From an uncultured Gammaproteobacteria bacterium (GTDB taxonomy: Bacteria > Pseudomonadota > Gammaproteobacteria > CAWCPV01), in the NCBI GenBank assembly GCA_963797555.1, contig CAWCPV010000004.1, positions 320,001-384,000 of the forward strand: DNA of 64,000 nucleotides. Direction: 5' to 3'. A program made the position numbers and the translations under genes. The notes below the pieces were generated by a model that searched no databases, was not told where the DNA came from, and was given only the letters and a program-made list of their open reading frames with translations. Each line of letters opens with the position of its first letter. The first letter of the stretch is position 1. This document shows positions 1 through 64,000 of the stretch, piece by piece.

Positions 1-179
1 GCAGAGGCTGCCGCAGCGTAAGGCATATCTACCCACACGATTCCGGTAAGAACCACAAAAAGGCGCCAACGACAAGAAGCGGCGCGCGGACCGCCACGCA
101 GCGTTATTGGCAATTATGCGACCGTCTTTCCACGCGGCTGCGGAGCAGCAATGAGAAACTGCAGACTGGGGTCAGCCTT

Positions 180-340
180 CTAGTAGCTTCGCCTGCGGAC
201 GATCCGGTCGACCGTAACCGGGTGGACCTCGAAGTGCTGGGCGATCTCACGATAGCTGAAGGCGCCTGTGGCGAGACTGCCACCATCCCCTCGTCCCGCC
301 CCGGGACTTCGCGGTCCAACACGCAGATGAGCGCGTGAAA
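180..340 (-). pseudogene. Remnant resembling the C-terminal HTH of a REP-associated/IS200-like tyrosine transposase
   Basis: Peptides 'RDEGMVA' and 'GAFSYREIAQHFEVHPVTVDRIVRR' in two frames resemble this tail; no HUH core seen. Confidence 0.35.
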
Positions 341-422
341 TACGAGGAACTGGATCGTTATGGCGATGAGCGAGAGCGATCGAACGCCTCCGTGTGCCCC
401 GGGGCAGCACGCGTCTTCGTGG

Positions 423-2095
423 CTATTGATCGTCAGCGATGACGACCTGGTACGAGTATCCCTGTTCCGTCAGGAAGAGCTTGCGGTGGTGGGCAAACTC
501 CTCTTCGCGCGTGTCACGCGAGACGAGGGTGAAGAAGTGCGCCGCGCGGCCGTCGCCCTTGGGCCGCAGGATGCGACCGAGCCGCTGGGCCTCTTCCTGG
601 CGTGAACCGAACATGCCCGACACCTGGATGAGCAGGTCGGCGTCTGGGAGGTCGATCGCGAAGTTCCCCACCTTGGAGAGCACGATGCAGCGCAACTCGT
701 TACGGCGGAATCGATCGATAGATCTGCTCGCGTTCGGCCTGCGGTGTCTTACCCGTGACCAGTGGCGCGTCGAGCTCCTTCGCGATGGCCTCGACCTGGG
801 CGAGGTACTCGCCGATGATGAGCACCCGACCGTTAGTGTGCTGCTCCAGCAGTCGACGGAGTCGAGACCTCTTGGCCGGGTTCTCCGCGGCGATCCGGAA
901 CTGCGAGCGTCTGTCCGCGAGGGCGTACTCCATCCGGCGCTCCGCACTCATGGCCACACGCTCCTCGACGCAGGTCGCGCTCGCAATCCAGGCCTGATGT
1001 TCGAGGTCCTTCCAGGGCACGTCGAATCGCTTGGGTCCGATTAGGGCGAATACATCTGCCTCGCGGCCATCTTCTCTCACCAGCGTGGCCGTCAGCCCCA
1101 GCCGCCGGCGCGCTTGCAGGTCGGCCGTGGCGCGGAACACCGGAGCCGGCAGCAAGTGGACCTCATCGTAGACGATGAGTCCCCAGGAGCGTGCTCGGAA
1201 CAGCTCGAGGTGAGGGAACTCACCCTCGCGATGCGCGCGCCAGGTCAGGATCTGGTAGGTGGTCAGCGTCACCGGCCCGGTGTTCTTCTGCTCCCCCGTG
1301 TACTCGGCGATCTCGTCCGGCCGCAGCGTGGTCTTGTCGCAGATCTCACGCCGCCACTGCTTGACCGAGGTCAGGCTGGTAGTGAGCACGAGCGTCGTCT
1401 GACCGACCATCTCCATGGCGGCGAGGCCGACGATCGTCTTGCCCGCCCCACAAGGGAGCACGACCACGCCGCTGCCGCCCCGCTCGGAGCCCGCCACGAA
1501 GAACGACTCGGCCGCCTGTCGCTGGTACTCGCGCACCACGAACGGCGTGCCGGACGCCATGCGCTCCCGGAAAAGCTATCGTGAGCCGGTCTCCGCTCAC
1601 GTATCCGGCCAGATCGTCGGCGGGGTATCCAGCCGCAACCAATGCCTGCTTGAGCAAACCTCGCTGTCCTGGATCGACGTGGAAGCTCGTCGCATCGGCG
1701 CGGTTCACGAGGTACGGTCCAGCCGCTCGATCGCGGTGCAAAAGCTCGGCTGTCGCCTCGTCTGCGCAGGCGCAGCGCAGAAGATCGCCATCGCGGGTGA
1801 TGACCACGCGGCCATAGCGCGCGGCCAGGTCGACGACCTCCTGCTCGACGCTGGCGGGCACCGGGTATCGCGCGTGCTCCTTCAGGGCTGCCACCACCTT
1901 CTCGGCAGGCAGGCCTGCTGCCCGGGCGTTCCAGATGGACAGCGGTGTGAGACGATAGGTGTGGACGTGCTCGGGGCTCTTCACGAGCTCCGCGAACGGA
2001 GCGAGCGCCGCCCTGGCCTCCTCGGCCCGCGGCGCGTGGACCTCCAAGAGGACGCTGCAGTCGCTCTGGACGATCAGGGCGTTGTCGGAGGACAC
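423..2095 (-). CDS. XPB/Rad25-family SF2 DNA helicase, split by about 2 frameshifts
   Basis: N-terminal 'ALIVQSDCSVLLEV...ELVKSPEHVHTYRLTPLSIWNA', Walker A 'LPCGAGKT', 'DEVH', C-terminal 'GSRQEEAQRLGRILRPK' across ORFs 1346-2095, 700-1560 and 423-947. Confidence 0.9.
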
Positions 2096-2105
2096 GGCCG
2101 TTCGG

Positions 2106-4016
2106 TCAGGCCTCGGCTGGCTGAGACGTCACTTCCCCGGATGAGGCCACGCGCCGGTTTCTCGTCGGCCGGGCCTCGCCCATGGCCAAGAGGTAACCGA
2201 GCTCCCGCAGGGCGCGCTTGAACGCCGCCTCCGAGGACGCCGGCACTACCAGGTGCCGTTCCCCGGCTCGCATGCAGTGCTTGCGCGTCCGCGAGTCGTT
2301 GGCGATGAGCGCGGCGAGCGCGGGATCGGCGCATTCGATCAAGCGAGCGAGGCCGCGGGTCCTGGACCTTCGCGCTTCGATCCGAAACGTCCTCGATCAA
2401 GCGGGCGACCGTATGGGGGATCGGGGCACCGCTCCGCGCCGCGAGGAACTCCCGGATCTCGGTCACCGGGCGGCCCTCTTCGATCGCCGCGAGCAGCTTG
2501 CCGGCGTCGAGCCGCCAGACGAGGTCCGAGACCTTGGTCGCGTAGGCGTCCAGGGCGAGCCGATCGCCCGGCTCCAACTCCGCGCCGATGGCTGCGATTT
2601 CCAGATTGGGCAGCACTCGCAGCACAGGCTTCACCTCGACCGGCGCCGGCTCGTATCCCGACTCGGCGCCGAGGCAGTGAGCGCCGAGAGGCGTGACGCG
2701 GAAGTACATCAGTCCGTCGTAGCGGCTGAAGTACACCAGTTCGTCCGTGCCCCAGAGGCCGCCGTAGTTGTAGCGCGCTCCAGCGGGAGGAATGAGCGCG
2801 ACATCGACGAGCCCGAGGCTCGCGGTATATTCGAGCAAGAGGCACAAGAGGTAGCGTTCATCGAGGATATATTTGCCATTCTCGTACCCGAGGGAGCCGT
2901 ACTGCAGCTCGCCGATGTAAAGATTCCAGGCGTTGCGGGTCACCGAGAAGTCGTTGCCCGAGGCGCGCAGGAAGCGCAAGAACTCGTCGGTGGAGATCCA
3001 GGCGCGGACTGGACATTCGGCCAAGGCGTCGGCCACTACAGCCCGCCGTGACGAGAGCGCAGTGAGCCCTTGCTTGCCCTTTCCGGTCTGACCCTTGACG
3101 CAGTCGATGCGCGAAAGCTCATCGAGGAGGGTCGTGTTCACCCACTTCGTCCAGACCGTTCGGAGAGTCTCGGCAGCCGGTTCGGAAAGCGCCTTTCGTC
3201 CCGCCTTGGTGAGTTGCAGCTTCGACCCCGAGAGCTGGGCAAGCCCGCCCGCCTGGACAAGGAGGGGCCAGGCGAAGGCGCGAATCGGTCCCGCATTCTC
3301 GTCGTGGCCACTTGTTCGTGACCGGGAGGCGCGGGTAGTAGTCGCCGCCTTCGAGGATGTTGGTGAGCGCATCGATGGTCGCGGACGAGGCACGCCGCGT
3401 CTTGTCGCTCACCGCGACCTTGCCGGCATCGACCAATCGCAAGATGGAGAGCAGCTCCCGCTGGGCGGTGCGCTCGGTTTCGCGCACCGTGAGAGTCACG
3501 TGCTCGGTGCCCTTCTCCTGGGTCTTTGTCTCCGAATTCCAGCGCGTGTACGGCAGACCGTAGGCAGCCGGAAGCTCTGCGAGGGTCTCGATCTTCGCCT
3601 CGACCGGCTGCGGCACGAACGCCTTGAGCCGCTCCTTGATGTCCGTCGGCATCACGCCGTTGCCGTAGAAGAAGAAGCCCAGCGCCGAGGGGCGGCGGTG
3701 GTGCCCGTACTTGTCGGTCGTTCCCCAGTCCGGATCTCGCCCGTACTTGGCGCGAAACCGAGCGGCGAGGAACTGGGTCGAGTTCGAACGGACGACCTCC
3801 GCCACTGCCGCCCGCTGTAGCTCGTCCAGGCCTTGCCAATCCGCCTCGCCGCTCTCCCTCGAGATGCCGCACGATCACGGCGACGAGGTCGGCTTTCCGC
3901 GTGGGCGGCTTCTCCTCGGTCAGCGCTACCAGCTTCTTGAGGTCGTCCGAGTTCATGACCTCGTTCAGGGCAATTTCGAGGGTGGGGATTCCGCCGTCGG
4001 CCTGGTATCGCTTCAT
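2106..4016 (-). CDS. XPB-associated helicase-C-terminal-like domain protein (frameshifted)
   Basis: Stitched from ORFs 3138-4016, 3119-3805, 2074-3393 and 2106-2342; C-terminal 'VLPNLEI...WRLDAGKLLAAIEEG...IREFLAARSGAPIP'; lies directly upstream of XPB. Confidence 0.65.
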
Positions 4017-4350
4017 GCTGTCTCCGTGGTCTGCGCGGAGCGCTGCTGCTTGGCAGCGCGGCGGGCTTCCTTCTTCCGTTGCTCGTGGCGAGCGCGCTCC
4101 TCGATGGACATCACGGTGTCAGGGGCGGTCTTGCCGAATCGCTTACGGTAGAGCTCCTCGATGAACTGCGGCAGGGGCAGCTTCCATGGCTCCTGCTTGT
4201 GGTTGTCGAGCTTGCCGAGCTTTGCCGGGTTCATCCCGACTCCCGCGCCATCTGGACCTGGGCGTGGGACAGGTGGTGGCGCTTGCGCACGTCGATCCAC
4301 GCCTGCAGCTTCTGGTTCGGCTTCTTGGCCTTGCTGGCCATCGCAGTCAT
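4013..4350 (-). CDS. Small conserved hypothetical protein (frameshifted)
   Basis: 'QAWIDVRKRHHLSHAQVQMARE' joins 'GMNPAKLGKLDNHKQEPWKLPLPQFIEELYRKRFGK'; abuts neighbours. Confidence 0.55.
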
Positions 4351-5580
4351 CTCTCCTCTCGGCGGTCTTCCCAGGCCGTCTTTGCCCGCACCTCGTCGAT
4401 CAGGAAGCGCACGCCTTGGTTGTCCCAGGGGTCGAACCAGAGCATCCGGTCGAAGACGCGCTCGGCTTCCTCGAACCGCGTGAGCCGCCACAGGCACAAG
4501 CCGTACCCGTGCATGCAACGCAGGAACGGCCGGTTGTCGATATGCCCCCACGGAAGCAGGCCATCGAAGGCCGGGCCGAGCGACTGCTCGCCGATGCGGA
4601 CGCCGACCTCGTAATGCCGGATCGCCTCCTCGGCCCTGTCCCAGGCAAGGTTGCCGAGGTGTGCGTGGGCGTCCAGACAACGGAGGTCAGCGTGGCAAAG
4701 GTCCATCAGGATCTTGCACGCAGCAGCGCCATTGCCGGCTTCCTTGAGGTCGTTAGACTCGCAGATCGGGTCGGAGTCGAAGTCGTCCGGGTCGCGGCCC
4801 GGCACGATCTGTTCCATCTCGAATGCCCGCCTGGGTCCGCGGGCAATGATGGCCTTGGCCCACTCCTCGATCGGCTCCCCGTCCTCGCCCCAGTAGTGCT
4901 CGTCGGGGTCCATAGACCCCGGTCTTTGAATCTCGAGTAGCACGAGTCCCAGCGCCTGCACGTCGAGTCGTGCGGACTCGATCTCGCCGGACAGGTAAGG
5001 GTGAGCGGCGTAGCTCCACTGCTCGTGCGGCTTGACCACGGCGATCTCGCCGGGAACGACGTCCCAGAGATGACTGGCACGAAGAGTGATGACGCGATCG
5101 CTTCCCAGGACCCGGCAGCGCGCTGCTTTCTCCTTGACCGACAGCACGACAAGATCGACTGGGCCGCTCAGGTCGAGATCGGTTGCCGCGACCTTGTGGC
5201 GGCGCTTGCGGCGGGCGGTCGTCACGACCTCCGGAGGCCATGGATCGAGGCCGAGCCACTTGCGGTAGGCGGCAACGTAGCGAGCCCCCGCTCAATCGTT
5301 TAGGGAGCACGACATCGGAGGCCGCCACGACGTGCTCAGACCCGTCCTCGCGCCGACACCTTGCCGTCAACCCGCGCCGCTCGTTTCCGTCGTAGTCGAA
5401 TTCGACAACGGAGACCGGCGCACCCATGACAAACGCATCGCAGGGCACGGCGACCTCGTCTTCGAATACCTGCAGGAACCCCCCCAGTTTCTCGTCGTCA
5501 CCGTAGGCGTCCAGTGTGATCTCCTCGATGAGCCAATCCAGATCGGCCAGATCCTGGACCTCACTGTTCGTCTTTTTCAT
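4347..5580 (-). CDS. Hypothetical protein with acidic N-terminal domain and TPR-like C-terminus (frameshifted)
   Basis: 'IEEITLDAYGDDEKLGGF' N-terminus; 'LDAHAHLGN...LPWGHIDNRPFLRCMHG...DNQGVRF' C-terminus; frame change near 5280. Confidence 0.6.
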
Positions 5581-6936
5581 TCGTTGTCTCTGCGCTGGCG
5601 TCCACTCCACCGCGCCTTGGCGCGCTCCAAGAAGGACGGCTCGTCGCTCGGACCAGCCCCGGCCACCAGAGCCTCGAAGCCCGACATGAAGCCCGTCTTG
5701 CGCTGGTGCTCAGCGCGCACCTGGCTCACGGTCTTCTCGGCGGTCAGGCCCGCCCGCTCGAAGCAGCGCTTGGCCCTTTCGAAGTTCGCCAGCGCGGCGT
5801 CGTAGTGCTTGCTCTTCTTGGCGTTGGCGATCCACATGCCCTGCGCCCGCCACAGACGGGCCGCGAGATCGGGATGGGTCCTGTCGAGCTTCTTGGCCAC
5901 GGGCTCGGCGGCATAGTGGCTCAAGCCTTCCAGCGTCTGATCCGGGGTCCGGCGCACGAGGTCGGCGAGCCGGTCCACCTCCTTCGTCGCCAGGAGGAAA
6001 TCCATGATGGAAGGGACGTCCGCTCCCTGGCTGCCTCGATGGCCTTGTCGTGCCACTCGGTCCGCTCGGCCTTGGGCACGAACTTCATGAGCTCGGGCGT
6101 ATGTGTACTTGCTCGGGTGCTTGCGGTAATCGGCCCAGGCGGCGTCGACGCCTCGTTGCTGCGCCCGAGCTTGGTCAGAAGCTCGCGCTCGAGCTTAGCC
6201 AGGTCGTGGCCGGCCATCGACCGACGCGGTGCCTTCTTGTGGAGATCGATCCCCGTTCCACCCAGCCGAGAGCCTCTTCTGGTTTGCGTCGGGTGACCCG
6301 AGCAGCGTGGCGATGGCGTGGCAATCCTGACCGGTGAGCCCGGTTTCATCGGCGAGGGTGACGTAGGCATCGACGTTCTTCTGCGCGAGGTAGAGCGCGC
6401 GCAATGCCTCGCCCCAGCGTCGGCGGACACGCTCCGGGCGACCTTCGAACGTGCCATCCGCCTTGGGTGTCGCCTTCGCCGCACCGTCGAATCTCGCCCG
6501 GACCTGCTTCACCAGCGCGGCGAGCCCGGCCTTGTCGAGGACCTTGGCAGCGTCTTTTTCGAGGCGGTAGCAGAAGCCGTAGGGGTCATCATCTATCCAG
6601 GCGAGCAAGCGCGACGCGGTTTCGTCTGGGTTGGCACCGTCTGCCTGGCGGGCCTCGATCCAGCCGCGGTACAGATCGGCGACGAACTGCCCGAACCTGC
6701 CGCTCGAATCGTCCAGCTCCTTCTATCTTGGCGTAGCAGCCGGCGAGGAACGTCTCGTACAGGGTGACGGCCCGGGCGGGGTCACTGCTGGTGAACTTGT
6801 CGATCTTGGCGGCAACCGCGACGGGACGGGTCACAAACGAGAAGCACGCGCGGTCGGAGATGAAGGCTCCAGCGTTGAGCGCACGCTCGATCTCTTGCTC
6901 CATCGGATCCGCCTTGGCGCGGGACTTTCGGATCAT
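5577..6936 (-). CDS. Helical hypothetical protein, several frameshifts
   Basis: Consecutive protein-like segments in ORFs 6589-7062, 6195-6608, 5921-6484 and 5577-6056. Confidence 0.5.
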
Positions 6937-7148
6937 CGATCCTTCTCCCTCCGTTTGCAGGAGACCTTGCTGAGGACGGACTCCTGAATCCCGTTGGCCG
7001 AAAGCTCCCGTTCCAGCATCTCCACGGCAGAGTCCTGGATGATCGTGTCGAGATCGGCGCAACGAATCCGGATCTGTCGGTGAAGCTCCTCCTCCATGCG
7101 AATGTAGACCTTACTTCTCGTCGTTCTGCTCGGGCACCTCTCCCTCAT
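6933..7148 (-). CDS. Small putative ribbon-helix-helix regulator
   Basis: 'KVYIRMEEELHRQIRIRCADLDTIIQDSAVEMLERE' pattern; 14-bp direct repeat ACGCCGTATGTCGG upstream at 7201-7234. Confidence 0.4.
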   Translation of the reverse strand: MRERCPSRTTRSKVYIRMEEELHRQIRIRCADLDTIIQDSAVEMLERELSANGIQESVLSKVSCKRREKDR

Positions 7149-7541
7149 GTCCAGGGTGCAAAGAGGGCTCACGTATACGTGATCAGGACATCGCCCGTCA
7201 ACGCCGTATGTCGGACACCCACGCCGTATGTCGGCCAACGCGCCCCAGCTCGTCATGTGCGGTGTTCGCTGTCAGGGGGTCGTAACCAGTCGAAATACCC
7301 TTGAGCTTCGTCCCCAGCGACGCCTGAACGTGCTCAACCTCGGGACGGGTCCGAGGGGCAAACGAGCAGGCGAAGATGAGCACGACGACGAAACGAGAGG
7401 AACCGCCGGGCCAGACACGGGTCAGGCGCGATGATCGTCCTTTCTCGGCCTGCCCACACCCTTGGATGCTGCACGCCGCTGCGCAGGGAAGGCGGGCCAT
7501 GGCAGTTCAGGTCGTGAAGTGAGCGAAGGATAGCACGCATA

Positions 7542-7678
7542 TGGTGTCTGACCCTAACCTAAGACCCTAACCTAATGGTAACCTAATGGTGTCTGACCCT
7601 AACCTAAGGTGTCCTAACCTAAGGTGTCTGACCCTAACCTAAGGTGTCTGACCCTAACCTAATGACCCTAACCTAATG
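7542..7678. repeat. Irregular tandem array of GGTGTCTGACCCTAACCTAA
   Basis: 8 copies of the TAACCTAA core, 4 of them full 20-mers, no unique spacers. Confidence 0.9.
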
Positions 7679-7682
7679 GCGC

Positions 7683-8640
7683 TTACTTAGGCGCGCTTAG
7701 TTTAAGCGAAACCCCGAATAGCCGGCTAAGTCGACCACGGATGCGTTCTATGCGTTCTATGGTAAGGGCTTGGTCAGTTTCTCTCGGGCACGCTTCTCTA
7801 ATGGATAGAGAAAGAATCCGTTTCGGTGCGTGGCCGTGGCGCTGATGAGCGCGGTCCATGCGGCCGCGGCCAGTGGTTGAGCCCGCTTCGAGCCAGTTGG
7901 CGGCACGATAGCAGGTCCCGCGGTAGTGGTGCTCCTCGACCAAGCTTTCGAGCAGTAGAGGGCGGATGTGGTAGGCCTCCGTCCAGTCGGTGAGGATCTG
8001 CCGGGCGGTCAGTGCGAGCACGTGGCTTGCGAGGTTTTCACCTGGACCCAGGGCAGAATCAGGAAGCGGCTTTGGTTGACGATATGTTGTAGGCGCTGTT
8101 TTCTTATCGGCTCATTCCAGCCGATCCAGCGGTCGCGTGCGCGCATGCGCCAGGCGGGGCTGGAGTATTGCAGCGCCCCGAGCATCTGGGCCGGCTCCCC
8201 GCTCTGGATGAGATAGCGCAGGTGAGCCCCGAAGGGGGTCCGGTAGCCGAGGTAGTGGTGGTGGGCGATGAGGCTACGCCACTCGGTGTGTTGCTCGGGG
8301 GTATGGGCGATCACCAGACGCAGCGGTTGCAGGGTGGCCAGGGCGGTGGTGATCGGGGTGCGGGGTGTGGCGGGTGGCTCGGGGGTGCGGGTGGCGGCGC
8401 CAGTGGGCCGGCCTGCGGCCTTTTTGGGCAAACACAGCTCTGCGCGCTGATGCAGCCGCTCGAGCAGATCCCGGCATTCGCGGGTCTTGAGCTGCCCGCT
8501 CGGGCGCTCCCATCGGAGCAGCTCGCACACGGTGGCGGCCAGCTCCTGGCGGCTGAGCCTGGGGTAGCGGGCGACGAGCTGTGCGATGAGGCGCAGCTCC
8601 TGGGGGCTGAAGCTTCGTCCAGCGACCACGACCGGCTCAG
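7683..8640 (-). CDS. DUF4338 (Druantia DruA-like) protein, frameshifted near 8030
   Basis: 'HHYLGYRTPFGAHLRYLI', 'RDRWIGW', 'VNQSRFLILPWV', 'GTCYRAANW...GSTTGRGR'. Confidence 0.8.
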
Positions 8641-9760
8641 CTGGTGCGTTGGGCGATGAGCGCACGGCGGGCTTCGGCGCGCGGTTGGGTGAGCAGGGGA
8701 TGGGGCTTGGGTCGTCGTTTGACCGCCCGCGGCTCGCACCGCCCGGGACGCTGCCCCACGCGCTGGGCGGCCAAGGTGGCGAGGATCGCCTCGATGAGGG
8801 CGCGCGGTAAGGGCTGTGGCCACCAGGGCACGCCTTGGGTGAGCAGTAGCTGCAGGGCCGCACTGAAGCTCAAGGTGCGCGGAGCGAGGCCGTGCTGATC
8901 GGCGCTCTTGGCCAGTAAAGCGCGGATCAAGTGGTAGGCGAGCACATGCACGGCCATCTCCTTCTCGACCATCGCCGGGGTCTGGCCGCGCAGCACCTCC
9001 ATACCGAGCACCTGCTTGATGGCGCGCAGGTCGAGCTCACAGTGCCAGCGCGTCTGGTAGAGGGTGCGCAGCGCCTCGGCACGAAACATCTGAGGGTCGA
9101 GCAGTGTGGTGACCAGGGTCTGGTGCCCGACCTTGAGCTCGCGGATGCGAAGCTGCTGCGGCAGGCGCGCATAGAGGCTCTCATCGAGCCAATCGGGGCG
9201 CTTGGGCTTCTCCCACACGGCGATGTGATCGTCTCGGCCGAGCGGCTCGCCGCAGCGAAAATCCGTCTTGCGCCGTTGGTGCTGGGGCAGTACCACATCG
9301 ACCTCCCGCTCGGCGAATAAGGCAATCATGAAGTACGAGGCGTAGTAGCAATCGCCGAGCATCACCTCCCCAGGGGAGAACCGATCGAGCAGCGCGCGCA
9401 GCAAACTCCAGCTCGCTGTTGTTCTTGCCTGTAACGCCACCGCTTGCATGCGCCAACAGCGCGCCGCTGCTCCAGCAGAACACACCGAGCAGCCGGGCGA
9501 TGGGAAATCCGAGGCCCGGCTGCTGGCCCCGCTGCTGCGGAAACCGCGCCTGATTGGCTGCAGTGTCGGCCATGCTCACCGTGGTGCCATCGACGATCCT
9601 GACCCGCCGCCCGCACCACAGCGGTCCACGCGCGTGCAGCTTCTCGGCCACGATTTGGATCAACGCCAGGATGAACTCGTGGCAGAGGCGCTGACGCGCT
9701 CGGCAATAAGCCCCCGTGCGGCCTGAGATCGCCCCCTCGCCCTGCATCTGCCGGCAGAGC
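8637..9760 (-). mobile_element. IS4-family transposase, 5'-truncated and frameshifted
   Basis: 'TGAYCRARQRL', 'IVDGTTVSMADT', 'LYQTRWHCELDLRAIK', 'RPGRCEPRAVKRRPK'. Confidence 0.85.
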
Positions 9761-9946
9761 GCTCAACTAGCATCTGAAATGCGAGGGGCAAGCTCCATCC
9801 TCTGCGACGGGATGTCCCGGCGGACCCGGCTCGATGGCGGCAACCCGACTCCCACAAGGGCTGAGGGGTGGATAGGTTTTTCAGGTCTCCCCAACAGGTG
9901 TATGCTGTAGCGTTGCAGTCGCCCAGGATGGCGAGAGGAATTACAG

Positions 9947-11263
9947 ATGAGGTCAGCCGTTCGTAATGTGCTTATCTTGTGCCTGGGGATGACCCTGGGC
10001 GCCGCTCTGGTCATCGAGAGCGACGTATTTGCCGATCGCGATTCCGTGGTCGACCAAGCCTTGCCGCTGGAAGAGCTGCGCACTTTCACAGAGGTCTTCG
10101 CCAAGATCAAGGATGATTACGTCGAGCCAGTGCGCGATCGCGACCTGCTGGAGAACGCGGTGCGCGGTATGCTGGCCGGCCTGGATCCCCATTCTACCTA
10201 CCTCGACTCAGACGCGTACCGCGAGCTGCAGCTCGGTACGACTGGAGAGTTCGGCGGCCTGGGCATCGAGGTGAGCATGGAGGGCGGGTTCGTCAAGGTG
10301 ATCTCGCCGATCGATGATACGCCGGCACAGCGGGCAGGGGTCCAGGCCGGGGATCTCATCATCCGCATCGACGACACCCCGGTTAAGGGCCTAAGCCTGG
10401 GCGACGCTGTGAAGCGTATGCGAGGGAAGCCCGGCACCACTATCGTGCTCACCATCGTGCGTGAGGGACAGGAAAAGCCCCTGCGCCTCACCTTGACACG
10501 GGCAGTCATCGAAGTGAAGAGCGTGAAGAGCCGGCTCCTCGATAAAGGCTACGGCTATGTGCGCATCACCCAGTTCCAGAACAACACCAGCACCGACCTG
10601 CGTAAAGCGATAGGAGAACTCCGCGAGAAAAGCGGTGGCAAGCTCGAGGGTCTAGTGCTCGACCTCCGAAATAACCCGGGCGGCGTATTGAGCGAAGCCG
10701 TGAGCGTTTCGGATACCTTCCTTACCGGCGGCCTGATCGTGTATACCAAAGGCAGAATCGATGAAGCGCAGCTCAAGTTCAAAGCGAGCCCGCCGGACTG
10801 GCTGAAGGGTGCACCGCTCGTGGTATTGATCAACGGCGGTTCCGCATCGGCCTCGGAGATCGTGGCCGGGGCGCTGCAAGATCAGCGCCGGGCCGTGATC
10901 ATGGGTACGAAGAGCTTCGGCAAGGGGTCGGTACAGACCATCTTCCCCATGGCGAGCGGTTCAGCGCTCAAGCTGACGACGGCTCTTTATTACACGCCGG
11001 CAGGCCGATCCATCCAGGCCGAGGGTATCTCGCCGGACATTGAGGTTCGTCCGGTGAAAGTTGCCGAGGCGCAGCCAGAGAACGAGGTAATCAAGGAAAA
11101 GGACCTTGCACGCCACCTCGAGAACGGCTCTGGGGCCAAGCAGAAGAAGGCTCAACCCGTCAAAGGAGCCGGCACGGGGGATACGCCCATCGAGGACGAC
11201 TACCAGTTGCGCGAGGCGCTGAACCTGCTCAAGGGTCTGCGCATCTTGGAGCGCCACAGCTAG
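9947..11263 (+). CDS. ctpA: Carboxyl-terminal processing protease, S41 family with PDZ domain
   Basis: 'LDPHS', 'LDLRNNPGG', 'SASASEIVAGALQD', 'SFGKGSVQ'. Confidence 0.95.
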   Translation: MRSAVRNVLILCLGMTLGAALVIESDVFADRDSVVDQALPLEELRTFTEVFAKIKDDYVEPVRDRDLLENAVRGMLAGLDPHSTYLDSDAYRELQLGTTGEFGGLGIEVSMEGGFVKVISPIDDTPAQRAGVQAGDLIIRIDDTPVKGLSLGDAVKRMRGKPGTTIVLTIVREGQEKPLRLTLTRAVIEVKSVKSRLLDKGYGYVRITQFQNNTSTDLRKAIGELREKSGGKLEGLVLDLRNNPGGVLSEAVSVSDTFLTGGLIVYTKGRIDEAQLKFKASPPDWLKGAPLVVLINGGSASASEIVAGALQDQRRAVIMGTKSFGKGSVQTIFPMASGSALKLTTALYYTPAGRSIQAEGISPDIEVRPVKVAEAQPENEVIKEKDLARHLENGSGAKQKKAQPVKGAGTGDTPIEDDYQLREALNLLKGLRILERHS

Positions 11264-11265
11264 CG

Positions 11266-11399
11266 GAGAGATTCGTGAATCGTCGCGAGCGACTTGAGAG
11301 CGAGGCGCGCGGTCCGCTGCGGCAAGACATGTCGAGTATCAAGTAGGTGGGTGAGGAGCGAGCACCGGGGACGCGCAGCAGATGTGATTAACAAGCTCC
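11266..11399. repeat. Degenerate MITE-like dispersed repeat, copy 1
   Basis: Shares blocks AATCGTCGCGAGCG, CAAGACnTGTC, GAGCGAGC, CAGCAGAT and ACAAGCTC, in order, with 43579-43714. Confidence 0.55.
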
Positions 11400-11486
11400 C
11401 AGTGGCGGCGTCAAGGGTTCTGTTTCGCGTGTTGATGCGCTGCGAAGCAGTCCAACTTTAAGCGTGAAGGTTGCCCTGGTGTGTCT

Positions 11487-13139
11487 TCAGTCTCCGGGCC
11501 AGGCCGTCAGCAGCGCGAGTATTCCCACGGCGCCAAGTACCCAGGTGAGCAAGGGAGCGTCCCCCAGCATGGTGGGGGCATACCCGTCCAGACCTTTGAT
11601 CAAAGCGGCGCTGATGACGAAGGCCGCACCGATGACGGCGGACACAGTCCGCTGGCTTGCGCGGCGTATATCGCGGCGCAGCCTATCCAATTCCTCCCCC
11701 CCCACATGCACACGCAGGCGCTCGTTGTTCACTCTGTGGAGCGCGTCGTGCAAGAGCAACGGAATCTCGGGCAGACTCTCTACCCAGTGAGGTGCATTGC
11801 GGCGCAACGCATGTGCCAGGGCGCTGGCGCCGATGCGCATGCTCATCCAGCGCTCGAGGAAAGGCTTGGCTGTTTGCCACAGGTCCAAGTCCGGGTAAAG
11901 CCGACGGCCGAGGCTCTCGATATTCAGTAGGGTCTTCTGTAACAGCATCAACTGCGGCTGCACCTCGATCTCGAAGCGGCGCGCGGTCTGGAACAGGCGC
12001 ACCAGAACCTGACCGAAGGAGATGTCCTTGAGGGGGCGCTCGAAGATCGGTTCGCACACGCTGCGGATGGCCGCCTCGAAGTCGTCCACTCGAATGTCGC
12101 GCCGCACCCACCCGGCATGGACGTGGAGTTCGGCAACGCGTCGGTAGTCGCGTTGAAAGAAGGCCAGGAAGTTCTCTGCCAGATAACGTTGATCGGCATC
12201 GCTCAGGGAGCCCATGATCCCGAAATCTACGGCGATGTACTGGCCCTCAGACGAAACAAAGATGTTGCCGGGGTGCATGTCGGCGTGAAAGAACCGGTGC
12301 TCGAATACCTGCGTGAAAAACAGCTCGACCCCATTATGCGCCAGAGTCTTCAGGTCTACGCCCTGACGCCTCAGGGTGGCCACATCCCACACTGGCGTCC
12401 CATGGATGCGTTCCATTACCATCACATTGCGGCGCGTGAGTGGCCAGTGGATCTCCGGCACATAGAGCAGCGCCGAGTCCTGGAAATTGCGCCGCAGCTG
12501 GCTTGCATTGGCCGATTCACGCAGCAGGTCCAGCTCATCCAAGATGGTCTTCTCCAGCTCGGATACGACGGCCCTAGGATGTAAGCGCCTGGCCTCGCGC
12601 CAGTAACTTTCTGCCAGTCCGGCCACGGTGTACAGCAAGGAGATGTCCCGCCGGATTACCTTTTCGATACCGGGACGCACCACCTTGACCACGACCCCTC
12701 GTCCATCCAGCAGGCGTGCGGCGTGTACCTGCGCGATGGACGCCGAAGCCAGGGGTTGCTCCTCGAACTCCAGGAACACCTCGCCTAGAGTACGGCCGTA
12801 GGCCTGCTCGATGATCGCCCTGGCGCGAGAGCCGGCGAATGGCTGGACCTTGTCCTGCAGGCGTGCGAGCTCATCGGCGATGTCATCGGGTAGTAGGTCG
12901 CGGCGCGTCGATAGGACTTGACCGAATTTGACATAGATGGGTCCCAGGTCCTCCAACGCGCACCGTATGCGGACCGCCCGCGGTGGGCGCGGGCCCTGTA
13001 GCCAGTACCAGGGGCTTACGTAGACCAGGAAGCGTAGAGGCCTGAACAGGTGGGTGGCGAGAATCACCTCGTCCAGCCCATGCCTCAGCAGGATGAGGTT
13101 GATGTGGAAGATACGCAGAGCCTGACTAGGACGCATCAT
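11487..13139 (-). CDS. ubiB: Ubiquinone biosynthesis kinase-like protein
   Basis: 'LGPIYVKFGQVLSTRRDLLP', 'ASASIAQVH', 'FFHADMHPGN'; downstream of ubiE-ubiJ. Confidence 0.97.
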   Translation of the reverse strand: MMRPSQALRIFHINLILLRHGLDEVILATHLFRPLRFLVYVSPWYWLQGPRPPRAVRIRCALEDLGPIYVKFGQVLSTRRDLLPDDIADELARLQDKVQPFAGSRARAIIEQAYGRTLGEVFLEFEEQPLASASIAQVHAARLLDGRGVVVKVVRPGIEKVIRRDISLLYTVAGLAESYWREARRLHPRAVVSELEKTILDELDLLRESANASQLRRNFQDSALLYVPEIHWPLTRRNVMVMERIHGTPVWDVATLRRQGVDLKTLAHNGVELFFTQVFEHRFFHADMHPGNIFVSSEGQYIAVDFGIMGSLSDADQRYLAENFLAFFQRDYRRVAELHVHAGWVRRDIRVDDFEAAIRSVCEPIFERPLKDISFGQVLVRLFQTARRFEIEVQPQLMLLQKTLLNIESLGRRLYPDLDLWQTAKPFLERWMSMRIGASALAHALRRNAPHWVESLPEIPLLLHDALHRVNNERLRVHVGGEELDRLRRDIRRASQRTVSAVIGAAFVISAALIKGLDGYAPTMLGDAPLLTWVLGAVGILALLTAWPGD

Positions 13140-13271
13140 CCGAGGGGTCCGCAGGACAGGTGGGGTCGCGCGCCTACTCGTGGCCCTGGCAGTGATGCAT
13201 GAACTGCGTGAATGAGCAGGGCTCCGTCATTTTTTCTGGGGGGCCTTGCGCGCGCAGGGGTAACCCACGCC

Positions 13272-13925
13272 TCAGACCCCAGAGCGATGCCCGGCCAGCC
13301 GCTCGGAGAGGCGGCGGACGCGCAACTCGAGCCGGTCCACATCCATGCGCAGCCCGTCGACCGCGGCGATGAACTCCTCCACCTCGTACCGCCTGGCCAC
13401 CAAGCCGGCCTCTTCCTGAAGGTACTCCGCGACATTCCGCTCGAGGGTGCGGATCGCTTCCTTGCTCCAGCCCTGCGCGGCGCGCACCACATTACCTAGC
13501 TGGTGGGCTGCAACGTCACCCATTACGTGGGACATCTGCTCCTCCCAATCGATGTCGACAGCGTCCAGGATTGCTCGAAGCTGCCGGGCGGTCTCGACAT
13601 CGCCGGAGATGTCCATGGCCCCACCGAACAGGGCCCGCACGCGCTCTGGGGCGGTCTGAAGCCGCAGTAAGGCGAGGGGTGATCCACTGATCGTGGTGTC
13701 GACCGGCCCCGTCCAGACGTTATGGACCTGAATTCCCGCGTGGCCCGGGGTCAGGTAAAAGGTCTTTCCCGTCCCTCGGACCTCAACGGCGATGACCTTG
13801 CCATGGAGGTCTGCCAGCCGACGGGCGGTCTCTGGGGACAGGGCGAGACATCGGTTCAGGGCGGTTTCCAAAACGCCTGCGAGGACCTTGCCCGGCAGGG
13901 ACGTTACCGATGCTCGGGAGGTCAC
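13272..13925 (-). CDS. ubiJ: SCP2-domain ubiquinone biosynthesis accessory factor
   Basis: '[19 protein letters not shown]', 'EYLQEE'; GTG start overlaps ubiE stop. Confidence 0.9.
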
Positions 13926-14671
13926 AACTTGTAACCCCGATGCAGCGCTACGATTCCTCCGCTCAGGTTGAAGTAGTCGCAGCGCTCCAGGCCAGCCGCC
14001 TCCATCATAGCTTTCAAGGTCTCCTGGTCCGGGTGCATGCGGATCGACTCCGCGAGATAGCGATAGCTGGTGGTATCGCCTGCGACCACCCGTCCGAGCA
14101 GCGGGAGCACGGAGAACGAATACAGGTCGTACAAGGGGCGCAGCGGTCGCCCGGGCTGGGAGAACTCCAGTACCAGTAGGCGCCCGCCAGGTCGCAGCAC
14201 GCGGTGCATGCAAGCCAGTGCCCGCGGCTGATCCGTAACGTTGCGCAGCCCGAAGGCGATGCTGACACAGTCGAAAGTTCCTTCCGGGAAGGGAAGACTT
14301 TCCGCGTCCGCTTGCACGTACCGGACATTGCCGACGATACCCCGATCGGCGAGTCGGTTTCTGCCGCGTGCCAGCATGGCAGCGTTGACATCGGTCAGCA
14401 CCACGCAGCCGGTCTCCCCAACGCGCTGGGCGAAGCGGGCGCTCAGATCTCCCGTGCCCCCGGCCAAGTCGAGGATGCGGTCTCCCTGCCCCACGCTGCT
14501 CGCCGCGACGGCATAGCGCTTCCACAGCCGGTGGACGCCGAAGGACATGAGGTCATTCATCAGGTCGTAACGGTCGACCACCGAATCGAACACTGCGGCG
14601 ACCTTGCGGGCTTTCTCCTTGGTGTTAACCTCGGTGAACCCGAAGTGGGTGGTCTTGCCCGGCTCGGGCAT
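13922..14671 (-). CDS. ubiE: Ubiquinone/menaquinone C-methyltransferase
   Basis: 'TTHFGF', '[17 protein letters not shown]', 'LDLAGGTGD', '[12 protein letters not shown]'. Confidence 0.97.
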
Positions 14672-14691
14672 CGAGCGCATCCCCCTGGAAC

Positions 14692-15078
14692 TTATGCGAG
14701 GCCGCCGTCGGGCAGCTTGCGTTTGTAACCTGCCTCCTGCAGCCGCTCCAGATAGCGGTCCCAAAGCTCGTCCCGATGCGTGCCCAGGTAATACAGATGT
14801 TGCCAGGAGTAAATACCGGTATTGTGCCCGTCATCGAATTGCAGCACCACCGCGTAGTTTCCCACCGGTTCGATGCTCGTGATATTCACGTTCTCCTTGC
14901 CGAGCTGCAGCACCTCTTGGCCGGGTCCGTGTCCACGCACCTCGGCGGAGGGCGAATACACGCGAAGGTACTCGCAGGGCAAGTGGAAGCGTGAACCGTT
15001 ATCGAATGCGACCTCCAGGGTGCGCGATTTCTGATGGAGGCTAATCTCGGTAGGGGTGGGAGTCTGCTCGGCTGTCAT
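14692..15078 (-). CDS. DUF971 / GBBH-N-like protein
   Basis: '[16 protein letters not shown]', 'VGNYAV...[12 protein letters not shown]'. Confidence 0.9.
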
Positions 15079-15144
15079 GTCGCTTCGGACCTCGTGCGCA
15101 ACGGGAGGCGGGCACGGTGCAGCCCACCTGGTCCCCCGTGGATT

Positions 15145-16476
15145 CTACAGGATGTACCGGCTGAGATCCTCGTCCTTTGCCAACTCGCCCACATGCTCGT
15201 CGACATAGCCGGAGTCGACTGCGATTGTGCGCCCGGGCGAGTCGGGAGCCTCGAAGGATACCGTCTCGAGCAGACGCTCCAGCACGGTGTGTAAGCGCCT
15301 TGCACCGATGTTCTCAGTGCGCTCGTTGACCTGCCACGCGATCTCCGCGATGCGCCGAATCCCGTCAGGAGAGAACTCCACTGTCACCCCCTCGGTGGCG
15401 AGCAATGCCCGGTACTGTTCGGTCAGAGACTCATCCGGCTCGGTCAGGATGCGCACGAAATCCTCGACCGTCAGAGAGTCCAGCTCGACGCGGATGGGCA
15501 AACGCCCCTGGAGCTCAGGAATCAGGTCGGAAGGCTTCGCCAAGTGGAACGCCCCGGAGGCGATGAACAGAATATGGTCGGTTTTGACCGTGCCGTAGCG
15601 CGTAGACACGGTGCAGCCTTCTACCAGCGGCAGCAGGTCGCGCTGCACTCCTTCGCGAGACACATCGGGGCCGCCGTATTCCGAGCGCTGCGCCACCTTG
15701 TCGATCTCGTCGATGAATACGATGGCGCTCTGCTCCACGCTCTCGAGGGCTCGCATCTTGAGATTGTCCTCGTTGATCAGGCGTCCTGCCTCCTCATCGC
15801 GCAGCAGCTTCCGGGCATCCCGAATGCGCAGGCGCCGGCGCCGGGTCCGACCCCCCGCCAGGTTTTGCAACATGCTCTGAAGCTGGCTGGTCATTTCCTC
15901 CATGCCGGGCGGTGCCATGATCTCCACTCCGATGGAGGCCATGGCGACGTCGATCTCGATCTCACGGTCGTCGAGCTCACCGCCGCGTAACCGCTTCCGG
16001 AGCTTCTGACGTGTGCTGGACTCCTCGGCGGGAGTGGTTGCGCCGGACGTGATATCCAGCCTCGCGTGCGGCAGCAGGGCGTCTAGGATGCGCTCCTCGG
16101 CCGCGTGCTCCGCTCGCGAGCCGACCTTCCCGATCTCTTCCTCCCGCAGCATCTTAATGGCAGCATCCATCAGGTCGCGGATGATGGAGTCCACATCCCG
16201 GCCCACATAGCCCACCTCAGTGAATTTCGTGGCTTCCACCTTGATGAAAGGGGCGTTGGCCAGTCGCGCCAGGCGCCGCGCGATTTCGGTCTTGCCGACG
16301 CCGGTCGGGCCGATCATCAGGATGTTCTTCGGGGTGATCTCGGCGCGCAAGCGCTCCTCGAGTTGGGAGCGGCGCCAGCGGTTGCGCAGTGCGATAGCAA
16401 CAGCCCGTTTGGCAGGACCTTGCCCAATGATGTGCTTGTCGAGCTCGAGAACAATCTTGCGGGGTGTCATCGTCAT
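15145..16476 (-). CDS. hslU: ATP-dependent protease ATPase subunit
   Basis: '[22 protein letters not shown]', '[12 protein letters not shown]', 'NIGARRLHT'. Confidence 0.98.
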
Positions 16477-16494
16477 GGCACGAGACCGCTCTCC

Positions 16495-17043
16495 TCAGGA
16501 GCTTGCCGCGGACAGCTCTAGGACGGTGCGTTGGTGATTGGTATAGATGCAGATATCGGCCGCAATGGCGAGTGATTTCTCCACGATGTGCCGAGCCTCG
16601 AGCTGGGTGTTCTCCAGCAGCGCCCGCGCCGCTGCCTGCGCGTAGAAGCCGCCAGACCCGATGGCCATCAGGGGATGCTCCGGCTCGATGACGTCACCGT
16701 TTCCGGAAATGATCAACGATGCTTGGCCGTCGGCGACCGTCAGCAGGGCTTCCAAGCGGCGCAGCAAACGATCGGTGCGCCAGTCCTTGGCGAGCTCCAC
16801 GGCGGCCCGTGTCAGGTTGCCATGATGTTGTTCCAACTTTGCCTCGAACCGCTCGAACAGCGTGAAGGCGTCGGCCGTCCCACCAGCGAATCCCGCGATG
16901 ACCTGATCGTGATAAAGGCGACGGACCTTGCGGGCGTTTCCTTTGACGATGGCGTTCCCGAAGGAGACCTGCCCATCGGCGCCCATGACCACCTTGCCAT
17001 TGCGGCGGACGCAGAGGACGGTCGTGCCGTGGGCGTCTTGCAT
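16495..17043 (-). CDS. hslV: ATP-dependent protease peptidase subunit
   Basis: 'GTTVL...ADGQVS', '[17 protein letters not shown]', 'AIGSGG'. Confidence 0.97.
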
Positions 17044-17214
17044 GCGCGGTCCAATCGAGGAGGGGTAAAGCCGGGCGAGTTCGGTTACAGAGAACAATCG
17101 TGCATGATAGACGATTATACACGAGGCCCGAGCCGCTCTACGGCGAGGCGGACTGCATGGTGTGCGTGGCTGGGCCGGAGTTCACGGGGGTGCGTGAGCC
17201 GTGACCGGCGCCGC

Positions 17215-18609
17215 CTACTGCTTTTCCATGCCCAGTTCCTTGAGTTTCCGGGTGAGCGTGTTCCGGCCGCAGCCGAGCAGGCGCGCGGCCTCTTGGCGGC
17301 GGCCCCCGGTGTGCTGCAGGGCGGTCTCGATCAGGGTCTGTTCGAATTCGGGGCCGGCACGTTCCATGAGGCCCGTCTCCCCCCGCGCCAGATGTTGCTC
17401 GGCCCAGTGCTTGAGGGCGTTCTGCCACTCCGTAGTCTCCTCGATTTCTGGGTCGCTGCTTCTGAGTTCCAGGGGCAGGTCCTCCTCGTGGATGATTTGC
17501 CCCGGAGCCATGACCATGAGCCACCGGCAAGTGTTCTCGAGTTGTCGCACGTTCCCTGGCCAATGCAACGATGCGAGAGAGGCTTCCGTGTCCGGTGCGA
17601 GGGTCTTGGGCTCGACGTTCAGCTCGCGTGCCGCTTTGGCGAGGAAGTGGCGTGCCAACTGCGGAATGTCCTCCCGACGCTGCCGCAGGGCGGGCAGGTG
17701 AACGCGGATGACGTTCAGACGATGAAACAGGTCCTCGCGGAAGCCGCCTTCCTGCACGCGGCGCTCCAAGGCTTGGTGCGTCGCGGCGATGATGCGTACA
17801 TCCACTTTGATAGGTGTGTGCCCGCCTACGCGGTAGAAATCGCCTTCCGCCAGCACACGCAGTAGACGGGTCTGTAGCTCCATGGGCATGTCGCCGATCT
17901 CGTCGAGGAACAGGGTACCGCCGTCCGCTTGTTCGAAACGTCCGCGTCGCGTCTGATGGGCGCCTGTGAACGCGCCCCGTTCGTGCCCGAAGAGCTCTGA
18001 CTCCAGGAGATCCCGCGGGATGGCGGCGGCGTTCAAGGCGATGAACGGCCCTTGCGCCCGCGGGCTGTGACGATGGAGGGCTCGGGCGACGAGCTCCTTT
18101 CCGGTGCCCGACTCGCCCGTGATCAGCACCGTGATGTTCGATCGTGACAGGCGGCCGATGGCCCGAAAGACCTCTTGCATGGCGGGTGCTTCGCCGATTA
18201 TCTCCGGTGCAGCGGGCGTTTCTGCAGCGGCGACCGCCTCTCCGCGCCTCTGCTGTACGGCACGCCGGACCAACTCGACGGCCTCGTCCACATCGAAGGG
18301 CTTCGGCAGATACTCGAAGGCACCGCCCCGAAACGCCGCCACCGCCGCTTCGAGGTCCGAGTGTGCGGTGATGATGATGACGGGGATGTCCGGATGGTGT
18401 GCGCGAATTCGTTCCAGCAGTTCCAGGCCGCCCATTCCGGGCATGCGGATGTCGGTGATGACGACATCTGGACGGCCGTCGTCCAGAGCATCCATGACCC
18501 CCGTCGCGCTCGCGAATGGTGTGACCTCCATATCCGCCTGACGCAGTGCCTTCTGGAGTACCCAGCGGATGGAGCGGTCATCGTCGATGACCCAGACACG
18601 CTCCTTCAT
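17215..18609 (-). CDS. ntrC: Nitrogen regulation protein NR(I), sigma54 activator
   Basis: Receiver domain, 'GESGTGKE', 'GAFTGA', Fis-type HTH 'GRNTLTRK'. Confidence 0.97.
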
Positions 18610-19661
18610 GATGTGATCTCCACAGGGAGTAGTAAGGTAAAGGTGGTCTCCCCGGGGCGGCTGAAGCACTCGATGAGGCCGCCGTGTTGCTTGATCAGCG
18701 CCTGGGCGATGGTAAGACCGAGACCGGTCCCCTCGGCGCGCCCCGTCACCATCGGGTAAAAGATGTGTTCCAGCGAGTCCGGCGGGATGCCGGGGCCGTT
18801 GTCGGTGATATCGATTCGGGCGACTAGCCGGTGGTGTTGCTGTCCGATGGTATAGTGCCTAATGATGCGCGTCCGAAACCCGACCACCCCTGAGCCGTCG
18901 ACCGCCTGGACGGCATTGCGGGCAACGTTGAGTACGGCTTGTATGAGCTGTTCGGGGTCGCCCTGGCATTCCGGGATGCTGGGGTCGTAGTCGGTGGTGA
19001 TGGTGACCCCACCCGGGATCTCGGCTTCCAGCAGTTGGCGCACACGCTCTACCACTTCGTGGAGGTTCAGGGGACGCTTGCGTGTCGGCGTCCGCGGACT
19101 GAGCATGCGGTCCACGAGATTGCGTAGCCGGTCCGCCTCGTCGATGATGATCCGGGTGTATTCGCGCAGGGATGCGTCCGGAAGCTCCTTTTGCAGAAGC
19201 TGCGCCGCGCCCCGGATGCCTCCCAATGGGTTCTTGATCTCGTGGGCGAGGCCCCGGAGCAGAGCATGCATCGCACCCTGCTGAGCCAGCAGATGCTCTT
19301 CGCGGGCTATGCGCAGTTGCCGGTCCACTTGCAGAAGCTCGACGACTAGGCTCCGTTCGTGCTGTCCTTCCATGATGGGAGTCACCGTGCAGTCCACAGT
19401 GAGCTGCCGCTCGCCAGGCAATCGGAGTTGCCGCTCCCGCTCTGTATAGGGGTGCCCATTTTGCAGCGCGCGTTCTAGGGGTTCGCCGAAGCACGGCTCA
19501 CCGGGAGCTAAGGAACGAACTGGCTGTCCCGCGACATAACGCGCGCTCGTTGCGAACATCACTTCCGCAGCCGCATTCATATAGACCAGGTGAAGGTGTT
19601 CGTCGAGGACCAGAATAGCCGTGCTCAAATTCTCGACGATGCGCCTAAAGTCCGAGGTCAT
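18606..19661 (-). CDS. ntrB: Nitrogen regulation sensor kinase NR(II)
   Basis: PAS domain, 'LAHEIKNPLGGIRGAAQLL', 'DYDPSIP', 'GTGLGL'; ATGA overlap with ntrC. Confidence 0.96.
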   Translation of the reverse strand: MTSDFRRIVENLSTAILVLDEHLHLVYMNAAAEVMFATSARYVAGQPVRSLAPGEPCFGEPLERALQNGHPYTERERQLRLPGERQLTVDCTVTPIMEGQHERSLVVELLQVDRQLRIAREEHLLAQQGAMHALLRGLAHEIKNPLGGIRGAAQLLQKELPDASLREYTRIIIDEADRLRNLVDRMLSPRTPTRKRPLNLHEVVERVRQLLEAEIPGGVTITTDYDPSIPECQGDPEQLIQAVLNVARNAVQAVDGSGVVGFRTRIIRHYTIGQQHHRLVARIDITDNGPGIPPDSLEHIFYPMVTGRAEGTGLGLTIAQALIKQHGGLIECFSRPGETTFTLLLPVEITS

Positions 19662-19768
19662 TTGCTCGACCCTCCCCGCCCCAAGCAGCAAGCAAAAGCC
19701 GTACCCGCTCCTGGGTCTATGGTGGGGCGGGTGTCATGCTTGAACACGCACCGGTTCGGACAAAGCGA

Positions 19769-19785
19769 TGCACCATACTAGTGCA
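19769..19785. promoter_or_regulatory. NtrC-binding site upstream of ntrB
   Basis: TGCACCATACTAGTGCA matches the TGCAC-N7-GTGCA palindrome. Confidence 0.8.
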
Positions 19786-19804
19786 TGGGTGGCCGGCTCG
19801 GGGC

Positions 19805-20410
19805 TCAGCCAGCGACAGGGGGAGTCGTGCCCGGAGCTGAGCGAAAACCCTGGGAGGGAGCAGGGGACCGGTTTCCGGGCTGCGGCGCGATGAGCGAATG
19901 ATGTCGCATGTGAAAGGTAACTGGCGAGGACTGGATCAACGTGTTGCCGTGGTTGTCCTCGATTTTCACCTGCAGAGAGTGGGTGCCCCGATAGACCGGA
20001 GCGATCTGGAACGAGTTGGCGCGGAAAGTGGCGTCGAGAACTTTGCCGTCGAGCGTTACCACCACCTTGTCGCCGGCGGTCGCCTTGAGGGGCGGATCCA
20101 TCTTGAGCTTGACCGGTAAGGTATCCTGGTCGCTCCACACGGTAGCATCGGGCGCAGGGATGAGCACTTGGAGGTGCTCATACGCGTGTCCCTCCTGCTG
20201 AGGGCTCGGCGAAGCCGACTCCAACGGCCGGCTGGGCTTGGGCAATGGAGGCGGCTTGTATGTCGGTAGCGGCGGTACATCCAGCTTCTTGGCGCCCGGA
20301 TGAGGTTGGTTAGAGAACGTGATGGTACCGTCGGGTGCCACCCACTGGTAGATCTCCGCCCCAAACGCCGGGCAAACAGACCACAGAGCGAGCAGTATCG
20401 TGTATCTCAC
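19805..20410 (-). CDS. DUF4124 exported protein
   Basis: Signal peptide then 'IYQWVAPDGTITFSNQP'; sits between glnA and ntrB. Confidence 0.85.
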   Translation of the reverse strand: MRYTILLALWSVCPAFGAEIYQWVAPDGTITFSNQPHPGAKKLDVPPLPTYKPPPLPKPSRPLESASPSPQQEGHAYEHLQVLIPAPDATVWSDQDTLPVKLKMDPPLKATAGDKVVVTLDGKVLDATFRANSFQIAPVYRGTHSLQVKIEDNHGNTLIQSSPVTFHMRHHSLIAPQPGNRSPAPSQGFRSAPGTTPPVAG

Positions 20411-20505
20411 GAAGTCAGCATAACCGAGCGCGCCGAGCACAAACAAGCGGGCAAGCGGGAGGGGACGCCCCCTTTGCGGGGGCGCTCCGGCGCCCGGTGA
20501 TCAAG

Positions 20506-21918
20506 TCACAGGCTGTAGTACATGTCGAACTCGACAGGATGCGTGGTCATGCGCAGACGGGTGATGTCCTGCATCTTGAGAGCCATGTACGCGTCCAACA
20601 TGTCGTTGCTGAACACCCCGCCCGAGGTGAGGAAAGCCCGATCCTTGTCTAATATCTCCAGCGCCATGTCCAGGGCGTGACAGACGGTGGGGATCTCCTT
20701 TAGCTCTTCGGGAGGCAGGTCGTAGAGATCCTTGTCCATCGGGTCGCCGGGATGAATCTTGTTCATGATCCCGTCCAGCCCGGCCATCAGCATGGCCGCG
20801 AAGGAGAGATAGGGGTTGCCGGTGGCGTCCGGGAACCGTACCTCGATGCGGCGTCCCTTGGCGCTCGCGACATGGGGAATGCGGATGGAGGCGGAGCGGT
20901 TCCGCGCCGAGTAAGCGAGCAGTACCGGCGCCTCGAAGCCGGGCACCAAGCGCTTGTAGCTGTTCGTGCTCGCGTTGGTGATGGCGTTCAGCGCACGGGC
21001 GTGCTTCATGATGCCGCCGATGTAGTAAAGCGCCGTCTCGGACAGCCCAGCATAGAGGTTGCCGCTGAACAGGTTGACCCCGTCCTTGGACAAGGACTGG
21101 TGTACATGCATCCCGTTGCCGTTGTCGCCCACCAGCGGCTTCGGCATGAAGGTAGCTGTCTTTCCGTAGGACGCCGCGACGTTCATCACCGCGTACTTGA
21201 GGATCTGCAGCTCATCGGCCTTGCGGGTGAGGGTGTTGAATCGGGTACCGATCTCGTTCTGGCCAGCGGTTGCCACCTCGTGGTGATGTGTCTCCGGGTG
21301 CACCCCCATTTCCTGCATCGCCAGGCACATGGCGGAACGGATATCCTGCAGCGAGTCGACCGGAGGTACTGGGAAGTAGCCGCCCTTGATGGACGGACGG
21401 TGCCCCAAGTTGCCCCTGTCGAAGACCTTCTCCGAGTTCCAAGATGCCTCGTCGGAGTCCACCTTGCAGAAGGAGCCCTTGATGTCCGATCCCCAGCGTA
21501 CGTCATCGAAGATGAAGAATTCGGGCTCCGGGCCGTAGTAGGCGGCGTCCGCAATGCCCGTGGACTTCAAATAGGCCTCGGCGCGTTTGGCGAGCGAGCG
21601 CGGATCCCGATCGTAGCCCTGCATTGTCATCGGCTCAACGATGTCGCAGCGCAGAATAAGCGTGGGCTCCTCGAAAAAGGGGTCCATGACCGCACTGTCC
21701 AGATCTGGCATGAGGATCATGTCCGACTCGTGGATGCCTTTCCAACCAGCGATGGACGATCCGTCGAACATCTTCCCGTCGCGGAGCACATCCTCGTCTA
21801 CAGTGTCCGCTGGCACGGACACATGCTGCTCCTTGCCTCGGGTGTCCGTGAAGCGGAAGTCCACGAACTTTACATTCTTGTCGCTGATGGTCTGCAATAC
21901 TTCGGCTACAGACGACAT
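20506..21918 (-). CDS. glnA: Glutamine synthetase type I
   Basis: '[13 protein letters not shown]', '[10 protein letters not shown]', '[13 protein letters not shown]', 'DKDLYDLPP'. Confidence 0.98.
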
Positions 21919-21990
21919 AGTGCTATCTCCAGTGAGGTTGTGGCTGACGATGAACCAGAATGGAACGACCGCACCTTGAGCCCTTGCCCA

Positions 21991-22006
21991 TGCAAGGCAT
22001 GTACCA
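21991..22006 (-). promoter_or_regulatory. Sigma54 -24/-12 promoter of glnA
   Basis: Minus strand reads TGGTACATGCCTTGCA (GG-N10-GC), about 70 bp upstream of the ATG. Confidence 0.8.
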
Positions 22007-22178
22007 AATGCCATGGACTCGGGAAGCGGCGCGACTCAATGTTTCTGCGAAGATACTTGGGGAGCTGTGCACCACAGAAGCCCGGGCTGGCTTGATTATG
22101 CACAAGATAGGTAGGTGTCCCTAAGCGACAGGCCGGTGCATGGAGCGGCGTATGGTTTCCGTAGAGCCCGCCGTGCGC

Positions 22179-22415
22179 TCATCCATCACCCCCGCCGATC
22201 TCGATGTGAATACCGAAGCCGTGCTCGTCGCGCCGCGTCTCCAGTATCCGATGCCCGTAAATGCGGCACCATGCCGGGATGTCGTGCAAGGCCCCCGGGT
22301 CGGTGCACAAAACCTCGATCCGGTCGCCTGGGTGGAGGCTCTTGACCCGGTCCTGAACTCGTATCACCGGGAGCGGACAAAGCAGGCGCCGCGCGTCCAC
22401 GCGTACGCAGGTCAT
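22179..22415 (-). CDS. tusA: TusA-family sulfurtransferase
   Basis: 'DARRLLCPLPV', 'TDPGALHDIPAWC'. Confidence 0.88.
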   Translation of the reverse strand: MTCVRVDARRLLCPLPVIRVQDRVKSLHPGDRIEVLCTDPGALHDIPAWCRIYGHRILETRRDEHGFGIHIEIGGGDG

Positions 22416-23455
22416 AGGTACCACTCCTGCGGGATGGACTCCGCCGCCAGCGGCGTGACGTCGATCTCGTAGACTCGTCCGCCGTACGGTGCGACCTGCA
22501 CCCGCACGCTTTCGGCCGCACGCCCCTGGCTGAAGCGTGCGGTCACCCGTGCGGCCAACTCCAGATCGGTGGCGTCGGTTTGTCCTTCGACCAAGGTGAG
22601 CGGGCCCTTGTGGCTAAGCGGCAGGAGGTGAGTGAACTGATAACGGTAGCCCTCCAGAAAGCGGCTTTCCCCTTCCTCCCGAGCGACAATGAGCTTGAAG
22701 TGGGAGCGCGGCCGGAGGTGTCGACCCACCTTGAGCAGCATAATGTCGTCCAGCCCGTAGTCGCGCGTACCACGCGTTCTCCACAGGTCGGCTAGCTTGG
22801 CCGCATATGTCCGGTCCGTCAGGAAACAGCAGCCGCCGGCCGGCTGGGCGTAATCTGTGACGCCGAACTGAACGGCCAGTGCCATCTGAGGCTTACGGGA
22901 GCGCCCAGTGAAGGCGTGCAGACGGTCACGATCCACCCAGCCTTCCCGCTCAGGCAGAGTCATCGGGAGGCGCTTCGCGCACAAAGGACGCAGCAGCCGG
23001 TCGCCGGCTCCTGACTCGCGCGCCACAAGGGGCAACATGTCCTTGCGCTGCGACATGGGCCGCTGCCCAAGCACCTCGCCCGTGATGATGAAGTCGAAGT
23101 CATGTTCACACATCCATTGGTACGCCTTGGATACCATGAAGCTCTTGCAGTCGAGACATGGGTTAAGGTTGGCTCCATAGCCGTGTCTCGGGTTGAGCAC
23201 GATCTGCTTGTATGACTCGACCACGTCGCAGATGTGCAGCTTGATACCGAGATGCTCCGCGACCCACAGAGCATTGTTGCGTTTGGGTCGGCTACCGTGC
23301 CCCTTGCGGATGGCGTGCGTATGTCCCTCGACGCAGAAGCCCGTGAAGAAGTTCATGCCTTCCACTTGGACACCCTGTTCCATCACGACTTTCGCCGCGA
23401 GCATCGAATCCAGACCGCCTGAGATGAGAGCTATCGCTCTGGGTTGCCTGTGCAT
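22412..23455 (-). CDS. tRNA thiolase-like PP-loop protein (MnmA/ThiI-like)
   Basis: 'SGGLDS', 'NPCLDC', 'TGEVLGQRPMSQ', 'PAGGCC'; coupled to tusA. Confidence 0.85.
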   Translation of the reverse strand: MHRQPRAIALISGGLDSMLAAKVVMEQGVQVEGMNFFTGFCVEGHTHAIRKGHGSRPKRNNALWVAEHLGIKLHICDVVESYKQIVLNPRHGYGANLNPCLDCKSFMVSKAYQWMCEHDFDFIITGEVLGQRPMSQRKDMLPLVARESGAGDRLLRPLCAKRLPMTLPEREGWVDRDRLHAFTGRSRKPQMALAVQFGVTDYAQPAGGCCFLTDRTYAAKLADLWRTRGTRDYGLDDIMLLKVGRHLRPRSHFKLIVAREEGESRFLEGYRYQFTHLLPLSHKGPLTLVEGQTDATDLELAARVTARFSQGRAAESVRVQVAPYGGRVYEIDVTPLAAESIPQEWYL

Positions 23456-24229
23456 CGCAAAGAGTGTCGGTGGTGTCCACCACGATCGATCCGTAACGGT
23501 TCAGTTTATCTCAGAAAGCACGGTATGCCATCCGCGGCCGCGAAGCTAAGGCCGGTTTTATGGTAGGGTGTATGTGGCAGGTCTACAGGTTCTGTCCTCC
23601 AACCGGAAGGTTTACTGTGTCCCGCCGAGGCGGCCGAGGATGTCGAGGGGAGAAAAGATGACGCATGGGTTGGGTCCGCCGCAGGAGCCCGAATCGCGCT
23701 CGTAACCTGCCTTGCAGGGTAAGCCCGACTCGTCCCCTCGGAGGTCAAACAAGGATCGGGCGATGCCGCGGTTTGGCCTGGCCGGGCGGCGGGGTTTCGC
23801 ACCGGTATGCCGTTTAGTTCATGAGCGAGCGGAGCCAGCAGGAGGAAGCGGAGGTCACCGGGCAGCGGATTGGAGGCACACCAGACGTTCTACGATGGCA
23901 ACCCGTATTAAGGAATCTTTGGTTCAGGCCGCTCCACCGCACGTTTCCCGAGGTTGCCCGTACGAAGGCTGCGCTGAGAGCGTTGGCATCCGCGGCGGGA
24001 GGACCCGTCGCCGGCGGTGTCAGTTGCCGTGGCGGCCCTCCGGACGCTGGGCCATGAATCGTGAAGGCGCGGGACCGAGCGCCAGGAGACTCCGGGCCGT
24101 AAACTCACCGGAGGGCCGCCACACGCTTGGCTGCGAAATGACCTGTCGCGGGTCGTGGCAGTTTGTGCCATGCGCACACAAGAGACGGCTTGGCCACGGA
24201 TTATGGTTCGCCGCTGGAGCCTATGTGCC

Positions 24230-24926
24230 ATGGATCTGTCTTCTTGCAGCCATGGCCCCTGTTCCTCTAGACGCTGCGCGTGGCGCGTCGTTCGGACGCG
24301 GTCTGGGTGCTGATATCGGGCTATGGGGCTGCCCTGCCGGAGTGGGACCCGCTTCCGCCTCCGAACCCGCCGTTCTGCTGCGAGCTTCCGGGCGGATCTA
24401 CCGATGGGTCGACGAGCGCGGTCTGCTGCATTTCAGTGACAGGCCTCCGCCGCCACCGCCGCCGCCTCCCGAGCCGGAACAGCCTGGCGCCGGGCCGTCG
24501 CCCGCAGTGCCCGGCGCAGCCGCGCCTGGTTCGGCGCAGCCGGCCCCAGCCGCCGCCGAACCGCCTGCGGGCCCGCCATCGCCCGAGGCTCCCAGCCTCG
24601 CAGTTCCCAGTCGGCCGGCGATGCCCGCCGCGCCCTTCGCACCGGCCGGACCAGACCAGGCGTCGTCCGCGGAGAAGCCCGGTCCTGGCGGAGCAGAGGC
24701 TGCACCGGCGGACATCACCGTCGGAATGACACGGATCCAGGTGATGCGCTTGTGGGGCAGGCCAGACCACATCTTGCGCGCGCCGGGGCCGCATGGCTCG
24801 GATGAGCAGTGGGTTTACGAAGAAGGTCCGCGGGTGACGCAGCGCATCGACCTCGCTGGCGGAAGGGTAGTAGGCGTCCAGACTCCGGACCTGAGGGCTC
24901 GGCGCGGCGACGCAAGTTCCCGATAG
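24230..24926 (+). CDS. DUF4124-like protein with Pro-rich linker (start uncertain)
   Basis: 'IYRWVDERGLLHFSDRPP'; C-terminal 'GMTRIQVMRLWGRPD...EQWVY'. Confidence 0.6.
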
Positions 24927-24985
24927 GAGCCGGTTGCTGGTGGCCAACTCGTTCAGGGCGACACACTGCAGGAGGTGCGCCTAGA

Positions 24986-25705
24986 GTGTGGATCTTGCGG
25001 CTCGTCCATCGCGTGATCTTCGCCGGGGTTGCGTGGGGCGTTGGAGGTGCGATGTTCGGGGCCGGCTTCGGCGCGTTGGCTCGTGAGGTCGGGGTGCCCC
25101 TCGCCGGAGCGCTGGCGGGTGCGCTGGTTGGGGCCGTCTACGGGGCTGGACAGGTCGTTGCGGTCGCCGCGGTAGCCGGGATTGCCGCATGGGTTGCCGG
25201 GCAGTACGCGGCGGCAGCCGATTGGGCCGTGATGTCGGCGATGGTGAGCGGCATGCTCGCTGGGATGCTTTTCGTGGTGCTAGGGATAGGAATCGGCGCG
25301 GCGACCCCGAAGGCCCTGGCGGGTGCGGCCGCAGGCGCCGTGGCGGGTCTGATGGTATGGGCTTTGACGCGGGCGGCGACGCCGGATGTGGCAACGACAT
25401 CCGCCTGGCTGGTAGTCATCGCGGGGGCACTATACCAACGCATCCTCGGCGCCGTGGCGGAACGAGTCGCGCGGCGGGCCCCTCAACTGGGCGTGGGTGC
25501 ATTGAATGGAGCGCTCGTCGGCCTTATTGTCGGCGGACTGGTCTGGAGTCTGGGCCGGAGCGATATCGGCCCCGCCAGAGAGGCTCTGACTCAAGCCATG
25601 TGTGGCGCGGCGGGGGGCGCCCTGGGAGGGGCTGCGGCGGGCGCCCTCCTGGTTCTGGTCGCGGCCCTGCGGCGCCGAGGAGAGCCGCAGCCGCCTCCCG
25701 TGTAG
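24986..25705 (+). CDS. Gly/Ala-rich membrane protein
   Basis: Multiple hydrophobic segments; start approximate. Confidence 0.55.
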   Translation: MWILRLVHRVIFAGVAWGVGGAMFGAGFGALAREVGVPLAGALAGALVGAVYGAGQVVAVAAVAGIAAWVAGQYAAAADWAVMSAMVSGMLAGMLFVVLGIGIGAATPKALAGAAAGAVAGLMVWALTRAATPDVATTSAWLVVIAGALYQRILGAVAERVARRAPQLGVGALNGALVGLIVGGLVWSLGRSDIGPAREALTQAMCGAAGGALGGAAAGALLVLVAALRRRGEPQPPPV

Positions 25706-25706
25706 G

Positions 25707-25931
25707 TCAGCGGTTGTAGCGCACGATGAAGAGTGCCGACAGTGGCACAGATTGGGTCCACTCCTCCTCGTAAGCCGCATCGTGGGTGAACACGGCAAAA
25801 TCATCGTGCACCTCCACGAGCTTGAACGGCCCTTTGTCGAGCAGCATGAACTCGAAGAGCGGCCGCTCATGCGTGGCGGACAGCGTCCCGCGTTGGCCGA
25901 TCAAGTCCTCCAGATAGTCCCGAAAGATCAT
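25707..25931 (-). CDS. Small hypothetical protein
   Basis: GGAGG upstream; protein-like composition. Confidence 0.6.
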   Translation of the reverse strand: MIFRDYLEDLIGQRGTLSATHERPLFEFMLLDKGPFKLVEVHDDFAVFTHDAAYEEEWTQSVPLSALFIVRYNR

Positions 25932-26045
25932 TATGCCAAGCCTCCTTCGCCCAACAATTCCTGACCGCGGCGCAAAGCCGTGCTCGAGCTACTCGGCGGG
26001 CTACAGAGCAGGGCCGCTAAGGGCCGCAGGCCGATCGGCAAGATT

Positions 26046-26708
26046 TCAACGGCGCCCCAGCAGCACGTACACGGCCCCGGTACCGCCGTCCGCCGGTCTG
26101 GCCGAGCAAAACGCCAGCACCTCCTCGCGTTGCTGCAGCCACCTCTCCACCACGCCCTTGAGCACGGGCCGGCGGCCCGGTGAGCCGCGCCCCTTTCCGT
26201 GCACGATACGCACGCATCGCACCCCATCCCGCAAGCTGTCCCCGAGGAATCCTGCGAGGGCGGCGCGGGCCACTGGGACCCTCATCCCGTGCAGATCGAT
26301 CTCGCCCTGCACGCTGAACTGACCCCTTCGAAGCTTACGCAGCAGCCCTTGCTGCAAACCGGCTCGCCGATACCACAGCTCCTCCCCCGTCTCCAGCTCG
26401 GCTACCGCCGGGTCGATGGTCAACAACTCTCGGAGCACCTGCGCGTCATCGAGGCTACGTTGCGCGGGAATCGGGGGTGGCGCAAGAGCGTGCCAGGTGA
26501 TCCGGTCACTTTCTATGCGGTTCACGGGACCGACCGTTTGGCGAAAAAGCAGCGCTTCGTCGGCTGCGACCCCTGCATCGGACTCCGCTCGCGTTGCGTT
26601 CGGGCGGCTGTGTCCGAGTGCCCGCAGAAGCTCGCCCCGCAGAGCCCCAGGGGGGGGCTGCCCGGCTTTGGATCGACGGTCGGCGCTCATGCGGTTACCC
26701 ACAGTCAC
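26046..26708 (-). CDS. Smr/MutS-domain endonuclease
   Basis: 'IDLHGM', 'IVHGKGRGS', 'DGGTGAVYVLL'. Confidence 0.92.
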   Translation of the reverse strand: MTVGNRMSADRRSKAGQPPPGALRGELLRALGHSRPNATRAESDAGVAADEALLFRQTVGPVNRIESDRITWHALAPPPIPAQRSLDDAQVLRELLTIDPAVAELETGEELWYRRAGLQQGLLRKLRRGQFSVQGEIDLHGMRVPVARAALAGFLGDSLRDGVRCVRIVHGKGRGSPGRRPVLKGVVERWLQQREEVLAFCSARPADGGTGAVYVLLGRR

Positions 26709-27463
26709 TGGGCGTTGAAGGCCCCGCCGCTGACGCCGCGGCTGTCTGGGCCCATCAGGTACAGGTATCCACTCATGGTGGCTTCGGGTGTCTTGAGACG
26801 CCCCGGATCCTCCCCAGGATAGGCCCGGGCACGCAGCCCGGTCCGCACCGGACCGGGATCGATGCTGTTGCAGCGCACGCCGGCGGTCTCGAGCTCGTCC
26901 GCCCAGATCTGCATCAGCCCCTCCACAGCGAACTTGGAGACACCGTAAGCGCCCCAGTAGGCTCGCCCCTTACGCCCGACCGCACACGAGGTGAATAGTA
27001 GAGACGCATCCGGGGCTCTCTTCAGGAGCGCTTCGCATGCCCGGGTGAGCAGGAACGGCGCATTCAGGTTGACCCGCATTACCTGGTACCAGACCTTGGT
27101 GTCATAAAGGCCGAGCGGTGTCAGGGTTCCCAGCACCGCGGCGTTATGCAGCAGACCGTCGAGGCGTCCGAACTCGCGGTCGATCACTTGGGCCAACGCT
27201 TCGTAGTCGTCGACGGTGGCACCTGCCAAGTCCATTGGATAGATGGCGGGCTGTGGGCCGTCGGCGTCCACGATGGCGTCATAAACGCGGTTCAGCTTGG
27301 CCACCGTGCGACCTAGGAGGATGACGGTGGCGCCATGCTCAGCGAAGCTGAGCGACGCCGCCCGTCCCAGACCGTCGCCTGCCCCTGTCACCAGGATGAC
27401 GCGTCCCGTCAGCAGATGCGCCGCCGGGCGGTAGTCCATGAGATGTTCCACAGCCAGCCCCAT
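26705..27463 (-). CDS. yciK: YciK-family short-chain oxidoreductase
   Basis: 'TGAGDGLG', 'AYWGAYGVSK', 'RARAYPGED'. Confidence 0.88.
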   Translation of the reverse strand: MGLAVEHLMDYRPAAHLLTGRVILVTGAGDGLGRAASLSFAEHGATVILLGRTVAKLNRVYDAIVDADGPQPAIYPMDLAGATVDDYEALAQVIDREFGRLDGLLHNAAVLGTLTPLGLYDTKVWYQVMRVNLNAPFLLTRACEALLKRAPDASLLFTSCAVGRKGRAYWGAYGVSKFAVEGLMQIWADELETAGVRCNSIDPGPVRTGLRARAYPGEDPGRLKTPEATMSGYLYLMGPDSRGVSGGAFNAQ

Positions 27464-27774
27464 CCCCCGTCCCCCGCCCACGCACACCGCCGCGCGGCAT
27501 ACGCGGCCGGTGCCGCCACTCGATGCTCGACCCGATCCACAGCTCCCGTAACAGCGCGATCGCAATCCGACATGGCGGCGGGTGTTAGTTTCGCGACTCA
27601 GCGCTCCTCCCAGAGGGCCGAGCGTTGCCGGACGATCTCGTGCAGCTTCCCCCGGAAGGCAGGCGGGGCCGCCGGGGCGTTTCGTTCCCCCGCAGGGGGA
27701 GGGAGATCGCCCTGCGGCAGACAAGACTCGATCCGCTCGAAACGGCTCGCCCCCCGTAACACACGCCCGCCGGC

Positions 27775-28728
27775 TCATCGGACGCTGCGCTTGCGTCTGG
27801 AGACTGCCCTCCACCCGATCCAGACCCAATCTCTGGGGCCTAGGCCGGGTCTGGTAAATGGGTCCTGCCGTGTTTGCAGGCGCTGCAGCATGCATGCTGC
27901 GCTGGACAGCACCAGACGAACCTCCAGCCTCGCGCGCCCCTTGAGCGAGGCGGCGAGTGGGGCACCGGCGGCGAGCAGACGACGCACCCTGTCGAGCTGT
28001 AGCCCGACAAGCCGGAATAGAGGCTCGTCGCTGTAACGGCCGCGGAAATGTTCCTCGGTGACGCCGAAACGGGCCATCTCGTCCTGGGGCAGATAGATAC
28101 GACCGCGCTGATGATAGTCTGCCCCGACATTGCCGATGACCCGCATCAACTGGACCGCTGTGCAGATGGCATCAGCGCACGCGAGGGTGGGGGGGGTGGC
28201 GGTACGGTACAGGTGCAGCAGCAGGCGGCCGACGGGATTGGCCGTGCACCGGCAATAGTCGATGAGCTCGCGGAAGCTGGCGTAGCGCGTCCTCTCGACG
28301 TCCATGCGGCAACCTCGCAGAAGGTCGTAAAACGCCTCGGTGGGCAAGGGATGGCGCGCAAGAACGTGTGCCAATGCCACGAAGAGGGCATCGGTCAGGG
28401 TCCCGCCTGCCTTTAGGATATCAAGCTTGGCCTCCAGCCCGGCCAACGCCATGATGCGCTCCTCGGCGGTCTGTTCGCTGCGACTGGCCAAGTCGGTCGC
28501 CGTCCGCGTAAAGGCGTAGATCACGGTTACGGGCTTGCGTAGTTCCCGAGGTAACAGAAGCGAGGCGACCGGAAAGTTCTCGTAATGGCAGCGGGCGAGT
28601 GCCAGGCAGTGCGCGTAAGCATCCTGGAGCCGCAGGGTCGCGGATGGCGCCTGGGCTCGTTGCACGTCCGGATAGGGCGTCGGGACGGCGGGGGGAGGGT
28701 TGGAGTGAGTTGGGTCCATGCGCATCAT
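27775..28728 (-). CDS. hpnC: Squalene synthase HpnC-like
   Basis: 'HYENFPVASLLLP', 'YCRCTANPVGRLLL', 'GRIYLPQDE'; the Asp-rich motifs look degenerate. Confidence 0.8.
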   Translation of the reverse strand: MMRMDPTHSNPPPAVPTPYPDVQRAQAPSATLRLQDAYAHCLALARCHYENFPVASLLLPRELRKPVTVIYAFTRTATDLASRSEQTAEERIMALAGLEAKLDILKAGGTLTDALFVALAHVLARHPLPTEAFYDLLRGCRMDVERTRYASFRELIDYCRCTANPVGRLLLHLYRTATPPTLACADAICTAVQLMRVIGNVGADYHQRGRIYLPQDEMARFGVTEEHFRGRYSDEPLFRLVGLQLDRVRRLLAAGAPLAASLKGRARLEVRLVLSSAACMLQRLQTRQDPFTRPGLGPRDWVWIGWRAVSRRKRSVR

Positions 28729-29400
28729 CCCGGCGGCCGAACAGTTGGCCCGGACCAGTGCTGGCGGCGTGTTGGGTCAAACAACCGATGGCGCCTCGCG
28801 CCCCGGTCCGCTGCCCGGGCAGGATGCTCGTCGACAGATCCTGGCGGTGCGCGGCGCCTGTTGTCAAGAACAGTCACAATAAACGGGCAGGGGAGCCATG
28901 CGGGTGGCACCACGGTCGCATCCAACTCCCTCGATGCGTCTCTTTGGCGCACGCAAAGCGAGACCACAGGGGTGGGCGCTGCGGGAGCGCCGGGGGTTCT
29001 TGGGGGGCGCAGACTCGCCAGGACCCGGGGGCCGTTGTGCGGGTCCCGGAGGAGTAGGTGGCCCGGAAAATCGCTCGGTACCGGGCCTCGCAGGCCCACG
29101 GTGGAATGCGCCCTCATCCGCGCATCCCAACGCCCCCGCTCCTGCGGCCCAAGCAGGGGTCCCTGCACCTCCGGGAGCACGCTGGCATGCGCGTCCTTCC
29201 AGGGCACCGCCGACTCAGAAAGGCCCCGAGCGTTCGGGCGTGCGCGAGCGCGACTCCCCTTCTTGGCACAACGTCCTCCCTATCGGGAAGTTGGGAGACA
29301 CTGGGACAGAATGCGGGGATGGTGGTGGTACCGCCGAGTCCGCCTGCGAGAATCAGTTAGAATAATAGACTTCGGAGTCGGACAGCAGAGAAGCGACCGC

Positions 29401-30468
29401 ATGCGACCGACGCAGGTCCTTTCGGTATTGGACAGGGAGTTCGTGAGTGCCCGCGAGGGACATCACACTCCGGTGATGTTGTGGGGGCCGCCCGGGGTCG
29501 GCAAGTCTCAAATGGTGGGGCAGGTAGCAGCTCGGCACGGCGTGCCCGTCCTCGACATCCGGCTGTCCCAGATGGAGCCCACCGACCTGCGCGGGATTCC
29601 GTTCAGAGTGGACAGCCGCGTGGAGTGGGCGGTGCCGGTCATGCTGCCCGACGGTCGGCGCCACGGACCGGAGGGTATCTTATTTCTGGACGAGATCACG
29701 TCTGCTGCACCTACGGTATCGGCCGCAGCCTATCAGCTCATATTGGATCGGCGCCTAGGCGAGTATCGCGTCCCGGACGGGTGGGCCATATTCGCTGCCG
29801 GCAACCGCCAGGGTGACCGCGGGGTCACCTACAGCATGCCGGCGCCGCTCGCCAACCGGTTCTCGCACTTCGAGGTTGCCACCCACCTCGACGACTGGGT
29901 CGCATGGGCGCACGACAACGGCATCGACGAGCGGGTCATCGCCTTCTTGCGTTTTCGCCCGGAACTGCTGTTTGACTTCGATCCGGCCCGCAATCCGGTC
30001 GCCTTCCCATCGCCGCGTTCCTGGGAGTTCGCTCATCGTGCCTTGCGGAAGTTCGGCGATCTGCCCGACTTGCTCTTGGGTGCTCTCCAGGGCTGCGTCG
30101 GCCCGGCGGCCGGACTTGAGCTCAAGGCATTTATCGACAACTGGGACAAGTTGCCCGACATCGATGGCATCCTGCGGGGCGAGGAAGTACCCGTACCCAA
30201 GGAAATCGACCTCCAGTACGCCGTCGCTTCGTCGCTGGTCGGGCGCGCGCGAAGAGCCAAGAACATCGGTGGCGCGGCCGCGGTATACGGGCACATCCTC
30301 AACTACGCGCGCCGCTTTCCACAACGCGAGATGGGGGTCATGCTCGTGACAGACATGCAGCGAGCCGTGGGCGAAGAGCTATTCCGGGTACCGGAGTTCA
30401 CTGAGTGGGCTCAGGCCGTGGCTGGCGTCATGCTGTTACCGACTGAACGGGCTGCACGAGCCCGCTGA
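29401..30468 (+). CDS. MoxR-type AAA ATPase
   Basis: 'GPPGVGKS', 'LFLDE', 'AAGNR', 'LANRF', 'FPSPRSW'. Confidence 0.9.
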   Translation: MRPTQVLSVLDREFVSAREGHHTPVMLWGPPGVGKSQMVGQVAARHGVPVLDIRLSQMEPTDLRGIPFRVDSRVEWAVPVMLPDGRRHGPEGILFLDEITSAAPTVSAAAYQLILDRRLGEYRVPDGWAIFAAGNRQGDRGVTYSMPAPLANRFSHFEVATHLDDWVAWAHDNGIDERVIAFLRFRPELLFDFDPARNPVAFPSPRSWEFAHRALRKFGDLPDLLLGALQGCVGPAAGLELKAFIDNWDKLPDIDGILRGEEVPVPKEIDLQYAVASSLVGRARRAKNIGGAAAVYGHILNYARRFPQREMGVMLVTDMQRAVGEELFRVPEFTEWAQAVAGVMLLPTERAARAR

Positions 30469-31688
30469 TGGGCTCCCGCGCCAGCCCCGATACTCCCCTG
30501 GTCATGCAGGATGACGTCGAAACCAAGCTGAGCGCGGCGCGCACCCACCTCATCCTGGACAAGCCCTTTCTGGGCGCGCTGGCCCTGAGGTTGCCCCTGG
30601 TGGCTGCCGACCCCGGGTGGTGCCGCACCACGGCAACCGACGCCCGCACCTTGTACTACAACCGAGAATACATCGGCGCGCTGACCCTGGCTCAAACCCA
30701 GTTCGTGCTCTCGCATGAGGCATTGCACTGCGCCTTGCTGCACTTCATGCGCCGCCAGCACCGCGTGAAACACCGCTGGGATGTGGCCTGTGATCACGCC
30801 GTCAATCCCCTGCTCGTGGCCGATGGCCTGAGGCCGCCACCGGGAACCTTGCTGGTGGACGGCTTTGAAGGCATGACCGCGGAGGAAATCTATCCCTTCA
30901 TCAAAGACCAGACGCAAGAACAGACCCTCGACCAGCACTTGTACGACGCCGAAGGCGGCGAGGGGGAATTACAGCCGCACCAGGACGGGAACCGAAGCCC
31001 CGAGCCGGACCAGAAGGCCGGCGGGGCTCCGCGGCCTGGGCCGCTGACGCCCGCTGAGCGGGAGGCGCTCAGCGTGCAGTGGGAACAGCGACTCGCGGGT
31101 GCGGCGCAGCAGGCGTTGCAGGCGGGGAAGCTGGGCGGGGCGATGGCGCGCATGGTGGATCACTTGCTCCAGCCGCAGCTCCCGTGGCGCATGCTGCTCG
31201 CACGCCACTTGAGTACCGTGGCCCGGGACGACTACAACTTCACCCGTCCGTCCTCGCGCCGCGAGGGCCCCGCGATCCTGCCGAGTCTACGCAGCAGCCA
31301 GGTGGACCTCGTGGTGGTGCTGGATACCAGCGGTTCCATCAGACAGGAGGAGATGCACGAGTTCCTCGCCGAGATCGATGCCATCAAGGGGCAAGTGCGC
31401 GCCCGCATCACTCTGCACACCTGCGACGCGCAACTGTCTCCGGACGGACCCTGGACCTACGAGCCATGGGAGCCGGTCGAGCTTCCTAAGCAGTTTCGGG
31501 GTGGCGGGGGTACCAGCTTCGTGCCCCCGTTCGAATGGATCGACAGTTGGGATATTCCACCCGGGCTCGTTATCTACTTCACCGACGCCCAAGGCGACTT
31601 CCCGCCTCAGGAGCCCCCTTACCCCGTCCTGTGGCTGGTCAAGGGAAAGACGAAGGTGCCCTGGGGGCAGCGCATCCAACTGAACTGA
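30468..31688 (+). CDS. HExxH metallopeptidase-like + vWA domain protein (DUF2201-like)
   Basis: 'HEALH', MIDAS 'DTSGS', 'GGGGTSF', 'YFTD'. Confidence 0.88.
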   Translation: MGSRASPDTPLVMQDDVETKLSAARTHLILDKPFLGALALRLPLVAADPGWCRTTATDARTLYYNREYIGALTLAQTQFVLSHEALHCALLHFMRRQHRVKHRWDVACDHAVNPLLVADGLRPPPGTLLVDGFEGMTAEEIYPFIKDQTQEQTLDQHLYDAEGGEGELQPHQDGNRSPEPDQKAGGAPRPGPLTPAEREALSVQWEQRLAGAAQQALQAGKLGGAMARMVDHLLQPQLPWRMLLARHLSTVARDDYNFTRPSSRREGPAILPSLRSSQVDLVVVLDTSGSIRQEEMHEFLAEIDAIKGQVRARITLHTCDAQLSPDGPWTYEPWEPVELPKQFRGGGGTSFVPPFEWIDSWDIPPGLVIYFTDAQGDFPPQEPPYPVLWLVKGKTKVPWGQRIQLN

Positions 31689-31759
31689 CAGGCTGCTCGT
31701 AACGTCAGCGAGCCTCGTGTCGATGTCGCTGTCGCGACGCATCGGATGATGTACCGACC

Positions 31760-31990
31760 TGTCCTGTTGGCCCGAAGCCGTAAAGAGAAGGCCCGGTGCG
31801 CCGCCCTACGGGGGAACCAAAGCCCCCGGAGATCTTCTGTTTGGCCTTGGGCAGGCGCACGTCGCGTTCGGCTTGGTTGTTATCGAAGGGGACACGGAGA
31901 TCGGTGAGAAAGCGCAAGGTGTCGTCGCGGCGTTCGCGCAGCGCTAGTGCGCACAACGCGCCATTCTCCTCCCGCAGTCGCTCCAGCTCT
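31760..31990 (-). mobile_element. IS66-family transposase fragment
   Basis: 'LRFLTDLRVPFDNNQAERDVRLPKAKQKISGGF'. Confidence 0.8.
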
Positions 31991-32510
31991 CCGGCCAGGC
32001 ACATAGGGCGGCGTTGCAGTCTGTTTCTCATGCCTCGACTAAAGAGTCACGCATAATCAACTGTTCTGCAAGACATACCTGGATGGTTACCAGAAACAGA
32101 ACTGAAGGCGGCTGAATTTCATCCAGGTACGCCCATTGGGTTGGTCTCGAAGCCCAACGCGGCGGCACGCCGCTTCAGGGCTGCGATGGCGCTGCTGTTC
32201 TTCGTAGCGCTGCTGGCCTTGGTCGACATGTCCCCGTTGGCTCCGCTTCTCGGGCGGGACATCGAACGGGCTGGACAAGAGCCCGAGTCCGACCCTGACA
32301 GCCGAGCGCAACGCCTCTGGACAGGCCGTGGTAGCGTTTCGCTGCTAGCTGATCGGAGTCGTCTTACAAGAGCACGCCGAGTTCTTCATCGTCCCTCGGA
32401 CCTCGGGGTATCGCCGACGAACGCGTCATGCAAGCAGCGCGGTGTCCGGTTCCGTAGCCGGCCGGCGCGTGTCTCCGACGTGGCGCTCCGGTGGCGTGCG
32501 GACTTCCCGC

Positions 32511-33821
32511 CTACCACAGGGGTTCGCCCGCCAGCAGCCGTTCCCGAGCCTTCTCGTGCACCTGCCAACCCTGCCGCTCGAGCTCCTCGCGGGCGAGCCG
32601 ACTCAGCTCACCGGTGACCCATAGCTGCTTCCCGGTCACCCCCGGCAAGGCGTGCGCCTGCTCCGTCGCCGCCCGAGCCATGCGGGCCGTGTCGGGTGTC
32701 CACACCAAGTAGTCCAGCGGGAGGTTCAGCACCAGCGTGCCGTCGGCGGTCTGCGCGGCCGTCACTCTACCGATGGCCAGCAACCGTCGGATGGGGCGCA
32801 CGCCGCGATGGAATCCCGCATACATCTGGGCCATCCGCTGCCGGAACAGGGCCTGCTCCTCGCTGGCCGTGTTGACCGCAGACTTGACCAGCACGCCCCG
32901 GTCCGCGACACCGGTCATCTGGCCCAAGGCATGCACCAACAGCGTCTGACGCGTCGGCGAGAACGCAGTATTGTCGAGGAACAGGTCGCCGGTCTCCGGG
33001 GAGACTCCCATCCCCCGCAGCCTGTCACGGTTCATACGGCGCAGATCGTTCGGCGGCTGCCGGGCGATTTCATTAAGTGTCTCGCTGTCGCCCGACATCG
33101 ACGCCGCGACCCCGACACCTCCCGGGATGGCCGCCAGGGCCAGGCGCAGGCTCATCCCGCCCGCGTAGTCCGCCCACGCAATGTCGTCCAACTGTTTTTG
33201 CAGAACCTTGTTCGAAGAGTAAACGTCGACACCGAATTTCTGGGCGATCTCGCGTTTCGTCTTGGAGAATCCGATCGCAGTTTGCCACCCGTTGCCCTGA
33301 GTGTCGTTGCCCGAGAGACTCTCGCCCACACTGTGAAAGAGGCTTGCGACGCCGGTGACCGCGCCCTCGAGGGTTCCGACCGGGTTGGTCACAAGGTTCC
33401 TGGCCCCGGTCATCACGTTAGTTCCAGCCTTTGCCGCCGCATTGGCGAATTCATTGGTCCCCCGAACCGCCGACATGGCCGCGATCGCGTCAATCTCGTG
33501 GACTCGGATGCGCAGAAACGCGGTGGACGGGGCCTTGAACGGCCCGAAGTCGGACTCGATGGTGTAAGTATTCATGTACCCGTCATTACGAACCGTCTCC
33601 TGCACACGATAGTACTTCCCTGCCAGCAGCCCCGAGGGAAGAATCCGGGAAGCCTTCAGGATAGGGAGCGATTCGTACCGCTCTGCGGCCGCCGAGGCGA
33701 GACCGGTCGCCAATACCAAGGCGGCGATCACGGCGGCGCCGGCACGGGCGCGGCCGTCACCGCGCGGGGGACGCGCCCGCGGGTCGGCCCGGTCGGGTGA
33801 GTTGTGGGCATGGCACATCAT
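32511..33821 (-). CDS. Exported hypothetical protein
   Basis: 436-aa ORF with GGAG RBS and signal-like segment. Confidence 0.75.
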   Translation of the reverse strand: MMCHAHNSPDRADPRARPPRGDGRARAGAAVIAALVLATGLASAAAERYESLPILKASRILPSGLLAGKYYRVQETVRNDGYMNTYTIESDFGPFKAPSTAFLRIRVHEIDAIAAMSAVRGTNEFANAAAKAGTNVMTGARNLVTNPVGTLEGAVTGVASLFHSVGESLSGNDTQGNGWQTAIGFSKTKREIAQKFGVDVYSSNKVLQKQLDDIAWADYAGGMSLRLALAAIPGGVGVAASMSGDSETLNEIARQPPNDLRRMNRDRLRGMGVSPETGDLFLDNTAFSPTRQTLLVHALGQMTGVADRGVLVKSAVNTASEEQALFRQRMAQMYAGFHRGVRPIRRLLAIGRVTAAQTADGTLVLNLPLDYLVWTPDTARMARAATEQAHALPGVTGKQLWVTGELSRLAREELERQGWQVHEKARERLLAGEPLW

Positions 33822-34150
33822 GATGTCTCCATATGCTTTTAATGCTTTTATACTTTCTCGGACCGCCGAACAGTTAAATCGCGCAGCCGGCGGCGGTAAC
33901 CACGCCATGTATGGTCCACCGGGAAGTTCCATGGCGAGACCTCGCAAGTCACCCTGCGGGAATCAGACGCCTGGGCATCGACGCGGGGCTTCGAACCGCT
34001 ACAGCCTCGCGCGTCCGGGCGTAACCTTTGACCGCCGCTCGCCCACAGGCATCAGTGGCATGCAGCAGCCGCAGACCTCCTCCTCACGCAACTCACCAGC
34101 GCGCTGGACGAGGCCCGCGGCGCTCGATCAAGCCGATGCGGCGCCCGCGC

Positions 34151-35083
34151 TCAGTCGACCAACTCGACCCGGAATCCCTCCGGAGCGAGTGTCAGACGAA
34201 CGCCCTCTTGCTTGGATTTCAGGCGCATGACGACGCCCTTGTCGTTCTCCATGACGATGGCGAATCCGCCTTTGCCGAGCGTAGCCCCGGCAGCCCCGGA
34301 CACATAGGTGCCCCCGAAGTCCTGCAACTGTACCAGCTTGTACACGTCGCCGGAGGCGTCGATCTTCGAAAACCCGACATCCCCCGCAGACAAACCGCGC
34401 ACCTTGAAACGGTGGACCGAGCCGTCATCCAGGGTGAGCGTGCCGCTGCCCCATTCGAAGCCTAGACCGAGCGCTACCGCTTTGGCCTCTACTTGCACCG
34501 TGCCCGATACCTTGGGTGGGGGCACCACGGAGATGGCATAGGACTGGACGTAGCTGGCCTCGACCTGATCGCCCACCTTCACCTGCGTCAGGTCGACGCC
34601 CTTGGCGACCTCTAGGGTGACCGTCTTCTTGGCCCCCTGCAGCGTCACCGTGCGCTTCTGCGGGTCGCTGGCCTGCACCGTCGCGACGATGTTCAGGGTG
34701 TTGGTGATGGTCCCCCCCGGCATCTGGCCGGGCTGGGCTCGGGTCATCTCCACCGACTCCGCCCGCTCCCGGATCCCACTGCCTTTGGGCGCCAGCGCCA
34801 GGGCGAGTCCCTCGTAGTATTCCACCAGGACTTGGTCGCCCCGCTTGACCTGGGCGAGGTTGCGCACCTCCGGTCCGGCAGTGAAGGTCCAGGTCTTGCC
34901 GTCTTCTCCCTGCAACGTGACCTGCCGGGTCTGTTGGTCGATGGCCACGACGGTGGCCATGGTGGCGACCGCGCCTGCCACTCCGGCAGCGGGCATCTGG
35001 GTCTGCTCCGCCTGGGCGGACAAGACCATGGGTGCGGTGAGCGCGATGAGGAATGCTGCGACTGAAGGCATTGTGCGTCTCAT
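34151..35083 (-). CDS. Exported protein with two repeated beta domains plus a DUF1134-like C-terminal domain
   Basis: Signal peptide; duplicated 'ATVxAxD...VTLQG...L.QVK.GDQV'; C-terminal 'GLGFEWGSGTL...F.GTY...MENDKGV'. Confidence 0.7.
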   Translation of the reverse strand: MRRTMPSVAAFLIALTAPMVLSAQAEQTQMPAAGVAGAVATMATVVAIDQQTRQVTLQGEDGKTWTFTAGPEVRNLAQVKRGDQVLVEYYEGLALALAPKGSGIRERAESVEMTRAQPGQMPGGTITNTLNIVATVQASDPQKRTVTLQGAKKTVTLEVAKGVDLTQVKVGDQVEASYVQSYAISVVPPPKVSGTVQVEAKAVALGLGFEWGSGTLTLDDGSVHRFKVRGLSAGDVGFSKIDASGDVYKLVQLQDFGGTYVSGAAGATLGKGGFAIVMENDKGVVMRLKSKQEGVRLTLAPEGFRVELVD

Positions 35084-35156
35084 GCTGTGCTCCTTCCAAG
35101 GTGGTGAAAAGCTTTGCCAAAACCAGTGCCGCGGGCCAAGGCCAAGCCGCGCGGCT

Positions 35157-35726
35157 CTAACGAACGCTTGCCGTGGTACCGAACCTCGGCGGTGCGACGG
35201 TAGCGAGGCCGACCATGCCCCACCCGACGAAAAGTAATCTGATCCCGACCAGGGTGCCCACGGCCCAAACCCCGGTAAGGGGCCATTCACGCAGGAGCAA
35301 AATCCCCAGGAGCAGCGACACGAGACCGCCAAAGAGCAGCCAGCCCCAGCCTTTCGCGGGCTTCGCCGCAAACGACGCCCCGATCTCGAACACGCCGTCC
35401 GCGAAGAAGTAGGCAGCGAGCACCAGCGTCAGGGAAGCCAGCCCCAACAGCGGCTGGGCGAGCATTATGGCGCCACAGGCAAGGCTCACCCCGCCCAGCA
35501 GAAAGGCCAGGAGTCCTCGCCCGAACGATCCGGCCTTGAAGGCCCAGACCAAGCGGACAATCCCAGCCGCCACCAGCAACGCCCCTACCAGCAGCGACAC
35601 GGCTACCCCCGTCAGGAACGGCGCCAGGATGGCCAAGGTCCCGAAAACGATCACCACGACGCCCCAGATCACCAAGCGCTTGCCGCCTGGCTCCATCCGC
35701 TTCAATGCCTCGTTCGATCGACTCAT
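35157..35726 (-). CDS. HdeD/DUF308 membrane protein
   Basis: About 6 TM segments; 'GWGWLLFGG...WPLTGVWAVGTLVGI'. Confidence 0.85.
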   Translation of the reverse strand: MSRSNEALKRMEPGGKRLVIWGVVVIVFGTLAILAPFLTGVAVSLLVGALLVAAGIVRLVWAFKAGSFGRGLLAFLLGGVSLACGAIMLAQPLLGLASLTLVLAAYFFADGVFEIGASFAAKPAKGWGWLLFGGLVSLLLGILLLREWPLTGVWAVGTLVGIRLLFVGWGMVGLATVAPPRFGTTASVR

Positions 35727-36297
35727 GCTGTGTTTCCTTCTCGTATCTCGATTTTTGGGAGCCCCCGCAAACGAGCCCCGAGGGTCCTCCGGAACCGCAC
35801 AGGGGTCTCTCGCGGCCTGACCGAAACTCAAGATCCCGTGCGGGAGGCATCGACCTGACCCTATCTAATGGCTCAGAGCGCTCAAGTCATCGCCGAACGG
35901 CCATCTCGTCGGGCCGCGAAAGCATCTCACAAAGAGGCTGCGCCCACAATGCCCCGGTCGGCGGAACACCCGGTCCCGTCAGAGCCCATCGATGAGTACA
36001 GGTGTTGAGTGGTTGGGTTGGGGGGTCTGATGAGGTGTGACGATGACCGGTCACCGCTCGACGACGGCGCCCCCTGGGCCGCGGACGGGGCGTATCCAAT
36101 GCCTCCTGCAGCCTGGCCGCGGCTAGAGCGAGGAGGTGGATGCCAAGATAGTCCCTTCCACAAGGCCCTCACTGCACGGCCAGACTTCAGGCTGCCGGTC
36201 CGGCGGCCCTCGGCCAGAGCCCTTCAACTGCTCCGGTCCCGAGATCAATCCATCGGATGGTCGCCGCCTCCCGTTCCGGGGGCGGAGTTCTTTCCCC

Positions 36298-37212
36298 TCA
36301 TTCCACCGTCACCGCCTGCGTCTCCGGCGGCAGATGAGCGGCGAGGGTCTCGGCCAGGCGCGTGGTGGTCTGCGTCACGGGGGAACGGCGGCGCCAGACC
36401 AGGCCGATCACGCGGGAGGCCACCGGCGGGGCCAGTGGTCTCAGCACCACGTGCCTACGCGTCGGCTTGAGCGCCCCGCTGGCCCGCACCGGCATGAGCG
36501 TCACCCCCAGGCCCATGCCCACCATCTGGCGCAGGGTTTCCAGGCTGGTGGCGCGGATCTCTTCGTTCTTCAGACCCTCCAGGTGGCACGCCTCCAGCGC
36601 CTGGTCTCGTAGGCAATGACCTTCCTCGAGCAACAGCAGACCGGCCCCGGGCAGATCGTGGATGTCCACCTGCGGGGCCTTCGCCAGCGCATGGTCGCCA
36701 GGCAACGCGGCTAACTAAGAAGGGCTCCCGGAAGAGCGGCGCCACCTGCAGGCTGGGGTTGTTGACGGGCAAGGCCAGCAGGCCCGCGTCCAGGGTGCCT
36801 TCCGCCAGTTGGGCGAGCAGGTGGGGAATCATCTCCTCCCTGAGCAGCAGCCGCAGCTTGGGATGGACCCGGCGCACCAGGGTGATCGCGTGCGGCAGGT
36901 AATAAGGCCCCAGGGAGGGATGACGCCCAGGTGCACGGTGCGGTCCATGGGATCCCCGGCGTGGCGCGCCAGGCCCCGTATGCGGTCGGCCTCTTCGACC
37001 ACACGCCGGGACGAATCCACGATCTCCCGGCCGATGGGCGTGGGACTGACCTGCTTGAGGCTGCGGTCGAAAAGGGTGACCCCCAGGAAGTTCTCCAGCT
37101 TCTTCACGCCCGTCGAGAGGGTCGACTGGCTGACGAAGCAGGCATCGGCCGCCCGCCTGAAGTGGCCGGTGTCCGCCAGGGCCACCACGTAGCGCAGCTC
37201 TTGCAAGGTCAC
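36298..37212 (-). CDS. oxyR: OxyR-like LysR regulator (2 frameshifts)
   Basis: 'HFRRAADACFVSQSTLS', 'LLLEEGHCLRDQALEAC', 'ATSLETLRQMV'; divergent from catalase. Confidence 0.88.
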
Positions 37213-37341
37213 GGCGTCATCGATTCAATCGGTAGATTGGGCCATTCTAGATAACTCATTGGATAGATAGAACGGTCTGGGTTCTAATGTCCGCACCTCC
37301 CGTCCAGCGGAGGGCCGACTGCCCGAACCCAGGAGACCGAC

Positions 37342-38808
37342 ATGAGCAAATGCCCCGTCATGACCACCTACGCCGGCATTCCAGTTGCCGACAACCAGAA
37401 CTCCGTGACCGCCGGGCCCCGCGGGCCGCTGCTGATGCAGGATTTCCAGCTTATCGAGAAGATGGCCCACTTCAACCGCGAGCGCGTGCCCGAGCGTGTG
37501 GTACACGCCAAGGGTGCCGGCGCATACGGCAAACTCTCGGTCACCGCCGGCCTCTCCAAATACACCCGCGCCAGGCTGTTCTCCAAGGCGGGCAACGCTT
37601 GCGAGGCATTCGTGCGCTTCTCCACCGTGGCGGGTGAGCTGGGATCGGCCGACACGGTCCGCGACCCCCGCGGCTTCGCCGTCAAGTTCTACACGGAGGA
37701 GGGCAACTGGGATCTGGTAGGCAACAACACGCCGGTGTTCTTCGTCCGCGACCCGCTCAAGTTCTCGGACTTCATCCACAGCCAGAAGCGTGACCCGGCC
37801 ACCGGCATGCGCGACAACACCATGCAGTGGGACTTCTGGAGCTTGTCTCCCGAGTCCCTGCACCAAGTGACTTGGCTGTTCGGCGACCGGGGGATCCCCG
37901 CCACGTACCGTCACATGAACGGCTACAGCAGCCACACCTATAGTCTGTGGAACGACCAGGGCGAGCGGTACTGGGTGAAGTGGCACCTCAAGACCCTGCA
38001 GGGCATCCGGTGCCTCGCCGCGGGCGAGGCCGCGCGCATTGCCGCAGACGACCCCGACTACCATCGTCGCGACCTCTACGAGGTCATCGAGCGGGGTGAC
38101 TACCCGAAGTGGCGGGTCATGGTGCAGATCATGCCGGAGCCCGAGGCCGAGACCTACCCCTTGAATCCCTTCGACCTCACCAAGGTGTGGCCGCACGGAG
38201 ATTACCCGCTCGTCGAGGTTGGCCTCCTGGAGCTGAACCGCAATCCACAGAACTATTTCGCAGAAGTCGAGCAGGCGGCCTTCGAGCCCTCCAACCTGCC
38301 TCCGGGCTTCGGTGCCTCGCCGGACAAGATGCTGCAAGCGCGGCTCCTGTCCTATCCGGATGCGCACCGCTACCGCATCGGCATCAACTACGGTGCGCTG
38401 CCGGTGAACAAGCCCCGCTGCCCGGTGCATAGCTATCATCGGGACGGCCACGTGCGCTTCGACGGCAACTTCGGGGGCGCGCCCAATTACCAGCCCAACT
38501 CCTTCGGTGGGCCGGTGGATGACGCGTCTTACCGCGAGCCGCCGCTGAAGGTCTCGGGCGACGCCGACCGCTACGATCACCGGGCGGGCAACGACGACTA
38601 CGCCCAGGCGGGCGACCTCTACCGCCTCATGGGGGCGGATGGAAAGACCCGGCTGGTGGACAGCATCGTCGGTGCCATGGCGTCCGTGCCGCGGGAGATC
38701 CAGATGCGCCAGATCGGCCACTTCCACAAGGCCGATGCGGACTACGGCCGGCGCGTGGCGGAGGGCCTGGGGATCGACATCCAGGATGCCATCGGCAAGG
38801 CCGCGTAG
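37342..38808 (+). CDS. katA: Monofunctional heme catalase
   Basis: '[13 protein letters not shown]', '[12 protein letters not shown]', '[12 protein letters not shown]'. Confidence 0.96.
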
Positions 38809-39077
38809 CAGAACAGCGGGCCGCCCGCCCCGCACGGGCGGCCTGCATGCGGCTGCCATGGGTACGCGAGGCATCTCATGAGCGGATTGCACCATCGTTA
38901 CGCTGAGCGGCCCGATGGATCGGAGCACGCCGCGGTCGGCAGCGGCCCGCTGACCCAAGTCATAAGTCCGCAGGAGACGCCGGGTCGATCGGCGGCTTCG
39001 TGCTGACGATGGCGATGATTCTCCACACCGCACTCGGCTGAGGGTGGTTCCCCATTTCCCAACGACAGGAGCGAAAC

Positions 39078-39644
39078 ATGGCCAAGGCACTGAAGAAGAC
39101 CAAGACCGACCAGCCCTTCCTCAGCGACATCAAGACGCTGCGCGAGCGTGCACGCAAGCACCTGGAAAACGGCGCGGTGACCGCCGGCTACCGGGCCGAC
39201 CGGGACACGGTGCTCAAGCTGCTGAACGAGGCGCTGGCCACCGAGCTGGTCTGTATCCTGCGCTACAAGCGCCACTACTTCATGGCAAGCGGCATCAACG
39301 CTGACGCCGTAGCCCAGGAATTCCTCCAGCACGCCAACGAGGAGCAGATGCACGCCGACCAGATCGCCGCGCGCATCGTGCAGCTCCAGGGCGAGCCCAA
39401 CTTCAGCCCGGAGGGGCTGGCCACCCGCAGCCACGCGGAGTACGTGGAAGGGGACGACCTGGCCGACATGATCAAGGAAGACCTTGTGGCCGAGCGCATC
39501 GCCATCGACAGCTATGGCGAGATGATCCACTACATCGGTGACAAGGACCCGACCACGCGGCGCATGCTGGAAGGGATTCTGGCCATGGAGGAGGAGCACG
39601 CGGACGACCTCGCCAGTCTGCTGGAGGATCTTCAGAAGGTATAG
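39078..39644 (+). CDS. Bacterioferritin/Dps-like ferritin protein
   Basis: 'LNEALATE...RYKRH', 'EEQMHAD', 'EDLVAERIAI', 'EEEHADD'. Confidence 0.9.
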   Translation: MAKALKKTKTDQPFLSDIKTLRERARKHLENGAVTAGYRADRDTVLKLLNEALATELVCILRYKRHYFMASGINADAVAQEFLQHANEEQMHADQIAARIVQLQGEPNFSPEGLATRSHAEYVEGDDLADMIKEDLVAERIAIDSYGEMIHYIGDKDPTTRRMLEGILAMEEEHADDLASLLEDLQKV

Positions 39645-39908
39645 AGTTGCCCATCAGCGGTGCCGCCGTCGAACGGTGCCAGGGACGGCCGGCCTGCCCT
39701 ACGTGCGAGTGCTCGGAGATCTCCGTCGCGTTCGTGCTTGCCGGCGATGCCGTCGTGCTCGCCCGATCCTTATTGGTGTTCGACGCCTTCCAGAGGTTGC
39801 CTCCCGAGTGTCGGGGCGGCGCCAGGGTGTCATGGTGGGCGCAAGGAGTTCGGCGCCCGCAGTGGGCGTGACGGGCAGGGGGAGAAGCGGAACTGCGGAA
39901 AGATCTGG

Positions 39909-40589
39909 CTACTCTCCACTCACATCGGCAATGATTGCAATTCGCCTGCCGACACCCCGCACGCGGAGCGTGATCTTGTCGCTGACGACGCCCGGGAGGC
40001 CCTCCATCCCGAATTCGGAGCGGCTGATCTCGCTGGTTGCGCAGAACGTCATCTCCCGCTCCGGGGTCTTCGGGTCGAACTCCTCGAAGGCGTAGCCCAC
40101 GTCGAAGCTTGCGGGACGGGTTACGCCGAGCAGCGTCAGCTTACCCGTGAGGCGCGCCTTTCCGTTGCCAGTCAATTGTATCCCCGTGCTTACAAACCGA
40201 ATCTCGGGATACCGCTGTACGTCGAAGAATTCCTCGCCCGTTACCATCCTGTCGATGATCTTGCTGCGGGTGTCCACGCTGGCGGGTTCCAGCACCACAT
40301 CCACATGGCTGCGCTCCAGGGCAGTCGGCGGGATCACGAAGCCGCCTTCGAAGTCTGCGAAGGTCCCGCGCACTTCAGAGAAGGGGAAGTGAGAGACACG
40401 AAACTCCATCCGGGACGCTTTCTTATCCAGGACATATCGGCCCGCCACGTGCGCCGGCGAGATCGCGACGCGGTTCGCGCCGTGGTTTGGAATATCGCAG
40501 GGGTCGCTCGCAGAGGCGGCGCTTGCCGTTAGGATCGCGAGCGCGAAGACACTCGCCAGCCTCTGAAGAAGATTTATGAACAGAACCAT
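39909..40589 (-). CDS. YceI-family periplasmic protein
   Basis: 'F.VSH..FS..RG.F', 'FFDVQRYPEIRF.S', 'G.LTL.GVT', 'RSEFG'. Confidence 0.85.
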   Translation of the reverse strand: MVLFINLLQRLASVFALAILTASAASASDPCDIPNHGANRVAISPAHVAGRYVLDKKASRMEFRVSHFPFSEVRGTFADFEGGFVIPPTALERSHVDVVLEPASVDTRSKIIDRMVTGEEFFDVQRYPEIRFVSTGIQLTGNGKARLTGKLTLLGVTRPASFDVGYAFEEFDPKTPEREMTFCATSEISRSEFGMEGLPGVVSDKITLRVRGVGRRIAIIADVSGE

Positions 40590-41183
40590 GCGGTTATATT
40601 CCCATTCCGGTTAGCAAGAATTAGCATATTAGTGGACTCTACTATATCATCAGGAATCGCGTCAAGGGCTCCCGATTTGCCAGAACTGCCCCGGTTTCGC
40701 TCCCCGGGGCTAGCCAGCGTGTGCGGTGGCCCTGCGTGATGGGTCCTGTCCTGGCGGGTCCATGCGCCTTTGCGGCGCGTCGGCTGCGCCGGGAGCACAG
40801 CGCGAGAGCCGGATACGGCCGGGCACATGGGCGCGGCAATCCTACGGGAAGAGTCTTGCCTCAGCACTTTTGGAAGCTTGAAGATCGCCGCAGCCCAGAG
40901 CGCAGGGCGGCGGAGGAGCCCCCCGCAGAGCCTACCGTTTCGTCAGCCGCGTGGGGATCTGGGCGACGTCCGCGGCGTCAATTGTGCCTGGGGTGCTGAG
41001 TAGAGAAGTGAGGCTCGCCCGAGGCTCCGCGCTCTTCACCAGCGAACCGTCTTGTTGGGCTGCCGGCCTGGAGTCTCGGACCGCCCGGCACCGGAAGGCG
41101 ATGGCGGATACGCCGAGGGATGCGCAGGAGACGGATGCTTGACGAGTCCGAAGGCCATCGAGCATCGCCCGATGAGCCCCTCG

Positions 41184-41585
41184 CTATGGGTGTCCGGCTG
41201 AGAGCTTGCGAATAGATCTGCTGGCTGTCCCGATAGCGGCGTGCTCGCCTATCGACCGGGGAGGTCTCGTAGCCGCGCTCCGGGAGCCTGACGACTCTCG
41301 GGCCGCTCGCGACGAATCCTCACAAGCCTTGAGCGGCCGTGCGGTGATCAGGCCTTCTGCGGGCCCGATGCTGCAAACGCCGCCGTAGACGCTCATGATG
41401 GACTTGAGTTCGGATAAGACGGACCGGCGTTCGGCCTCACACAGCGGCGCCAAGTCTGCGGGTACTTCTCCGCGTTCCGCGCGAGCCATCATTTCCACGA
41501 CGTAGCGGCAGCCTCGCCGACAGACGGTCTCGAGGACGTGGTCGATGGAACCGAGCGGGCTGCGGTTGACGGAGCTTCGGGGCAT
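41184..41585 (-). CDS. Small hypothetical protein
   Basis: 'LETVCRRGC...VLSELKSIMSVY' is protein-like. Confidence 0.5.
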   Translation of the reverse strand: MPRSSVNRSPLGSIDHVLETVCRRGCRYVVEMMARAERGEVPADLAPLCEAERRSVLSELKSIMSVYGGVCSIGPAEGLITARPLKACEDSSRAARESSGSRSAATRPPRSIGEHAAIGTASRSIRKLSAGHP

Positions 41586-41647
41586 GCCGGCCAGATTATA
41601 CAGCGCCGGCCGGTTCCCTTGTAGTCGGAACGAAGTCCGCGTGGCGC

Positions 41648-42796
41648 TAGTGTAGTGCTTCATTCTGTTTAGAACTTAAACGTGCGTTGGCGCGGATGAC
41701 CTTCTGCAGGATGTCCTTAGCCTTGGCGGTCCAGATGAAGGGTTTGGGATTGGCGTTGTGGGCATCGACATAGCGGTTGATGGCATGGATCAACTCGGGG
41801 ACGCTTCGAAACACGCCACGGCGCAACCGATCCACAGTCAGGTCGCGGAAGAATCGCTCGACCATGTTCAACCAGGATGCTGAGGTGGGCGTGAAATGGA
41901 TGTGGAAACGCGGGTGTTTTCCCAGCCATTTCTGAACGTTGGGATGTTTGTGGGTGGCGTAGTTGTCACAGACCAAGTGCAGTTCCTTGTCCTTGGGCGT
42001 CTCGCGGTCGATTTGGCGCAGGAAGGTGAGCCACTCCGTGTGGCGATGGTGCGGCTCGCAGCGGGCAATCACGGAACCCTCCAAGGTGTTCAGGGCAGCA
42101 AACAGTGTCGTGGTGCCATGGCGCTTGTAGTCATGGGTCATGGTCGCAGCCCGCCCCTTCTTCAGCGGCAGGCCAGGTTGGGTACGATCCAGCGCCTGAA
42201 CCTGACTCTTCTCGTCGCAGCACAACACCAAAGCATGCTCCGGGGGGGACAGATACAGCCCGACGATGTCCTCCAACTTCTCGGTGAATTTCGGGTCGCG
42301 CGATACCTTGAAGGATTCGACACGATGCGGCTTCAGCCCATGGGCATGCCACACGCGCAGCACCGTGGTGTCGCTCACTCCGTCCGCGTACTCCACTGTG
42401 TCGCTGCTAAGGGCTGGGTCTGAGTCGTGCGTCGCACGATCTCGGCGGCATCCACCTTGGGCTGACGACCTCCGCGCGGCAGGTCACACTCGATGGCCGC
42501 CAGCCCGCCTTGCGCATAGCGCTCCCGCCAACGCCCAACCTGCACACGCCCAATCTTGAGTTCCGCCGCGATGGCCTTGTTCTCCATGCCCACCGCCGCC
42601 AACAGCACAATGCGCGCTCGGCGGGCCAGCCTCACACTCGTGGTGTTCGAACGCGACACACGCCTCAGGCTCCGCTGTTCTTCCGCGCTCAGTCGGACCA
42701 TCGGGGCTACTCGCATCAGTGCTCTCCTGTCTTGGCTTCATAGCCCTGGACAGCGATAGATCATATATGTTCCGTTAATTACCAAGCACTACACTA
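41648..42796 (-). mobile_element. IS630-family element; transposase frameshifted near 42385
   Basis: Terminal inverted repeats TAGTGTAGTGCTT and AAGCACTACACTA including TA; 'DEKSQVQAL', 'HDYKRHGT', 'DNYATH', '[10 protein letters not shown]'. Confidence 0.93.
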
Positions 42797-43342
42797 GAGA
42801 CCGGTCTCCAGGCGCGCTACGGCAGACATGCGCTCCGGCGTCCAGCGGGGCTCGAGCACCAGCTCCACATGGGCGGCTTCGACCGTAGGGATCAGCTCGA
42901 TGCGGCTTTTCACGTCATCCGCCAGCCACTGTGCCATGCCGCAGCTCGGCTCCGTAAGGGTCATCTTGACGAAGACCTCGCGGGCATCGTTGCCGCGCGG
43001 CTCGACGCGGCACTCGTAGATCAGGCCGAGATCCACGATGTTGACGGGAACCTCCGGGTCGTAGCAGGTTTTCATTTGCTCCCACACCAGCTTCTCGACG
43101 TCCGCATGGGTGGCTTCGGTGGGCAGCTCGGGCGTGGCCGGCCGGGTCCTGCCCAGGGCGTCGGCGTCCGCTCCCGCGATTCGGAACATGTGCCCGCGCA
43201 CGTAGACCGTGAAGTTACCACCGAGCGCCTGGGTGAGGGTGCCGACCGTGCCTTTGGGCAGACTCACATCCACACCCTCAGGGACGGCGACGGCCTGGCA
43301 ATCCCTGACGAGCGTCACTGGCTCCTTGACTTTTCCGTACAT
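42794..43342 (-). CDS. sufT: Fe-S cluster assembly protein SufT (DUF59)
   Basis: 'TQALGGNFTV', 'CYDPEVPVNIVDLGLIY', 'MTLT.P.CGM'. Confidence 0.88.
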   Translation of the reverse strand: MYGKVKEPVTLVRDCQAVAVPEGVDVSLPKGTVGTLTQALGGNFTVYVRGHMFRIAGADADALGRTRPATPELPTEATHADVEKLVWEQMKTCYDPEVPVNIVDLGLIYECRVEPRGNDAREVFVKMTLTEPSCGMAQWLADDVKSRIELIPTVEAAHVELVLEPRWTPERMSAVARLETGL

Positions 43343-43578
43343 GGCGGTTTCCCTCGCTATGAAGGCCGATGAGCTCCCTGGGGCCGCAAAGGAGATACGA
43401 AGCAGAGTAGCGCAGTTGCCCTTGCGTGGATAGCGTGTGGGCGCCGTGGCCGGATCCGGCGGCGGCCCGGCGAGGACGCGTGCCGCGACGGCTGGGCCGA
43501 CAGGGAGGGTGCTTCACTTTCGCTCGTCGTCCTGGCACTGGCACTTGACGTCCCCAACCTCTAAAGACAGGATAGCTC

Positions 43579-43714
43579 AGAGCTAGTGAGGAAATCGTCG
43601 CGAGCGGGCACAGATCAAGGCGTACGGAGCCCAGCGACAAGACCTGTCAAGTCCAGGAGCGAGCCGCGCGCAACGCCGCGATCGGGACAGACAGCAGATT
43701 CATTCACAAGCTCT
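43579..43714. repeat. Degenerate MITE-like dispersed repeat, copy 2
   Basis: Imperfect terminal IR AGAGCTAGTGAGGAAATC / GATTCATTCACAAGCTCT; similar to 11266-11399. Confidence 0.6.
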
Positions 43715-43836
43715 CCGTCTCGGTGCCTCGGGAGCTTCAGGTCTGGCCCGCTTGCGCCGCCAAGCCGGAAGCCGGGTGCGATTGCGGAAGCTCCCGAAGC
43801 AGCCACGGTCGGCTCGGACAGCTAAAGGAGATCGCG

Positions 43837-44313
43837 ATGCTTCGTCGACGATGTGCTTCTCTCGCCGTTGTGCTGGTACTACAGCTTCAACAGGCATGGG
43901 CCGACACCTCCGCCGAGCCGGTAGGCGTTATCAAGGTGGCGACGGGCGCGGTGTCCATCGAGCGCGAGGGCAAGACACTGCCCGCCACGGTCGGGACGCG
44001 GGTCCGGCAGTCGGACCGCATCGTCACGGGCAAGGACGGATCGGTCGGCATCGCCTTCCACGACGACAGTCTGCTTTCGTCCGGCCCCAATACCGTGCTC
44101 GCGATCGATCGCTTCGCCTTCGACAGTACCACCAACGAAGGCAACTTCGATGCTTCGCTCAAGCGCGGCACTCTGTCGGTGGTCTCCGGCAAGATCGCCA
44201 AGCAGTCGCCCGGTGCGATGAAAGTGCGCATGCCAGCGGCGGTGCTGGCAGTGCGTGGGACGGAGTTCGCGCTCAAGGCCGTTCCCGCCTGCGGCGGAGT
44301 GGGAAATGAATAG
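43837..44313 (+). CDS. FecR-domain exported protein
   Basis: Signal peptide; 'DRIVTGKDGSVGIAFHDDS...GPNT', 'AVRGTEF'. Confidence 0.85.
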   Translation: MLRRRCASLAVVLVLQLQQAWADTSAEPVGVIKVATGAVSIEREGKTLPATVGTRVRQSDRIVTGKDGSVGIAFHDDSLLSSGPNTVLAIDRFAFDSTTNEGNFDASLKRGTLSVVSGKIAKQSPGAMKVRMPAAVLAVRGTEFALKAVPACGGVGNE

Positions 44314-44893
44314 GCCGCTCGCTCTGCTGTTCTGTGCGCTGCTCTGCGCGGGTTGTGCCCCACGCGACATGGTCGTGCTCCTTCCGAGCAAAGACGGGCA
44401 TGCCAGCCAACTGGTCGTCACCCAGGACGGACGGGACACCGTGCTCGACACCCCCTATGCGTCGGTCCGTACCGACGCGCTGGGAGAGGTGGCCAAGACG
44501 AAGTCCAGCCCGCGCCAGGTACAGCGGGTGTTCGGCGCGTCGTTAGCGGCTCAGCCCATGCGCCCAGTCTCTTTCCTGCTCTATTTCGTGTCCGGTACGG
44601 ACGAGCTGACGCCGGAGTCACAGCGTGAGGTGGAGCGCATTTTCGCCGAGATCGCGCGTCGCCCCGCGCCCGAGATCACGGTCATCGGCCATACGGATCG
44701 GGTCGGCTCGGTGCGCGATAACGATCTCCTGTCCCGGCACCGAGCCGAGAAGGTGCGCAACGACCTGATCACGCGCGGTTTTCCGCCCGAGGGAATCTAT
44801 GCGGCCGGGCGCGGCGAGCGGGAGCCCTTGGTGCCTACGGCCGACGAAGTGAAGGAGCCGCGCAACCGGCGGGTGGAAATCAGCGTGCGCTGA
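44306..44893 (+). CDS. OmpA-family lipoprotein
   Basis: Lipobox 'LCAGC'; 'IGHTDRVG...N..LS..RA', 'RNRRVEI'. Confidence 0.9.
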   Translation: MNRPLALLFCALLCAGCAPRDMVVLLPSKDGHASQLVVTQDGRDTVLDTPYASVRTDALGEVAKTKSSPRQVQRVFGASLAAQPMRPVSFLLYFVSGTDELTPESQREVERIFAEIARRPAPEITVIGHTDRVGSVRDNDLLSRHRAEKVRNDLITRGFPPEGIYAAGRGEREPLVPTADEVKEPRNRRVEISVR

Positions 44894-46997
44894 CCGCCGG
44901 GGCGGTCCGCCTTACGGCGAGCAGGGTGAAGTCGTCACTCGCCTCCGCGCCGCCCACGAATCCCTTGACTGCGTCGCGCACCGCCTCGACGAGTCGTGCG
45001 GCGCGGTTGCTTCCAGCCCCCGAAAGCGCCGCCTCCAGCCTGTCGCGGCCGAACAGGGCGCCTGTATCGTCCATCGCCTCGGTGATCCCGTCGGTGAAGA
45101 AGACGAGCGCTTCATCGGGAGCGAGACCGACGCGCTCGGTCGGATACGGGTAATCCTCCAGCGCGCAGAGCGGCGGGCCGCCTTCGGCCCGGAGCCGCTC
45201 GACGGATCCTTGTGCGTCTATGCGATACGGAGGTTCGTGACCGGCCACCAGCAAGTCGATTTGCCATGTGCGGAGGTCGAAGACCGCAAAGATGGCGGTC
45301 ACGAACAGCAGTTCCGGGTTGTCGCGACAGATCTCGGCGTTCGCCTGGGCCCCGAGCGCCCCGATGTCGCCGTCGCCTCTGAGCGCGGCGCTCTTCACCA
45401 GCGCCTTGGCGACCGCCATGAATAAGCTCGCCGGCAGGCCCTTCCCCGCCACGTCGCCGATCAGGAGGAACAGGCGGTCGTCGTCCAGCAGGAAGAAGTC
45501 GTACAGGTCGCCGCCCACCTCTCGTGCAGGACGCATCGCGACCGCGATCTCGAAGCGTGTCTCACCCGGAAAGACTTCTTCCGGGAGCGGCAACATGCCG
45601 GTCTGGATGCGCCGCGCCGCATCCATCTCGCCGGCGATGCGCGCCGCCGCCACCCGTTGGGCCGCCAGCTCACGCTTGAGCGCCTGGCGCTGCCGTTGCG
45701 CCTCGAAGAAGGTGCCCAGGAATAGGTAGCCGGAAACCAGTGCCACGCCGGCGACAGGGCTCGCCGCGTCGAACAACAGCCCCTCGCTCCGATAGAGAAA
45801 GGCCCCGGCGCCCGCCAGTGTGGCGATGCTGCCCGCGGCCAAGGGCAGGGCGACCGCGGGACCCAAACGGGCGAAGGCTGCCACCACTAGGAGGCCGATG
45901 GCTGCGAGGGCCGCCGCCTCCGCCACGGCACTCCAGCGCACGCGCAGCAGTGTGGTGCCGTCGAATATCGACTCCAGGACCTGGGCGTGGATTTCCGCTC
46001 CCGGCATACGCTCTCCCGACGGCGTCGCCTGATTATCGACGAGGCCGAGGCCAGTGACCGCGATGATAGCCAGCTTGCGCTCAAAGGTTTCCCCGGCCAC
46101 GTTTCCCTGCAGGACTTCGGCGGCGGACACGAAGCGGCCAGGGTCATGGTGTCCATAGTGTACGTACAGGGTGCCGTCGGCCTGGGTCGGAATCAACAAG
46201 TCTCCCACCCCGACACCCTCCACGCGCTTGGCTTCGGCCTTGACGAGGAAAGCGGGCTCGCCGGCGGCGACCCGCAGCATCTCTATGGCGAGCGCGGGAA
46301 CGACGGTGTCCCGCACCGATCCGGCAAGGGGCACCCGGCGCAGCACGCCTGCCTCCGGATCGGCGCTCACGAGCCCGTGCCCGGATGCCGCGCGGTTGAT
46401 CGGGACGACGTTCGTGAGGGCAGCGGAGAAGCGCCTCAGGAGGAGGCGCGGATCTCCGCCTCGCATGATCACCGGTGCAGAGATGAGCGGGCTGGGCCTG
46501 TCCTTGGGGGTTTCATCGACGCCCGCGAGGCCGACCACCGACCCCACTCGGCGCAGGGCCGCCGCCAGCACGTCGTCGTTGCTGGGAAGGCGGCACACAC
46601 GCGCCTTCAGTGCGGCGTCGGCGCCCGGCAAATAGGAGATCAGGTCGCAGGGGGAGGTGCGGTCCGGCTCCGGCATCAGCATGTCCAGGCCCAAGGCCGC
46701 GGGGCGGCCGTCCGCGATGTGGTCCACGACCTGCGCCAGAAGGCTGCGCGGCCAGGGCCACTGGCCGAAACGGGCGAGACTGGCGTCGTCGATCGCCACG
46801 ATCACCACCGGCGCCGAGATCCGTTGCCTGGGGAAGAGCCACTGGTAAGTGTCGAACAGCTTCGCCTGGAGTCGGCTCGGCACCGCTTCGAGCACTACCA
46901 AAGCAGTCAGGGTGGCGAGCAGCAGGAGCGCCGAGTACAGGAGCGTCTTGCCGATGCCGCCAACCGCTGTTTCCGTCCCCGGTGCAGCGGCAGCCAT
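44880..46997 (-). CDS. CHASE2 sensor + SpoIIE/PP2C phosphatase
   Basis: 'IDDASL...GQWPWPR', 3 TM segments, 'VGGDLYD', 'GDVAGKG', 'FTDGITEA', 'DDFT'. Confidence 0.92.
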   Translation of the reverse strand: MAAAAPGTETAVGGIGKTLLYSALLLLATLTALVVLEAVPSRLQAKLFDTYQWLFPRQRISAPVVIVAIDDASLARFGQWPWPRSLLAQVVDHIADGRPAALGLDMLMPEPDRTSPCDLISYLPGADAALKARVCRLPSNDDVLAAALRRVGSVVGLAGVDETPKDRPSPLISAPVIMRGGDPRLLLRRFSAALTNVVPINRAASGHGLVSADPEAGVLRRVPLAGSVRDTVVPALAIEMLRVAAGEPAFLVKAEAKRVEGVGVGDLLIPTQADGTLYVHYGHHDPGRFVSAAEVLQGNVAGETFERKLAIIAVTGLGLVDNQATPSGERMPGAEIHAQVLESIFDGTTLLRVRWSAVAEAAALAAIGLLVVAAFARLGPAVALPLAAGSIATLAGAGAFLYRSEGLLFDAASPVAGVALVSGYLFLGTFFEAQRQRQALKRELAAQRVAAARIAGEMDAARRIQTGMLPLPEEVFPGETRFEIAVAMRPAREVGGDLYDFFLLDDDRLFLLIGDVAGKGLPASLFMAVAKALVKSAALRGDGDIGALGAQANAEICRDNPELLFVTAIFAVFDLRTWQIDLLVAGHEPPYRIDAQGSVERLRAEGGPPLCALEDYPYPTERVGLAPDEALVFFTDGITEAMDDTGALFGRDRLEAALSGAGSNRAARLVEAVRDAVKGFVGGAEASDDFTLLAVRRTAPAVSAR

Positions 46998-47003
46998 GAG
47001 CCG

Positions 47004-47964
47004 TCAGAGCGCGACCTCTAGACCGTCGTAGGCGGCGATGACTTCCACCCGGTGGTCGCCGCGAGTGATCTCCTCGAAGCGGCGCGTTTCGGCGAGAACC
47101 CTCGCGAGCTGCTCGTCATCGGAGGCCGGCTCGTGGTGGAACAGACACAGAGTCTTGGCGTGCGCGAGCTGGCAAAGCTCCACGCCCACCACGTTGCTGG
47201 AATGTCCCCAGTCCTCCTTCACCGAGATGGCGTCTGCCAACGAGTACATGGCGTCGAAGATCACCAGATCGGCGTCGCGAAAGAAGTCGGCGAAAGCACG
47301 CGTCTCCTCCACGTCGTCCAGCTTGTGCTCGGAGTCCGTCGAGTAGACGAGGGTCTTGCCGCCCATCTCGACGCGGTAGCCGTAGGAGTCCATGGTATGA
47401 AGCTGCAGCTTGGGAGTTACGCGCAACCCGGCGATGTCGTGGGTCTTCCCCGGATCGAGATGGACGAATTCGATGGTGGCGCCGAGAGTGTCGAATTCGA
47501 CCGGAAAGCAGGGCGCCGACTGTTGGCGTCGGAATCCTTCCTCCAGGCAGAAATGGCACCCGTAGATACGGATCAGGTTGCCTGGAATGTAAGCGGGAAC
47601 GAAGAAGGGAAAGCCCATGATATGGTCCCAGTGGACGTGGGACATCAGCACGTGAAACACGTTCGGCTTGCCGAATCCGTGCTTGGCCAGCACCGAATTG
47701 CCGAAGGGGCGCACCCCACTGCCCAGGTCGCACAAGACGTACTCGCTGCCACCTGTCTCCAGCTCCACGCAGGAGGAATTGCCTCCGAAAGAATGACCCA
47801 CACTGAAGTCGAGATCGTGGTCCACGAAGGCCCGTGCCTTTTCCGGAGTATCGAGATTCCGACCTGCGGCCGCCACCAAGGCGGTCACGAGCTTGTCTTT
47901 CAGACCGGCTGCGGTGAGCGCGACCGGGAGGGGATCCGCGCGTGCCCCAGAACCTGACGATCAC
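47004..47964 (-). CDS. Metallo-beta-lactamase-fold hydrolase (frameshift near 47930)
   Basis: 'RFWGTRGS', 'GGNSSCVE', 'SHVHWDHIMG', 'WGHS', 'FHHEP'. Confidence 0.88.
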
Positions 47965-47974
47965 GGGTTTCTCC

Positions 47975-48331
47975 TCACCGCGGCGTTGCTGCAAGGTGCA
48001 GGGTCGCCTCCTCGGCGGACGGGAAAACCTCGAACACCCGGTCGAATCGGCTGATCTCGAAGATCTCCTGGACCACCGGCTGTAATCCGGCGACCACTAT
48101 CCTCAGGCCTTGGGCTTTCATTTGCTTGGCCGCGAGCATGAGCACGCGCAGCCCGACGCTGCTCATGTAGTCCACTCCCGCAAGGTCGAGGACCAACGGG
48201 CAGCCATCCTTCTTGCAGTCGTCAAGGCTGGGAGCGAGGCCATTTTTCAGCACCTCCGCGTTGGGGTGGTCAATCCGCCCGCTGACCGAAACCACGAGGA
48301 TCCCGTCCGCGCGCCTGCTCGTCATCTCCAT
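47975..48331 (-). CDS. STAS anti-sigma-factor antagonist
   Basis: 'LDLAGVDYMSSVGLRVL'. Confidence 0.92.
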   Translation of the reverse strand: MEMTSRRADGILVVSVSGRIDHPNAEVLKNGLAPSLDDCKKDGCPLVLDLAGVDYMSSVGLRVLMLAAKQMKAQGLRIVVAGLQPVVQEIFEISRFDRVFEVFPSAEEATLHLAATPR

Positions 48332-48540
48332 CTGGCAACGACCTCCCGACTCGACCGGCTCAGACTAGCTAAAGTTTTGCGCCGCCACAACAGCGCGGAC
48401 ACCCGGCCCGCGCGGCCGCTGCTCAGCCGCGGGCTGCGGGCGCCGCCGAGGATTCTACACTCCGGCGCGTGCACCGGGGGCGGGCCGCGCGCCGCTCGCG
48501 GGCGGCGGAGGCCCCGATGCGGCGGCGTGTGCGACGGACC

Positions 48541-48678
48541 TGAGACGCTGTGAAAAAATATTTCCCCTCGCCCCCTTATGGGGGACAGGGTTAGGGTGAG
48601 GGGCTTTGAATTCAGCGAGTTACCACCCTCACCCTAGCCCTCTCCCTGAGGGAGAGGGGATTTTTTCACAACCTCTGA
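48541..48678. repeat. Palindromic intergenic element of the CCCTCACCCTAnCCCTCTCCC type
   Basis: AGGGTTAGGGTGAGGG pairs with CCCTCACCCTAGCCCT; outer IR TGTGAAAAAAT / ATTTTTTCACA. Confidence 0.75.
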
Positions 48679-48681
48679 GGG

Positions 48682-49068
48682 CTAGTTGTCCTTCGCCCCT
48701 TGGTCCACCCAGGCCCTGAGCGTCTGGATCTCCTCCTTGGTGAGAGGCTCCTTTCCGTGCGGCATCTGGATGGACGGGTCGGCGCGGCCTTCGACCAGCA
48801 TGATCAGGGCGCTGGTCAGGCTGTCTCCCGGCTTGATCACCGGGCCGAACCGGGTGCCTTTCATAAGATCCTGGTACGACGCCATGCTCAGTCCGCTCTT
48901 GACGTAGCCTGGGCCGCTGGGCGGCGTGTGGCACTCGATACAGTGCCGGTCAAGAATCGGGCGGGCCTCTTCCTTGAAGCTGACTTCCTTGGGCTGCTGA
49001 GAGCACGCGCTCAGCACCAGGGTCCCGGCCAGCAGGACTCCAGTCAGCAAGAGCTTTTGAGCGGTCAT
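48682..49068 (-). CDS. Lipoprotein c-type cytochrome (planctomycete cytochrome c-like)
   Basis: Lipobox 'LSAC', heme motif 'CIECH', 'MP...W..QGA'. Confidence 0.85.
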   Translation of the reverse strand: MTAQKLLLTGVLLAGTLVLSACSQQPKEVSFKEEARPILDRHCIECHTPPSGPGYVKSGLSMASYQDLMKGTRFGPVIKPGDSLTSALIMLVEGRADPSIQMPHGKEPLTKEEIQTLRAWVDQGAKDN

Positions 49069-49535
49069 TGGATTCTCCTCCTTGCGCGGCGATGCGCGGT
49101 TGGTTAGATGGGGCTGGTGGTCATCCTCGGGCGAGTTCGCAGCGCCGAGGCAGTGCTGCGACGCGAGCCACACGGCGTTGATGATGCCCCGGCCACTGCC
49201 CGGAGTCCACCGAGTATCCAAGGCGAAGTCGTACACTGCCGGCTCTGCTCTCGATGAACGCTGCGGGGAGAGGAGGGGGCGTCCTTCCGGCGGGAGTAAT
49301 GGACCTGCTCGATGGCGTGTGGGCCGCAACATGCCGGGCGAAGGTCGGATCACCGGCATCCGTCCGCGCGGCGGAGAACGTCGCTGCCGGTACGACCCCG
49401 AGGGCTTCCGGCGAGGCCCTGCGGTGCATGACCCCGGGATGCCTCGAGATGGGAAAGAGGGCAAGGATCATCCACGGCGCCGACCCGACGCCGGAGGGGG
49501 CGCGAGGCCGGCGGAAAGCTCGATGGCAAGCCCGG

Positions 49536-50921
49536 TCAGGCGGGCTTGATGTTGAAGTTCACCCGGAAGAGGTTGTCCGGGTCGTACTTCCGCTTCACCT
49601 CGGCGAGGCGGTCGTAATTCGGTCCGTAGGCGGAGCGCACCCGCTCCCCCTCATCCGCCGTCATGAAGTTCAGGTAGACGCCGGAGCTGGCGAAGGCAGC
49701 CGTCGCCCGGAAGTAGGCGCGGCACCACTGGATGCAGTGCTCGTCCTCCGCCGCGGTCTCCCATCGTCCGTGGACGTTCATGACGTACTCGGCGTCGCGG
49801 TGGGCGTACGCTGTGGCGTCGGAAGCCCGCCGCTTCGTGGCGCACCCGAGAGCCCCGAAGAAGATCTCGCAATGGGGCGACGGCAGCGTCTTGACGTATT
49901 GGATGACGACGTCAATCAGGCCGTCGTCGATCTTCGTGAAGTTGTGGGACTTCCAGTAGTTCCGGGCCCCGGCCGTGAGGAGGGGATCGAATGCCTGCTG
50001 CCAGGCCGTGTACGGCTGCACGCCCACGAGCTCCCCGACGGGCTTCCCCAGCTTCCGGAGCGGCGCGACGAGATCCATACCCTTCTCGGGGTCCCCCGCG
50101 TAGAGGAGCGCGAGGACGACGACCTCCTTGCCGTGGACCTCCGCCGGGAGGAATGGGAGCGGCGGGGCCTTGCGGAGCACCGCCCACACGGAGAGTTCCT
50201 CGGGCGCCCCGGAGACGAACTCCCGGTACTGCTGCATCACCGATTTCGCCTCGGCGAGCGGGTAGACGACGAGGCCGCTCAGCAGGTCCGGTCCCACGGG
50301 ATGGAGGCGGAACTCGAAGCGGGTGACGATGCCGAAGTTGCCGCTGCCGCCCCGAAGCGCCCAGAACAGATCCGGGTTCTCCCCGGTGCTGGCGCGCACC
50401 ACCTCTCCCTTCGCCGTGACCACCTCGGCCGACTCGAGATTGTCGATGGTCATGCCGTACTTGCGGCTCAGCCAGCCGAAGCCGCCGCCCAGCGTGAGGC
50501 CGGCAATCCCCGTGGTGGAGTTGATGCCCACGGGGGTGGCGAGGCCGTGCGCCTGCGTGGCGGCGTCGAGGTCCGCGAGCGTGGCGCCCCCCTCGACGGT
50601 CGTCCGCTTCGCGCCGGGATCGACCTTCACGGCCTTCATTTGGGACAGATCAATCACGATCCCGTCGTCACAGAGGGAGTTGCCGGCGATGTGGTGTCCC
50701 GCGCCCCGGACGGCGAGCGGGATCCCGTTATCCCGGGCGAACCCCAGCGCCTTGACGACGTCCTGCGTGCCGGCGCAGCGGGCGATGATCGCGGGGCGCT
50801 TGTCGATCATCGCATTCCAGATCTTGCGGGCCTCGTCGTATCCTTCGTCGCTCGGAAGGAAGACCTTGCCGCCGAATCCCTTCTTCAGTCCATCGATCTT
50901 CGTGGCATCGGCTCTTACCAT
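49536..50921 (-). CDS. FAD-linked oxidase (berberine-bridge/VAO family)
   Basis: 'VRGAGHH', 'GLTLGGGFG', 'DLFWALRGG', 'KRKYDPDNLF'. Confidence 0.93.
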   Translation of the reverse strand: MVRADATKIDGLKKGFGGKVFLPSDEGYDEARKIWNAMIDKRPAIIARCAGTQDVVKALGFARDNGIPLAVRGAGHHIAGNSLCDDGIVIDLSQMKAVKVDPGAKRTTVEGGATLADLDAATQAHGLATPVGINSTTGIAGLTLGGGFGWLSRKYGMTIDNLESAEVVTAKGEVVRASTGENPDLFWALRGGSGNFGIVTRFEFRLHPVGPDLLSGLVVYPLAEAKSVMQQYREFVSGAPEELSVWAVLRKAPPLPFLPAEVHGKEVVVLALLYAGDPEKGMDLVAPLRKLGKPVGELVGVQPYTAWQQAFDPLLTAGARNYWKSHNFTKIDDGLIDVVIQYVKTLPSPHCEIFFGALGCATKRRASDATAYAHRDAEYVMNVHGRWETAAEDEHCIQWCRAYFRATAAFASSGVYLNFMTADEGERVRSAYGPNYDRLAEVKRKYDPDNLFRVNFNIKPA

Positions 50922-51380
50922 GGCTTCCTCCCGCGCGGGTATGGCCGAACGCCCCTGAGGGCGGGGGGCCGTAAAGAGATTAAAGGTTCACGAAGCCGGT
51001 TCCGCGGCTTCACCGGGATGGCCGCCGTGAGTAGCCTTCCAGCACGCCACGGCCCTCGTGAAGAGGCAATCGTGCTGCGCTGAGCCTCCGGATGCCCGGA
51101 CAGTCTAGCTGGGACGGCCTCGCGGTGCATCCCCCGGCGGTGCGAACGATTCGAGCAAGAGTTGGTTTTCCCTTGGCCGGCCCCCGCCCCGACGTTCGAG
51201 GCTGGGACAAACCGCCCAGGCGCGCGGTCAGCGGCTATGCCGAGTTTGTGCGCTCAGCGATCCCCGAGGGGGAGGGGACGCTGATACGCGACGTGCTGCA
51301 GCGCGGACAATTGACGGCCGACCCCGGGATCCGGGGGGCGGCTCTGACGTTGGAGCATACGGAACGCAGATGCGGAGCCC

Positions 51381-51457
51381 GTAGGTTGGGCTGACGGCAG
51401 GAAGCCTACCGTCACGGGGCTTTATTGTTGGGGTTCGCTCGGCTCACTCCAACCTGC
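51381..51457. repeat. Degenerate GTAG-type REP pair
   Basis: GTAGGTTGGG...CCAACCTGC with internal palindromes. Confidence 0.55.
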
Positions 51458-51905
51458 GGCCCTCGCTTCCGCATGACCGAGATGCACAACCTGCGTCAGA
51501 GTCGTCCAAGAGCGGTCAGCACCAGCCGGGCAATCCGCTGCGGATCGGTGCAGTACATGAGTTCCCGGTTCTCCGCCTCGTCGAGGCCGTTGTTGAGCGC
51601 CTTGTCGAGGCCCGCGCCGGCGCTGGCGGTCGGATTCGCGCCCACCGCAACGCGGGCAGCATCGGGCAAGCTTTTCCTGTGTCCGTCGGGCCGGCGCCAT
51701 ATAACAGCTCGCGCGGCGGGTCTTTGAGGTGATGATAGGTCAGCATGGCAAAACGTCTTCACGCCGAGCACCGTGTGAAACACCTTCGAGGGCGCGCGAG
51801 CGGCCAGCAACCGTCTCTCGCGCAGATTGCCCGAATAGCCTTAGCGTGAAAATGCGCCGAAGACAGCCCAAAAATCCCGCTCGCTTGCAAGTGTCGTCAA
51901 GACGG

Positions 51906-51980
51906 GTAGGTCGGGTTAGGCCCCAAGGCCGTAACCCGACGTCTGGAGATGTCGGGTTACGCTACGCTAACCCGACCTAC
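51906..51980. repeat. GTAG-type REP doublet
   Basis: GTAGGTCGGGTTAG...CTAACCCGACCTAC 14-bp IR, inner GTAACCCGAC / GTCGGGTTAC. Confidence 0.85.
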
Positions 51981-52221
51981 ATGGCTCCCCTGGGGAGAAC
52001 CGATCTCTCCCGTTTGCGGGAGGGAACCGGTCATGGGGCCACGTTTTCATGTTCCGGGGCGGCGAAAGTCGCCATGACCGGTTAGGTTCGGTTGGCGTGA
52101 CCGACATCGCTGAAGCAAGTCTACGATAACGCCGGTCAAACTCGCCGAAATTTTGAGATGTGCGGGGGCATCCAGGGGCGTTGAACAGCCCTGCCCGTAA
52201 ACGCCGCTTGGGGGGAGGACC

Positions 52222-55059
52222 ATGACCACGCTCTTCATCAGCCACAGCAGCAAGGACAAAGGGTGGGCCGAGGTGCTGCGCGAGACCCTGCACGGCCAGG
52301 GCTACCAGTCGCTGTTCCTGGACTCCCACCCGGACGACGGCATCCCTGCCGGGGCCAAATGGGAGCAGACCCTCTGGCAGCGACTGCGGCAATCCCGCGG
52401 CGTCGTGGTACTGTGCACCAAGGACTGGCTCGCCTCGCCCTGGTGCGTCGCCGAGGCGATGATGGCGCGGGAAGCGGGGCAAGCCGGTCTTTCTCCTCGC
52501 CACTGCGGAGGTCGCGGACGGGCGTCAGGTCAAGGCGGCGGGGGAGGGAGGAGAAACGCCGCAGATCCCGGATTTCCTCAAGGACACCCAGTTCATCAGC
52601 TTGGCCGGCGTGTCCGAGGAGGAGGCCCTGCAGCGCCTCTGGCGCGGGCTGGAAGAAGAGGGCCTGAAGGACGATTTCCCGCTGCCGGAGCGGCCCTATC
52701 CGGGGCTGGAGCCCTTCCAGGAGCGAGATGCCGCCGTCTTCTTCGGCCGGGACCAGGACATCGCGCGAGTGCGAGGCGTCCTCAACCGATGCCGGCGCCG
52801 CAACGCGAAGGGCTTCATCCTGGTCCTGGGCGCCTCCGGATGCGGCAAGTCCTCCCTGGTGCGGGCGGGCGTGCTGCCGCGGCTCAGGCCCGTCGCCAGC
52901 GCGGGCGGCTCATCGCGTGAGTGGGTGATCGCGACCCCTTTCATCGGCAGCACGGGCCTCGACGGGCTCACCCGATCGCTGGCAACGGCTTTCGCGGACC
53001 GCAAGCCGCCAGAAGACCTCGAGTCCAAGATCCGAGCGATCGAGGCGGCGACGGACTCTGATGGCGGCACGCAAGAGGCCGCGCGGTCATTGCGGAGTCT
53101 CGCCAACAGCTTGCTCATCGCTTACGGCTGCACTGAAGGACACGTGCTGCTGGTGCTGGACCAGCTCGAAGAGGTGTTCGGAAGCAAGCCCGGCTCGGGG
53201 GCACGCATCATGCTGCGGCTGCTGCTGGGGGTCACCGCCGAGGACGGCAGCCCCGTGGTGGTCCTCGCCACCATGCGCTCGGATTTCCTCAACGCCTTTC
53301 AGCTCTTTCCCGGTGCCGCCGAGCGTTACGAGGAGGTCACCCTCGACCCCATGCCCAGGGCCCGCTTCGCCGAGCTGATCGAGGGGCCGGCGGAGCGCTT
53401 CGGCCTGCGGATCGAGCCCGGGCTGACCGAGCGCCTGGTGGAGGACACGCGCTACGACGACGCCCTGCCCCTGCTCGCCTTCACCCTGGAGCGGTTGTAC
53501 AAAAAGGGCGGGGAGGACGGGGTGTTGACGCTCCAGGAGTATCAGGACCTCTTCCCGCCCGTCGCCGTGCGCGGTGAGGACGGGCGCACGACCGAGCACC
53601 GAGGCGTGTCCGCCGCCATCAAGCACGCGGCCGACGAGATCCTCTCCCAGACCGGTTATGCCAGGCTTCTCGTCGAAGACCGACCCGCGCCTGCGCGACC
53701 TGCGCCGCGCGTTCTACAGTCTCGCCCGGGTGGGGGAGGCGGGCCAGTTCACGCGTCGCACCGCCCTGCGGTCACGGATGCCGTCGTTCGTGCGCGGAGG
53801 TCCTCGAGCGCTTCGTGGACCAGCGCCTGCTGGTGTCCGACGTGGGGAAGGATGGCGAGCGCACCCTGAGCGTCGCCCACGAGGCCCTGTTCCGCGTCTG
53901 GGACACCCTGCACGGCTGGCTGCTGCAAGACCGCAAGGCACTCGCGCTGCGCCACCAGATCGAGCAGGCCGCCGCCGAATGGCATGCCGCGCACCGGGCC
54001 GAGAGCCGCCGCTGGCCGGAGGAGCGCATCCTGGACGCGGTGGGCGAGATCGGCCGCAGCGGCGTGTCCCTCGATGACGTGGCCCAACCCGAGATCGTGC
54101 GCGCCTTCCTCGGCCCGACGCACCCGGAAGTCCTGTCGGAGCTGCCGTCCCTCGGCGCGGCCGAGGATCAGGCAGCCGGCAGCGGCTGCTACGGCGACGC
54201 CTGGCGTCTGCCCCTTTCCCACGAAGCGCGGGCCAGCGTCGGTGTGCGCCTGGCCCTGCTCGGCGACCGCCGCGGCGGCGTGGGGCTGCGCGACGATGGC
54301 ATGCCGGACACAGCCTGGTGCCGGGTCGAGGGCGGCGAGGTGATCATCGAGATCCGCGCGAACCCCGACGACCCGCGATCGGAGGTCGCGAGCACGCTCA
54401 CGCGGACGGTGCCCCGTTTCTGGATCGCACGCTATCCGGTCACCGTCGCCCAGTTCCAGGCGTTCCTTCGGGACTGTCACCGCGATGGCGAGTGGCACCT
54501 GCCGTCCGGCCTTCCCTTCGACCTCCCCGCCGACTACCCGCCGCCCAAGCACCGGGCAGGCTACGGTAACCATCCCGCTGATTCCGTCAACTGGTGGGAT
54601 GCGGTCGTCTGGTGTCGCTGGCTGAGTGCACGGCTCGGGCACGAGATCCGGCTGCCGACGGAATTCGAGTGGCAGCTTGCCGCGACAAGAGGCGACCCCG
54701 CCAGGACCTATCCCTGGGGCCCCGACTGGGATCCGCAGCAGGAGCCCTGGAGGGCCAACACTGTCGAGAGCGGCCTCAACAGATCCACGGCGGTCGGGCT
54801 CTACCCCTCGGGCGTGTCGCCGGCTGGCGTGCTGGATATGGCAGGGACCCTCTGGGAATGGTGCCTGAACAGTTTCGAAGACCCCGAGAACACGGGCCTT
54901 CCCGCAGACCAGCAGGACCGTCGTGTGCTGCGCGGCGGGTCCTGGTACGACGATCAGGCCCTCGCGCGCTCCGGCATCCGCCTCAGGCTCAGCCCGAGCA
55001 ACCGCGGCGGCAGCGTGGGGTTTCGGGTGTTGTGTTCGTCCCCCATCTGTGATCACTGA
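52222..55059 (+). CDS. DGR target 1: TIR + STAND (nSTAND1-like) NTPase + FGE-sulfatase/CLec-fold domain; several apparent frameshifts
   Basis: GGAGG RBS; TIR 'LFISHSSKD...SPWCVAE'; 'PYPGLEPF...FFGR', 'GASGCGKSS', 'LDQLEE', 'LPLLAF'; 'YPVTVAQF', 'RLPTEFEW', 'DMAGTLWEW', 'RGGSW...GFRV'. Confidence 0.9.
54922..55047 (+). repeat. DGR variable repeat VR1
   Basis: 126-nt gapless match to TR with 19 mismatches, 18 at TR adenines. Confidence 0.96.
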
Positions 55060-56247
55060 TCTCTGGCTGCCGCGCGAGCGGCACACACGGCGCGCAGCGG
55101 CGTCTCCGCGCGCTGAACGCGGCTTGGGTACCGCTGTGAGGACGCGGTGGACACGTGGTCAGGATTCCCGGGCCGCCTTTGCGCGGCGATGCTTGGCAGT
55201 ATGCACAGCGACCCAAGCACGTGTTGGCGCAGGCCCCAGCTATCGGCGTGGCCCATGTGGGCGATCCAGCCTTGGATACTCGCGTCGAGCCTCGGCGAAG
55301 CTGATCGCGCCGGCGTGATAGGCCGCCAGCCGTGAGCGCAGCCCCCGCCGAGCGTTGCGCACCTTGCGGCCCTTGACCAGCCGGTGGGTCGGGTGGACCA
55401 CGAAGCCGAGCCAGGGAATGCCGGCCTGGACCGGCAGAACCTGAGCGCGCGTTTCGTGGATAACGAGCCGCAGCCGGGCGAGCCTTTCGATGATCGCCGC
55501 CTTCCAGGCCCACAGCTCGCGCTTGCGGTCGCCGAAGAGGGCGAAGTCGTCGACGTAGCGCAGATAGGCTGGGCAGCGTAGGTCGCGCTTCACGAACTCG
55601 TCGAAGGGGTGCAGGTAGCAATTGGACCAGAACTGCGATGTCAGATTGCCTATCGGCAGGCCCCTCGGCCGGCACACGGCCAGCAGGTCATCCCCTGGGA
55701 AGCGCACGTAGCGGTACTCGTCGTCCAGCACGCCGCGGCCGCTGTCGACGATGGCCTCGACCAGCGCCATGATGTCCGGCTCCGGCATCTGGCGGCTCAG
55801 GGTATCGAGCAGGACCGCGTGATCGACAGACGCGAAGTGCTGCACGATGTCGGCGCGCAGCACGTAGCGGTGAAGGCGAGCGAATTCCTGTAGCCGGTCG
55901 ATGGCCCGGTGGGTGCCCTTGCCGGCCCGGTTGGCGTAGCTGTCCGGCATGAAGAGGCGCTCGAAGCGGGGCTCCATCACGGTGCACAGGGCGTGGTGCA
56001 CGACTCGATCGCGGAACTGGGCCGCGCTGATCTTGCGCCGTTTCGGGTCCTTGATATGGAAGTGGACGTAAGCGCCCGGGCGGTACGTGCCCGCCAGCAA
56101 CTGCGCGCGTAGCTCCGCCAGATGCTCCTCCGCTCGGTACTCGAAGCGGGCGACGCTCTGCGTGCCACGCTTGCCGCGCGCCGCCCTGCGCCAGGCGAGC
56201 ACCAGGTTCTCCCAGGAGCACAGATGCTCGAAGGCGGGGCTCGTCAT
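55053..56247 (-). CDS. DGR reverse transcriptase (apparent +1 indel near 55290)
   Basis: 'WENLVLAWRRAARGK', 'DPKRRKISAAQFRDRVVHHAL', 'GKGTH', 'GLPIGNLTSQ', 'YLRYVDD', 'WLGF'; C-terminal 'SIQGWIAHMGHADSWGLR' in the shifted frame. Confidence 0.93.
55068..55103 (+). other. Tandem hairpins downstream of VR1 (putative target-recognition element)
   Basis: TGCCGC-GCGA-GCGGCA followed by ACGGCGC-GCA-GCGGCGT (one mismatch). Confidence 0.7.
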
Positions 56248-56298
56248 CGAAGCGGGCCGCGCCACGCCTGGCGCGGCAACCCGAAACGGAGCATGAGC

Positions 56299-56643
56299 AT
56301 GGCCGAGGACATGGTGATCTTCTCGCGGACCTTCGACCTGCTGGAGTGGCTGCTGCCCAAAGCGGAGCGCTTCCCGCGGGTCTACCGATCCACCCTCACC
56401 CAGCGATTGATGGATGCGGCCCTGGACCTGCAGGAGACGCTGGCTGCCGCGGAATCGCGCGAGGGCCGATCGCGGGTATCCGCCCTGCGCAATGCCGATG
56501 CCGCCCTCGGGCGGCTGCGCATCTACCTGCGCCTCGCCCACCGCTGGCGCTGGCTGAGCGACGGCCAGTACGAGCACGTGAGCGCCATGACGGCTGAGAT
56601 CGGCCGGCTGCTAGGGGGCTGGGTCCGCTCGGAGCGCGGCTGA
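56299..56643 (+). CDS. avd: DGR accessory variability determinant (four-helix bundle)
   Basis: 114 aa; 'FPRVYR..L.QR', 'LRIYLRLA', 'YEH....EIGRLLGGW'; GGAG RBS. Confidence 0.9.
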   Translation: MAEDMVIFSRTFDLLEWLLPKAERFPRVYRSTLTQRLMDAALDLQETLAAAESREGRSRVSALRNADAALGRLRIYLRLAHRWRWLSDGQYEHVSAMTAEIGRLLGGWVRSERG

Positions 56644-56678
56644 GGGCGGCCGAGAGGCCGAAGCCTGCGGCCGGGGGC

Positions 56679-56719
56679 GGGGCGCCGGGGGAGCGGACTC
56701 CGGCCGGCGCCCCTGTTTT
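56679..56719 (+). terminator. GC hairpin plus T tract after avd
   Basis: GGGGCGCCGG ... CCGGCGCCCC followed by TGTTTT. Confidence 0.45.
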
Positions 56720-56905
56720 GTATGCGCCCGACGGCCCGGCGACGCTAGGCCGTGCGGACGGGACCGACCGGCGCCATCTTTCCTACCTCGCCTCGGCCCG
56801 CAAACCGTCGTCGGCGGGCAATTCCGGAAGCGGGTCCGATCCGCAGCATGGACCTGACCCACTCGCTCGGCGCCCGAAAGCGCCTCGCCCTGGAAGGAAC
56901 CGAAA

Positions 56906-57034
56906 GATGTGGGACGAACACAACACCCGAAACCCCACGTTGTTGTTGCGGTTGTTCGGGTTGTTCCTGTTGCGGTTGCCGGAGCGCGCATTGTCCTGAT
57001 TGTCGTTCCAGGACCCGCCGCGCAGCACACGGGC
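56906..57034 (-). ncRNA. DGR template repeat (TR)
   Basis: Intergenic AAC-rich copy of both VRs; reads [43 protein letters not shown] with 12 AAY codons. Confidence 0.96.
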
Positions 57035-57181
57035 GTCGTCACCGGGCGGCCCCACCGGCCGTCAGACCGGCGTTGCCGATTATGCCGGAGATGGCGGACG
57101 CTAGCCAGACCACCGATGCATCGAACCCGGCCTGCACCACGTGGCAAACCGCGAGATGAGGCGAGTGGAAAATCCGCGTAA

Positions 57182-57220
57182 AGACGGCGCTTCGCGCCGT
57201 CTATGCCGCTCCCGCGGCAT
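57182..57220 (-). other. Tandem perfect hairpins downstream of VR2
   Basis: Minus strand: ATGCCGC-GGGA-GCGGCAT then AGACGGCGC-GAA-GCGCCGTCT. Confidence 0.8.
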
Positions 57221-57227
57221 CCAGTGA

Positions 57228-59960
57228 TCAGTGATCACAGATGGGGGACGAACACAACACCCGAAACCCCACGCCGTTGCCGCGGCCGCCCGGGCTGCCC
57301 CCGAAGCGGTAGCCGGAGCGCGCATAGCCCCGATCGACGACCCAGGACCCGCCGCGCAGCACACGGGCATCGAAATCATCGGCGCGGGACTCGATCACCT
57401 CGGTTCTGTCGTGCTTGTTCCAGCACCATTCCCAGACCGTTCCCGCCATGTCGAGTGCACCTGCCGGGGAGCCGCCAGCGGGGTACATGCCGACCGCGGT
57501 AGCGGCCCCGAGCCGGCTCTCGAAGGTGTTCGCCCGGTGCGGCTCGCCTTTGGGATCCCACTCGGGTCCCCAGGGGAAAACATTATCGGGGTCGCCGCCC
57601 GTGGCCGCCTGCTGCCATTCCCACTCGTCCGGCAGGCGTACGTCGAAGCCGCGGCGCCGCGAAAGCCAGCGGCAGAAAGCGAGGGCGTCGAACCAGCTCA
57701 CGTAGACCGCAGGGTGGTTGCCGTAGCGGCCGAGGTCGTAGCCGTCGCCTTCGGGATCGCGATAAAGGTCTCCTGCCCACCAGCGGGGATCGCGCCAGCC
57801 GTCATCCTTCTCCAGGAAGGCCCGATACTGCGCGACCGTGACGGGGTAGCGGGCGATGTGAAAGCCCTCGACCTGCTTGCCGCGCGCTTTGGTGCCGCCG
57901 AGCAAACGCCGCTGGACCTGAATGGCGACCTCGCCGCCGGGCACTGGGCACCAGTCCATCTGCGGGGTCCCCTGCGCATCGACCCCCACCCCCAGCCGCG
58001 GGTCCCCGAGGACGGCGAGGCGCTCGCCGATGAGGGTGCGGCGGCGGTGGGTCGTGTCGGGCCTGTCGATCTCGGCCAGCATTGCATCGGCATCGACGGG
58101 ACCGAGGAACTCCTCTTCTTCCGGGCTCAGCACGAAGCGCGGGCCGGGCTGCCGCAGCATCGACGCCAGTTCGCGCACGCGCTCGTGCGACCAGAGGTAG
58201 CTCGGTTGCTTCTGGTGCTCGAGCCAGTTGCGCGCGTCCGCCTGAAGCTGCTGGCCCAGCGCCGCCCGCTGCTTATGCTGCTCGACATAGTTCCAGAGCG
58301 TCGGCCAATAGGGCTGGGCCTTGCCCTCGGGGTCCAGGCCCTTGCTGCGGATCAGCGTCTCGTGGATCAGGCTGACCCACCGCCCGTCGCGCTGCGCGTC
58401 CTCGTCCCCCTCGGTCCGCTCGGTCACGGTGATGAGCCGCAGCGGCCCCTGTGTCTGCCCCACGTCCCGGGCGCGCTCGCCGGCGAGACGACTGACCAGG
58501 GCGCGACCGTCATCGCCGCCGCCCGCCGCTGCCATGGCCTCGGGGAACGGGAGACGCCGGCGGGTGTGACGGCGTCCTTCGGGGTCCACGTTCACCAGCC
58601 GGAACAGAAGCTCCAGAGCCCGGTTGCGCTCGCTGCCCAACGCTTGGAGCAGATCGTCGGCGCTGCGGCTGAGGATGCCGGCGAGGCCGCCCTGATCGGT
58701 GAAGAGCTTGCCGCTCAGGCGGGGGCTGTTCTTGCGCTGCTCCCACAGCCAGTGGAGCGCGTTCTCGACCAGCGGCAGCGCCCCCGGCTCGTCGTACGCC
58801 TGTTGCACCATGGCCTCCTGCACCTCGCTCACATCGAGACCGGCCAGCCGCGCCGGGCCGCCGATGACCTCGCGCAGAGCATCCGCAGTAATGGGCGGCA
58901 GCGTCCAGGGCTTACCCAGCCGGTTGCGCAGGCCGACCAGCCGCCGCAGGTCCTCGAAGCGGTCGAGAAAGTCCGCGCGCACGGTGGAGATGATGAACAG
59001 CGGACAATCGTTGTCTCCCAACGCGCCCGCGAGCAGGCGATCGAAGTGCTTGCGCTCGTCCGGGTCGGAGAAGGTGAACAGCTCCTCGAACTGATCGATG
59101 GCGAGCAGAAAGGCGCTGTCGTCCCGCTTGCGGCTGCGTAGCCAGTCGGTGAGGGCGCGGTCACTGGCCTCCAGGCGTTGGCGGACATCGGCCATCTCCT
59201 CCTCGAAGGTCAGCGCGAGCTTCTCGGCCAGCATGGCCACCGGGTGCTCCCCCGGCATCATCGGCCCGATCCGCCGCCAGTGCTCGATGCGGGTGCGGGG
59301 CCACAGCCAACCCTGCTCCACCAGCGGCAGCAGGCCGGCGCTCATCAGCGAGGACTTGCCGGAGCCGCTGTTGCCGTTGATCTCCAGCCAGCGCACGCTC
59401 GGGCTGCCGGGACGGGTGTCGAAGCAGGCGAGCGCGTCCAGGGTCTCCTTCTGGCGGCCGAAGAAGAGCTGGGCCTGATCCATGTTGTAGGCGGCGAGTC
59501 CGACGAAGGGGCGGCCCTCGAACTTGGCAGCGCTTGCCACCAGGGTGCGGTCGCGGATCTGCGCGAGCAGTCGCTCGGGCAGGGGGGCCGCCCCATCCCA
59601 GAGTGTCGCCTGGAACAGCCGCAGGAAGGCCGGGAGCGTGTCGGGTCCCATGTCGCCCAGCAGGATGGGAAAGATCGGCAGGCGCTCGGCGTCGTCGTGG
59701 GGACCGAAATAGCGGTTGAGCGCCGCCTGGGTCTCGGCCCCGATCCAGCGCCGCACCCCGTCCCGGCCCACCAGCACGACGAAGCTTCCGCAGGCATCCA
59801 CCGCCTCCTGCAGGCGGTCGAGCCACAGCTCGCCCGCGCGGATGCGATCGTCGTCCTTGAACACCGACAGCCCGCACCGATCGAGCTGCCCGCGGAGGTT
59901 GATGGCCGCTTCGAGGTCGTTACGGCTGTGGCTCAGGAAGACGTGGTAGGGATCGGTCAT
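57228..59960 (-). CDS. DGR target 2: TIR + STAND (nSTAND1-like) NTPase + FGE-sulfatase/CLec-fold domain, intact 910 aa
   Basis: 'VFLSHSRND...WIGAE'; 'PFVGLAAY...FFGR', 'GNSGSGKSS', 'IDQFEELF', 'PGALPL'; 'YPVTVAQY', 'RLPDEWEW', 'RGGSW...GFRV'. Confidence 0.93.
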   Translation of the reverse strand: MTDPYHVFLSHSRNDLEAAINLRGQLDRCGLSVFKDDDRIRAGELWLDRLQEAVDACGSFVVLVGRDGVRRWIGAETQAALNRYFGPHDDAERLPIFPILLGDMGPDTLPAFLRLFQATLWDGAAPLPERLLAQIRDRTLVASAAKFEGRPFVGLAAYNMDQAQLFFGRQKETLDALACFDTRPGSPSVRWLEINGNSGSGKSSLMSAGLLPLVEQGWLWPRTRIEHWRRIGPMMPGEHPVAMLAEKLALTFEEEMADVRQRLEASDRALTDWLRSRKRDDSAFLLAIDQFEELFTFSDPDERKHFDRLLAGALGDNDCPLFIISTVRADFLDRFEDLRRLVGLRNRLGKPWTLPPITADALREVIGGPARLAGLDVSEVQEAMVQQAYDEPGALPLVENALHWLWEQRKNSPRLSGKLFTDQGGLAGILSRSADDLLQALGSERNRALELLFRLVNVDPEGRRHTRRRLPFPEAMAAAGGGDDGRALVSRLAGERARDVGQTQGPLRLITVTERTEGDEDAQRDGRWVSLIHETLIRSKGLDPEGKAQPYWPTLWNYVEQHKQRAALGQQLQADARNWLEHQKQPSYLWSHERVRELASMLRQPGPRFVLSPEEEEFLGPVDADAMLAEIDRPDTTHRRRTLIGERLAVLGDPRLGVGVDAQGTPQMDWCPVPGGEVAIQVQRRLLGGTKARGKQVEGFHIARYPVTVAQYRAFLEKDDGWRDPRWWAGDLYRDPEGDGYDLGRYGNHPAVYVSWFDALAFCRWLSRRRGFDVRLPDEWEWQQAATGGDPDNVFPWGPEWDPKGEPHRANTFESRLGAATAVGMYPAGGSPAGALDMAGTVWEWCWNKHDRTEVIESRADDFDARVLRGGSWVVDRGYARSGYRFGGSPGGRGNGVGFRVLCSSPICDH
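57240..57368 (-). repeat. DGR variable repeat VR2
   Basis: 129-nt gapless match to TR with 23 mismatches, all at TR adenines. Confidence 0.97.
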
Positions 59961-60024
59961 CAGCAGCGGCCCGGGACCATCGAAATCCGGGCGTTCGGCC
60001 TCGCGAGCTGATAACGCGCTCGCA

Positions 60025-61050
60025 TCATGCCGGAAGCGACACGAGACCGAGCCTTGCTTGCAGGCCCTTGCGGACCAACTGCACGGCGCGGCGCATGTCC
60101 CTTGTCGCGAGCAGCTCGCGGGTCTCCGGCTCATCCAGGCCGGTGCTGAGTGCCGCGGAAAGATTGGGCCTGGCTGTTTCGATGTGCTGGAACAGGGCGT
60201 CCAGCGCATCCCCAGTGGCGCGGACGCCGAGTGGCAACTGGAACTGCGCGCTCAGGTCCAGCAGCTTCTCGAGGCCCGCGGTCCTGGCCTTGTGCCAATC
60301 CACGGTGAATTCCTCGGGACGGGTTGCGGCCGGGCCGAGCAGCGCCCTGGACAGCACTTCCGCGGCGCCGCCGAACCCGCCCAGGATGTAGAGCGGGACT
60401 TGGCGTTCGAGTGCCATCAGCGCTTCCTCGAAGATGCCGGGCAGAAAGCCGCTGAACCCTTGCACCTTGCCGCCGAGTATCACCCGCGCCACGATCGGCG
60501 GCACCGGCTCCGGGCTCGGGAGGTCGGGAATGTCGATGGCCATGCCGTCCATCGCCAGGCGGCGCATGCTGCTCAGAGCGACGGCGGCGTTGAACAGCGC
60601 GCGATCCGAGCCTCCTCTCGCTTCATGGTCCGGAACCGTATCCGCCTGCGAAATGCCCGCGTGCTGCTGGGTGATGCGAACGACCCGGCAGCAGTTGATC
60701 CACTCGGCCTCGATCCGGGGCGTGATGTCGAGGTAGTGCGGCCATGCGGAATGGTTGTAGAGCCGGCCGATCACGAGATTGGTATCCGGACCGCCCAGGC
60801 TGTTGTCCTCCTGCTCCGCGCTGATCAGGCGCAGGAGGTCGAAGGTGAAGTTGTCCTCGGTTTCTTGCCAGTGGCCGCCGTAGGCGAGGCTCACCCCCTG
60901 TCTCAGCAGGGGGCGTGCGAGGCGCAGCAGCAGCTCGCGCAGGTGCTCCAGGCCCAGGCCGCGGGCCAGGAGGTTTTCCCTCGCATAGGAGACGGAGAGG
61001 CCGACGACGCGAGGCGTGCTGGCTCGCGAGCGATACTTGCCGCCGCTCAT
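60025..61050 (-). CDS. SLOG-superfamily (cluster2-like) protein
   Basis: 'VGLSVS', 'LAYGG', 'LSSMR', 'RVILGGK...G.LPGIFEE', 'PLYILGGFGGAA'; ATGA overlap with the upstream TIR gene. Confidence 0.75.
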   Translation of the reverse strand: MSGGKYRSRASTPRVVGLSVSYARENLLARGLGLEHLRELLLRLARPLLRQGVSLAYGGHWQETEDNFTFDLLRLISAEQEDNSLGGPDTNLVIGRLYNHSAWPHYLDITPRIEAEWINCCRVVRITQQHAGISQADTVPDHEARGGSDRALFNAAVALSSMRRLAMDGMAIDIPDLPSPEPVPPIVARVILGGKVQGFSGFLPGIFEEALMALERQVPLYILGGFGGAAEVLSRALLGPAATRPEEFTVDWHKARTAGLEKLLDLSAQFQLPLGVRATGDALDALFQHIETARPNLSAALSTGLDEPETRELLATRDMRRAVQLVRKGLQARLGLVSLPA

Positions 61051-62354
61051 AATGCCACCTGGTCGAAGCTGTGGAAGGCGAGCCGCGGGAAGAATTCGTC
61101 GAGAATATCGAGCTCGAGCCCGGAAAGACCGCGGCCAGGATAGAGCACGCGCAGCTCCTCGCTTGCCGCCCGCACCCTGGGGATATGCAGCAGCGTGGTG
61201 GGGTCGGGCAGCCAGTTGAGAACGATGCAGTCCGCCTCGTCCGGCATCGTTCTTCCGAGAGCCGAGTGGAACGCGGCGAGCAGGACGTCGCGCAGCGCGA
61301 TGGTCACGATCTGCTCCGATTGGTGCAGTTGCGCCGCGGGGTCGACCGGTTCGTCCGACCAGCGGATGAGCGTGGCGTTGCCGATCTCGGGGATGCCCGG
61401 TGTCTGGGATCCCCCTTCGAGCGCTTCGACCACGACCATGGGATTCAAGCGCCACCGCTCGGCGAGGCCGGGCCTCGGGATGTCCTGCAGCGGGCGCCGA
61501 AACAGCGACAGCTCGCGCCGGCACCATGGGCGGGTCGCATAGCGGGCGCTGCGCACGGCGATCATGGCCGCGGTCTGCATGCCCTCGACATTCGACTGCA
61601 GCACCCGGCTGAACGCCGATCCGAAGGGAATGTCGTTTTCATCATAAAACGCGGCGAGCTGGGTCTGACTGTAGATATAGTCGCGAATCCGCCTGGCGGG
61701 CTCCGTGCCATCCGCCTTGGCATGGCTGAGAAAAATCGTGATCTTCGGCTGAGCCGCGTCCACCGCCGCCCCGCCATCGACCGCGTTCCCGGCCGGCGCG
61801 TCCCCCGGCCTCAGCATGATGCGGCACAGGGCCTCGGTGAGCTGCTTCAAGAGCGAGCGGACCACGGTCTCGGTCGCCTCCGGCGGTACTGGAGCACCCG
61901 CGACGGGCAACGGCAGACCTGCGGGGCGGAGGAAATTCAGCTCGCGCAGGGGCGCGGGCACGTTGAATGCCGTCGAATCCAGGGCCACCGGCAGGAACAC
62001 GCGGCGCACGCCAGTGCCGCGCTCCAATGCGAGTCGCACCAGCCAGTGCCGCCAGGCGGCATCCGCGATCATCTGATCGTCGATCAGCAGCAGCACGGTC
62101 TGCATGTTGGCGGAGCCGGAGGCGGGCGCCTGTGGCGGGGGTGGGGAGTTGGGGCCTGGAAACCGCGACTCTCCCGGCAAGGGCGGGGGCAACCCGCCCT
62201 TCGGGGCTTCCGGAGCCGGAAGGCTGCGGTAGAACACCTGCGGGCCGAGGCCATTGCCAGGCCTCAGCCACCCATGAATGCGCGGGGCCAGCAGTTCTCC
62301 GAGCGTACTGGCGGGGTGCCACAACACGAAGATCTCAGGAATCGGATAGTCCAC
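61047..62354 (-). CDS. TIR-domain protein
   Basis: 'IFLSHAKADG', 'FYDENDIPFG', 'YATRPWCRRE'; additional N-terminal alpha/beta domain. Confidence 0.85.
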   Translation of the reverse strand: MDYPIPEIFVLWHPASTLGELLAPRIHGWLRPGNGLGPQVFYRSLPAPEAPKGGLPPPLPGESRFPGPNSPPPPQAPASGSANMQTVLLLIDDQMIADAAWRHWLVRLALERGTGVRRVFLPVALDSTAFNVPAPLRELNFLRPAGLPLPVAGAPVPPEATETVVRSLLKQLTEALCRIMLRPGDAPAGNAVDGGAAVDAAQPKITIFLSHAKADGTEPARRIRDYIYSQTQLAAFYDENDIPFGSAFSRVLQSNVEGMQTAAMIAVRSARYATRPWCRRELSLFRRPLQDIPRPGLAERWRLNPMVVVEALEGGSQTPGIPEIGNATLIRWSDEPVDPAAQLHQSEQIVTIALRDVLLAAFHSALGRTMPDEADCIVLNWLPDPTTLLHIPRVRAASEELRVLYPGRGLSGLELDILDEFFPRLAFHSFDQVAL

Positions 62355-62552
62355 GCGTCCCCCGGGCAGGCTGCAGGCACCTGCGCTGTTGGCAGGATGG
62401 TAGGGGCTATGGCGCGGTCGGACAAGCCGGTGGCGGAGTCAACGAGGCGAGCAGGAGGCCAGTTGCGCTGTGAGGACTGGGGGCGGGTGCGATCTGGAAG
62501 CCGTTGGCTCCAACGCGGGCCCTGCGAACGGGCGGCAGTCCGAGGCACCGCG

Positions 62553-64000
62553 TCAGGTGCCCCTGGATCTCTCCCGCGCACTGCGAAACCAAGAGAGCAG
62601 CCCACGGCCGGCATGCCGCCGGCAAGCTTCAAGCTCGGCCTCGACGGTCTTCTTGTCGTCCGCCCACTGGGCCATCCCGGGCGCCCGCTCCAGCAGGGCG
62701 GCGAAGATACGGTAGGACGCTTCGTAAAGGGGCAAAGCGGCCTCGTTCCTGCCATTGCCGGCCTCCATGCGCGCAAGCCGCAGATAGGCTAACGCCAGGT
62801 CGCGCTGCCAGCCGGCGTTGCTCGGGTCCTGCTCGGCCAGGCGCCGGCTGATGGCGAGGGTTTGCTCGAAGGCCGAGCGCGCTGCCTCGAGCTGCCCTTG
62901 GGCCTGCAGCACGCCGCCCACCCGGCTGTGCGCCACCGCGAGGCCGCGCTGCCAGCCGGCGTTGCTCGGGTCCTGCTCGGCCAGGCGCCGGCTGATGGCG
63001 AGGGTTTGCTCGAAGGCCGAGCGCGCTGCCTCGAGCTGCCCTTGGGCCTGCAGCACGTCGCCCACCCGGCTGTGCGCCACCGCGAGGTCGCGCTGCCAGC
63101 CGGCGTTGCTCGGGTCCTGCTCGGCCAGGCGCCGGCTGATGGCGAGGGCTTGCTCGAAGGCCGAGCGCGCTGCCTCGAATCTGCCCTTGGGCCTGCAGCA
63201 CGCCGCCCACCCGGCTGTGCGCCACCGCGAGGCCGCGCTGCCAGCCGGCGTTGCTCGGGTCCTGCTCGGCCAGGCGCCGGCTGATGGCGAGGGTTTGCTC
63301 GAAGGCCGAGCGCGCTGCCTCGAGCTGCCCTTGGGCCTGCAGCACATCGCCCACCTGGCTGTGCGCCACCGCGAGGTCGCGCTGCCAGCCGGCGTTGCTC
63401 GGGTCCTGCTCGGCCAGGCGCCGGCTGATGGCGAGGGACTGCTCGAAGGCCGAGCGCGCTGCCTCGAGCTGCCCCTGGGCACGGAAAACGTCGCCGAGCA
63501 GACAACGCCCCTCCCCCTGCGCCGGCTCGTCGGTGCTGACACGTGCGAGATTCGAGAATCTCGCGCGCGGCGTCGGCGAGCTGTGCCGTTTCTCCCCGCG
63601 CGTCGCGCGCCCAAGCGATGGTGATCAGGCTCCAGAGGCGTGCCCGCCCATCGACGAGGCGGGTTTCGTCGAGCTCTCTGAGAACCGTCGCCAGGGCGTA
63701 CCGGTCCTCCGGGCGTGCACTGCTACTCCAGTGCCGGTTCAGGCGTTCCAGCTCACTCGCGCCGCGTTCGGGGTCGGCGCATAGCTGGTGGTAAATCCAT
63801 TCGATGCGGCCCGTTGCCCCGAGGTCGTCCGGGAAGCATGCCGCCGCGAGGGCGGACAGGGAACGGAGGTGGGAGAGGTTCTCCAGAGCTAGCGTCCGCC
63901 GCCATCCCAGGCGGGTGGATTCGTGGACGTTGCGCCGGTTCAGCCCGCCTCTGCCGTACCGCTCGACGAAGGGAAAGGACGCCAGCGCCTCGAACCGTCT
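62553..64000 (-). CDS. TPR-repeat protein, 5' end outside the window; apparent indels near 63550 and 63180
   Basis: Frame open from 64000 ('FEALASFPFVERY...NVHESTR...EWIYHQL') leading into 48-aa repeats 'AFEQALAISRRLAEQDPSNAGWQRDLAVAHSRVGDVLQAQGQLE'. Confidence 0.8.
62796..63480. repeat. About 4.7 near-identical 144-bp coding tandem repeats
   Basis: Anchor GCTGCCAGCCGGCGTTG at 62804, 62948, 63092, 63237 and 63381. Confidence 0.93.

Follow-up and report, generated by a model that had tools for sequence, protein, structure and literature searches.

The window, a 64,000-nucleotide stretch of a contig from an uncultured gammaproteobacterium, carries at positions 52222 to 59960 a reverse transcriptase (RT) gene, an avd accessory gene, a template repeat (TR), and two target genes that end in variable repeats (VR1 and VR2). 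The order is target-VR / TR / (avd, reverse strand) / RT / VR-target, and it is repeated in related loci of Proteobacteria, Acidobacteriota, and Chloroflexota. The features of the locus and its two neighboring genes are as follows.

52222..55059, + strand: target gene 1, with TIR_2, nSTAND1, and FGE-sulfatase (C-type-lectin fold) domains (Pfam on pieces)
54922..55048, + strand: VR1, the 3'-terminal repeat of gene 1; differs from the TR at 19 positions, of which 18 are TR adenines (one being the fixed IMH marker)
55068..55083, + strand: GC-rich hairpin after VR1 (DNA fold; 6-bp stem, loop GCGA)
55240..56247, - strand: RT open reading frame of a diversity-generating retroelement (DGR), 335 aa (Pfam RVT_1)
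56296..56643, + strand: avd accessory gene, in opposite orientation to the TR and RT
56725..56833, - strand: conserved structured RNA downstream of the TR (17-sequence alignment)
56905..57038, - strand: TR, rich in adenine when read on the minus strand, with the IMH*-like TCCCACATCT at its end; core 57031..56905
57202..57182, - strand: second hairpin after VR2, followed by T residues
57203..57220, - strand: GC-rich hairpin after VR2 (7-bp stem, loop GGGA)
57239..57372, - strand: VR2, the 3'-terminal repeat of gene 2 (residues 864-906 of 910), with adenine-specific mismatches to the TR
57228..59960, - strand: target gene 2, 910 aa, intact, with TIR_2, nSTAND1, and FGE-sulfatase domains (Pfam)
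about 61053..60025, - strand: SLOG cluster-2 gene (Pfam), directly upstream of gene 2 and co-oriented
62354..61047, - strand: TIR-domain gene (Pfam), directly upstream of gene 2 and co-oriented

Reverse transcriptase, Avd, and adenine-specific repeats

Both RT motifs named in the original prediction, GNLTSQ and YVDD, are present in the translated ORF, and IGNLTSQ aligns with IGSLTSQ of the Bordetella phage enzyme bRT. The best PDB match is the bRT entry (8ub7_A, E = 2.6e-43), which also contains an Avd chain; the best group II intron RT reached 4.9e-17, and a chain named "retron-type" reached 2.7e-12. The RT scored 126 bits against the NCBIfam group II model, for which the cutoff is 300 (NCBIfam has no DGR-RT model). 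In a 31-row tree that did not include the named DGR reference clades, the RT fell with avd- and TR-linked RTs in a clade with 100/99 support. A branch of 1.24 sets this clade off from a seven-row clade made up of the genome's four RTs above the NCBIfam group II cutoff, two partial group II-like RTs, and one other RT. Relatives of the RT were found in Accumulibacter, Dechloromonas, Defluviicoccus, Anaerolineae, and Acidobacteriota. The gene that had been called Avd-like passes both Pfam bAvd (70.9 bits, cutoff 40) and NCBIfam DivGenRetAVD (83.5 bits, cutoff 80), and its PDB matches are Bbp7 (4dwl) and Avd (8ub7_B).

The TR is 127 to 134 nt long, and both VRs align with it without gaps. Formal alignment gave core counts identical to those obtained earlier by hand: within the 127-nt core, 18 of the 19 VR1 mismatches are at TR adenines, the exception being a T>C change at TR position 56990, as are all 23 of the VR2 mismatches (23 of 24 over 134 nt). 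The 134-nt stretch contains 31 adenines, and over this length the adenine enrichment has a hypergeometric P of 4e-10 for VR1 and 4e-18 for VR2. One change, A>C at TR position 56910, is identical in VR1 and VR2. Because the same TR-A/VR-C difference is found in 9 of 9 loci (the window and eight relatives), we consider it a fixed IMH*/IMH marker and not a product of mutagenesis; with the marker removed, the counts of truly variable sites fall to 17 of 18 in VR1 and 22 of 22 in VR2.

The substitutions differ between VR1 and VR2 and are independent in the two. Altogether, 27 of the 31 TR adenines are altered in at least one VR and 14 are altered in both, to the same base in 8 of these 14 cases. 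Every one of the 31 adenines is at codon position 1 or 2, and the 17 adenine-containing codons can give rise to about 1e17 protein variants per VR, with a stop codon impossible at all 17. A template with two gapless VRs at the extreme 3' ends of two genes, carrying unlike substitutions, was thus verified by alignment. A whole-genome search with the TR found no third VR of this locus. Other TR-like matches in the genome were considered as remote VRs and rejected, as their mismatches fall on all four bases; they are TRs or VRs of other DGRs. In a public metagenome run, a single contig at a depth of 3.1 has a G at 54953, a VR1 position opposite a TR adenine, a signal too weak to count.

Together, the RT, the Avd, the TR, and the restriction of TR/VR mismatches to adenines identify the locus as a genuine DGR whose targets are the putative ligand-binding tips of two NLR-like TIR-NTPase-lectin proteins. 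The bare presence of repeats, and nothing beyond it, would also fit paralogous sequence or gene conversion between two gene ends plus a pseudogene fragment. That explanation is refuted by the TR/VR alignment, in which mismatches are confined to the adenines of one copy at the P values given above. Furthermore, the A-rich copy lies outside both targets, beside the RT and avd genes, and the arrangement is repeated among related loci, with an adenine-specific TR/VR pair in 21 of 33 and at least two VRs in 11 of those 21. We therefore assign this explanation practically no probability.

Of the same 33 loci, 25 have avd immediately upstream of the RT in reverse orientation and 1 has it in forward orientation; no avd was found in the other 7. 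The order of elements and the reverse-strand avd are identical to architecture B3, TR-(avd)-RT, of Wu 2018 (PMC5758913), and the window locus belongs to it. [quoted passage not shown] The best explanation, to which we give a probability of roughly 0.85, is that the locus is a cellular DGR with this published cassette layout and two inward-facing target genes on its flanks.

Cis elements and a structured RNA beside the template

Hairpins are found 3' of both VRs by DNA folding, and none is found after the TR. The GC-rich hairpin after VR2 has a z score of -5.5, and 0 of 200 shuffled sequences folded as well. A GC-rich inverted repeat follows the VRs in most of eight related loci, as judged by eye from the sequences. 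The locus thus has both the IMH/IMH* asymmetry and the GC inverted repeat after the VR, features whose function is inferred from phage BPP-1 in the part of Wu 2018 (PMC5758913) used here. A search of positions 54800 to 57500 found no Rfam match at E ≤ 1, and a promoter and terminator consensus scan of 54900 to 57400 returned 0 of each.

The 17-sequence alignment of the region downstream of the TR (56725..56833) supports a structure of 16 pairs, in which 94.9% of cells are paired, compared with 32 to 49% in slid controls. Six pairs have changed on both sides, compared with 2.2 ± 1.1 in shuffled alignments, and 2 of 500 shuffles reached six. This element probably corresponds to the spacer of the DGR RNA, to which RT-Avd is recruited and from which cDNA synthesis is primed.

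The locus shares with the DGR of Bordetella phage BPP-1 (mtd-avd-TR-brt) an RT whose best solved relative is bRT (8ub7_A), a related Avd, adenine mutagenesis, and a VR at the 3' end of a C-type-lectin-fold protein, as well as the nonidentical IMH/IMH* ends and GC inverted repeat described there (Wu 2018, PMC5758913). It differs in being cellular and not phage-borne, in having cytoplasmic TIR-NTPase proteins and not a tail fiber as targets, in the inverted placement of avd between TR and RT, and in having two targets on opposite strands.

Frame breaks in the RT and target gene 1

The DGR had been predicted to be complete. Every element was found in its place, but the assembled sequence contains one frame break in the RT and three in target gene 1. 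Gene 1 is read in the pieces 52222-52482, 52472-53680, 53682-53786, and 53788-55056, after which comes the stop codon. According to tblastn with the intact homologues P0121 (949 aa) and P0128 (939 aa), these are separated by three net +1 frame changes; the pieces have no internal in-frame stop and are 71 to 85% identical to P0121. The RT frame is broken at about 55290, with the conserved C-terminal ~33 to 50 residues in another frame at 55289..55191. Read literally, the assembly deprives the RT of this conserved segment and gives no single translation product for target 1. All four breaks of the locus are net +1.

If the frameshifts were real, the locus would be a degenerate DGR in which mutagenesis has ended, the VRs are fossils, and at most gene 2 persists as a sensor of fixed specificity. 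The distribution of the breaks agrees with this: all four are in 52472-55290 and none is in avd, the TR, or gene 2. Four breaks in 3.1 kb exceed the genome-wide rate, by which about 0.4 would be expected in gene 1, and only 1 of about 118 reference genes has three. The genome also contains a truncated, broken paralogue of gene 1 (C5:111971-113477) and, 143 kb away from the locus, an RT-less TR/VR cassette (C4:520444-520839) whose TR and about 330 nt of spacer RNA are 75% identical to those of the locus. Loci with missing or pseudogenized machinery in a multi-DGR genome are described in the passages of Doré 2024 (PMC10907252) used here.

Against degeneration, essential genes of this assembly contain similar net +1 breaks, sometimes clustered, and overall an indel breaks the frame about once in every 7.5 kb of coding DNA. 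When ORFs from 400 kb of a complete genome of the same class were used as queries, 21 of 120 orthologue-like matches were split across frames in the assembly. Those identified by Pfam include an rpoD-type sigma-70 factor, tyrS/trpS-type and metG-type class I aminoacyl-tRNA synthetases, D-Ala-D-Ala ligase (ddl), RelA/SpoT, glutamate-cysteine ligase, and RecQ, the last with three shifts, and 14 of the 20 shifts in the split genes are net +1. The same test led us to reject a true-pseudogene reading that relied on 78 high-GC3 open frames of at least 1,000 aa as the mark of a clean assembly. Beyond its single-base shifts, gene 1 has no stops or deletions and remains close to its intact homologue, and decay of the VRs at non-adenine positions is minimal (one site in VR1 and none in the VR2 core).

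A public soil metagenome run (X1) contained 0.07 of the sampled words, only as short contigs. The bins with the gene 1 breaks had a mean depth of 0 to 0.4 in this run and the bin with the RT break a mean depth of 0, and the eight contig pieces listed, from 33 in all, lie off the break sites. Since breaks of the same kind are found in the rpoD, aminoacyl-tRNA synthetase, and ddl genes, the four breaks of the locus are probably consensus or assembly errors, and at one break per 7.5 kb, apparent pseudogenes in this assembly would be credible only with reads. We regard degeneration as unlikely, while taking it seriously, and the DGR as presumably active at present.

Target proteins and their proposed role

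A single TR thus has two VRs, each at the 3' end of a TIR_2-nSTAND1-FGE-sulfatase gene, as predicted and as alignment and Pfam confirm. For gene 2, Pfam places TIR_2 at 90-195 of the long ORF and scores nSTAND1 at 255 bits and FGE-sulfatase at 147 bits. A search with gene 2 gave 1,896 hits at E ≤ 1e-3 among 8,000 scored candidates, and most of the 120 matches listed contain all three domains. Walker A, Walker B, and the TIR residues W72 and E76 are invariant in 48 of 48 aligned sequences. The AlphaFold2 model of gene 2 has a mean pLDDT of 83.6, and Foldseek matched its C-terminal domain to FGE enzymes and to the DGR variable protein TvpA (2y3c, E = 2.2e-11). No membrane segment was predicted in the target proteins, in agreement with the cytoplasmic location proposed for them. 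The description of the targets as paralogous holds only loosely: identity between them is 25% in the NTPase region and 44% in the C-terminal region, and each has closer full-length relatives elsewhere. A search for gene 1 orthologues in 31 genomes (G000 and 30 others, the latter related only at the level of class) returned only chance-like matches of 29 to 54 nt.

Systems of this type have precedents, as the original prediction stated. The STAND-NTPase-FGS systems of Kaur 2021 (PMC8195603), in the part of that work used here, have N-terminal effectors including TIR, a central NTPase including nSTAND1, and a C-terminal FGS domain of C-type-lectin fold; they are often linked to an RT and a four-helix accessory protein and have been proposed as analogues of hypermutating adaptive immune receptors. 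Both targets in the window combine an N-terminal effector, a STAND NTPase, and a VR-bearing C-terminal FGS/CLec domain exactly in this way, with no difference in kind, and the locus is a further instance from a lineage that has no close genome among the 30 other, same-class relatives searched.

The passages of Doré 2024 (PMC10907252) on DGR 6 and DGR 3 of Thiohalocapsa sp. PB-PSB1 ("clade 5D") likewise describe two targets per DGR, each with a single CLec domain. Also in common are a central nSTAND1 or NACHT, an N-terminal TIR in some of those targets, variable sites at codon positions 1 or 2 with stops impossible, several DGRs per genome (at least six TRs and at least nine VRs in ours), and one complete locus plus degenerate RT-less loci per class. 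Accumulibacter, one of the nearest RT relatives, is named there as a genus hosting multiple related DGRs. This comparison with clade 5D covers target architecture and DGR organization. The DGR 6 targets of PB-PSB1 carry an EAD8 adaptor and recruit a separate peptidase, whereas the TIR effector is fused in the window targets.

By the mechanism that we propose, the minus-strand TR and the conserved structured RNA downstream of it would be transcribed, and RT and Avd would copy the TR RNA into cDNA with misincorporation opposite template adenines. The cDNA would then replace VR1 or VR2, guided by the shared 3' homology and the GC hairpin after each VR, and the fixed A/C marker in this homology would tell donor from recipient. 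In both cytoplasmic TIR-nSTAND1 proteins, this would recode as many as 17 codons of the FGE-like C-type-lectin tip, allowing about 1e17 variants and no stop codon. A ligand on the lectin tip may cause the NTPase to oligomerize, and the resulting NAD-cleaving or signaling activity of the TIR domain may act as an anti-invader response. Such an adaptive-immunity-like role of the hypermutated targets is the published hypothesis for the class.

The proteins diversified by an active DGR might instead recognize kin or self in aggregates, sense small molecules or invaders other than phages, or tune regulation. For CLec-tipped STAND proteins, the passages of Doré 2024 (PMC10907252) used here report no experimental characterization and no known defense phenotype, ligand, or TIR activity, and the portion of a cyanobacterial DGR paper that we drew on (PMC7517822) casts the targets as regulatory. 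Neither gene 2 nor the upstream TIR and SLOG genes had a PADLOC match at the level of a system, no Avs or NLR model matched the window targets, and gene 2 had only a weak SAVED_TIR match to its TIR part (E = 1.8e-5). However, a TIR domain, a STAND NTPase, and a variable C-terminal sensor make up the tripartite architecture of the antiviral Avs and bacterial NACHT proteins (Doré 2024, PMC10907252, same passages); the window sensor differs in being a DGR-diversified lectin fold and not TPR-like repeats. The neighboring TIR and SLOG genes are also of a type typical of conflict systems, according to the part of Kaur 2020 used here. We judge a role outside antiphage defense to be unlikely.

The TIR and SLOG genes may be functionally tied to the DGR targets. 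A similar pair, at 27% identity, is beside a target in 1 of the 33 related loci (L033). A more far-reaching proposal is that the DGR is active, that the receptor TIRs, once a ligand is captured, relay a nucleotide signal via the upstream TIR and SLOG genes, and that RT-Avd serves the RT-less cassette in trans. We consider this quite improbable; if it were true, a single retroelement would be the source of a distributed repertoire of somatically diversified receptors linked to Thoeris-like signaling.

Because the class was described in 2021 (Kaur) and 2024 (Doré), the cellular DGR reported here is a good further example and not a new kind of system, and it leaves the picture drawn in those studies unchanged. 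It is a compact, clean case and a candidate model for reconstitution because of its fused TIR effectors, two independently mutated VRs, conserved cis elements, and covarying template-adjacent RNA. In bacteria, NLR-like proteins diversified by DGRs are the best candidates for an antibody-like, anticipatory receptor repertoire.

Layout of the element and its adenine-specific repeats

The diversity-generating retroelement (DGR) contains a reverse transcriptase (RT), an accessory variability determinant gene (avd), a template repeat (TR) and two target genes that each end in a variable repeat (VR1 or VR2):

52222-55059, + strand: target gene 1, 3' end formed by VR1
54922-55048, + strand: VR1, end of target gene 1
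56247..55240, - strand: RT, between gene 1 and avd
56296-56643, + strand: avd, between RT and TR
56833..56725, - strand: conserved structured RNA element, ~70-180 nt downstream of TR
57038..56905, - strand: TR, A-rich
57372..57239, - strand: VR2, end of target gene 2
59960..57228, - strand: target gene 2, 3' end formed by VR2

A repeat finder paired TR with VR2 (D2, 134 nt, 82%) and with VR1 (I2, 127 nt, 85%), and the likeness between VR1 and VR2 (I1, 191 nt) runs ~64 nt beyond the end of TR homology. In gapless alignments oriented on the A-rich strand (127-nt core), VR1 differs from TR at 19 positions, 18 of them TR adenines (the exception is T to C at TR 56990), and VR2 at 23 positions, all of them TR adenines, which reproduces the hand counts of the original prediction. 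With 31 adenines among the 134 TR bases, hypergeometric P values for the enrichment are 4e-10 and 4e-18. At least one VR is altered at 27 of the 31 adenines. Fourteen are altered in both VRs, and the same base is found at only 8 of these 14, so VR1 and VR2 were written independently. All 31 TR adenines occupy codon position 1 or 2; 12 of the 17 A-containing codons are AAC or AAT, none of the 17 can reach a stop codon, and ~1e17 protein variants are encodable. One change first counted as mutagenesis, A to C at TR 56910, is identical in VR1 and VR2, and the same difference (TCCC-A-CATC in TR versus TCCC-C-CATC in VR) was found in 9/9 loci examined. As read from these alignments, this change is not a product of mutagenesis; it is a fixed difference that marks donor and recipient (IMH* versus IMH).

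RT, Avd and conserved cis elements

The best solved relative of the RT is 8ub7_A (E = 2.6e-43), the RT chain of a Bordetella phage bRT-Avd entry that also contains an Avd chain. Group II intron RTs (4.9e-17) and a chain named "retron-type" (2.7e-12) also matched. IGNLTSQ of the RT aligned on IGSLTSQ of bRT; DGR RTs typically carry this SQ motif. The RT scored 126 bits with the group II model of NCBIfam, a collection without a DGR-RT model, well below the 300-bit cutoff. Avd scored above threshold with both the bAvd model of Pfam and the DivGenRetAVD model of NCBIfam. A 31-RT tree, from which one 256-aa fragment was left out, placed the RT within a clade of avd/TR-linked RTs (support, 100/99), and a branch of 1.24 separates this clade from the group II RTs of the same genome. 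The nearest rows are gamma-, beta- and alphaproteobacterial metagenome-assembled genomes (MAGs), a mixture of classes that suggests horizontal spread of the RT. The RTs of the source genome above the NCBIfam group II intron RT/maturase cutoff are as follows:

C17:67087-68034
C5:221786-222478
C4:300218-301078
C14:379457-380176

One of these four sits 20 kb ahead of the window start, and three partial copies are present (one on C20, two on C5).

When one genome per species was scanned, 33 related RT loci (59 to 87% identity) were recovered from Accumulibacter, Dechloromonas, Thauera, Defluviicoccus, Acidobacteriota and Anaerolineae. avd lies just upstream of the RT on the reverse strand in 25 loci and on the forward strand in 1; no avd turned up in the other 7, several of them contig ends. 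An automated screen detected an adenine-specific TR/VR pair in 21/33 loci, two or more VRs in 11, and an inward-facing VR on either side, as in the window, in 8. The cassette has the TR-(avd)-RT layout that excerpts of Wu et al. 2018 (PMC5758913) designate architecture B3.

DNA folding predicted a GC hairpin, closed by a 4-nt loop, 3' of both VR1 and VR2 (z = -5.5 for VR2); at this locus, TR is not followed by a hairpin of that kind. Comparable GC-rich inverted repeats, read from sequence and unfolded, lie 3' of the VRs in most relatives shown. The predicted helices of the RNA element downstream of TR covary among 17 sequences (the window and 16 relatives), with 94.9% of cells paired versus 32 to 49% in slid controls and 6/16 pairs changed on both sides versus 2.2 ± 1.1 in shuffles. 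The element, which had no match in Rfam, recurs in DGRs of this RT clade from Proteobacteria, Acidobacteriota and Chloroflexota and is a candidate new RNA family, the spacer RNA of TR-(avd)-RT DGRs. The DGR RNA of Bordetella phage BPP-1 has a spacer region, and by analogy the element is probably a handle for RT-Avd.

Target proteins and neighboring genes

The 910-aa gene 2 product contains Pfam TIR_2, nSTAND1 and FGE-sulfatase domains. Among 8000 scored sequences, 1896 matched it at E ≤ 1e-3; most of the 120 homologues listed have all three domains, and Contendobacter, Rhodospirillales and Thioflavicoccus are among the sources named there. An AlphaFold2 model (48 sequences; mean pLDDT, 83.6) has a C-terminal domain that resembles formylglycine-generating enzymes and matches the DGR variable protein TvpA (2y3c, E = 2.2e-11). 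Walker A (GSGKS), Walker B (DQFEE) and TIR residues W72 and E76, the latter of which we take to be catalytic, are unchanged in 48/48 aligned sequences. Both targets are probably cytoplasmic, because neither has a hydrophobic stretch above 1.36 (Kyte-Doolittle, 19-residue window). They had been called paralogous, and only a loose kinship stands (25% identity in the NTPase part, 44% in the C-terminal part). Gene 1 belongs to a separate subfamily with intact members of 939 to 949 aa, including P0121, a 949-aa homologue (71%), and a Thiocapsa rosea protein; one related locus, L012, holds a target from each subfamily.

Directly upstream of gene 2 and co-oriented with it (60025-62354, - strand) are a TIR-domain gene (435 aa; TIR at 207-287, no assigned domain in the N-terminal half) and a SLOG cluster-2 gene (~342 aa), both assigned with Pfam. 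They resemble a nucleotide-signaling pair, matched no PADLOC system model, and have a counterpart beside the target in 1/33 related loci. Upstream of them, a gene at 62553-63614 (- strand) carries 6 to 7 tandem copies (62604-63611) of a 144-nt unit (61 to 99% identity) encoding tetratricopeptide repeats. A partner-switching-like signaling cluster upstream of the DGR (44880-48331, - strand; CHASE2-SpoIIE phosphatase, MBL-fold hydrolase and STAS-domain protein) has no evident link to it.

Frame breaks, further DGRs and relation to described systems

The element had been described as complete. All of its parts are present, but gene 1 and the RT are frame-broken as assembled. Gene 1 has three net +1 frame changes and no other lesion relative to intact homologues:

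~52472-52482, + strand
53680-53682, + strand
53784-53788, + strand

A conserved C-terminal RT segment, present in related loci L009, L010 and L015, is shifted +1 from ~55290. That the element is truly degenerate in the organism draws some support from these four breaks being more clustered than the assembly average. However, net +1 breaks of the same signature hit essential genes across the assembly, and we consider real decay unlikely. Many long open frames had pointed to a clean assembly, which frame-split orthologues ruled out. Among 378 ORF probes from 400 kb of a complete genome of the same class, 120 gave orthologue-like matches (151 kb), 21 of them split across frames. After removal of two tandem-paralogue rows and one antisense duplicate, 20 shifts remained (~1 per 7.5 kb of coding sequence), 14 of them net +1. 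By Pfam, the split ORFs include an rpoD-type sigma-70 factor, class I aminoacyl-tRNA synthetases (tyrS/trpS-type and metG-type), D-Ala-D-Ala ligase (ddl), RelA/SpoT, glutamate-cysteine ligase (gshA) and RecQ (three shifts within 1.7 kb). Examples lie at the following positions:

C4:316961 (3 kb before the window start)
C3:710276-711950
C19:13634
C13:22638

Essential genes could not all have decayed into pseudogenes, so the assembly carries insertion-type consensus errors, which may explain the 84.6% completeness of 20 contigs; apparent pseudogenes in it need read support. In several related DGR loci from long-contig MAGs (L033, L034, L036 and L037), RT and targets are in 2 to 4 frame pieces, which may be the same noise or real decay, and a DGR pseudogene survey in such MAGs would be unreliable.

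A whole-assembly search found no third VR for the window TR. The assembly carries at least five other TR/VR systems, giving at least 6 TRs and 9 VRs in total. Four have adenine-specific TR/VR pairs, with 12/12 to 18/21 mismatches at adenines, and a fifth is an RT-less cassette:

C3:44622-49605: DGR locus, RT in two frames
C6:61146-62933: DGR locus
C14:5796-9617: DGR locus
C14:227735-229247: DGR locus
C4:520199-520839: RT-less cassette (TR 520444-520570, VR 520712-520839), 143 kb downstream, outside the window

All 17 VR mismatches of the C4 cassette are at adenines. Since neither RT nor avd lies near C4:520444-520839, and 75% identity to the window sequence extends over its TR and ~330 nt of downstream spacer, it may be served in trans by the window RT-Avd. 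A truncated, broken gene 1 paralogue with a VR-like end lies at C5:111971-113477.

Excerpts of Kaur et al. 2021 (PMC8195603) describe a STAND-NTPase-FGS combination with N-terminal TIR among the effectors, name nSTAND1, report linkage to an RT and a four-helix protein, and suggest an analogy with hypermutating adaptive receptors. In those of Doré et al. 2024 (PMC10907252), two targets are common in clade 5D DGRs; each target contains one CLec domain and has nSTAND1 or NACHT at its center, and TIR occurs in some. The genomes in question carry several DGRs, degenerate loci among them, and diversification of VRs in nature is shown. By comparison with these accounts, the element is therefore a further member of the class they describe. 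The DGR signature with two VR-ended targets of TIR-STAND-CLec type is confirmed and its original interpretation was right in kind, with an immune role for the diversified targets being a hypothesis already published. The locus is valuable as a clean example whose cis elements are well defined, and it is not a new kind of system.

Follow-up and report, generated by a model that had tools for sequence, protein, structure and literature searches.

Several described systems resemble parts of the locus presented here. Type I Thoeris combines the TIR protein ThsB with the SIR2-SLOG protein ThsA, and an uncharacterised type III comprises several TIR proteins and a SLOG effector (10.64898/2025.12.03.692087). 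In the 'TIR-SLOG-based antiviral systems' (Burroughs et al. 2015), as summarized in PMC9503650, TIR and SLOG domains are coupled by context or by fusion in predicted nucleotide-signalling conflict systems. The DGRs of STAND NTPase-FGS/CLec proteins (Kaur et al. 2021, eLife, PMC8195603; clade 5D, Dore et al. 2024, PNAS, PMC10907252) share with the present locus two targets per DGR, an RT with a four-helix accessory protein, and sensors with an N-terminal TIR head, a central nSTAND1 domain and a single C-terminal CLec/FGE domain. Avs and bacterial NLR-like STAND proteins are similarly built from an effector head, a STAND NTPase and a variable C-terminal sensor, with ligand-driven oligomerisation (PMC10907252). 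The locus had been put forward, in a sequence-only reading, as a candidate undescribed conflict system. For its parts this goes too far, as DGR-diversified TIR-STAND-CLec sensors and TIR-SLOG systems have each already been described in silico. What is new is TIR-SLOG as a widespread module, its varied partners, and its recurrence near FGE/CLec genes and DGRs.

The window, the whole 64,000-nucleotide stretch of DNA that was analysed, contains most of a two-layered composite island that extends over about 14 kb, from window position 52222 to near the equivalent of 65900. The first layer is a complete DGR, with RT, bAvd, TR and two VRs, which is predicted to diversify the C-terminal CLec/FGE domains of two TIR-nSTAND1-CLec NLR-like sensors. 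The RT (336 aa from MTSPAFEHL; 55240..56250, minus strand) matches Pfam RVT_1 (E 6e-14). The bAvd-like accessory gene, divergent from the RT (56122..56643, plus strand), matches PF22296 over ORF residues 64-170 (E 5.2e-19; 69.2 bits, cut-off 40), and its true start is probably near 56300. The TR (56905..57038, minus strand) and VR2 (57239-57372) form direct repeat family D2. They are 82% identical when aligned, and TR adenines account for 23 of the 24 mismatches, including all of those in the core. VR2 lies in target 2 (57228..59960, minus strand), which is intact at 910 aa and has Pfam matches to TIR_2 (1e-13), nSTAND1 (1.4e-75) and FGE-sulfatase/CLec (1e-42). Another exact copy of 20 nt from the TR end, the third, lies inside target 1 at 55015-55034 on the plus strand (0 expected in shuffles). 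VR1 is placed at about 54915-55048 of target 1 (plus strand), with limits taken from the 20-nt match and not from a full alignment. According to its ORF translations, target 1 (52222..55059, plus strand) consists of a TIR, an nSTAND1-like NTPase and an FGE/CLec domain, the last of which is 54% identical to that of target 2 (tblastn). It is spread over three frames in the assembly (from 52222, 52601-53869 and 53815-55059), with frame changes near 52480 and 53800. Three genes of the locus are interrupted in the assembly, and two frames are likewise needed to read a housekeeping NAD kinase gene at a distance of 10 kb; assembly indel errors are therefore likely.

The second layer is a core of a TIR protein (TIRp) and an LD_cluster2 SLOG protein, predicted to be translationally coupled, accompanied by NDOM and by a gene pair, TIR-NTPase + TPR. 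On the minus strand the TPR gene is followed by the TIRp gene (61047..62354), the SLOG gene (60025..61050), target 2 and the TR. The SLOG gene starts (ATG AGC) within the end of the TIRp gene (GCA TTA TGA), forming an ATGA overlap, and a 64-nt spacer separates its stop codon (60025-60027) from the target 2 ATG at 59960. This gene order, the overlap, the 64-bp gap and the position of the TR after target 2 had all been proposed from the sequence and are confirmed by the coordinates. The Trp-x-x-x-Glu motif reported for three TIR domains is also present in the translations, as WCVAE in target 1, WIGAE in target 2 and WCRRE in TIRp. The TPR gene (62553..64000, minus strand; its ATG lies outside the window, at a position equivalent to 64213) belongs to the cluster as claimed (TPR_12, E 3.1e-21), but it does not stand alone, being the second member of a pair whose first gene encodes a TIR + P-loop NTPase outside the window. 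It contains six tandem 144-nt units (family D1) with one 145-nt spacing, and its reading requires two frame changes across three frames. Both the NTPase gene and the NDOM gene lie past the window end on the minus strand (8222-9394 and 9411-9899 of L003); in L014, the equivalent NTPase + TPR pair comes after the SLOG gene. NDOM, a small four-helix-bundle domain or protein, is a further conserved partner of TIRp-SLOG, with relatives at 62-93% identity among the matches listed.

The SLOG identity suggested for the 341-aa product of 60025..61050 was borne out by a profile HMM match to Pfam LD_cluster2 (PF18163; E 7.7e-40, 137.6 bits, cut-off 25.3). The Pfam LD_cluster families reportedly originate from Burroughs et al. 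2015 (NAR 43:10633). The protein has 346 relatives at E<=0.001, with 58-76% identity among the matches listed, and the motif GGFGGxxE (residues 224-231) is invariant in 35 of 35 sequences. No separate effector domain was recognisable with Pfam, no match was obtained to the NCBIfam Thoeris type III ThcA model or to PADLOC models, and the sole sign of STALD was a weak Atlas neighbour (score 0.83). Among 400 scored genomes of the class, just 4 carry PF18163, the present one being among them, and chance adjacency is therefore unlikely.

TIRp is a 435-aa protein with an N-terminal alpha/beta domain, a TIR domain (about residues 204-355, with E281 in WCRRE) and a C-terminal alpha/beta domain (AF2 model, pLDDT 88.2). 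Pfam TIR_2 matches residues 207-287 (E 3.5e-10). In structure comparisons, residues 204-354 aligned with the SARM1 TIR (Z 15.4, rmsd 2.0, 125 aligned), and the TIR domain aligned with ThsB 6lhy (Z 11.8). C278, R279 and E281 are retained in every homologue compared (34 of 34), and with E281 invariant the TIR is apparently catalytic.

The locus is like Thoeris in having a catalytic-type TIR beside a SLOG-superfamily protein, and ThsB-like TIRs flank distant relatives of the pair. The logic expected from this likeness is that SLOG would read a TIR product. However, there is no SIR2 in this locus, the SLOG protein belongs to LD_cluster2 and not to STALD, and its TIR partner has three domains. As candidates for making the signal, DGR-diversified STAND sensors take the place of small ThsB proteins. 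Unlike in Avs, the sensor is a retroelement-rewritten CLec fold in place of TPR-like repeats, and a distinct TIR-SLOG module repeatedly lies beside it. The TIR-SLOG pair, NDOM and the TIR-NTPase/TPR pair are not reported as neighbours in PMC10907252 or PMC8195603, whose supplementary neighbourhood tables may list such loci. Relative to Burroughs et al. 2015, the association with NDOM/patatin and with DGR targets rests on the loci analysed here.

A set of 70 loci was surveyed; these loci are related by descent, and their counts overstate independence. TIRp is directly upstream of SLOG or fused to it in one ORF at 63 of the 70 loci. TIR-SLOG is a widespread, conserved and autonomous module that mostly occurs without a DGR. 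Its partners vary, and may be NDOM alone, NDOM fused to a patatin-like protein (16/70), small ThsB-like TIRs (18/70) or STAND sensors, with HEPN also represented. Some pairs have housekeeping genes as neighbours (for example SMC or RecB/RecD-like helicases), and the holders, judged from record titles, include many floc-forming taxa (Zoogloea, Thauera, Accumulibacter, Dechloromonas). Small proteins matching ThsB_TIR (1e-20) and PADLOC ThsB models flank fused TIR-SLOG proteins, for example that of L052 (662 aa; LD_cluster2 1.2e-73, TIR_2 5e-8). This Thoeris-like layout in distant relatives supports a Thoeris-like logic for the module.

An FGE/CLec gene lies within 10 kb of TIR-SLOG at 11 of the 70 loci, and an RT at 7; an FGE gene is absent from this interval at the other 59. 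A-biased TR/VR pairs are present at 7 loci, on 6 contigs besides this one, so the adjacency with DGR targets noted in the sequence-only reading is not unique. Homologous RTs adjoin such pairs in L009, L020, L024, L032, L035 and L061. These pairs span at least 4 SLOG lineages, and on a quickly built tree of SLOG, 7 changes are needed to explain the FGE/DGR label, at least 4 of them forced by well-supported branches. The neighbouring sensors are mostly TIR-headed: TIR-nSTAND1-FGE in L009, L024, L032, L035 and L061, TIR-NACHT-FGE in L006, TIR-FGE in L009 and TIR-nSTAND1-TPR in L042. Patatin and FGE genes never occur together in the 70 loci. Within the 34 close loci, 15 have patatin, 9 have FGE and 0 have both (hypergeometric 0.0018, or 0.0058 with near-duplicates collapsed), as expected for alternative partners of the same core. 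How the genes are ordered and oriented with respect to the DGR varies among lineages (downstream and co-oriented in this locus, upstream and divergent in L009, L032 and L035), which is as compatible with island clustering as with an operon. This genome holds at least 4 more DGR-type RT loci, and several STAND-FGE genes, two of them TIR-headed (TIR-NACHT-FGE in L075, TIR-nSTAND1 in L076), but only one TIRp-SLOG pair, with none at its other DGR/STAND loci.

Recurrence of this neighbourhood in several unrelated bacteria suggests that the sensors and the TIR-SLOG pair may work together. We tentatively favour, at somewhat less than even confidence, a Thoeris-like relay from the sensors to TIRp-SLOG, of which we infer both the biochemistry and the information flow. 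Binding of a ligand to the variable domain would lead to STAND oligomerisation, and the N-terminal TIR heads thus brought together would convert NAD+ to an ADP-ribose-derived signal. The SLOG protein would bind or process this signal and switch on TIRp, resulting in NAD+ depletion or signal amplification. In other lineages the core would be served by small ThsB-like TIRs or coupled to an NDOM-patatin lipase. The relay proposed in the sequence-only reading gains from the confirmed SLOG family, the recurrent adjacency and the fused TIR-SLOG proteins with ThsB-like TIRs, but the pair mostly occurs without a DGR (59/70) and is missing from the other DGR/STAND loci of this genome. The lack of a recognisable effector domain, and of a ThcA or PADLOC match, in the SLOG protein also counts against it.

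In TIR-STAND proteins of the Avs type, the protein's own TIR is considered to be the NADase effector and no relay is required, as also stated in 10.64898/2025.12.03.692087. The island may accordingly hold two independent systems, namely self-contained Avs/NLR-like DGR sensors that deplete NAD+ through their own TIR and an autonomous TIRp-SLOG(-NDOM) system with its own trigger, co-located since defence genes cluster and move together. This is possible, though rather unlikely in our estimate. It agrees with the 59 of 70 loci that have no FGE gene, the other partners (patatin 16/70, ThsB-like TIRs 18/70), the absence of the pair from the other DGR/STAND loci of this genome and its varying orientation, and the STAND-FGS/CLec DGR papers PMC10907252 and PMC8195603 never mention SLOG (0 occurrences). 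However, PF18163 (4/400 genomes) and DGRs are both rare, yet they lie within 10 kb of each other on 6 contigs besides this one, and the SLOG tree forces at least 4 changes. What lies next to the pair is not a random mix of defence genes but, specifically, STAND or CLec proteins with TIR heads, and patatin partners and FGE genes are mutually exclusive.

The pair could also act as a threshold or safety device, in which SLOG, as a LOG-like N-glycosidase, would degrade basal TIR signal so that self-recognising hypermutated sensors spare the cell unless the signal is strong. The invariant GGFGGxxE (35/35), a glycine-rich loop plus Glu, is reminiscent of catalytic LOG-type SLOG enzymes, and no separate effector domain was seen in the SLOG protein. 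Aravind and colleagues (PMC9503650) have suggested that cADPR-like signals can be cleaved by SLOG domains at their 1'-ribosyl N-glycosidic bonds. Such a device is nevertheless improbable: the pair is as conserved where no diversified sensor is present, and the close link of SLOG, by tight coupling or by fusion, to a TIR that is apparently catalytic (E281 invariant) is easier to reconcile with a producer or effector than with a quencher alone. Little probability is likewise assigned to functions other than antiviral ones, such as kin or self recognition in aggregate-forming bacteria, raised for DGR-STAND systems by Dore et al. (PMC10907252), or housekeeping NAD/nucleotide metabolism by TIRp-SLOG. 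SLOG (58-76%) and NDOM (62-93%) are unusually conserved for defence genes among the matches listed, some loci sit among housekeeping genes, and many holders belong to floc-forming taxa. These points are set against a patchy distribution (4/400 genomes of the class), conflict-type partners (ThsB-like TIRs, patatin, STAND, HEPN) and a catalytic-type TIR typical of conflict systems.

The locus is best read as a conserved TIR-SLOG core that lineages combine with differing sensor and effector partners. According to the same best-supported reading, the partners in several Pseudomonadota are STAND sensors with TIR heads, diversified by a DGR in the present case. The core consists of a 435-aa three-domain TIR protein (TIRp, 62354-61047(-)) and, downstream of it, a 341-aa SLOG protein (61050-60025(-)). 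The two genes share an ATGA overlap, and target 2, a TIR-nSTAND1-FGE/CLec sensor gene (59960-57228(-)), starts 64 nt past the SLOG gene; both junctions are as the sequence-only reading had placed them. The DGR continues with the template repeat (TR, 57038-56905(-)), the reverse transcriptase gene (RT, 56250-55240(-); RVT_1 E 6e-14), bAvd (56122-56643(+); bAvd profile E 5.2e-19) and the convergent sensor gene target 1 (52222-55059(+)). On the other side of TIRp lies a TPR gene (64213-62553(-)) with six tandem 144-nt (48-aa) TPR units at 62604-63611 of the window, which are up to 99% identical to one another. Just past the window end and directly upstream of the TPR gene, a gene for a TIR/SEFIR-like head and a P-loop NTPase was found (8222-9394(-) of L003, the locus extended past the window), the stop of which overlaps the start region of the TPR gene. 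About 1.4 kb past the window end is a gene for a small protein of 162 aa, here named NDOM (L003 9411-9899(-), equivalent to window 65411-65899 and to 385411-385899 of the contig). Flanking genes past ~66000 and before 52222 look housekeeping (recN-like, NAD kinase, FAD oxidase-like ORF). A promoter and terminator scan returned no promoter-like and two terminator-like sites against 5.2 expected, and is uninformative on co-transcription.

TIRp, SLOG, NDOM, target 2, RT and bAvd are intact in the assembly, and three genes are interrupted. Target 1 occupies three reading frames (two frame changes); the TPR gene also requires two frame changes, one coinciding with a single TPR-unit spacing of 145 nt. 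The TIR-NTPase gene carries one in-frame TGA (L003 9239-9241), after 'DEG', which cuts the N-terminal TIR/SEFIR-like part; relatives would be expected to read through at this site. The frameshifts are probably assembly errors, with real decay as the alternative, because the NAD kinase gene ~10 kb off (L003 16608-17577(-), ~392.6-393.6 kb of the contig) and RT genes elsewhere in the genome are split as well. The N- and C-terminal-domain ORFs of the NAD kinase lie in different frames, which suggests indel errors, and such errors may also be behind the 84.6% completeness of this 5.35-Mb, 20-contig genome.

Profile searches were performed on the SLOG protein, which the sequence-only reading had proposed as SLOG-like, and that family membership was borne out by sequence. 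The protein matched Pfam LD_cluster2 (PF18163) at E 7.7e-40 and 137.6 bits, far above the cut-off of 25.3, in two stretches reaching profile position 234 of 264; both matching pieces also exceeded the cut-off in a genome-wide PF18163 search. Among the 400 genomes of the class that were scored, only 4 had the family, this one counted. Relatives number 346 at E<=0.001; those listed (120) have lengths of ~340 aa and identities of 58-76%, and GGFGGxxE is invariant in the homologues. A profile of 35 homologues found no PDB chain at E<=1. The Atlas feature neighbours were other SLOG families (Cap17-like_N, STALD, LD_cluster3), with scores of only 0.81-0.83.

The TIRp structure model (pLDDT 88.2) indicates a TIR fold for the middle domain. 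Residues 204-354 aligned with the SARM1 TIR (9hq0_A; VIA-align Z 15.4, rmsd 2.0, 125 aligned), the TIR aligned with ThsB (6lhy_A) at Z 11.8, and Pfam TIR_2 was matched at E 3.5e-10. Full-length Foldseek matches of the whole model to SIS isomerases (TMq 0.18), found alongside the true TIR matches, were rejected as spurious. The W-x-x-x-E motif noticed earlier in three TIRs was recovered from the translations, as WCRRE in TIRp, WIGAE in target 2 and WCVAE in target 1. All 34 aligned homologues keep E281, C278 and R279 of the TIRp motif. The Glu of the motif is the established catalytic residue of NAD-cleaving TIRs, and the domains are predicted to be of the NAD-cleaving type.

The DGR itself has RT, the accessory Avd, an adenine-biased TR/VR pair and a variable repeat (VR) at the 3' end of a CLec/FGE gene. 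TR and VR2 share 82% identity across 134 nt, with 23 of 24 mismatches at TR adenines, and VR2 lies at the end of the FGE-sulfatase domain of target 2. A second VR is marked within target 1 by an exact 20-nt copy of the invariant TR 3' end. Target 2 has an N-terminal effector domain, nSTAND1 and a C-terminal FGE/CLec domain (Pfam TIR_2 1e-13, nSTAND1 1.4e-75, FGE-sulfatase 1e-42), the layout of STAND NTPase-FGS/CLec targets. DGR targets of this kind with TIR heads, in the nSTAND1 clade, are a published class (PMC8195603, PMC10907252). The anatomy matches that class, and the DGR half of the finding is therefore a further member of it.

Further DGR-type RT genes (at least four: on contigs C3 and C6, and two on C14) and STAND-FGE genes (on C20, C6, C7 and a second one on C4, the contig of the window) were found in the same genome. 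These regions lie at C3 ~42-50 kb, C6 ~46-63 kb, C14 ~6-11 kb and ~228 kb, C20 ~85-88 kb, C7 ~533-535 kb and C4 ~544-547 kb. The heads of the genome's many STAND-FGE/CLec genes are DUF4062, TIR or none, and several of the genes are frame-split. The possibility that TIR-headed targets are unique to the DGR beside the TIR-SLOG pair was rejected, as two other loci of the genome encode TIR-NACHT-FGE (L075) and TIR-nSTAND1 (L076). The source is a multi-DGR organism, of the sort that has been described among aggregate-forming bacteria.

The distribution of the pair was assessed with a 35-row SLOG alignment, which was run against the contigs of one genome for each species and returned 70 loci; a contig scan with the SLOG protein as single query gave no match. 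All stop-to-stop ORFs of at least 70 aa in the 70 neighbourhoods were translated and searched with the proteins of this locus. A full-length TIRp homologue lay directly upstream of SLOG in 43 loci and both were within one ORF in 22; two loci had both arrangements, so that the pair was present in some form in 63 of 70. Of the seven others, two are on contigs that are cut short (L046, L059), three gave partial matches of low score (L063, L068, L069), and L016 and L031 complete the set. In the nearest relative locus (L004, Gammaproteobacteria MAG, CAVOJV010000063.1; SLOG 75% identical), TIRp and SLOG are separate genes accompanied by NDOM. This locus further includes a second TIR-SLOG, fused and of 701 aa, a TIR-STAND split between frames, and four genes with FGE domains; no TR was detected in the 21 kb examined. 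Elsewhere, a 902-aa HEPN-domain protein (L058 5819-8524(+)) and an nSTAND1-WD40 protein (L036 11223-14360(-)) stand beside the pair. The combination of NTPase and TPR genes recurs in L014, after SLOG and with a TIR_2 head on the NTPase (E 1.6e-6).

When ORFs neighbouring the pairs were clustered without prior bias, NDOM was the commonest extra family. It is a protein or domain of ~160 aa, predicted to form a four-helix bundle, and had no match in Pfam, PADLOC or NCBIfam. The best fold match, 5w93_A (Z 8.6, rmsd 3.2, 114 aligned), falls in a score range common among helical bundles and is uninformative. In 12 of 70 loci NDOM is a protein by itself, and in 16 of 70 it forms the N-terminus of ~850-950-aa proteins with a weak patatin match (E ~1e-6). 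In the source genome it stands alone and shares 78% identity with its stand-alone counterpart in L004. The stand-alone family is large (2960 proteins at E<=0.001 among 8000 candidates scored), and the 120 relatives listed have 62-93% identity. Two identities were rejected for NDOM. The type VI Thoeris effector ThsG (DUF6650, PF20355) was no more than an Atlas lead, with a score of 0.85 at rank 9. By hmmscan 0 of 27 NDOM members matched PF20355 at E<=1, an hhalign comparison between the NDOM profile and one built from 38 DUF6650 sequences gave a probability of 0.27% (E 0.23), and the best probability in any such comparison, two DUF6650 genes included, was 0.4%; homology is unsupported. The DGR accessory Avd was rejected since bAvd and 23S_rRNA_IVP profiles were unmatched in the 27 members at E<=1; the separate bAvd gene of the locus and the NDOM-patatin fusions in loci without a DGR disfavour it further.

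Comparison with Thoeris types I and III shows a shared TIR-plus-SLOG logic. Type I ThsA combines SIR2 (or TM/Macro) with a STALD-type SLOG, whereas the SLOG protein here has PF18163 only, without SIR2. This protein did not match PADLOC ThsA and matched no NCBIfam family at E<=0.1, hence not ThcA. The target-2 TIR scored 16.2 bits against ThcB4 (cut-off 220), below what type III requires, and a fused relative (L052) scored 15.7 bits against ThcA (cut-off 110). ThsB-like small TIR genes neighbour 18 of 70 loci, flanking fused TIR-SLOG proteins of Bacteroidota and others. Gut Bacteroidota (L045, L049, L050, L052-L056; Bacteroides, Phocaeicola, Prevotellaceae and relatives) have a fused LD_cluster2 TIR-SLOG of ~660 aa and, flanking it, two ThsB-like TIR genes, in a Thoeris-like operon; none of it was above cut-off in the curated NCBIfam type III models. 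The system of TIRp, LD_cluster2 SLOG and NDOM is present in at least six phyla by the taxa named in the records, and neither PADLOC v2 nor the set of NCBIfam Thoeris models includes it. The prediction of 'TIR-SLOG-based antiviral systems' reportedly goes back to Burroughs 2015. Such systems are cited as predicted in PMC9503650. A literature search, which did not reach supplementary tables, found no paper naming PF18163 or LD_cluster2. The sequence-only reading had put the whole combination forward as a candidate undescribed system. The search likewise found no paper linking SLOG to DGR targets, although published neighbourhood tables in supplements may list such loci, and the DGR STAND-CLec class and TIR-SLOG systems have been described separately, in silico.

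Of the 70 loci, 11 had an FGE/CLec gene at most 10 kb away (L004, L006, L009, L020, L022, L023, L024, L032, L035, L061, L070) and 7 had an RT at that distance; the same seven carried adenine-biased TR/VR pairs. These seven loci amount to six contigs, since a single Ideonella contig carries both L020 and L070, which overlap; the SLOG sequences of L022 and L023 are identical. In that Ideonella (sp. A 288, NZ_MWLO01000135.1 ~19-55 kb) a single DGR with RT, TR and two VRs has a TIRp-SLOG pair on each side, one close to the window's pair and the other divergent, with a stand-alone NDOM. Neighbour architectures by Pfam included TIR-nSTAND1-FGE, TIR-NACHT-FGE, TIR-FGE, ParA-like-FGE, TIR-nSTAND1-TPR, nSTAND1 alone and nSTAND1-WD40. 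A quick SLOG tree requires seven changes of the FGE/DGR label, of which supported branches force at least four. This tree has 44 of the 70 loci and the window as rows, the other 26 being omitted; rows L047 and L070 have very long branches and probably poor coordinates, and one internal L047 stop was set to X. No locus of the 70 has both a patatin partner and an FGE gene. Among the 34 closest loci, 15 have patatin, 9 have FGE and none has both (p 0.0018; p 0.0058 with near-duplicates collapsed, relatedness being otherwise uncorrected). Stand-alone NDOM was not significantly associated with FGE in these 34 (4/8 against 5/26, Fisher p 0.16).

The co-occurrence of TIR and SLOG with DGR targets, which the sequence-only reading proposed as a check, is seen at the seven TR/VR loci; 59 of the 70 loci are without an FGE gene. 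The most economical mechanism, which we put forward tentatively as a little short of an even prospect, would be a Thoeris-like relay, in which the sensor TIR would make a signal, SLOG would read or process it, and TIRp would then execute or amplify the response. An unlikely though serious alternative is that two independent systems merely reside together in one island. Strict dependence is disfavoured by the 59 loci, by the pairs that adjoin SMC or RecB/RecD-like genes at some of the 70 loci, by the differing orientation relative to the DGR among lineages, and by the presence in the source genome of further DGR-RT and STAND-FGE loci, yet of a single TIRp-SLOG pair; the adenine-biased repeats at the seven loci stand on the other side. 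It is improbable that the pair acts as a quencher or threshold device, and a role of the cluster outside defence seems just as improbable.

A broader scheme built on the relay is more speculative, and we think it rather doubtful. Hypermutated NLR-like receptors and a TPR-type receptor would report, through TIR-made NAD-derived messengers and without killing on their own, to one shared TIR-SLOG hub per genome. NDOM would act as a new four-helix domain, either an adaptor or a reader of the signal, and in other lineages would arm a patatin lipase. If true, this would amount to a two-tier bacterial immunity, in which a mutable, adaptive-like sensor layer is connected in trans with a conserved layer for signalling and execution.

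Among bacterial proteins, the DGR-diversified STAND-CLec sensors come closest to mutable antigen receptors, and to our knowledge nobody has shown what they do after ligand binding. A recurrent, conserved and compact TIR-SLOG module beside such sensors offers a concrete, testable downstream pathway, and frames the questions of which NAD-derived molecule is involved, what reads it and what executes the response. TIRp, LD_cluster2 SLOG and NDOM, alone or patatin-fused, are defined here as an uncharacterised three-part system, of which gut Bacteroides have fused forms. A real relay would extend Thoeris-type signalling to NLR-like sensors, a situation comparable to plant TNL immunity.
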